Shown: one piece after another, positions 1 to 64,000 of the stretch
How positions within the stretch are numbered: the first letter of the stretch is position 1
How the letters are laid out: each line of letters begins with the position of its first letter
Assembly: GCA_033442325.1 (NCBI GenBank)
Contig: JAWQFM010000018.1
Span: forward strand, 760,617-824,616
Reading direction: 5' to 3'
DNA from: Salpingoeca rosetta
Lineage: Eukaryota > Protista > Choanoflagellata
Length of the DNA stretch: 64,000 nucleotides
Notes under the pieces: model-generated
Told to the model about the DNA's origin: nothing
The model's database searches: none
The model's input: only the letters and a program-made list of their open reading frames with translations
Made by a program: the position numbers and the translations under genes

Positions 1-3000
1 CGTGCATACGGTCCATGTTCAAAGCACCTTCGCCACCGCCGAAGGCACAACAGGGTCGAATGCTTGCGTGTACGTCGGTGGTAATTTCTCATGCGATCAG
101 CCACCCCACAACTTCAAGCGTCAGTCACGCCGCAAGCAAGCAAGCAAGCAAAAGCAAGTTGTGTGATTTGAGAAAAGCAACACTTTGTTGTTGTGAGACC
201 CAACCTCATACACACACATGCATGTGAGCTTTCATTTTTCTTGCTGATGCATTTATCTCATCCACCCATCCACACCACACAGGTGGGTCAGGGTTTGGGT
301 GCTGTTTTGTTGCTCTCCTTTTCCTTTCCTTTCTGTTCTGCTCTTTCTTGCTTGCTTTCTTGCCGATGCTTGCTTGCTTGCTTGCTGATGGTGGGTTTTG
401 TTGTGTGCCTGTCCTTCAGGTTTGTGTGTCACACACATCATCGCATGTCACAACAAGCCAATACAATAGCCAAGCCATCGTTCCAGCGGTGCGTTTTGTC
501 GCACAAACACCTGCTCGCACCACTGCCCGCACCACTTGGTGAAAGCCAAACGAGTTCCATTTCACGCTTGCCAAGTCATGGTGCCGTTTTGTTTTCTGGT
601 TTCTTTTGCCTCTTGACCCAAGCTCCTCTTGCTCACATCACCCCCATCATCCATCCCAGCGTCCATCCTCACACCCGATCCATTTCGTTTTCTTGATCCA
701 GCCGATCCAGCTCCAAAACAGCAACCCAAGGACACCCGCCCATCCCCGACAGATCGCAGACACGCATACGTCGTTTCTTTCCCACCCACAACACGCAGGT
801 GAGCGAGCCTTTGTTGGCTGTTTTCGTTTGTTAACGTTCGCTGTTTGTTTGTTTACCCCCCTTGTTCCTTCCCCCGTGCGTGCGTGCGTGCGTGCGTGCG
901 TGTGCGTGCGTGCGTGCGTGTGTGCGTGTTTCGATACGTGGCGCGCATCGTGCATTGCTCCCGACCCAAGTGGCATCGGGGTCGCTCGCAATACCCTCCC
1001 CACTCTTCCTCTGTGTGTTTGTGTGCCTCCCCACCTTTCTCTCTCGCTCTCCCACACACACACACACAACCAAGACCACACCAGCACTTGCTTCTGCTGT
1101 TCTGTGCTTTTTCTGTGCTTCGGTACGTCCCTTGGTTGTGTGCTGTTGTGTGCTGTGGTGGGCATTGCTTCTGTCCACCTCTTCAGCACGATCCCTGCAC
1201 ACACACGTTCCTTTCTTGCTGTGACGCGGTTCCCACACGAGCACACCACAACCAACCGCCAGCCAGCATGTGTGTGTGTGTGTGTGCTTCACTTTCTGCG
1301 ACCCCTGATTCCAACCTCCCTTCCCAACCAGCCAACCAATCAACCCACTTCTGCTCTGCGCACTCCTTGCTGAGTTGCCGTGCAATCGGTTGTGCACTCC
1401 TCCTCCCATCCCAACCCACCCACCACCGCTTCCTTTCTTTGTCTTCTTCCTTCGCATGCACTTCTGTTTCGTGTGGTGAGAGTTTGCTTGGTGTGTGGCC
1501 TGTCCTGGCCTTGTGACTTGCGTTGGTCGCGCGCATTGGTTGCGGCCGCCCCTGTGCATGGCCTGCATGGCACACGCGCTTTTCATGTGACACACGCGCT
1601 TTTCATGTGACACACGCGCACGCACACACGCACAACTAGTTGTTGTTGTTGCACGCCACGCTTCTTGCCGCCACACACCACTTGTTTGTGTTGCTCGTGC
1701 CACACGTATCATCGGGCTGCATTCTGTTTTGTTCCCTTGTTTTCAAAACCATCGCATCCACGACGCAATTCGCTCTCACCACACCCATCCCGAGCAATCA
1801 TCTGCGCACCAACTCACCGACCCCCCCCCCTCCTCTCTCTCTCAAATACTCCTTTCCTCTCTCTCCTTTTCTCCCCGTGTCATCTTGGCTCATGCATGCA
1901 TGACGTTCGGCCGTCGTGTGTCACCGTTGCATTTTTTTCCCTTTTCGCCCTCCATCCAACCCCTCATCTGCAAGATAACTTGGCAGGCATCTGGCGACCC
2001 CCGGTACACTCCCCGTTTGTGAACTGCCAACCAACTGCAAGCAAGTGCAAGAACATTGGCCCCTCTGCAGTTGAAGCACCAACCTGCAGGAAGCAAGGAA
2101 GCAAGGTCGACAAGAAGCGCAGGGTTCGATCGGCAGAGCACACGCGCCGCCACGGCCCACCATTGATTGCTGCATCGTTCTCTCACACACACGACATACA
2201 ACGGCACCACCACCCCTCAATCTCCCACATCCTCCCCCGATCCCTCTCTGCCAACAACACCAGCACGCAGCTGCAACAACGGAATCGTCACTTCGGAGAG
2301 ACAGCTCGTCTTCTTGTTCTTCTCCCACGACCACAGCGGTCGCCGCCGCGCCGCGCTCACAACACCCCAACAGGTGTGTGTGTGTGCGTGTGTGTGTGCG
2401 TGCGTGTGTGTGTGTGTGTGTCCTTGTCCTTGCCCTTGCCCTTGCCCTTGTCCTTGTCCTTGTCCTTGTCCTTGTCTTTGGTGTTGCCCGTGCGTTTTGT
2501 CCAATGTGCTGGACTTGTTGCGTGTGTGCACACTTGCTGCCAACAGGCAGCTTCGCTCTCTGAAGTTTTGCGGCTTTGTGTCCGTTGGATTGCGCTGTGT
2601 GGGCGTGGATGCTGTGGGCGCTGTCTGTCGCTTCCCCCCCCAATCGCCATCCGATGTGTTGTTTGCCTTTAGTTTGTTGTCCTTGTCATCGTTTCTTGTG
2701 TGTCGTCCTCTCTCCTCTTCACGGAGCATTCTCCGGCTTTGGTGCATCCATGCATCCATGCATCCGTGCATCCATGCATCCATGCATCCTCAAATCTACT
2801 TGCCTGCTTGCGATTGTGCAAGATCATCAGTCGTTCATTTTCCCTCACCCTTTCCACACATCCACACGCCCCTACACACACCCCTACACACGCCTACACA
2901 CCCCTACACACACCCCTACACGCATGCTTCGACACATGCCTTAAAACAGAGTTGGACCCCCACCCCTTCTCTCAAGTCGTAGCCAGCCGGAGCACGCCGC

Positions 3001-3039
3001 TTCGTCAGCACGGCCGACAGCAGCAGCGACCTTCCCCAG

Positions 3040-3812
3040 ATGTTCAATCACTCCGGTGATTTGCCGCCAATGTTTGGGGAGCCGTCCGCCCACCACCAGC
3101 ACAAACCACACCAGCACCAGCACCAGGAGCACCAGCACGAGACACATTCCGAGCTGCACACCCAGCCGTTTGTGTCCACGCTGAACCCCTCGTCCATTGC
3201 TGCTGCCATCACCACCAACAACAACAACACCACCACCAACCTCAGCACCATCACCAGCAACGGTAACAGCGCAGGGACGCCCGCGGCCACGTCTGCACCG
3301 GCCATGGCGTCCAACTTCCTCTTCGCTGCGTCCATCGCCTCCACCGACCCTGACTCCAACCTGGCACGCGCTGGCCGCGACCACCCGTCCATCACCACCA
3401 CCACCACCACCACCACCACCACCACCAACCCCACCAGCGCCAGCGCTGCCAGCAACATCACCTCCTCCTCCTCGTCTGCGTCTTTTATCCAACGCATGAT
3501 AACCCAGCACGGCTTCAACCCCGTGCGTTTCAGCCCGACTTCAAGCGCAACCACCACACAACAGGGGGCCCTCTCCTCAGCCGCCGGCAATCTTGTGCAG
3601 CACCAACAGCAAGACCAACAACAACAACAGCAGCAGCAGCAACAACAACAACAACAACAACAATTGCAGAGCAGCCCTGCATTTCGTCTGCCGCAGCTGG
3701 TTGGCGCGTCGCCAGCGATGCTGTCGGGGGTTTCGACGCCCTGGCCCACCAACACAGCCGACACCAGAGCCACGCTCACGGACCTGGCCAAGTTGCTGGG
3801 GCCCCTGACTCA

Positions 3813-3856
<44 letters not shown>

Positions 3857-5396
3857 GTGGTAACGGGACCAGCATGTCGTTTGCGTCGCAAGCGCCGTTT
3901 GCACCTGCATCGAGTGCGGTCATGAGCACACCACCATCAACGACAGCGCCAGCGCCGACGCTGCCCAACGTGGGCGTTGCAGCATCGTCAGCCGTCGCCC
4001 CCACCACCACCTCCTCCTCGTCGTCTTCCGCCTGGCAACGCCGCCTGCACCCCGAGCAGCAACAGCACGCCATGGCAGCGAGCGCAAGCGTGACCACCAC
4101 GGCGCGGCCGCTGCCGTCGTTTTCGACGTCGGACCCAGACCCAGATCCGGCCTCAAACCTGGGCCAACCCCATCAACAGCAACAGCCACAACAGCAGCCA
4201 CAACAGCAGCCACAACAGCAGCCACAACAGCAGCAACGGGAGGAGGATAACACTCGTGCGGTGCTTGCTCAACTGCAAGAGACGCTGTACCGGCACCAGG
4301 AAGCATACACGAGCCAACAGCAGCGACAACAGCAACAACCAGCGGGCGGCGCCGTGTCATCGTCGTCATCAATGCTCCACCCAGCAGCACCCACAGCCAC
4401 GACGCCGATGGCGTCTGCGGGTGTGAACGAGTCAAACGACTTCCTGGTTCGGCAGCTCTTGGACCTGCTTGCTGCAGACCAGCAACGGCAGCATGGGCAG
4501 GCAGCCCAGCCAACACCGCAGGTCACCGGGACCACCTTCCAGCCGCAGCAAATGGCACCCCACCCCATGTCCGGCACTACCACTGGCACTGGCGTTGTAC
4601 AGGCAGTCCCTCCTGGTCCGGCCAGTCCAAGTTCGTTGGCAGACATGCTTAAAACCGCGCGTGAGCTCATGCAGTACTTTGAGGGCGGCGCGACCACGCC
4701 TGTGGGCACCACGAATGGCTCCGGTTTGCCGCCTTCCCAGGGGATGCCGCCGCAGTCGTCGCACACGGCGCCACAGCAGCGCATTCGTGGCGGTGCTCTC
4801 ATGACGCCAGAGGCGTATGCTTTGCAGGGCCCGCGCGCCGGCATGAGCGGTGCGGGCACGGCAATGGGTCATGGTGGTAACCGCGTCCAGCACGCCAACA
4901 GCGGCGCCGGCGCACCCGGCTGGAACACCATATACCCCATGCAACCCCGCCACCACCACCAACAACAGCAGCGACCGCACCTCTCGTCCACACTGCAGCC
5001 GCTGCAGCTGCTGCCCGACGGCTTCAGCCCATCCCTGCACGGCCCGCTGCCGGTGCCAATGCCACCGCTTGACAACACGCCGTCCCGCCACACCAAGAAC
5101 GGCCGGCGTGGTGGCCGTGGTGGCCGTGGTCGCGGCAACGGCGGCCGCACGCGGCGTCGACCGGCAGCGAAGAAGAGGCGGAACAGCGGCGGCAGCGATG
5201 GCAGCGATGGCACGGCGAGCAGCAGCATCAGCAGCAGCGACAACAGCGGCGCGCGCACGGGCCGCCCCCGTCCCCGCCGTCCACGCGTTCGCGACCTGCC
5301 AGCGGAGAAGCGCGCGCATGTGCGCAAGGTGGCGCGCGAAGCGGCACGCAGGCGCAAGTGAGTATTTTTGTGCGTGTCTATGCGCACGTGGATGCA

Positions 5397-5457
<61 letters not shown>

Positions 5458-5897
5458 CTTTTGTTGCGCGTGTGTGTTGTATTGTTTGTGCGTGTGAGTG
5501 TGGGTATATGTTGTTTGAGTTTGCGCACACGCTCTTGTCGCTTGTACCTTTTCCTCACCACGGCTTTATCCCTTTTACGCACACGCACCAACTGGCCAGG
5601 CTGAAGCAAGTGGAGCGGATGGACACACTTGGCATGCTCATCTCGCGGCTTGAGCAGAAGCACCACTGGCTGCGCATGGAGAAGGCGTCCCTGGCTGCCG
5701 ACCGCCAATGCCTCATCAACCGGATTCGTGAGAAGCTGCGCAGTAACCAGCTCAACCTCCCCACCTTCAACACCCAGCAGCAGCAACAGCAACAACAGCA
5801 ACAACAGCAACAACAGCCGCTTCGTGCGGCTCCCCACATGCCCACCTCATCATCATCAACAACGGGCCAAAGTGTGTTTGAGCACAAGCGCCAGTGA
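3040..5897 (+). CDS. bZIP transcription factor with long Q/T/S-rich N-terminus (2 exons: 3040-5357, 5600-5897)
   Basis: Donor aa|GTGAGT at 5358 and acceptor CCAG| at 5599 join KRAHVRKVAREAARRRK to LKQVERMDTLGMLISRLEQKHHWLRMEKASLAADRQCL. This gives a basic region followed by five heptad leucines (K-x9-L-x6-L-x6-L-x6-L-x6-L). Confidence 0.85.
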
Positions 5898-7153
5898 CGG
5901 GCGACCCGCAGTGGTGCTGGTGCTGCTGGTTGTGCGTGGGTGTGCATGTGGGTGTGTGTTGTTATTTGGTGAGCGTGGCTGCGCAGTGGCTGGGATGGGC
6001 CCGCGTCACTGTCCTGTTGCCGCCATCAACGACGACGACGACGACGATGACAACAACAACCATGTGGGCGATGGGGAAAAGCAATTGGCTGCCACCGAAT
6101 TTTGGCCTGTGTGCGCTTGCGTGTATCCTTTACTAACTTAACATCACGGTGTGCACGCTTCTCTTTTATCGCTTGGATTCCCCCTCCCTCTTGAATATGA
6201 CCCGATCTCGACTGTGCTTTGTTGCCCTTTGGCTTATTTCGCCTCTCCCCCTTCCCTCCTAAGCCCGCTTCTCCCTTCCTTCTCGTCACTTTCCCCTTAC
6301 CTTCCGTTTGTCTCCAAAGCACTAGGGTCGGTGTTGAAGATGCGTTTTGTGACTTCAAGTTATCTGTTGGTTGGTTGGTTGGTTGGTTGGTTGGTTGTTC
6401 TCCCGTCGAGTCGTTGTTGGGCGCCTTGTTGCTGAATCCGTTTCTGATTGCTGTGGCTTTGTTTTTCTCCTTGTATTGCTTGTGATCACGCTGTTATCTC
6501 CCGTGATCAGTGGTTGCTGCTGATTGGATGCCATGCACCTTCCTCCTCTGTTGGTTGTTGCGCACCTGTTGGCTTGTGCTGATGGGCATGCAGTTGTTGT
6601 TATGAATGTGGTTGTGTCCCTTCCACTCAGGTGTGTGCCACCACCCCAAGCTCTGTTCTGTTCTTGATGGCGGCGGCGGTGGTGGTGGCAGTGGTTTTGT
6701 TCAAGTCGAAGAGAGCACGCATGCGCGCGTGTATGTGGGCCTGTGTGCGTTTGTTGTGTGTGCGTGCGTTTCTGTTGCTTGCTGATCTTACTTAATTGGT
6801 GCTTTCCTTACCGCAAGGCTGTGGGTTTCTTATTTTCTATACGTCTTTTGATGACTGACGCACGCACGCGCGCACGCACGCACGCATTTTGCATGCACCC
6901 CCATGCCGCGCCATCGTTGCTTGAGACGTCTGCGTATCTTTGTGGTTTGTGGGTTTTGTTGCACGCCTGTTCTCTCTCCTAGCTCCCTGTCAACAATGGC
7001 TGTCTTCTTAAGCTGCCTGCGGTTGTTGTGGGATCGGCTGGCCGAGAACACCTCCTCCAACCTGTCGGTGTGTCGTTCGTTCTCTGCTGTTGTTTGTTCG
7101 GTGTTTCGTTATTCTGGTTGCTGCTGACCTAGTTTGTCGGGCTGTTCTTTTTG

Positions 7154-7210
<57 letters not shown>

Positions 7211-7552
7211 CTTGGCTCTCGGCTTTGGCCGCCACGCTTCAGCCCACGCCCGCCCGCCCGCTGTTTATCTGCCTCCGCTGTTACGTGACACGCGCTTGCG
7301 TGCTATTTCTTTTTGTTTTGCCTTCTCCTTATTCCCCGCGTTACACTTTGGCCACTTTGGCCCCCTTTGACTTTTGCGCGTTTTCTTATTGATTGATTGT
7401 CCCACGTGATGTCAACGCTTAGTACACGAACCCCAACATAACCGCACGCAGATGAGTGCATGGTGCGAGGTGAGGTGTGAGGTGGGTGGTGCGAGTGGGT
7501 GGGGAGAGTGGGTGGGGAGAGTGAGGGGAGCAAGCACACACACACACACACA

Positions 7553-7605
<53 letters not shown>

Positions 7606-7608
7606 ACA

Positions 7609-7645
<37 letters not shown>

Positions 7646-7740
7646 ACAGACACACACACACACACACTCGCAGTGTTGATATGTCTTGGATGATGTGGCG
7701 AATTTTCTCGGTAACGGTCCAGTGCCAAACCACAACAACC

Positions 7741-9602
7741 ATGCGAAGTTTTGAACACCACCACCAGCATGCTGCTCATGGCAGCACTGACAGCAATGGC
7801 AGCAATGGCAGCGGCGGCGCACGCGGCGAGGAAGCAGCAGCGTACCTGCAGCAGTTGGAGGCCCTGCGGAAGAGCAGGGCAGCCACGCTGGAGTTGATGG
7901 GTAGCTTGTACGATCGGCAGGAGCAACGGCTCGGCCGCGGCCCGTTGCGCGTGGAAGACTTGCAGCCCGCAGTGAACATGTATGCTGCTGCTGCACAGCT
8001 GCCGGCCACACGCGGGCCAACGCTGCAGATCGTTCCTGAAGCCCATCAAAGCAGGCCTGCCACCACATACGCGATGCAGCAACCACCGAGGCAACCCCAG
8101 CCTGTCACAGACGAGGAGGTGCTCAGGGCCCGAGCGCAGCACCGCATCTCCACAATGTGGCATGGTCAGTGCGCTGTGTGTGTACGTGTGTGTGTGTGTG
8201 TGTGTGTGGTTACACGGCAACTGCCAACCCACTTGCTGCTGTACTTTCAACGGTTGTCTTATGATTCACTCTGCACATGTCTTGTGTGCCTTGTGTCACG
8301 TATGCTCGCATTGGCTCAGGATTCTCAGCAAGCAGTTCTTCGGACGAGCATGATGAATGTGCAACGGATGATGATGATGCGTACGGGGACAGTGAGGATG
8401 CGGCCAGCCTCACCGACACCAACGAGGAAGAGCGAACCCCACCTGGACCTCCCAGGGTGAGCGTGCGCTGCTTATGAACGTGACCAGTCATGCGTTTGAA
8501 AAGAGTGGTGTGTGTGCGTGTGTGTGTGCGTGTGTGTGTGGGGGGATAGCTGCGGTCGTCTCGTGCACACGTGTTTGCACTCACATGCACGTGCGTACAC
8601 GCGGTCTCTGTGGGCATGGCGCAGGTTGCCTTTGTGCAAGTCAACAGGAGAACACGTGGTGCGGTGGAGTATGAACAGGAGAAGAAGAAACAAGAGGAAG
8701 CAACGCAAGCGGAGCTGCGCAAAGTTCCAAGAGCGCGCGATCCACCAGGTGTGTGTGTGTGTGTGATGTGTATGTGTGTGTGATGTGTGATATGTGATGT
8801 GTGTGCACTGCATGTGTGTGTGTGATGTGTGTGTATGTATGTGATGTGTGTGCAGCACGTGCGCGCGCAATGTGTGGCTGTTTTCTTGCATTGCTCAGCG
8901 TCAATCCCCCCCCCCCTCCGTCAGAGCAACTGCCACTTCTCATCCACAACAACAACGCCTGCCACAATCTGCCTTTCAACTCAGGCACAATACACCAGCC
9001 ACTGTACCAGCACATGCAACAAGAGTGGATGGCGAAGAAGCAGCAGGTGGGATTGCGCTGTTTGCATGTCCAGTCATAAGACACACAAGAGGCACTCATT
9101 GATGTACACTTGGCTCACGTGCAAGCAACACGTCAAGCAAGCGTGTTCAAATGGATGACACGTGCCACTGCACCTCACTCCCTCACACACCCGCTCATTT
9201 GCTCGTCACATACACACACACACACATACATGCACATATGTCACATGCGCGCGCGTGTTCAGTTTATGCAGAGTCGAGATGCGCTGCGCCGCGAACAGGA
9301 ACAGCGACGCCAACAGCAGGAGCGATGCGGAGACGCCGTTGGTGTCAATGATGATGGCGACAGTGGAGACAGTTCAGCAACACAGCGCCAGGGAGGCGGC
9401 AGATCAGCGTCCCGCCTTCGCCATAAGCGCTGCATGGGCGATGGAGACAATGATGGTGATGGTGGACGAGTGCGACGGCAGTTCAAAGCCCGGCCGGTGC
9501 CCCTACATGTGCTCGATCCGGATCGCACGCAGCAGCTCGAGGAGCGCCACCTCTACCGCAAACTCAGGTGCGCTCGGCGATGTGTGGGGGGAGGGTGTGT
9601 AG

Positions 9603-9670
<68 letters not shown>

Positions 9671-9881
9671 CTGTGTGTGTGGCTGTGTGTACATATGTGT
9701 GTGTGCGTTCCATTGCAGCAGCTCACTGCTGCCGTTTGCTGCTGCTCAGAATGCGGATTTTGGCCGAGGAGAAGCTGGCGACTGTGGCGGCGCCGGGAGC
9801 AATGGAGTGTAAGTGAAGATGCAATGCAATGTGGTGCTGGTGCTGCTGCTCTTGTTGTTGTTGTTGTGTTGCTGCTGCTGC

Positions 9882-9917
<36 letters not shown>

Positions 9918-12527
9918 GTTGCTGCCGCTCACCGTCTTTGCTGCGCATTCAGCACTGATGCGAGCACTCGTCTCATGTTCTCTCTCCAATTGCCACCATC
10001 ATTACTTCTAACTGCCATCGCAGATCGCATCTTGGAGTTTACGGAGAAGAAGAAGGCGGAGCGACATGCTGACGAGAAGAAGAAGAAGCAAAATGCACAG
10101 CGCAAGGTCCAACCCACGCCATTCGTGCTTCTGTGGTTTACGTGTGTGTGTTGTGTTGTGTTGTGTTGTGTTGTGGTTTGTGTGTGCTTGTTGTGATATG
10201 TACTATTGTGTTGGTGCGCTCTGTTGTGCGTTCGTGTTGCGTGTTGTGCGTGAATTCCCAACCTCTGTTCTCGATCTCTAGTCACCGACATCGTGAGACG
10301 CTCACATCACCACCGCTGCGTATCAGGCGCGCCAGGGCGACGGTGGCATTACGAGACCAAGGCCATTCAACCTCTCGGCACCAAAGGACAAAACGGAAGA
10401 AATCAACCGCATCAAGCAGGTGTGTGTGTGCGCGCGCGTATGTGTGTGTGTGTTGCGCAGACGTACTGCACTCTTGTTCCTTTACCGCCCAAGCTTCCCG
10501 CTCACTTGCCTCACCATTGCTCCTTCGCATGCACTTTTCGTGTGAATGTGTGTGTGTGTGTGTGTGTGTTAGGAGATGGAGGAGGACAAGGAGCGGAAAC
10601 GCGAGCAGCGATGGCCTTTCGCCCACTCAACGCCAAAGAAGCAGCTCCCATACGGTAATACACGGTGGTGGCATGTGTACACGAGAGAGACAGGGAGAGA
10701 CAGAGAGACAGAGATGCGGAATGTTCGTGTGCGTATGTGCTGTCATGTATTCCACCGTGGCTTTGCCACTATTTCGCCCCTAACGGCTGGATGCTTGCAT
10801 GCACACACACACACACACACTGCACACTGCACACACATCACCACATCCCCTCCCCATGGTTGTGCAGATGTTGACCGCAAGGCATATCTTGCCGTTGGGC
10901 GTGGTCTTCGCACACCGGCCGTTCGCCAGACGCGCGCAGCCAAACTCAGGACAGAACACGTGGGTGGTCACACATACACACACACACACACACACATGCA
11001 CTCAATTGCATCAGGGATTCATGGCATCTGATGCACGCGCGTATACACACATACACGCGCGCGCACATACACACACACACACACTGTCTCTCTCTCGCTT
11101 CACTCCTTCACATCCACTCACAACACACTCCCACACTGACACATCTCTCACTCTTCAAACACCGTCCCCCACCCCACGTCGATGGACAGACTGCACGGCA
11201 GCTTGAGGAGCGGGAGCACGCTGCGCTGGTGGCGGAGGAGACGGCATTGACGCGTCAACACGGCGCCTCCCCGCGTGTGCGCGAACAGGTGCGCACGCAG
11301 GTGCAACGCAACGACCGTGGCCCCATCATCCACGCCCGCCGCCGCATGAACACGCTCGTGTTCCGCAAGACACAGGACGTGCTGGCAGATGCGTACAGGG
11401 AGCATATTGACTCGATTGATCGACGCGTGGCGCAGCAGCCCACCCTGATGGAACGTGTCGCCTCCACCGCCACCGCCAATACCAACACCACGACGCGGGG
11501 GAACCGTGGCCATCGTCACCGCTATCCTCGCGATGGTGGTTGTGGTGACGACGATGCACTGCCGCCGCGTGTGCCGTTTGCACCGTCAGAGAAGCGCGCG
11601 TTCCCCGGCGTGCGCGTGCGCGAGGACCACTTTGCTGCTGCACTCGAGTCATCTGCATCATCGTTTTCGTCGTTCTCCTCCTCTGAATCGTCGTGGCGTT
11701 CGCCCGCCCCATCTGTATCGTCAGCGTCATCGACATCGATGCTGTCGGCAACCGGAACAACAGCAGCAGCAACACACGCACGCACACGCACACATGCACG
11801 TGGGGAGTCCCTCTCCACGACTTCATCGTCGTCATCGTCGTCTGTGTCGACGCTGGCGCGGCCGCTGTCTGCTCTCCGTTTGGCAGCCGGCGGTAACGGC
11901 GGTTATGGTTATGACGATGAATATGGTGACGATGACCGGAGCGTGGATGTGGAGGTGCAGGTCGAGCTGCCTTCGAGGAAGGAGAAGGAGGAGGAGAAAG
12001 CTGGAGAACCGCGTGTGCGGCCGCCGGTGTACACACGCCAGGTCGACGGGGAGACGCAACAACGGCAACAGCGGACGCAGCAGCGGCAGCAGCAGCCGCG
12101 ACCCACACGGCGCGCACTTGAATTTGGGCCTGGGGATGATGGCGTGGTGGTGACTGCCGATGTCGATGGTGGCAAGCAGAAGAAGCAGCAGCAGCAGCAG
12201 GCGCACGCATATTCGCGCCCGCGTGCCCGTATTGGTCGTGGCTATTCGGACCGTTCGTCCATTCTGACCGACCGCGAATTTGTCGTTGAGGGGCAGGGGC
12301 CACCATGCGATGAGGGTGATTGTGGCGGTGATCGTGATGGCAGCGGAAGGTGGATGATGGATGCGCACACGCAGCACCAGCACGAAGATGAGAGGGTTGG
12401 TGCCTCAAGTCACGCGCATGGCGCTGCGGTGGTGTCGGCAGCGATTGGTGGCGATGGTGTTGGGTGGGCACCGTCACGCCAGCGCACAGGAAGACAGCTG
12501 CTCGTGCAGGCTGCACGCGAGCCATGA
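7741..12527 (+). CDS. FAM161/UPF0564-family centriolar/ciliary protein, multi-exon
   Basis: Spliced exons give QPLYQHMQQE, RQFKARPVPLHV...LEERHLYRKLR, TRPRPFNL, RWPF and YREHIDSIDRRVAQQPTLMERV, which resemble FAM161A/B blocks. The low-complexity last exon ends at TGA 12527. Some internal exon boundaries are approximate. Confidence 0.7.
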
Positions 12528-12543
12528 GATGATGCCCTCTGTG

Positions 12544-12614
<71 letters not shown>

Positions 12615-13052
12615 AAAATTGCGCTGTGTCCTGCATTGCATTATTGTGTCCTGCATTGCACTGTGTGCTCTCCGCTGTTCGATGGTGCCCACTCAACAGT
12701 ATTGGTGTCTCAATACGGGGTAGTTCAACGGTCATGACTGTTTTGGTTCAATATCCAACCCAAGCTTGTTTGCAACGCGTAGCGGAGCATGTGATGTGAT
12801 TCACACACACACACATACACAACAGGTGAATAAACGTCAACAAAACACAAAAGTCCATTACACATCACGTTACGTCGCGCATGTATTCATCACACATCCA
12901 TACACATACACAGCCATACATGCGTGCACACGAACAAACATATTCACATCATACGAACATGCATTCAATCACATCATACAATCACAGCCATGCACATTCA
13001 CCACACACCACACAAACAAGTACACCAGCTGGTGGCACGGGTGCACGTGCTC

Positions 13053-13853
13053 TCAAGTGACGAGGGCAATCTCCTCCTCCGTCAGGGGGTACGACATGTG
13101 CTTGTACCAGGGCGGCAGGCCCTGCATGGACGCAAGCACGTTCGCGGTCTCTGCGCGCTCGACCAAGTTGTCAAAGGGGAACTCGGTGGTGAAGCCCTCA
13201 CCAAAGTACTTCTGGCTCAGCGCCAGCACACCGCCCGTGCACGCCATCTCCAGTTCGTCTGCATCAAGCGTCATCGTGCCTGAAGGAAGGCCACAGGACG
13301 CGGCAGGGGGTGAGTGAGTGAGTGGGTGTATGTGAGTGAGTGGGTGTATGTAAGATGAGCATGGAACAACGACACAACACATGCGCGACACAACGTCTTC
13401 CCGATTCCATCCATTCATTCATCGAAGCTTACCTTCGTCTAGGTCGTACTCATCAAGATACGCCTCGTTCTCCCGCAGCCACTTGGGCAGCTGTCAGTTG
13501 ACGCAAGGTTGGGGTGGGGTGGGGGTTCATGAGCGATGAAGGGACCAGGCGCAGTGAGCCAATACCACAGCGAGATGATGCGACAAATGTAAGTGCTGAT
13601 CGCAAATGTAAGTGCTGATCGCAAATGTAAGTGCTGATCGCAAATGTAAGTGCTGATCGCAAATGTAAGTGCTGATCGCGCGAACCCCACGCACCAGGAC
13701 GTCGAAGCACGTCTCGTCGTCGATTGTGACGACCTTGCACTTGATACCGAGCCATTGGCAGAGCTTCTGCAGCGGTTTCTCCATCGTCTGCGCCCTGGCC
13801 GTCGCTCTACACCAAGAGGAGGTTATGACGGTAGTGAGGAGGGAGAGAGAGAG

Positions 13854-13893
<40 letters not shown>

Positions 13894-14730
13894 GACAGAG
13901 AGAGAGAGACAGAGAGAGACAGAGAGAGAGAGAGAGAGACAGAGAGACAGAGAGAGACAGAGAGAGAGAGACAGAGAGAGAGAGACAGAGAGACAGAGAG
14001 AGAGAGAGAGACAGAGAGACAGAGAGAAGTGGGGGGAGGGAATGGGGTTGTGCAGTGAGAAGGTGATGTGGGGTGATGCGTGAGAAGGCGAAGGAGAAGG
14101 TGAGTGGACAACGGCATGGTTACGAGGGTGGGGATGAAGCGAAGTGTGGATGAAGAAAAGTGCGGCCCACATGCACGGCACGCACAACGCAGATCAACGC
14201 ACTCCTTCTTCTGCTGCTTTGCCTCCTGCTCTTCTCTCTTGGCAGCGGCGCGCTCCTGAGCCTCCTTCTTCTTGGCTGCTGCCTCTTCGTTCGTCAGCTT
14301 GGGCTTGGGCTTGGCCTGCTTCATCTGCTTCTTGAAGTCCTTCTCGATGGTCTTGGCCTGCTTGCGTTCGTCTGGGGTGAGGGTCTCGAGGAACGCCTTC
14401 TTGTCCTCCTTGTTCTGTTTCAGCGCATCCATCTGCTCCTGGGTTGGCTGGCCCCTGTCAGTTGAGCATACAGAACAAGAGAAGGAAGGTGAGCGTGGAG
14501 GACATGGCAGATGGAGGATATGGAGGATGGAGGACAAAAGCGCAGCGTGAGCAACGGCGACGAGCGTGATGGCGAGAAGTGTGCAGTTGATCATGCAACA
14601 CGCACACACACGCACGCGCACACACACACACACATAAAGAGGTGGCGTTGACGTACTCCACTTGGGGCATGGCTGCGAGGATGTCGCGCCAGCGCGCAAA
14701 CACGTCGTCCGTGTCGCCCTGTACGCTCAT
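13053..14730 (-). CDS. Hypothetical protein (~230 aa, 5 exons) with K/E-rich coiled-coil N-half
   Basis: Phase-consistent GT-AG splicing gives MSVQGDTDD...PQVE|GQPTQEQ...QQKKE|ATARAQTMEKPLQKLCQWLGIK...CFDVL|LPKWLRENEAYLDEYDLDEG|TMTLDADELEMAC...IALVT*. No family recognised. Confidence 0.7.
13584..13678. repeat. Perfect 19-bp minisatellite (CAAATGTAAGTGCTGATCG)x5 inside intron 13491-13694
   Basis: Five identical head-to-tail copies read directly; no spacers. Confidence 0.97.
13843..14027. repeat. (GA)/(GACA) compound microsatellite, intronic
   Basis: Direct reading; similar tracts at about 57734-57842 and 62572-62630. Confidence 0.9.
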
Positions 14731-14816
14731 CTTGGCTGATCGTGTGTGTGTGTGTTGTGGTGAATGTGCAGGTGTCTTGCTTCTCGCTTCCAGTTACAAC
14801 AGCAGTTACGCACTGC

Positions 14817-14829
14817 GACTGAATTCAGG
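14817..14829. promoter_or_regulatory. CTGAATTCAG palindrome about 90 bp upstream of the orphan-gene ATG (14730)
   Basis: Same motif recurs near other start codons (33875, 33902, 55157, 63498). Function inferred. Confidence 0.45.
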
Positions 14830-14918
14830 CGGGACGCTGTACTGTGGTGGAACAAAGAGCCGCAAACACACAGTCACGCGCACACACACACACGCGCGCG
14901 CGCGCGGCACACACACAC

Positions 14919-15018
14919 NNNNNNNNNNNNNNNNNNNNNNNNNNNNNNNNNNNNNNNNNNNNNNNNNNNNNNNNNNNNNNNNNNNNNNNNNNNNNNNNNN
15001 NNNNNNNNNNNNNNNNNN
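14919..15018. other. Assembly gap (100 N)
   Basis: Run of N flanked by (CA)n. Confidence 1.
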
Positions 15019-15029
15019 ACACACACGCG

Positions 15030-15124
<95 letters not shown>

Positions 15125-15144
15125 CGTTGTTGTTTGCTGCTGTT

Positions 15145-23049
<7,905 letters not shown>

Positions 23050-24748
23050 GGTTGTGCGCTGTTCGTCGTCGTGCACAACAGCAGCAGCTTCCGCAAACCG
23101 CCGCGGTCTACGACAGCACAAATAATGTGCAAACTCACACTGCGGAAAAACAAGTTTGATCGTGTTTGAGCGCCGATTGCGCAAATACAATTGAAACGCC
23201 ACCACACAAAATGCGCGTTTCGCTCCACAGGTCTGAAGTGATTATTGGTGGAAGATTTCCACATGATTCCAAAGGAGCTTGGTCAACCGCAAACCCATTT
23301 CGATACAGCGTTGTGTGGTGTTGAGGTTGTGTCGAGCTTGTAGAGTCTGTGGGGCAGATGGACGCCGTCCCACTCGGGTTCAAACCGCGTCTGCACCGCA
23401 TTTTTTCCCACCCCACAAACATACCACCTATTCCAACCAACAGGGGGCGCCACTCTGCCCCACAACCGTCCAACACCTTGCCGACGTTTGTTTGTATTTC
23501 GCAAAGGCACGCCGTCCTGTCCTCCTTGCTTGCTTGACGCGACCTCGCTCTCGCACAACACTCAACCCACCAACCAAACACAAGGCGCAAACGCGAGCAA
23601 CGCACAGCTGCTGTGTGCAGCGAGGCAACCTACCACGCCCTCTTTCCCTCAGCTCTCTGTCTGTCTCTGCCTCTCCCTCCCCCTCTCCCTGCTCGCCCTT
23701 GCGACCTTCGTCACCACATTCCCCAACAGCAATAAATATAAATACAAACACAAACAAAGCACAAACCTTCGGGGCAAGAAGTGGGACACACTGTGTTTAC
23801 TTCTTGTTATGTGTGTGCCTTCGTTGGCGTCCTCCCCTTTCCGTCTGCCTTGCTGATTCTCCCATGCCCCGCCCACCAAAGCACCGAGGTCCGGCATGAT
23901 GACCACAACTGACCCACGAGTTCTCCCATAACCACACCTTGAACACCGCACAACGTGTTGCCGACAGCACGATGTCGACAAACCCCACCCAACAAGCCAG
24001 CCAGCCACCACCACGCACCGACCTACCGCATTGCGTCTGGGTTTGGCTTTGTTTGGCTTGCTTGGCTTTTTGTTTGTTTTCCCCCCCTCCTCCTCCTCGT
24101 TGCACGCTGTTGATGGTGGTGCTGGTGGTGCTGGTGGTGCTGGTGCGGTCTTCTTCTTCTTCTTTTTTTTCGCCTTCCCCCCCTTCCCACCTCTTCCGTT
24201 CGTCTTCACACTGACCGCCATCGCAGTGGCGTCGCTGTCCTTGTTTGTTGTCTCTTCTGCCTCCGCCTTTTCCATTCACGCGTTCTCGCACCTTCCCTCT
24301 CTCCCTCCCACCACCCACCGATCGATCGACCGGCAAGCAAGCGTGTGCATTCTTGCTTCGTGTCCACGGATCCTCTCAGCGCACCCCCCTGCACCAGCTA
24401 GCTGATCCAGCCTCGACCGTGTCTCTCCCTCCCACGCACCTTCCTTCATCCTTCATCCTTGTTGTCAGATCCCGTGTTTGATCCGCGATCCGCGATCCCT
24501 TCCCCCCTCCATTCCCTCCCTGTCCTGTTGTCGATCTCATCACAGCGACAGTCCTCCTTCCACAACATAGTGCCCACTGTCACCGCCCCCCCCCCTCTGC
24601 ATTTGCACTGCGGTTCCTTGTCCTCTCATCGACTTCTTTCTCCATCTCTCAGTTCTCTCTCCCCGCCCCCTCGCCTCTAGTCCCTCCACGTCGTCCTCCT
24701 CTTCGTCGGCAACACCACAACACACCCACCTCGACTGTGTCCCCCACG

Positions 24749-26896
24749 ATGCCGCTCCTGCACTCACAGCATCGCAGCAGCGACGAAGCCACGGGCCGCC
24801 CACCAACGCCCACCAACGACGCTGGCCTGTCTGCCCAGCCACCGGCCTTGCGCCTCAAGGCTCCCCTCCACGAACGTCGCATGGCAAAGCCCCTGAGTGT
24901 TGGCCTCGTCGTTCCCACAAACGCGGAGCAGCGCCGCCCTTCCTTCTCAGACTCGTACCTCTCCCCAATGTCGGCGTCGTCGGCCACCACCTCCGCCCCG
25001 CCCTCTGCCTGGTCGTCGGGGTCCGTGTCGTCTTCCTTGGACAGCACCCCGTACTCCCAGCGGTCAAGTGACGTGTCTGCACTCTCCTCCCCGCCGCAGG
25101 GCTGGGCCAACCCCTCCACCTCAAGCGCAAATTACCCTTCCACGGGCGTCGACTCGAGCTCCCTCGCATCCATCATCAACGACACCTTGCTCGGCGACTT
25201 CTCCTCCCTGCCAACCTCAGGTGCGCCTCGCTTGCATGATTGCTTTGCACCGTCAAAGAAGACCCAGAAGAGGAAGAAGAAGAACTGAAGGAAGAGCGAG
25301 ATGATGAAGAAGATGATGAAGAAGAAGGAAGAGCGAGAGTAAGAAGAAGAACGAAGAGCGATATAATGAAGAAGGAAGAATGATATGTTGATGATGAAAG
25401 AAGATAATCATGAAGTGCCTGCCTATTCTGGTCACCCTTTGACCTGTGTGCTCTCCTTTCCTTTCTTCACTCATTCTCACCATTCCTCTCCCTTGTACAT
25501 AAACACACACACGCCTTTCCCTCACATCTCCAACCAACCAACCAACCAACAGACGACGGCTTTGCGCAGTGGGGCTTGCCGTGCGAAATTAGCAACCCTC
25601 AGCTCAGCAACCTCATGACGCCGGCCTCAGACTACCCACAGCAGCAGCAGCACCACCACCACCAGCATCATCCCGAACACGACGTGATCACCACCACGTC
25701 CTCCTTCTCATCAAGCGCGTTTCCCAGCTTCGCCCACTTTGACAGCGCCGCCACCCCGCTCGCCTCAGTGGACAAGGACAGCTTCGTTGCGCCCCACTTG
25801 TTCCACGACGCTTCAGACCACCCAGGCACAATCAGCAGCACCTCCACGACAACCTGCAACAGCACCAGCGGCGCATACATCTCGAGCAACAACGCCGCCA
25901 GCGGCTGCAGCAGCAGCAGCAGCAGCAACGACGACAAAGGTGATGCCTACAATGTTGGCGGGGACCAAGACAGTGTGCAGGACATACTCCAGTGGCTCAA
26001 GCACGACGCCCCAACGGCAAACCTTGCCCTGCCAACGATGGGGCCCCGCTTCCCCAACGCGCCACCACCAACGCGCAGCCCAAACCACCCGTCATCCTCC
26101 TCCACTTCAACGGGTGATGCCGGCAAGCATCGTGACTCCTCTTCCTCTGCTACCGCGCAGCCACCAATGCTTGCAAGCACTCACCCACGCAGCGGCAGCA
26201 AGCCCGTCGCCAAGCGGCAGCGCCGCAAGTCCGCGGGCAGCAGCAACCCAAAGAACAAGAGCAAGCGCTCATCCTCAGCCTCTACCTCCTCCTCCTCCTC
26301 CTCTTCCCCTGCAAAAGGTCAGGGCAACATCTACAAGAAGCAGTACACAACACCAACCCGCTCGAACCCGCGCCGCACTTCGCACGTGCGGACCCGTGGC
26401 GCCGTCACCACCACCACCACCACCACAGCCAAAATCCAGGACCGTGCCCTCTCTGGCGAAGGGCAGCCGCCCCTCAAGGTGGCCAAGATCGACTCCCGCG
26501 GCTCCTGCAGTGACACCGAGGGTGGTTCTCCGTCTTCCCTCTCCTCCTCCTCATCATCATCTTCTTCTTCGGCATCCACCAGCGCCACTTCCACCAACTT
26601 CACAAGCACGGTGCACAGCGATGCTGCCATGAACTTCTTTGCGGTTCACGCGCAGAGCTGCCCCACCTCCACTATCCCTGCAAAGGATTATGACGTGTAC
26701 TATCCCGAGAACGACAGCAGCGAGGACGAGGACGGGTCCGACGACGACGACGACGACAACGCAATTGACACGGACGATTCTCAGGATGAGGATGAGGAGC
26801 AGCAGGACGACGACGATGACGACGACGAATGGGTGCCTGCAAGCACCGCTCGTCGCAATTCAACAAAGACGAAGAGCACGAGCACGCTGTCGACGG

Positions 26897-26942
<46 letters not shown>

Positions 26943-27126
26943 GAAGAACAAGAAGAAGAAGGCCTCGAAGAAGCGCAAGAGTGCCACCTCCCGCTCGGGT
27001 CGCCCGGGCACCCGGCCCACGTCCTCCAACCAAATTATCTGTCCCATCTGCCACGGCGTCGGCCGCAACAGCAAGCGCAAGTGCGTGCGTGCGTGTGTGT
27101 GTGTGTGTGTGTGTAGTAGTAGTGTA

Positions 27127-27182
<56 letters not shown>

Positions 27183-27804
27183 GAGCCTTTTGCGTTGCCT
27201 TCGCCATTATCTGTGGCTCGCCATGGTTTTCTCCACATGGCTCTCACGTTTGCCCTCTGCTTCTCCTCCCCTGTCTTCACCACCACCAACCAGGATCTGC
27301 GGCATCTGTTACAGTGGCCTGTACAACGATGTCAAGAAGGTGGTCCGGGCAAAGCTGCACTTCCGGCTCGGCAAGGATCCAGTCGCTAACCGCGATGGCC
27401 TCAAGCAAGGTGCGTTCTAAATGCGTTTAGCTGGGATGTTGCCCTATCACACCCATGTGGTGCGGTGTTGGCCGTGCCCATGAAATGTGGGCAACCCTTC
27501 ACGCGCCCACCACACGCCGTTGGCAGCGTGCTTGATCGATTGGTTCCTTATCTTGCTTGCTTTGATTGGGTGTTTGTATTTCATCTCACTGTGTTTACTC
27601 ACCACGCCTCTCACGCCTGATGCGTGTGTTTCATCCATGCCTTCATCAACAGCTCTGAGGAAGCTGCAGCGTGGCTGCAAGCGCAAGTACAAGTGCAAGG
27701 AATCTGCCTGGCGCTACAGCCTTGATCCCGCCGCAAAGTGCACCCGATGCAGAAGCATCCACGTCATCGACGCCATCCCCGACCTGGCCGATATCAGTGC
27801 GTTC

Positions 27805-27885
<81 letters not shown>

Positions 27886-28132
27886 ATGTGTGTGTACATG
27901 TGTGTATGTGTGTATGTGTGTGCATGTGTGCATGTGTGCATGTGTGTGCACATGTGTGTGTTTGTTTGTTTGTATCTTTTTGTGCCCTGCCTTGCCCTGT
28001 CTTGCTTTAGCCTTGTTGCTGCTTCGTCACTGCTCAATTTAATGCTCACTTTGCTCATTCTGGTTTCCTTTTCGCCACCACCTCCCCCCCCCCACTACTT
28101 GCTGCTTTGCAGCCATGTCCTCCTTGTTCTGA
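24749..28132 (+). CDS. S/acidic low-complexity protein with C-terminal 8-Cys double zinc finger; putative transcription factor (exons 24749-25220, 25553-27080, 27294-27409, 27653-27796, 28113-28132)
   Basis: Phase-consistent GTGCG donors and CAG acceptors give CPIC-x11-CGIC-x41-CKRKYKC-x14-CTRCR, preceded by basic KKNKKKKASKKRK. The last exon is uncertain (alternative acceptor at 28137). Confidence 0.75.
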
Positions 28133-29426
28133 GCCAGATCTACCAGCCCATATGAACCAACAGCACTATTTTCCTCCTCCCAAGTCGTCGTCATCCTCCT
28201 CTAACACACTCTCCCTCGTCGTGACACGTGCGTGCAACCGCCCACGTCTCGACCCCCAAGATTGCCAGACGTTCGCTCCTCGTCCTGTGTTATGTTCCTC
28301 TCTACCTCCACGCCCCACGTGTTTGTGTTTTTGTTTGTGTTTGTGCCGTCTGTGGTTTTGACCTTTAGTGAGAGGATTCTTCCATCTGCCTCAGCTCCTT
28401 CCACCTTCTGCTGCTGCTGCTGCTGCTTCATATTTGCTGTTGTTCTTGTGCTGTGACACGCGCGATGGTGGCCGTGTTGTTGCAGTGCACCCATGTACCA
28501 ATACGCGTGAAGTGCACGACATTCAGACGTGCTGGCGTGTGCTCGTGGTGCCGAGCTCCCCACTTCACCTCTTCTCCGTCCCTCCTCCTTGGGGGGAGGG
28601 GGTGCCTCCTTCTTGGGCTGTCGCCCAGTTTGCACTCTCCCTTTGCACCACCTCTCCCAACTTCTTCCCCTGCCCCGTTTCCCAGTCGTGATAGCTGTGT
28701 ATCTGCGTTTTGCCTTCCGTTTCGATGTTCGTTTCACGGCAAACGCATCGCCTATGTGAGTGCTACCGGTTTTGCACTGATCTCGTTTGCAGCGCTGCAC
28801 GTGCTTTTCTACCGCTTGCGCTCGTTCCTGCCGTCTCTTGCGCACACGATTCTCTTGTTCTTGACCCTTTTTCGTTGACCTTTCTTTGATCTCTGCTTTT
28901 CATTCGATTTGATCTCACAATGATGATTTCTCCCCGCGTTACACCCTGCCTTCTTCGGCCATGCTTTCGTTATCACCTGCCATATGCGGCAGACACACCA
29001 CAACACGATTTTGAGTTTCTCTCTTTCTTAGCTTATTTTCTTTTTTCCTTGCCTGCCTTATTTTTGCTTTGTTGGTTCGCGTTGCCGCGATCACACACCA
29101 CGTGCCAGTTGCACGACGCACGAGTGTTCTTCCGTTGCTGGTTTATCTTTGTATTGGGTGTCTGTGCCTCCTCTTAGAACTCTGCACCGTCATTTAGCGC
29201 ATGTGCACATGATTGTGGCAAGTGGGCGTTGCTTTCGTTCCGTAGTTCATTGATGCAACCATTCGGCTTACCCCATTGAAGCAACGACAACAACGACAAC
29301 ATGTGCGTGACTGATGCAAGCGCGAGGCAATGTACCACGAATCCAAGAGGGTTTGTGAGTGTGTGTGTGTGAGTGTGTGTGTGTGTGTGAGTGTGTGTGT
29401 GTGTGTGAGTGTGTGTGTGTGAGTGT

Positions 29427-29502
<76 letters not shown>

Positions 29503-29522
29503 TTTAATTATAATTTTTTTAT

Positions 29523-29622
29523 NNNNNNNNNNNNNNNNNNNNNNNNNNNNNNNNNNNNNNNNNNNNNNNNNNNNNNNNNNNNNNNNNNNNNNNNNNNNNN
29601 NNNNNNNNNNNNNNNNNNNNNN
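29523..29622. other. Assembly gap (100 N)
   Basis: Run of N. Confidence 1.
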
Positions 29623-29681
<59 letters not shown>

Positions 29682-29766
29682 TGCGTGCGCGCGCGTGTAC
29701 AAGAGAACGTGAAGAAGAAAGCGAAGAAGGGATGAGATGGGTGCCATCTACCCGAGCCACACCACG

Positions 29767-30641
29767 TCACAAGCGCGGATATGGGTTGCGCCTCGAGTGT
29801 AGGTGATGGTGCTGCTCCCTGGCCAACCCGTGCTTGTCGTCCGCCTGACCACGCCCCCGATCGTCTCCCCCAATCGCTCCATGACTACTCCCGTGCACTC
29901 GCCCCGGTTCAGCATGCTCCTCGCCCCTTCGTTCTCCAGCACCACCATTGCCACCACCACGGCCACCGCCACGGTTACCACCACGTCCACGTCTGCTGCG
30001 CTGATGTTTGCGGTTGCGGCTCTTCCGTCTCTGCAGGCGATTACCATCGCCGTCACCGCGGTCACCACCACGGCCACCGCCACCATGCCGATCACCGCGG
30101 TCACGATGCACAGCAGCTGCACCACGGTGCTCGCGCTGGCTGTGGCCGTCACCATCCTCTGCATGCCGCTCAAAGTGCTGCGAGTCGCGATGGTGGTGGT
30201 GGCGGGAGTAGCGGTCGAGTGGCTGGGACGGTTGGTGCTGCAGTACATGCTGCTGCTGCTGCTGCCGCTGTTGATGCTGCTGTTGTCGATGCTGGTGCTG
30301 CTGCTGTTGATGCTGCTGCTGCTGTCGATGCTGCAGTACATGCTGTTGATGCTGCTGCTGCTGTCGATGCTGGTGATGCCGCTGTTGCTCAAACTGGAGG
30401 GGCGGCGGGTGTTGTGCATGGTGCACACGCTGCGTGGCGAGGCCACCACCACGCTCCCGTGCTTCGCCCACTGCCACATCACCACGTGGGACTTCGCTCT
30501 GTATCAGCTGCGTCAGGCTGTCTGCCAGGTCATGCACGGTGACGCTTGCCAGCCCCTCTGTCCTCGCCGCAACCTGCAGACCTTGGTCGTTCGTCAGCAG
30601 CAGCGCCTTGTCAAACTGCAGCGGGTTGTGTGTGTGTGTGC

Positions 30642-30698
<57 letters not shown>

Positions 30699-30703
30699 CG
30701 TGC

Positions 30704-30747
<44 letters not shown>

Positions 30748-32593
30748 CACACAACGATCAGCCAGTGCATGTGGTCGAGGTGCGATTCACTCTACTTGAC
30801 CGCCACACACACACACATTAACGCACATACACGCACACACACACATGTGCACACACACATGTACACACTCACTCACACACACACACACCTACCTTTGGTC
30901 TCGCAAGGCGTTGTTTTGCAAACAGGGCACACTCCATGATTCGATGGTCATTTGTCAATTGCTTCTGCTCCCACTTGGCAAACACCTGTGGCAGGTGGAT
31001 GGTGTGTACGTGCATGCAACAGGGAAGGTGAACAACAGCACCGCAGTCTTTCTCTTCACAGCCTTGAACACGAGTTATGTTTGCTGCTGCAGCAACAACA
31101 ACAACAGCAGCATCATCATCAACAGCAGCACGATGGGCCTTACCCGGTCCTGTACGCGTTGCACTTGCACCTGTGGATCCTGTCGCTCCAGCCGCCGACG
31201 CAAGAACCGAATAAACGAGCGAGCATGGTACCCGCGCTCAGTGTTGTTCTCCTGCAGTGCCGCGTGGTGCGTGTTGCACCGCGAGTTGGATGTTGGGCGT
31301 GATAATGGACGTGTGGGAATGAATGTGAGGTGATGGCCGGGTGTTTGAGTCGATGGCACAGGATGCAGTGGCAAACTGCGAGTGATCAAGGGTTCTTGAG
31401 ATTGTGGCAGAGGAAGAAATATTGACTTGAGAACATTCACACACACACGTACACACACACACGTACACACACACACACACGTACACACACACACACACAC
31501 ACACGTACACACACACACACACACACACACACGCACGCACGCACACATGCACACACACACACACACGCACACATGTACACACACACACATGTACACAAAC
31601 GCACATGCACACACACACCTTCATGCGCTCGAGCTCCTTCATGACGATGCGCGGGACGATGATCACAAGTGATCGGTACCAGTCCAGCAGCTGCAGCAGC
31701 GTTGTTACATCCTACACTCACACGCGCGCGCGCACACACAAACAGTGGCAACGGTTTTAACTTGTGCAGCACGCGAGAAGAGGGCAGAACGACGCTGGAT
31801 TCAGCACACGACCCACACACACCCACACACACCCACACACCCACACCCCCCCCCCCACACACACACACGCAACTGACCATTGGGTTGAGGGCGATGCACG
31901 TGTCGATGACAGCGAAAACGGTGCTGACGTCCAGCTGCGGGTTGATGCGCGCACGTGCGCTGGAAGGACTCGCCAGTTTTCCTTTGGACAGCGCGCTCGC
32001 CAGCGTATGCTCCGCAGCCAGGGGCGGAGGTGGCGGCGCACTGCGCTGTTGCTGTTGGTGTTGCGGTTGCTGTTGGGTGTGGTGTTCGTGTGGATACCGT
32101 TGCTGGCGCTGCTGTTCGTGCGTGTATTCTCCCTGCTGCTGCTGCTGCTGCTGCCCCTCCCCATAATCTGGCATGAGAAGGTGCGACCTTGGCTGGTGGT
32201 GGTGGATTTCACGGCGTGTTGCATGGGTGGCGCTGCGTGTCATTGATGGCGACACAGTGCCCGTCTCCCTGAGCCGTTGCGTCCGCACAAGCTGTGGCAG
32301 GGGTGAAGAGGTCATTTCTCCTCCACCGATCGCGGAGTGCGACAACCCCTGTGACCGTTGCTGCTGCTGCTGCTGCTGCTGCTGGACGGATTCTTCGTGT
32401 TGCATGGCACTTCGAAGCGGCGACAGCGAAATCCCAGCAAACATCGTGTTGAGTGTCTCTGCGAGGGCACGTGCATAGTCATGTACGTGTGATACACATG
32501 CAATTGGGTGAGAACAGAGGCGACAGCCTTTTAGACTCTCCAATGCGTCCACAACGGATGAGCCAACACGAGAGGCCTGTTTCTGACTCATCA

Positions 32594-32660
<67 letters not shown>

Positions 32661-33756
32661 GCTAACCTGCATTTGGGTCTTGGCGCTTGAGGTGCTGCAG
32701 GAGGAGGTCTGTGTTTCTGAGGAGGGACGCGGGCGCATTGTTGAGCTTGGGGCACTCGCGGAACCACAGTGCTGTCAGCGTGCCCGCTATTCTCCACAGC
32801 GACACGGGCAGCGATTTCAGGTGCGGCTGCGTACCAATACCAAGTTCGCGCAGGCTCTTCAAGTCGCCAAGCTGTTCGGGCAGCTGTACCAAGTGGTTGT
32901 CGTCGACGTTCAGCACCTGCAGTCGGTGACACTGCGTGATGGTGGTCGGCAGCGCTGTCAATGCGTTGTGGCTCACGTCCACGACTTGGAGGCGCGGCAA
33001 GGTGTGCAGGGCATCTGGGAGGGTCTGCAGGCTGTTGTGCTTGGCGGAGAGCCGCCGCAGCTGCGTCAGGCACGTCAGCTCATCAGGGAGCGAGCACAGC
33101 CTGTTGCGGTCCAGCACCAAGTTCTGCAGTAGAGCAATGGGCACGGGGTCGCTGAGCCAGCTCACACCATAGCCGACAGTGCGCGGGAAGTAGGCGAGGT
33201 TGTTGTCGCTGAAGTCGGCCGTGAATGTCGTGCGTGCAGCCAGCATGGCCTTGTGAATGAGGGCATGCTCATCCTCAATCATGCTCGCCTGTGCCTGTGC
33301 TGTGGCCTGCAACACGTCTTGCTGGATCAGTTCATACTGCTCTTGTTGTTGCTGTTGTGGTGCTTGTTCTTCCCGCTCTTGTTTCTGTCGCTGCTCCTCT
33401 TGTTTTTGTTGCTGTTCCTGGTGGTGGAATTCAGGGACATGCTCACTGTCACCCCCATCATCAGTCTCATCATCTCCCACGACAGGCCTTTGTCCAACAC
33501 CAACGCTGTCCTCAACTTCCAGCCCCTCCACCTCTCGCTCTTCTCCTTGCTCTTCTCCTTGCTCTTCTCCTTGCTCTTCTTCTAGTTCGTTATTTGCTTG
33601 CTGCTGGATGTGGGCGACAATGGCGCGAATGATGTCTGCTTTGACACCTTTTGGAGGGCAGCATTTCGGCCAACCAACACCGGGCTGCTTGATCCCAAGG
33701 TCCACCGCCAGCTCCTGCAACTCAACCTTGCTCTTCTCTTCCAACTCAACCTCCAT
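29767..33756 (-). CDS. LRR + PIN (SWT1/PIN_4-like) endoribonuclease with RGG-rich tail, 6 exons
   Basis: Exon 1 (33756-32667) has about 6 LxxLxLxxNxLxxLP repeats. Later exons give [45 protein letters not shown] and [13 protein letters not shown], the PIN motif series. Confidence 0.8.
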
Positions 33757-33874
33757 CGTGTGTCACGACAGCGTCGGCGTTGTGGCAGCAACACAAAACA
33801 GTTCACTGACTGACTGTGCCACAGTGCAAGTGCAAAGTGTTTTCTCTTATTTCCTCCGCGAAAAAACGGTAACG

Positions 33875-33909
33875 ACTGAATTCAGTGAACCATGTACTCT
33901 AGACTGAAA

Positions 33910-33915
<6 letters not shown>
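33875..33915. promoter_or_regulatory. Two ACTGANNTCAGT palindromes upstream of the LRR-PIN ATG
   Basis: ACTGAATTCAGT at 33875-33886 and GACTGAAATCAGTC at 33902-33915. The second overlaps the stop codon of the upstream GAR gene. Confidence 0.5.
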
Positions 33916-41310
<7,395 letters not shown>

Positions 41311-41591
41311 GGCGGAAGGGAGCAGGTGGTCTCGACTGCTGTGGACTGCTGTGGTCTGGACTGCTGTGGTTGCTTGTTGGTCAGTCGGTCAGTTGAGCCG
41401 TGTTGTGTTGTTTTGTTGGCGGTGGAGAGGCACGAACGAAAAACGCAAGCACAAAGCAAGCAAGCAAGAAGGAAGAAGACGAAGACGAAGAAGAAGAAAG
41501 TGCGTGCATTGTCAGCAACGCCAACCAACAGACACCACCGCTATCTTCCCATCACACGCACACACACACAAGCAACACACGTGCAGTGGGC

Positions 41592-42675
41592 ATGTTCCGG
41601 CGGAACAGGAGACGGCAAGGGAGCGGCAGCTCGGGCCCCGGTGGGAAAGCAGGCGGTAATGGCGGCAACGGTGGTACGTCGAGGCTGCTGATGAAGGCAA
41701 ACCTGCGTGGCCCATCTGCGCTTGATCGCAACCGTGCGCCGGCATCGGAGACGCTGGCCATCCGCCGCGGTGGACTTGCGGCCGCAGCCAAGACAGCAGA
41801 GGTGTCGGCGGAGCGGCCCAAGTTTGAGCTGCCGCCAGATGACCCGAGCCACCCCTACGACGCCATGACGCTGGTCAAGGGATCCATGGGCGCAGCCCAG
41901 TGCCACATCCTTTCCTTCGTCGGCACCACCGCCAGCGCCAACCTGCACCGGCTGCCGCGGCCGCTGCAGTTCTGGAAGCAGCTGCCCGAGGAGCTGTTTG
42001 AGGAGCGCGACGTGCACGAGGGCGAGGGCAGTGAGTTTGGCTCGCGGCAGAGGGAGCAGGCCCGCCGCCGCCGATACGAGCGTCGGCTCCAGAACCACCC
42101 AGAGCTCAGGGAGGCTGCGCAGCTGTGCTTTGAGGACGGCGAGTCAAAGGAGTACGTCAGCACACGGCGCTCCAGCAAGTCGTCTGGGTACCGCTACTTC
42201 TTCGTCATGCCCGGGGCGGAGGAGGGCGTGTTCCAGGCGGTGCCGGCCGACAACTACTACGAGGTGCGCGCCAAGCCGAAGATGACAACGTTCACGGAGG
42301 AGGAGGCCGAGGAGCTCATGACGAAGAAGAGCATGACCGTCACCAAACTGGAGCGGAAGCTGGAGGACAAGCGCCAGCAGGAGATCTTTGAGCGGCGGCA
42401 GCTGCGCGAGCGCATGAAGCTCGTCGATAACCCCGATGAGGACGAGCCCGCATATGACGACGAGGAGTCGCGTGATCTCGCGCGTCTTGGCCGCAGGCAG
42501 CGCCGCACCAACGACGTGAGCCTGGTCAAGTCCATTGAGCAGGACGGCGAGGACGACATTGACAACGTCGAGGACGGGTTTGAGCCGCCAGCAGAGGACC
42601 AGGTCTACGCCATCCCAGACCAGTCAGGTGTGTGTGTGTGTGTGTGGTTGGGGGGGTGTCTGTTTTCGTACTTTC

Positions 42676-42743
<68 letters not shown>

Positions 42744-44050
42744 ATGTGTGTGTCTGTGTGTCTGTGTGCGTGTGCACGTGTGTCTGTCTGTCTTCTATTT
42801 GTGCCCTCGCCTGAAGCCAAGCGGCTTGTGTCCAGAAACGCTCACATGCCACCATCACCACCATCACGGGGGATCAGACCGGGTGGGGATGGTGCAAGAC
42901 AGCACGCTTGAGAGCGGGGAGCAGCGGCTGGAGATGCAGCGCTACTTTGGCGAAAAGGAGGAAGAGGATGAGGACGAGGACGGTGAGCCCGTTGACGAAG
43001 ACAACGACGATGTGAAGGAGCAGCAGCAGGAGCGCGAACACGAGCTCAAGTGCGTACACATGTGTTGTGTGTGTGTGTGTGTGTGTGTGAGTGTGTGTGT
43101 GTTTGCGATGGGGTGTGTGTGTGTGTGTGAGTGAGTGTGTGTTTGCGATGGGGTGTGTGTATGTGTTTGCGATTGTGTGTGTGATAGTGAGTGAGTGTGT
43201 GTATGTATCTGTGTGTGTATACGTGAGTGCGCATATAGATGTTTGCATTCGTGCCAATTGCGTGCTTCTTGTTCGGCTCAACTCCACTTGCACAATCACG
43301 CTGTGCGTCAGGGTGTTGCACGGCATTGAGGAAGAGAAGGAGCAGCGCGATGATGAAGAGGAGGAGGAGGAAGGAGGAGGAGAGGGAGAGGAAGACGACG
43401 ACGATGTGCCTTCAGACTTTGACCGTAAGTGAGACTGAGCATGTGTGTGTGTGTGTGTGCTCTTTGTCGTGTAATGGAACACATCGCTTGCTCCCGTGCC
43501 GCCATCGCTCAACTGCATCCACCCTACGCTGCACACATGCACGTATGTATGTGTGTGTGTGTGTATGTGCCTGCAGCTGATGAAGAGCCGGATGACTTGG
43601 AGATGGAGGACGAGGAGGATACGTCCGCGCAAAAGGTGAGTCACGCTGCAAGTGCGGCTGTGTCCGCGTGTGCTCTGTCTTGCATCAATTTTCAGCCTGT
43701 TCACGCACATACTCACACATACTCACACACACACATACACACACATGCTCACAATGACATGCCCATGTTTCGCCTGCGTGCGTTACAGCCTGCATCACAG
43801 CGCGGCCGGAAGAAGAAAGGACAAACAGGTGAAGAGCGCGGGTGGTGTTGAAGGTGGTGGTGTCGGTCGCATGGACGTGCGTTGGGATGACTGCGTTACA
43901 CTTGCTGTGTGTTCTTCATCCTGCTCACGCTTCTGCATCCAAATGTGTGTGTGTGTGTGTGCGTGTGTGCGTGTTGTTGTTGTTGTTTGCTTTCTCGTCG
44001 CAGGTGCACAAGAGTCAAAGCGCAAAACAAGGTGAGATGACCGCAACACG

Positions 44051-44089
<39 letters not shown>

Positions 44090-44180
44090 GGCTCATGTCG
44101 TGCTCACATGCGTTCATGGTGTGTGCGTATTTGAATAAAGGGGCCGGCCGCCATCGTCGAAGCGAGCGAAACGCGGATAG
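41592..44180 (+). CDS. GTF2F1: Transcription initiation factor IIF alpha subunit (RAP74/Tfg1), multi-exon
   Basis: RYFFVMPGAEEGVFQAVPADNYYEVRAKPKMTTFTEEEAEELM matches the RAP74 YYIF...FEAFPVxNWYxF...LTxEEAEE block, followed by acidic exons. The 3' end (GRPPSSKRAKRG*) is tentative. Confidence 0.75.
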
Positions 44181-44350
44181 GGATCTTCATGCTGTTGTCA
44201 TTGCTGCTGCTGTTGATGATGAGGGTTGATAGTGCATACCTTTGTCTTGTTTGTCCAATAACCTGCCATAGCACACACATTCCCTTTCCGTACTCTCCCC
44301 TCATTATGGCATGTGTGCAAAAGAGTGGTTCAGTTCCGTTACTTTATCAG

Positions 44351-44384
<34 letters not shown>

Positions 44385-44590
44385 GCAGAAGAAGCAAAGC
44401 AGGTTGGAGTAGACAACCACGTTCCCAATCACACAGGCGGCAAACGCCAGACATAACGGCGAAACAAAGTTCACACGCGCGTTCGCCGCAGGAATGGCAG
44501 TGCAGCCTGTGGTTGGTGTTGCCATGGTGATAGTGCACGTGTTGTGGCCACGTGGATGGATTGAGCCAGCGACAGCACAGACTCAATTGA

Positions 44591-44661
<71 letters not shown>

Positions 44662-44993
44662 CGGTACATGACGCGCAATGGTGTGACGGATCGCAACACT
44701 ACAGCACAAGATACAAGAGAATCGCAAGACACGGCAAAACAAGAAATAGCAACGCACGATGGGAAGATGCAATCCCATCAGGCGAACGAGCAGCACAACC
44801 CAGACAGGAGCGAATAGTAACAAAGCATCACAGCAACAAAGCAGTAGTGGTGGTGGTGGCGAGCAGAGCCCACACGCGAGCTTGATGGAGGTCCAATATA
44901 CACGATGGAAGGGGGAAGAGGAATGGGAGCAATGGATGATGAAAAAAGGGGGGGGGGGGGAGGGGGAAGGGAAGACTGTTTGGGAGCTTGTGC

Positions 44994-49754
<4,761 letters not shown>

Positions 49755-50326
49755 GTTGGTTCACTCCTGCGTGCTGTGTATGTCTGAGCGACGTTGGCTT
49801 CACGCAGAGGGTGGGAGGAGGAAGAACAAGGAAACACAAGAAGCAAAGCCTCGAGGCTGGGATGGGCTGGGTGGCTTGGATAGATGCCTGGGATGGATGA
49901 ATGAGAGGCGCTGTTGCTGTCGGGTGTTGTTGCTGTCGGGTGTTGTTGCTGCGCTTCGCCGATCAGACCACCGAAGCTCTGGCTGGTGGGTGAGGACGCG
50001 AAGGATCACAGCAGCGGATGCAGAAGCAAGCCGTGCTGCTGACTACAGCAACGAGCAGCAAGAGGGCAGGGGAAGGAAGGGAGGAGAAGGGGGAGGGAAG
50101 ATGGGATGGGAAGAATGGCGATCATGTGCTGATAATCGCTTGGTTGCACGACGCCAACTCTTGCTTGGCCTTTGTGTCGTGCGGTGTTTTGTTTCTGCGT
50201 GGGTGTCATCTCACGATGATGTTGGTGATGGGTGGCGGTGGCCGCGAAAGGTTGATGCCTCAAAAGAACGTGGTCGCGCGTGATAGTGGTATGCAAGAAC
50301 GCATATGTTACTGTGCTACAGTGGAA

Positions 50327-50588
50327 NNNNNNNNNNNNNNNNNNNNNNNNNNNNNNNNNNNNNNNNNNNNNNNNNNNNNNNNNNNNNNNNNNNNNNNNNN
50401 NNNNNNNNNNNNNNNNNNNNNNNNNNNNNNNNNNNNNNNNNNNNNNNNNNNNNNNNNNNNNNNNNNNNNNNNNNNNNNNNNNNNNNNNNNNNNNNNNNNN
50501 NNNNNNNNNNNNNNNNNNNNNNNNNNNNNNNNNNNNNNNNNNNNNNNNNNNNNNNNNNNNNNNNNNNNNNNNNNNNNNNNNNNNNNNN
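50327..50588. other. Assembly gap (262 N)
   Basis: Run of N. Confidence 1.
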
Positions 50589-50680
50589 CCGCCCGAGCGA
50601 GGTGTGTGTATATGCGAGATGTGCGAGCGCAAGGGGCGTAGAGAGTGGAGAGTGTGCTGCAACAACGCGCGATGATGGTG

Positions 50681-50771
<91 letters not shown>

Positions 50772-50895
50772 CAGGTGAGAGGGAACACACACGGGTTAGC
50801 TGTCGAGAACTCAGTCATCTCCTGCGTTGCCGACTCTTGTGTATGTGTGCATGTGCAGAGACGTTTGCAGAGAAACTTGAGAACAAGCAAGAACC

Positions 50896-53504
<2,609 letters not shown>

Positions 53505-53984
53505 TGGCAGCAGCTGTTGCAACCTCGTCAACAAGGGCCCTTCTCCCCTCTTGCTCTCTTCATCCGTCCTTTTACATGTCCCATCTTTGTCCTGCACCAC
53601 CCCCAACCCACATATGTTCTTGATTTTGCGCCACTTCTGACCTTTCAAGACACTCCTTCAAGCCCCCTCTTGCCCCATCTCCCACACACCAACGTTCCTC
53701 TCCCTCTTCAGCCACTGGTTTCCCTCTTTTCCAAGTAAACACACCTTGTTCCAGTGGATGTACTCTTGATACAGGAAGGCAAGAAAGCGGGACAGAGACA
53801 GACAGGTAGACAGATCAACAGAGACACACAGAGAGCAGGTACACACACACACACTCACTCACACACTCACACACACTCACTCACACACACTCACACACTC
53901 ACTCACACACTCACTCACACACATGCCCAAATTCCACCCAACACAACTCAAACGAAGCAGTCAAGCAAGCGCGAAAGGCAGCAG

Positions 53985-54231
53985 TCACTCTTGGTCCAAT
54001 CTCGTCTTGTGCATGTAAGCCATGACCGTCGCCAGCACAGCAACCCTATGCATGGATGAAGACGGGAGGACGTAATGAGCCAGTACAAAAGCACAAATCA
54101 AGTGCCGTAGATGCGTGTCGTGAGCGTGGCAGCAGCATGTTCAAGCGCGAGTACAGTGTGCACACGCACAAGAACAAACACGTCCAACGTGACTGCACCC
54201 AGCAGCACCACCAGTACCACCAGCAACTACC

Positions 54232-54262
<31 letters not shown>

Positions 54263-55121
54263 GCAACCAACAACAGCAGCAGCAGCAGCAGCAGAAGCAA
54301 CGAGTGCCACGAGAAACTCACGGGACTTGTGTGAAGCTGGAGTAGTCGCCGCTGTACTTGTGGTTGGCCAAGCCAGAGGCGGCGCAGAAGATGGCCACCC
54401 ATCCAAGCGCAATGCTCTGTTGAGAAGAGGGCAACGTGCGTGACGGTCAAGGGAGGCATTGCCACATGAAAACAAGATGCCGTGGGGCAGTGTGAGGAAA
54501 ACATGAAGAGCGCATTCACACACAGCGACACAAAAGAGGCGCAAGCATGGTCGGCAATAGCGTGGCATCTCACCCTGAAGAAGAACGCGCCCATGGCACT
54601 CAACAGAACGAGAACGTGCATCACTGCAGTCGGCAGCGATGCAAGGGTGTCAGAGTAAGTGGTGACAATGTGCCGGGCAAGTGTGCGCATGATCACGCAG
54701 CGTTTACAAGAGCGGACGGCGTACACACACGCACGCACATACACAAGCATACACGCACACACGCACATACACAAGCATACACAAACGCACGCACATACAC
54801 ACATGCATCTCCACTTTGCGTTACCATCTTGTGAAGGTTGGTCCTTGTATGGAGACACGTACTTGCGCCACCTCGCCGCCTCGAATCTGCAACAAGTGCA
54901 TGTGGTCGTGTGATTTACAGTTATTGGATTGTTGGGTGATGATTCGCCTGTGTCTGGTCGTGCTTTGCACACGTCGCAGTGACAGACACGAACATGCAAA
55001 GTGCACAGCTCACTCACGAGTGGTGCGGTGTGCGCTTGTGAGTGGGCTTTGGATCCATTTGCTGCGATTCCTTCTCAGCACCAGCAGCACCAGCTGCTTT
55101 CGTCGCCGCACCGCCGCTCAT
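53985..55121 (-). CDS. WDR83OS: PAT complex subunit Asterix (WDR83OS/UPF0139), 5 exons; not in the ORF track
   Basis: Spliced product MSGGAATK...HHS|FEAARWRKYVSPYKDQPSQD|VMHVLVLLSAMGAFFFR|SIALGWVAIFCAASGLANHKYSGDYSSFTQVP|VAVLATVMAYMHKTRLDQE* parallels Asterix (DYMNLLGMIFSMCGL...AWVAVYCSFISFAN...AVVMSYL). Confidence 0.8.
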
Positions 55122-55156
55122 CTTGGGTGGTTAACTTTTATGCTGTCGTAAACCAA

Positions 55157-55172
55157 AAACTGACTTCAGTTT
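55157..55172. promoter_or_regulatory. AAACTGACTTCAGTTT palindrome about 40 bp upstream of the Asterix ATG
   Basis: Variant of the recurrent ACTGANNTCAGT motif. Confidence 0.45.
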
Positions 55173-55274
55173 GCAGAGATGAGGAACTGCTTCTCTGCTA
55201 ACACCACAACGTCACGTCAACGCATTCACTCACATCAACGCACATACACACACGCGCGGTTGTCATGTCACACG

Positions 55275-59236
<3,962 letters not shown>

Positions 59237-60071
59237 ACTAGTAGTGGTTGTGCTTGAGGTAGTGGTGGTTGGGGTGGTGGTGGTAGAGGTGGTGGTGGTA
59301 GAGGTGGTGGTGGTGGTGGTGGTGGTAGAGGTGGTGGTAGAGGTGGTGGTGATGGATGGTGGGGAAAATAATGCCTCTGTTCAACGAATGTGGCAAGTGG
59401 TTGATGGTTGGTGGTGGTTTGATGGGTGGTTGGTTGTGATGTGAATGAGACAGAGAAGGGCAAGCGCCACAGAGGCAAGGGCAAGTGATGCAAGGGTAAT
59501 CGATGCAAGCAAGGACAATTAATGTGAGGCAAGCGCTTTCCAAGAACGGTGGTGGGAAAGCGAGCTCGTGGGTGTGATACGACATTTGACAGACAACGCC
59601 ACCACAAAGCGGGAAGACGTGACACGACGGTGCTGTGCTTGACTTACAGCTTACAGCAAGGCCCAGTAATGTCGTGCTGAAATGAAGGAAAACTGCAATG
59701 ATCTGGCGAGAAGGAGTAGGTCACTCCTGTTGTGTGAATGTGCGTGCAATTGCGTTTTGAGTGGGGGGGGAGTGTGAGTGCGCGCAATCAATCGTGAGTG
59801 CGTGCAATCGTGTGCACGTCAGTGAGTATGAGCGGGAAGCGAGTGCGTGGGAGCGTGCGACGAAGTGAGGAGAGGCTAATCGATTCCAGGAATCCAAACC
59901 AAAACAACACGCACAACAACAACACAAAGAGCGATGAGCAGAATCGGGCGCACCGCCACCTTGGTTGAAGAGAAATGGTGGGCATCTTTCGTTGATCTTC
60001 TACAACGAAGCTCAAGGGGAGCAAAAGGTCAGCCAGTGCGGCGTTTGGGTGGGTGTTGCGCACTTGCTTAG

Positions 60072-61883
<1,812 letters not shown>

Positions 61884-61923
61884 TGCAGCAACACCTGTGT
61901 GAGCATCGAGATGTGACACGTAC

Positions 61924-61983
<60 letters not shown>

Positions 61984-61988
61984 GTGTG

Positions 61989-62027
<39 letters not shown>

Positions 62028-62569
62028 GTGTGTGTGTGTGTGTAGTGCAGTGTCGTTTGTCTTCTACTTTCGTGTTTGTAGTTGTGTGTGTGTGTGTGTC
62101 GTGTCGTGTGTCTCCTACTTTTATGTTTGTAGTTGTGTGCAGTTGTGCGTCAACATTGTGCATATGTCGAAGGGTGCCTGAGTGTGCACTTTGTCTCCTC
62201 TTGCGTATGTGGCCCCATTTGCTTTCGAGTAGTGTATCATTTACTTGCTTCAATAGACCATCGCAACAACAAGATAGACCGGCTATCGATTGCGCGGCGA
62301 TGCAGAAGGGGAAAGTGGGCAACAGGGTGACAATGGCACGCTCAGCATGCGCACGGCCGCCACACAGGAGTGGAAGCATGTGAAGTTCAAAACGTAGAGG
62401 AAACAGATGCTACGCACGAGAAGGAAGAGCACTGGAACGCGGATAACACCCGAGCGTGCCTTTCAAGACAGTCACGTACGTACTGACAGACACACACACG
62501 CTTCTACAACACACACACACACACACACACACACACTATCACACGCACATGCACACACACACACACACA

Positions 62570-62638
<69 letters not shown>

Positions 62639-62649
62639 CCAATTTGCAC

Positions 62650-63409
62650 TCATGCTGGCGGCCGCAACGAGAAGGTTGGTCCTCGCTGTGCTTTTGCGGC
62701 TTCAACCACCTTTTTGCGGTGCTCTCGATATCGCTGCCTGCGCTCTTCCTTGTACTTCTTCAGCCGTTCCACCTCCTTTGCCGGGTCCTGTTTGGCATGT
62801 TCCCACCGCAGCGTTGGGTTCTTCTCCAGCATTCGAATCCGCTCCAGCTCCTGCACAAAGGAAAGGGCAGCGATGGAGAGTGAGAACGAACGAAGGATTG
62901 TGCGTGTGCGTATGCAAGTGAGTGTGCGTGTGCGTATGCGAGTGAGTGTGCACGTGTGTGCGCGTATGTGTGTGCATACGTGTATGGGTGCGTGTGTGTG
63001 TGTGTGCTGTTGGGTAAAAAGAAGATGTGTCGGATGAAAACAAAAGCAAAAGCAAAAGCACATCGTACAATGGTGATTGGGTTCTTGGCTGGGGCCTTCT
63101 TCTTGTTCTTCTTCTTTGCTTTTGGGCTCGTGCCCCCGCCGCCACCGGCACTGCTACTCGACGCTTCTACACATTGATGTGCATGTGATGTGTATGTGAT
63201 GTGCATATGTCAAATTCAAAAAAAAATGACTCCAATCACACCTTATCCGCGCAGACTCGCATACAAACGAACACCTGCAAACACACACATACACATGTCA
63301 CACATACACACATGTACACACGTGAGACACCACACACGACACACATGTACGCACTCTTCTTCTTCTTGTCCTGCTTCTTCTTGGAGTGCTTCTTGGACTC
63401 GTCCCCCAT
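62650..63409 (-). CDS. LIAT1-like small basic protein, about 117 aa (exons 63409-63355, 63166-63069, 62850-62650)
   Basis: Poly-Lys N-half plus PTLRWEHAKQDPAKEVERLKKYKEERRQRYR, resembling the Liat1 domain (SLRW...DPxxExERIxxYKxxRRxRY). Confidence 0.7.
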
Positions 63410-63497
63410 CTTTGTTGGGAGCGGTGGAAACAGTCGATCGTCGTTGGGAAGTGACCGCCGTCTGCAACAGCATAAACCGCATTTCTCTCCACCTCTA

Positions 63498-63515
63498 TCG
63501 ACTGAATTCAGTCGA
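63498..63515. promoter_or_regulatory. Perfect 18-bp palindrome TCGACTGAATTCAGTCGA in the bidirectional promoter between the LIAT1-like gene and DHX16
   Basis: Direct reading; lies in the 216-bp gap between divergent ATGs 63409 and 63626. Confidence 0.55.
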
Positions 63516-63625
63516 ATCGATACCACCAGCACACAACAGAGACGAGAAGCGGAAGCGGAGAACGTTCCACTCGCACACTCACATCACACGCTCGCACGCT
63601 TCACATCACACCACACACAGCCACG

Positions 63626-63783
63626 ATGAGTTTGAAGCAGTGGGTGTCGGACGAGCTGCACAATGTGCTTGGCTTCTCCGACTCGACGGTAGCGGAGTTC
63701 ATCATGGCGTCTGCATCCAAGGCGTCGTCTGCGGCGGCAATTCTGGATATCCTCGAAGCCTCTGGCGCTGTTTCAAACCAACA
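63626..63783 (+). CDS. DHX16: First exon of DEAH-box splicing helicase DHX16/Prp2 (partial; continues beyond the window)
   Basis: MSLKQWVSDELHNVLGFSDSTVAEFIMASA resembles the DHX16 N-terminus (WVQDELHSVLGLSE..VAQFLI). GTGCGT donor at 63784. Confidence 0.72.
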
Positions 63784-64000
63784 GTGCGTACAATGTGCTC
63801 GTGTTGTGTGTGTGCATGCATGATGTTGGCGTGTGTGTGTCGGAGGGGTGAGTGGATGGCTGCTGTGGGAAGGATAGTGTGTCAGGGGGTGTGATGTTGT
63901 GTATTTGAATGCGCTGAATGTGTTTTTTTTTTTCTTTTTTGATTGACCAATGGGGATCTCGCACGTTGTGTTGGGTGTGCGGCAGGGTTGCCCGCACGTT

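What the first reader, a model, noticed from the sequence alone, without database searches (positions are those of the whole stretch)
27037..27760. Hidden 8-Cys domain with nuclear-receptor-DBD-like spacing in a probable non-animal
Seen: the domain appears only after joining three exons (introns 27081-27293 and 27410-27652). It reads CPIC-x11-CGICYSGLYNDV-...-CKRKYKC-x14-CTRCR at the C-terminus of a disordered S/acidic protein with a strong basic NLS-like run. Known: the nuclear receptor zf-C4 DBD is C-x2-C-x13-C-x2-C-x15-C-x5-C-x9-C-x2-C-R, and nuclear receptors are considered animal-specific. Shared features are the CxxC/CxxC first finger, the C-x5-C D-box and the terminal CxxCR. Differences are a 41-aa rather than ~15-aa linker, no FF after the P-box, no ninth Cys and no ligand-binding domain. 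Inference: either a divergent pre-metazoan relative of the NR DBD or an undescribed zinc-finger transcription factor family.
Basis: partly seen in the sequence, partly recalled or inferred. Interest (0 to 1): 0.78.

Follow-up and report, generated by a model that had tools for sequence, protein, structure and literature searches.

The report
Choanoflagellate nuclear-receptor-like two-zinc domain gene
A spliced gene of the choanoflagellate Salpingoeca rosetta ends in an eight-cysteine, probably two-zinc domain from an unnamed choanoflagellate-only family of about 17 genes, and this domain is predicted to fold like the DNA-binding domain of animal nuclear hormone receptors, so it bears on where that "animal" domain came from.

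Summary
Three exon pieces with GT..AG introns read C-x2-C-x11-C-x2-C-x41-C-x5-C-x14-C-x2-C-R, and a fourth short exon ends the protein.

The genome is Salpingoeca rosetta. The domain is the hallmark of a family with at least 17 loci in this genome. Relatives occur in 11 named craspedid choanoflagellate species. Across 24 full domains, all eight Cys, a Tyr after Cys4 and a Pro are invariant.

No RNA reads could be laid. The junctions rest on an intronless paralog and a transcript-derived ortholog that are contiguous across them.

Pfam zf-C4 never matches the family, and sequence profiles do not link it to nuclear receptors. However, two AlphaFold models (pLDDT 88 and 92.5) have nuclear-receptor DBDs as their nearest solved folds. 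For the better model, the top 11 of 48,161 chains are all nuclear-receptor DBDs (Z 5.9-6.9, about 95% of the DBD aligned, 2.2-2.9 A, next hit Z 4.9).

So this is an undescribed family with a nuclear-receptor-like double treble-clef fold. It is probably DNA-binding. Homology to nuclear receptors is plausible but unproven.

The scan found this family before on other DNA of this genome (s1-442066, s1-435969).

The parts
25576..27080 (+). Large exon. It encodes a Ser/Thr/acidic low-complexity region, then the basic run, then the first zinc knuckle (CPIC, Cys1-Cys2 at 27040-27051). The 5' end of the gene was not determined: the first in-frame ATG is at 25615, and a further Ser-rich open frame at 24737-25288 may or may not belong to the gene.
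   Evidence: Open frame. It aligns in order with ortholog P0002.
26941..26979 (+). Basic NLS-like run KKNKKKKASKKRK, about 20 residues upstream of Cys1. It is followed by an SGRPGTRP stretch; some relatives have an AT-hook-like RGRP motif there.
   Evidence: Read. A basic arm before Cys1 recurs in relatives. NLS or AT-hook function is inferred.
27081..27293 (+). Intron 1 (GT..AG, donor GTGCGT). It holds a (GT)n microsatellite, is 213 nt long, in frame and free of stops.
   Evidence: The ortholog transcript and the intronless paralog are contiguous here with the same spacing.
27294..27409 (+). Exon 2. It carries Cys3-x2-Cys4 at the start of predicted helix 1 (CGICYSGLYNDVKK...) and the first part of the helical insert.
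   Evidence: The family profile A6 hits it at E 1.1e-5. It is 69% identical to P0002.
27410..27652 (+). Intron 2 (GT..AG, donor GTGCGT, phase 1).
   Evidence: The junction residues ..LKQ|A|L.. are identical in the ortholog transcript P0002.
27653..27796 (+). Exon 3. It carries the second zinc module: C-x5-C (27676-27696), x14, CTRCR (27739-27753), predicted helix 3 and the invariant Pro.
   Evidence: The family profile hits it at E 1.1e-13. It is 58% identical to P0002.
27797..28112 (+). Intron 3 (GT..AG, donor GTGCGT, phase 1), rich in (GT)n.
   Evidence: It is inferred from the C-terminal match to P0002/P0003.
28113..28132 (+). Last exon: completes the Thr codon, then MSSLF and TGA. It forms the end of the predicted C-terminal helix.
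   Evidence: Compare the ortholog ends ...ATMRTLFG and ...SMLWTFFGS.

Best explanation
The window holds a real four-exon 3' part of a Salpingoeca rosetta gene. Its protein is a long disordered Ser/acidic region, a basic NLS-like arm and a C-terminal domain of about 105 residues.

This domain defines an unnamed family found only in choanoflagellates: at least 17 loci in S. rosetta, with orthologs in other craspedids.

Proposed structure (inferred):
- The eight invariant Cys bind two zinc ions in sequential order, Cys1-4 and Cys5-8.
- Each module is a treble clef in which the second CxxC caps a helix.
- The two helices pack into one globule as in the nuclear-receptor DBD ('double treble clef').
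- A helical insert of about 25-30 residues replaces the short inter-finger linker.
- A basic helix follows the invariant Pro.

Proposed function (inferred): a nuclear, sequence-specific DNA-binding module. Helix 1 would be presented to the major groove, helped by the basic N-terminal arm and C-terminal helix. The disordered N-terminus would carry regulatory or activation functions.

What is shown and what is not:
- Shown: the exons, the family, the invariant residues, the basic charge and the predicted fold.
- Inferred: zinc binding, nuclear location and DNA binding.
- Left open: common ancestry with nuclear-receptor DBDs.
For: Exons, splice signals and Cys spacing come.

Paralogs in the same genome share the pieces in the same order. 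One (C13) and a divergent one (C25) have no introns in the domain. Profile A6 finds 29 exon-level matches, which group into 17 loci when the matches are counted in.

The big profile search gave only 34 proteins at E<=1e-3 among 1.84e9. The named ones come from Microstomoeca, Salpingoeca (4 species), Choanoeca (2), Hartaetosiga (2), Mylnosiga, Monosiga and Barroeca.

P0002 (a Microstomoeca transcriptome ORF) is the ortholog. It is contiguous across all three junctions and groups with a S. infusionum protein at 93/91 support.

In 24 domains the invariant residues are 8 Cys, Tyr after Cys4 and a Pro; Arg after Cys8 is at >=90%.

The domain is basic in every member: net charge +3 to +16, pI 8.4-9.9.

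AlphaFold2 results:
- Paralog model: pLDDT 88, pTM 0.80.
- Ortholog model: pLDDT 92.5, pTM 0.83, all five models >=90.6.
- In both models, helices start at Cys3-4 and at Cys7-8.

Nearest folds:
- Foldseek against the PDB: both models are dominated by nuclear-receptor DBDs, best TM by target 0.66.
- VIA-align of model 2 against 48,161 representatives: ranks 1-11 are all nuclear-receptor DBDs, with Z 5.9-6.9, 69-83 residues aligned (69-77 in ten of them), rmsd 2.2-2.9 A in those ten (4.2 A for 4nqa_I) and 14-19% identity. Rank 12 has Z 4.9.
- Second look at Foldseek's list: Z up to 7.7 (76 of 80 residues, 2.6 A); the best non-receptor scores Z 3.0.
- ESM Atlas shape search: the only rows with TM>=0.5 are zf-C4 clusters.

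The positions equivalent to the receptor P-box (the two residues between Cys3 and Cys4) differ among family members. That is expected if they set target specificity.
Against:
- All structure evidence is predicted. AlphaFold was trained on receptor DBDs and may map any C4-C4 pattern onto them.
- Foldseek E-values are about 1-3. Z of about 7 is in the range that best unrelated hits reach, according to the tool's own note.
- No sequence method links the family to any DNA-binding family.
- Helix 1 carries an invariant Tyr and an acidic Asp where receptors have Lys and Arg. It may also be partly covered by the insert, so the DNA-binding mode could differ or be absent.
Confidence: 0.7

Rival explanations
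1. The family is a true evolutionary relative of the nuclear-receptor DBD. A stand-alone double treble-clef domain would have existed in the common ancestor of choanoflagellates and animals. It was then fused to a ligand-binding domain on the animal stem, while choanoflagellates kept and expanded a version with a long inter-finger insert. This goes beyond the best explanation rather than against it.
For: - The ligand order is the same. Both have a C-x5-C knuckle in module 2 (18 of 24 members) and CxxC followed by Arg at the start of helix 3.
- Nearly the whole receptor DBD superposes on the model at 2.2-2.9 A, and receptors fill ranks 1-11 of an unbiased search.
- Choanoflagellates are the sister group of animals.
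- Pfam zf-C4 alone has been reported in choanoflagellates (PMC6792448; cited in PMC8942334).
Against: - PF00105 is not listed for any of 24 members even at E<=10. A genome-wide PF00105 search of S. rosetta hits two other loci and none of the 17 family loci.
- A profile search of PDB sequences finds eS31 zinc ribbons and FKBP at E of about 0.03-0.06, and no receptor.
- hhalign of the family against the zf-C4-like C23 domain of S. rosetta gives probability 0.2%.
- The receptor core motifs (CEGCKGFF-RR, KCL-x2-GM) are absent, and the hydrophobic register after Cys4 is shifted by one residue.
- The linker is 34-51 residues rather than 15-17, and loop 2 is mostly 14 rather than 9.
- All named members are craspedids. 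No acanthoecid, filasterean, ichthyosporean or animal protein was returned. This fits an origin inside choanoflagellates.
- Treble clefs are known to recur by convergence.
Confidence: 0.3
2. The domain is a zinc-stapled helical module that resembles the receptor DBD only by convergence. It serves protein-protein or RNA binding rather than sequence-specific DNA binding.
For: - Model 1's best geometric matches are helical bundles without zinc: MCM9 N-terminal domain and FF domains, Z 5.3-6.2.
- Finger 1 carries the DnaJ-like CxxCxGxG motif. It gives weak DZR_2 hits in 14 of 24 members and DnaJ_CXXCXGXG hits in 3 of 24, and it matches bacterial CxxCxGxG repeat proteins (P0021).
- Finger 2 weakly resembles the eS31 ribosomal zinc ribbon.
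- Helix 1 is not basic.
Against: - The whole domain is basic in all members, and a basic NLS- or AT-hook-like arm precedes it.
- The architecture (long Q/S/acidic disordered region plus one small basic zinc domain, expanded to about 17 paralogs) is typical of transcription factors.
- In the better model no non-receptor fold comes within 1 Z unit of the 11 top-ranked receptor DBDs.
Confidence: 0.2
3. The feature is an artefact: a chance Cys pattern made by joining unrelated open frames, or a dead pseudogene.
For: - There are no reads for this copy.
- No public protein carrying this copy's domain was returned.
- Intron 1 is in frame and stop-free, so an unspliced reading is formally possible.
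Against: - The same four pieces occur in the same order in at least 17 loci, and are contiguous in two intronless paralogs and in transcriptome ORFs of other species.
- The domain exons are 58-69% identical to the ortholog, against about 23% in the rest of the protein. That indicates purifying selection.
- All three donors share GTGCGT.
Confidence: 0.02

Closest known systems
Nuclear receptor DNA-binding domain (Pfam PF00105 zf-C4, 'double treble clef zinc finger, C4 type')
   Same: - Eight Cys in two sequential C4 modules.
- CxxC knuckle followed by CxxC at a helix start in both modules.
- C-x5-C in module 2 and Arg right after Cys8.
- A basic domain.
- Predicted 3D superposition over about 95% of the DBD at 2.2-2.9 A.
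- A C-terminal helix placed like the RXR/TR extension.
   Different: - No HMM match.
- Linker of 34-51 residues, not 15-17, predicted to contain an extra helix.
- Loops of 10-13 and mostly 14 residues, not 13 and 9.
- CxxCYxG(L/V)(Y/F)ND in place of CEGCKGFFRR, and no KCLxxGM.
- No ligand-binding domain, and the domain is usually C-terminal.
- Found in choanoflagellates, not animals.
Pfam zf-C4 matches reported in choanoflagellates (Lopez-Escardo et al. 2019, PMC6792448) and the two PF00105-positive loci of S. rosetta (G000:C31:210311-210472 and C23:207872-208033)
   Same: Same organisms. Both are stand-alone receptor-DBD-like sequences without a ligand-binding domain, and both bear on a pre-animal origin of the DBD.
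   Different: - They are different genes.
- Those loci match the Pfam model (25.6 and 16.7 bits) but lack several Cys. They show no similarity to this family.
- This family keeps all eight Cys but does not match the Pfam model.
Zinc ribbons and DnaJ-type CxxCxGxG fingers (PF18912 DZR_2, PF00684, bL32, eS31)
   Same: - Finger 1 reads CPxCxGxGR...CGxC, like a DnaJ or ribbon knuckle pair. The matches are sub-threshold: DZR_2 in 14 of 24 members with best E 0.0023, and bL32 at E 0.74.
- Finger 2 matches eS31 at E 0.03.
   Different: - All matches are below the curated cut-offs and cover one module only.
- In the models the second Cys pair caps a helix (a treble clef), not a beta-ribbon.
- None of these folds appears among the top structural matches of model 2.
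Other 'glucocorticoid-receptor-like' zinc domains (GATA, LIM)
   Same: They are built from treble-clef C4-type modules, and some bind DNA.
   Different: - GATA has one module.
- LIM has C2HC+C4 ligands and no long helices.
- Neither appears in the top 50 of any structure search here.

Membership tests
Nuclear receptor DBD (PF00105 zf-C4) | Score at or above Pfam's gathering cut-off (21.1 bits) for the zf-C4 model | tested here: not met
   PF00105 is not listed for the window exons, the paralog or any of the 24 family domains even at E<=10. A six-frame PF00105 search of the genome hits only two unrelated loci.
Nuclear receptor DBD (PF00105 zf-C4) | Eight conserved Cys forming two sequential C4 zinc sites | tested here: inconclusive
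   Eight Cys are invariant in 24 of 24 domains. The sequential ligation is implied by the models' helix starts and by 14-22% identity in full-length superpositions. I could not inspect model coordinates, and zinc binding is untested.
Nuclear receptor DBD (PF00105 zf-C4) | Canonical spacing C-x2-C-x13-C-x2-C-x15-17-C-x5-C-x9-C-x2-C | tested here: not met
   The family has x2, x10-13, x2, x34-51, x3-6 (x5 in 18 of 24), x5-16 (x14 in 18 of 24), x2. The window copy has x2, x11, x2, x41, x5, x14, x2.
Nuclear receptor DBD (PF00105 zf-C4) | Double treble-clef fold with two helices packed across each other | tested here: met
   This is met for predicted models only. Receptor DBDs take ranks 1-11 of 48,161 chains (Z 5.9-6.9), reach Z 7.7 in the second look, and are the only TM>=0.5 rows in the ESM Atlas search. 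Support is weaker for model 1. The absolute scores are moderate.
Nuclear receptor DBD (PF00105 zf-C4) | Core sequence motifs: CEGCKGFF(K/R)R recognition helix and CR-x2-KC-x3-GM | tested here: not met
   The family consensus is CxxCYxGLYNDIxK and CTRCRxLA...P. Only the Arg after Cys8 is shared. The receptor motifs are quoted from established knowledge of the family.
Nuclear receptor (whole protein) | Ligand-binding domain (PF00104) C-terminal to the DBD | tested here: not met
   The domain ends the protein. PF00104 was not among the Pfam matches of the window's large exon frame or the full C13 paralog frame. The other relatives were scanned only over their domains.
Nuclear receptor DBD (PF00105 zf-C4) | Sequence-specific binding to DNA half-sites | not testable with these tools
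   Only indirect signs are available: the domain is basic, a basic arm precedes it, and P-box-equivalent positions vary.
DnaJ cysteine-rich domain / double zinc ribbon (PF00684, PF18912) | Score above the curated cut-off; repeated CxxCxGxG units forming beta-hairpin zinc sites | tested here: not met
   DZR_2 matches 14 of 24 members with best E 0.0023, below its 27-bit cut-off. DnaJ_CXXCXGXG matches 3 of 24 with best E 0.057. Only finger 1 has the motif, and the models place Cys3-4 on a helix.

The most novel reading that the evidence does not exclude
This choanoflagellate family and the animal nuclear-receptor DBD descend from one stand-alone double treble-clef DNA-binding domain of the choanozoan ancestor. 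On this reading the receptor DBD is older than animals. Nuclear receptors arose by fusing it to a ligand-binding domain, and choanoflagellates independently expanded the unfused form into a transcription-factor family of about 17 genes.
Probability: 0.3. Interest if true: 0.85.

Novelty: new variant of a known kind. Interest (0 to 1): 0.7.

Why it matters
The origin of nuclear receptors is an open question. The full receptor is animal-only, and the source of its DBD is unknown. The only hint so far is a brief report of Pfam zf-C4 matches in choanoflagellates.

This finding adds a concrete and testable candidate. It is a well-conserved multigene family in the sister group of animals, with all eight zinc ligands and a predicted receptor-like fold, and it sits in an organism that can be edited by CRISPR.

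If the fold and DNA binding are confirmed, there are two possible outcomes:
- It is a pre-animal relative of the receptor DBD.
- It is a clear case of convergent evolution of a double treble-clef DNA reader.

Either outcome also adds a sizeable lineage-specific regulator family to choanoflagellate biology.

Finally, current gene models miss or truncate most copies, so domain-based surveys of holozoan transcription factors have not counted this family.

Tried and rejected
RNA evidence. The look-up of sequencing runs listed raw RNA-seq runs of the organism.

Joined model. I did not send the joined three- or four-exon protein of the window to any tool. Exons were searched one by one by reference. 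The intronless paralog (L007:1444-1800) and the transcript-derived ortholog (P0002:505-623) served as contiguous proxies.

Searches that gave nothing:
- The word search with the paralog's domain was blank.
- The word search with the ortholog's domain found only itself and P0003.
- The protein-language search of the ESM Atlas gave no usable hit.

Alignments. MAFFT alignments of short exon pieces stacked all CxxC motifs together (A1, A3, A4). I dropped the short C pieces (A5) and later replaced the alignment with full domains (A6).

Profile-profile comparison with PF00105 or receptor DBDs.

Link through the zf-C4-like C23 domain. I tested whether this S. rosetta domain bridges the family and receptors. 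hhalign gave probability 0.2%, so the link is rejected.

Taxonomy of unnamed hits. The look-up of encoding contigs for P0029 gave no taxonomic clue.

Other folds. LIM, GATA, FYVE and RING readings are rejected because none appears in any of the fold searches.

Full report
**What is in the sequence**

On the + strand a long open frame (25576-27420) encodes a Ser/Thr/acidic low-complexity protein. This is followed by a basic run (KKNKKKKASKKRK, 26941-26979) and then CPIC (27040-27051).

- Exon 2 (27294-27409) translates to ICGICYSGLYNDVKK...GLKQ.
- Exon 3 (from 27653) translates to LRKLQRGC-x5-C-x14-CTRCRS....
- All donors read GTGCGT.
- Intron 1 is 213 nt, in frame and stop-free, so the frame finder runs through it.
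These follow from the same donor motif and from the ortholog's C-terminus.

I did not send the joined protein to any tool. The exons were searched separately by reference, and contiguous relatives were used as proxies.

**Organism and family**

The window is G000:C18:760617-824616 of a 55.4-Mb genome. Searching the genome with exons 2 and 3, and then with a paralog, showed the same pieces in the same order at many loci. Two of these have the domain without introns: C13:1454033-1454383 and a divergent copy on C25.

The intronless C13 copy is identical over the domain to PTSG_12352 of Salpingoeca rosetta. Another copy corresponds to PTSG_05628. So the genome is S. rosetta.

A family profile finds 29 exon-level matches. 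Together with the matches these group into 17 loci. They lie on contigs C1, C3, C7, C8, C13 (two), C18, C20, C25, C28, C30 (two, duplicated), C33 (three), C34 and C36. Intron positions between the four pieces recur among the paralogs.

**Distribution**

An HMM of the family was run against 1.84 billion representative proteins. It returned only 34 proteins at E<=1e-3.

- Two are bacterial proteins with repeated CxxCxGxG units that match finger 1 only.
- Every named hit among the rest is from a craspedid choanoflagellate: Microstomoeca roanoka, Salpingoeca rosetta, S. infusionum, S. kvevrii, Choanoeca perplexa, C. flexa, Hartaetosiga gracilis, H. balthica, Mylnosiga fluctuans, Monosiga brevicollis and Barroeca monosierra.
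- The others are unnamed metagenome or Logan proteins.
- No animal, filasterean, ichthyosporean, fungal or acanthoecid protein was returned.
- All named database entries are 'hypothetical', 'uncharacterized' or bare transcriptome ORF ids; one M. brevicollis entry carries only a fibronectin type-III domain label.

**Evidence for the gene model**

I kept those places out of every later call.

The comparative evidence is strong:
- P0002, a complete transcriptome ORF of Microstomoeca, is the ortholog. It is 69% identical over exon 2 and 58% over exon 3, against about 23% over the rest.
- P0002 groups with a S. infusionum protein at 93/91 support.
- P0002 is contiguous across all three junctions, with the same spacing at junction 1, identical ..LKQAL.. 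at junction 2 and a matching C-terminal tail.

No protein carrying this copy's domain was returned from either protein collection, although five S. rosetta paralogs were. So 'hidden' is fair. Several public paralog models are also truncated: PTSG_05628 lacks the Cys7-8 exon, and PTSG_07689 lacks the first knuckle.

**Conservation**

In 24 full domains of 23-56% identity, the invariant residues are the eight Cys, the Tyr after Cys4 and a Pro ten residues after Cys8. Arg after Cys8 is at 90% or more.

The spacing is x2, x10-13, x2, x34-51, x3-6 (mostly 5), x5-16 (mostly 14), x2. Every domain is basic, with net charge +3 to +16 and pI 8.4-9.9. A basic arm, sometimes AT-hook-like (RGRP), precedes Cys1. 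The two residues between Cys3 and Cys4 vary among members.

**Sequence comparison with known families**

- Pfam gives nothing above cut-off for the exons, the paralog or the 24 domains.
- PF00105 is never listed, even at E<=10.
- The commonest weak matches are DZR_2 (14 of 24, best E 0.0023) and DnaJ_CXXCXGXG (3 of 24), both on finger 1.
- The family profile against PDB sequences finds eS31 zinc ribbons (E 0.03, finger 2) and FKBP12.6, but no receptor.
- A single paralog finds only bL32 at E 0.74.

So by sequence this is not a member of zf-C4 or of any other curated family.

**Predicted structure**

| Model | Input | pLDDT | pTM |
|---|---|---|---|
| 1 | Intronless paralog, shallow alignment | 88 | 0.80 |
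| 2 | Ortholog domain, 24-row alignment | 92.5 (all five models >=90.6) | 0.83 |

Both models show:
- a short hairpin around Cys1-2;
- a long helix starting at Cys3-4;
- an extra helix in the linker;
- a loop holding C-x5-C;
- a helix starting at Cys7-8;
- a C-terminal helix after the invariant Pro.

Fold searches:
- Foldseek against the PDB lists almost only nuclear-receptor DBDs for both models (USP, EcR, RXR, TR, COUP-TF, GR, ERR, TR4, VDR, LRH-1, Rev-erb). E-values are only about 1-3, and TM by target reaches 0.66.
- An aligner independent of Foldseek, run on model 2 against 48,161 representative chains, puts receptor DBDs at ranks 1-11. They score Z 5.9-6.9 with 69-83 residues aligned (69-77 in ten of them), that is about 95% of the DBD, at 2.2-2.9 A in those ten and 14-19% identity. 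The next chain has Z 4.9.
- The second look at Foldseek's list gives Z up to 7.7, and the best non-receptor has Z 3.0.
- In the ESM Atlas shape search, the only rows with TM>=0.5 are zf-C4 clusters.

Caveats:
- For model 1 the receptors (Z 5.0-5.6) rank below a helical MCM9 N-terminal domain (Z 6.2) and beside FF domains.
- Z of about 7 is, by the tool's own note, within what best unrelated hits reach.
- AlphaFold has seen many receptor DBDs.
- I could not inspect coordinates, so the zinc geometry is inferred.

**Reading**

The best-supported statement is that this is a new family whose domain has the receptor-type double treble-clef architecture, plus an insert of about 25-30 residues and a C-terminal helix.

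A nuclear DNA-binding function is the most likely one. It is suggested by the fold, the basic charge, the basic arm, the disordered activation-like N-terminus and the paralog expansion. It remains inferred.

Common ancestry with receptor DBDs is possible; I put it near 0.3.
- For it: the same ligand order, C-x5-C, CxxCR, full-domain superposition, and the sister-group position of choanoflagellates.
- Against it: no sequence signal, different core motifs and register, different loop lengths, and a distribution that so far covers craspedids only.

**Literature**

Lopez-Escardo et al. 2019 (PMC6792448) state that Pfam zf-C4 occurs alone in choanoflagellate proteins and predates animals. They give no identifiers in the text or the held supplement. 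PMC8942334 repeats this.

A PF00105 search of the S. rosetta genome finds two loci, on C31 and C23, that are not family members. They show no similarity to the family. So the published hint and this family are different things. I found no paper on the family or on its PTSG identifiers.

**Earlier notes of this scan**

Two other follow-ups on other DNA of this genome reached the same reading for paralogs (s1-442066, s1-435969). I treat them as agreement, not as independent evidence.

Noticed in passing
G000:C23:207872-208033 (-) = L027:1501-1662: The N-terminal domain of an 886-aa open frame matches Pfam zf-C4 at 16.7 bits (E 0.01). It has receptor-like CTYCIKFF and RHCFGCLYQRCLDVGI motifs but an incomplete second Cys set, and a long low-complexity tail follows. 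It is unrelated to the family studied here (hhalign probability 0.2%).
   Followed up: partly
G000:C31:210311-210472 (+) = L026:1501-1662: A 79-aa stretch scores 25.6 bits on Pfam zf-C4, above the 21.1-bit cut-off (E 1.8e-5). It keeps only about half of the eight Cys and sits in a 134-aa open frame with no obvious upstream knuckle. It may be a decayed copy or a chance match, and it may be the kind of hit behind the published 'zf-C4 in choanoflagellates'.
   Followed up: partly
window 27081-27293, 27410-27652, 27797-28112: All three introns start with GTGCGT. Introns 1 and 3 are filled with (GT)n microsatellites that translate as long CVCV runs. Intron 1 is in frame and stop-free, which makes frame finders read straight through it.
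   Followed up: partly
G000:C30:460368-460484 and C30:485108-485224: Two copies of a family member match the profile with identical scores about 24.7 kb apart. This looks like a recent segmental duplication.
   Followed up: no
L022 (G000:C13:1015122-1015592) and P0010; P0016: Public S. rosetta gene models truncate the domain. PTSG_05628 reads on past the C-x5-C exon and misses the downstream CTRCR exon that is present in the genome. PTSG_07689 starts after the first CxxC knuckle.
   Followed up: partly
window about 29420-29550: A run of N (shown as X in the frame translations) is embedded in (GT)n/(CA)n repeats. It is an assembly gap or a withheld stretch.
   Followed up: no
P0021 (451 aa, source not looked up): A secreted-looking protein, bacterial-like by its sequence, carries eight tandem CxxCxGxGRDSWGxxCxxCxGxG units. 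It is the only strong non-choanoflagellate match to finger 1 of the family profile.
   Followed up: no
window 24737-25288 (+): A Ser-rich 183-aa open frame lies upstream of the large exon, ending in a KKTQKRKKK run. I did not settle whether it is a 5' exon of the same gene or a separate gene.
   Followed up: no
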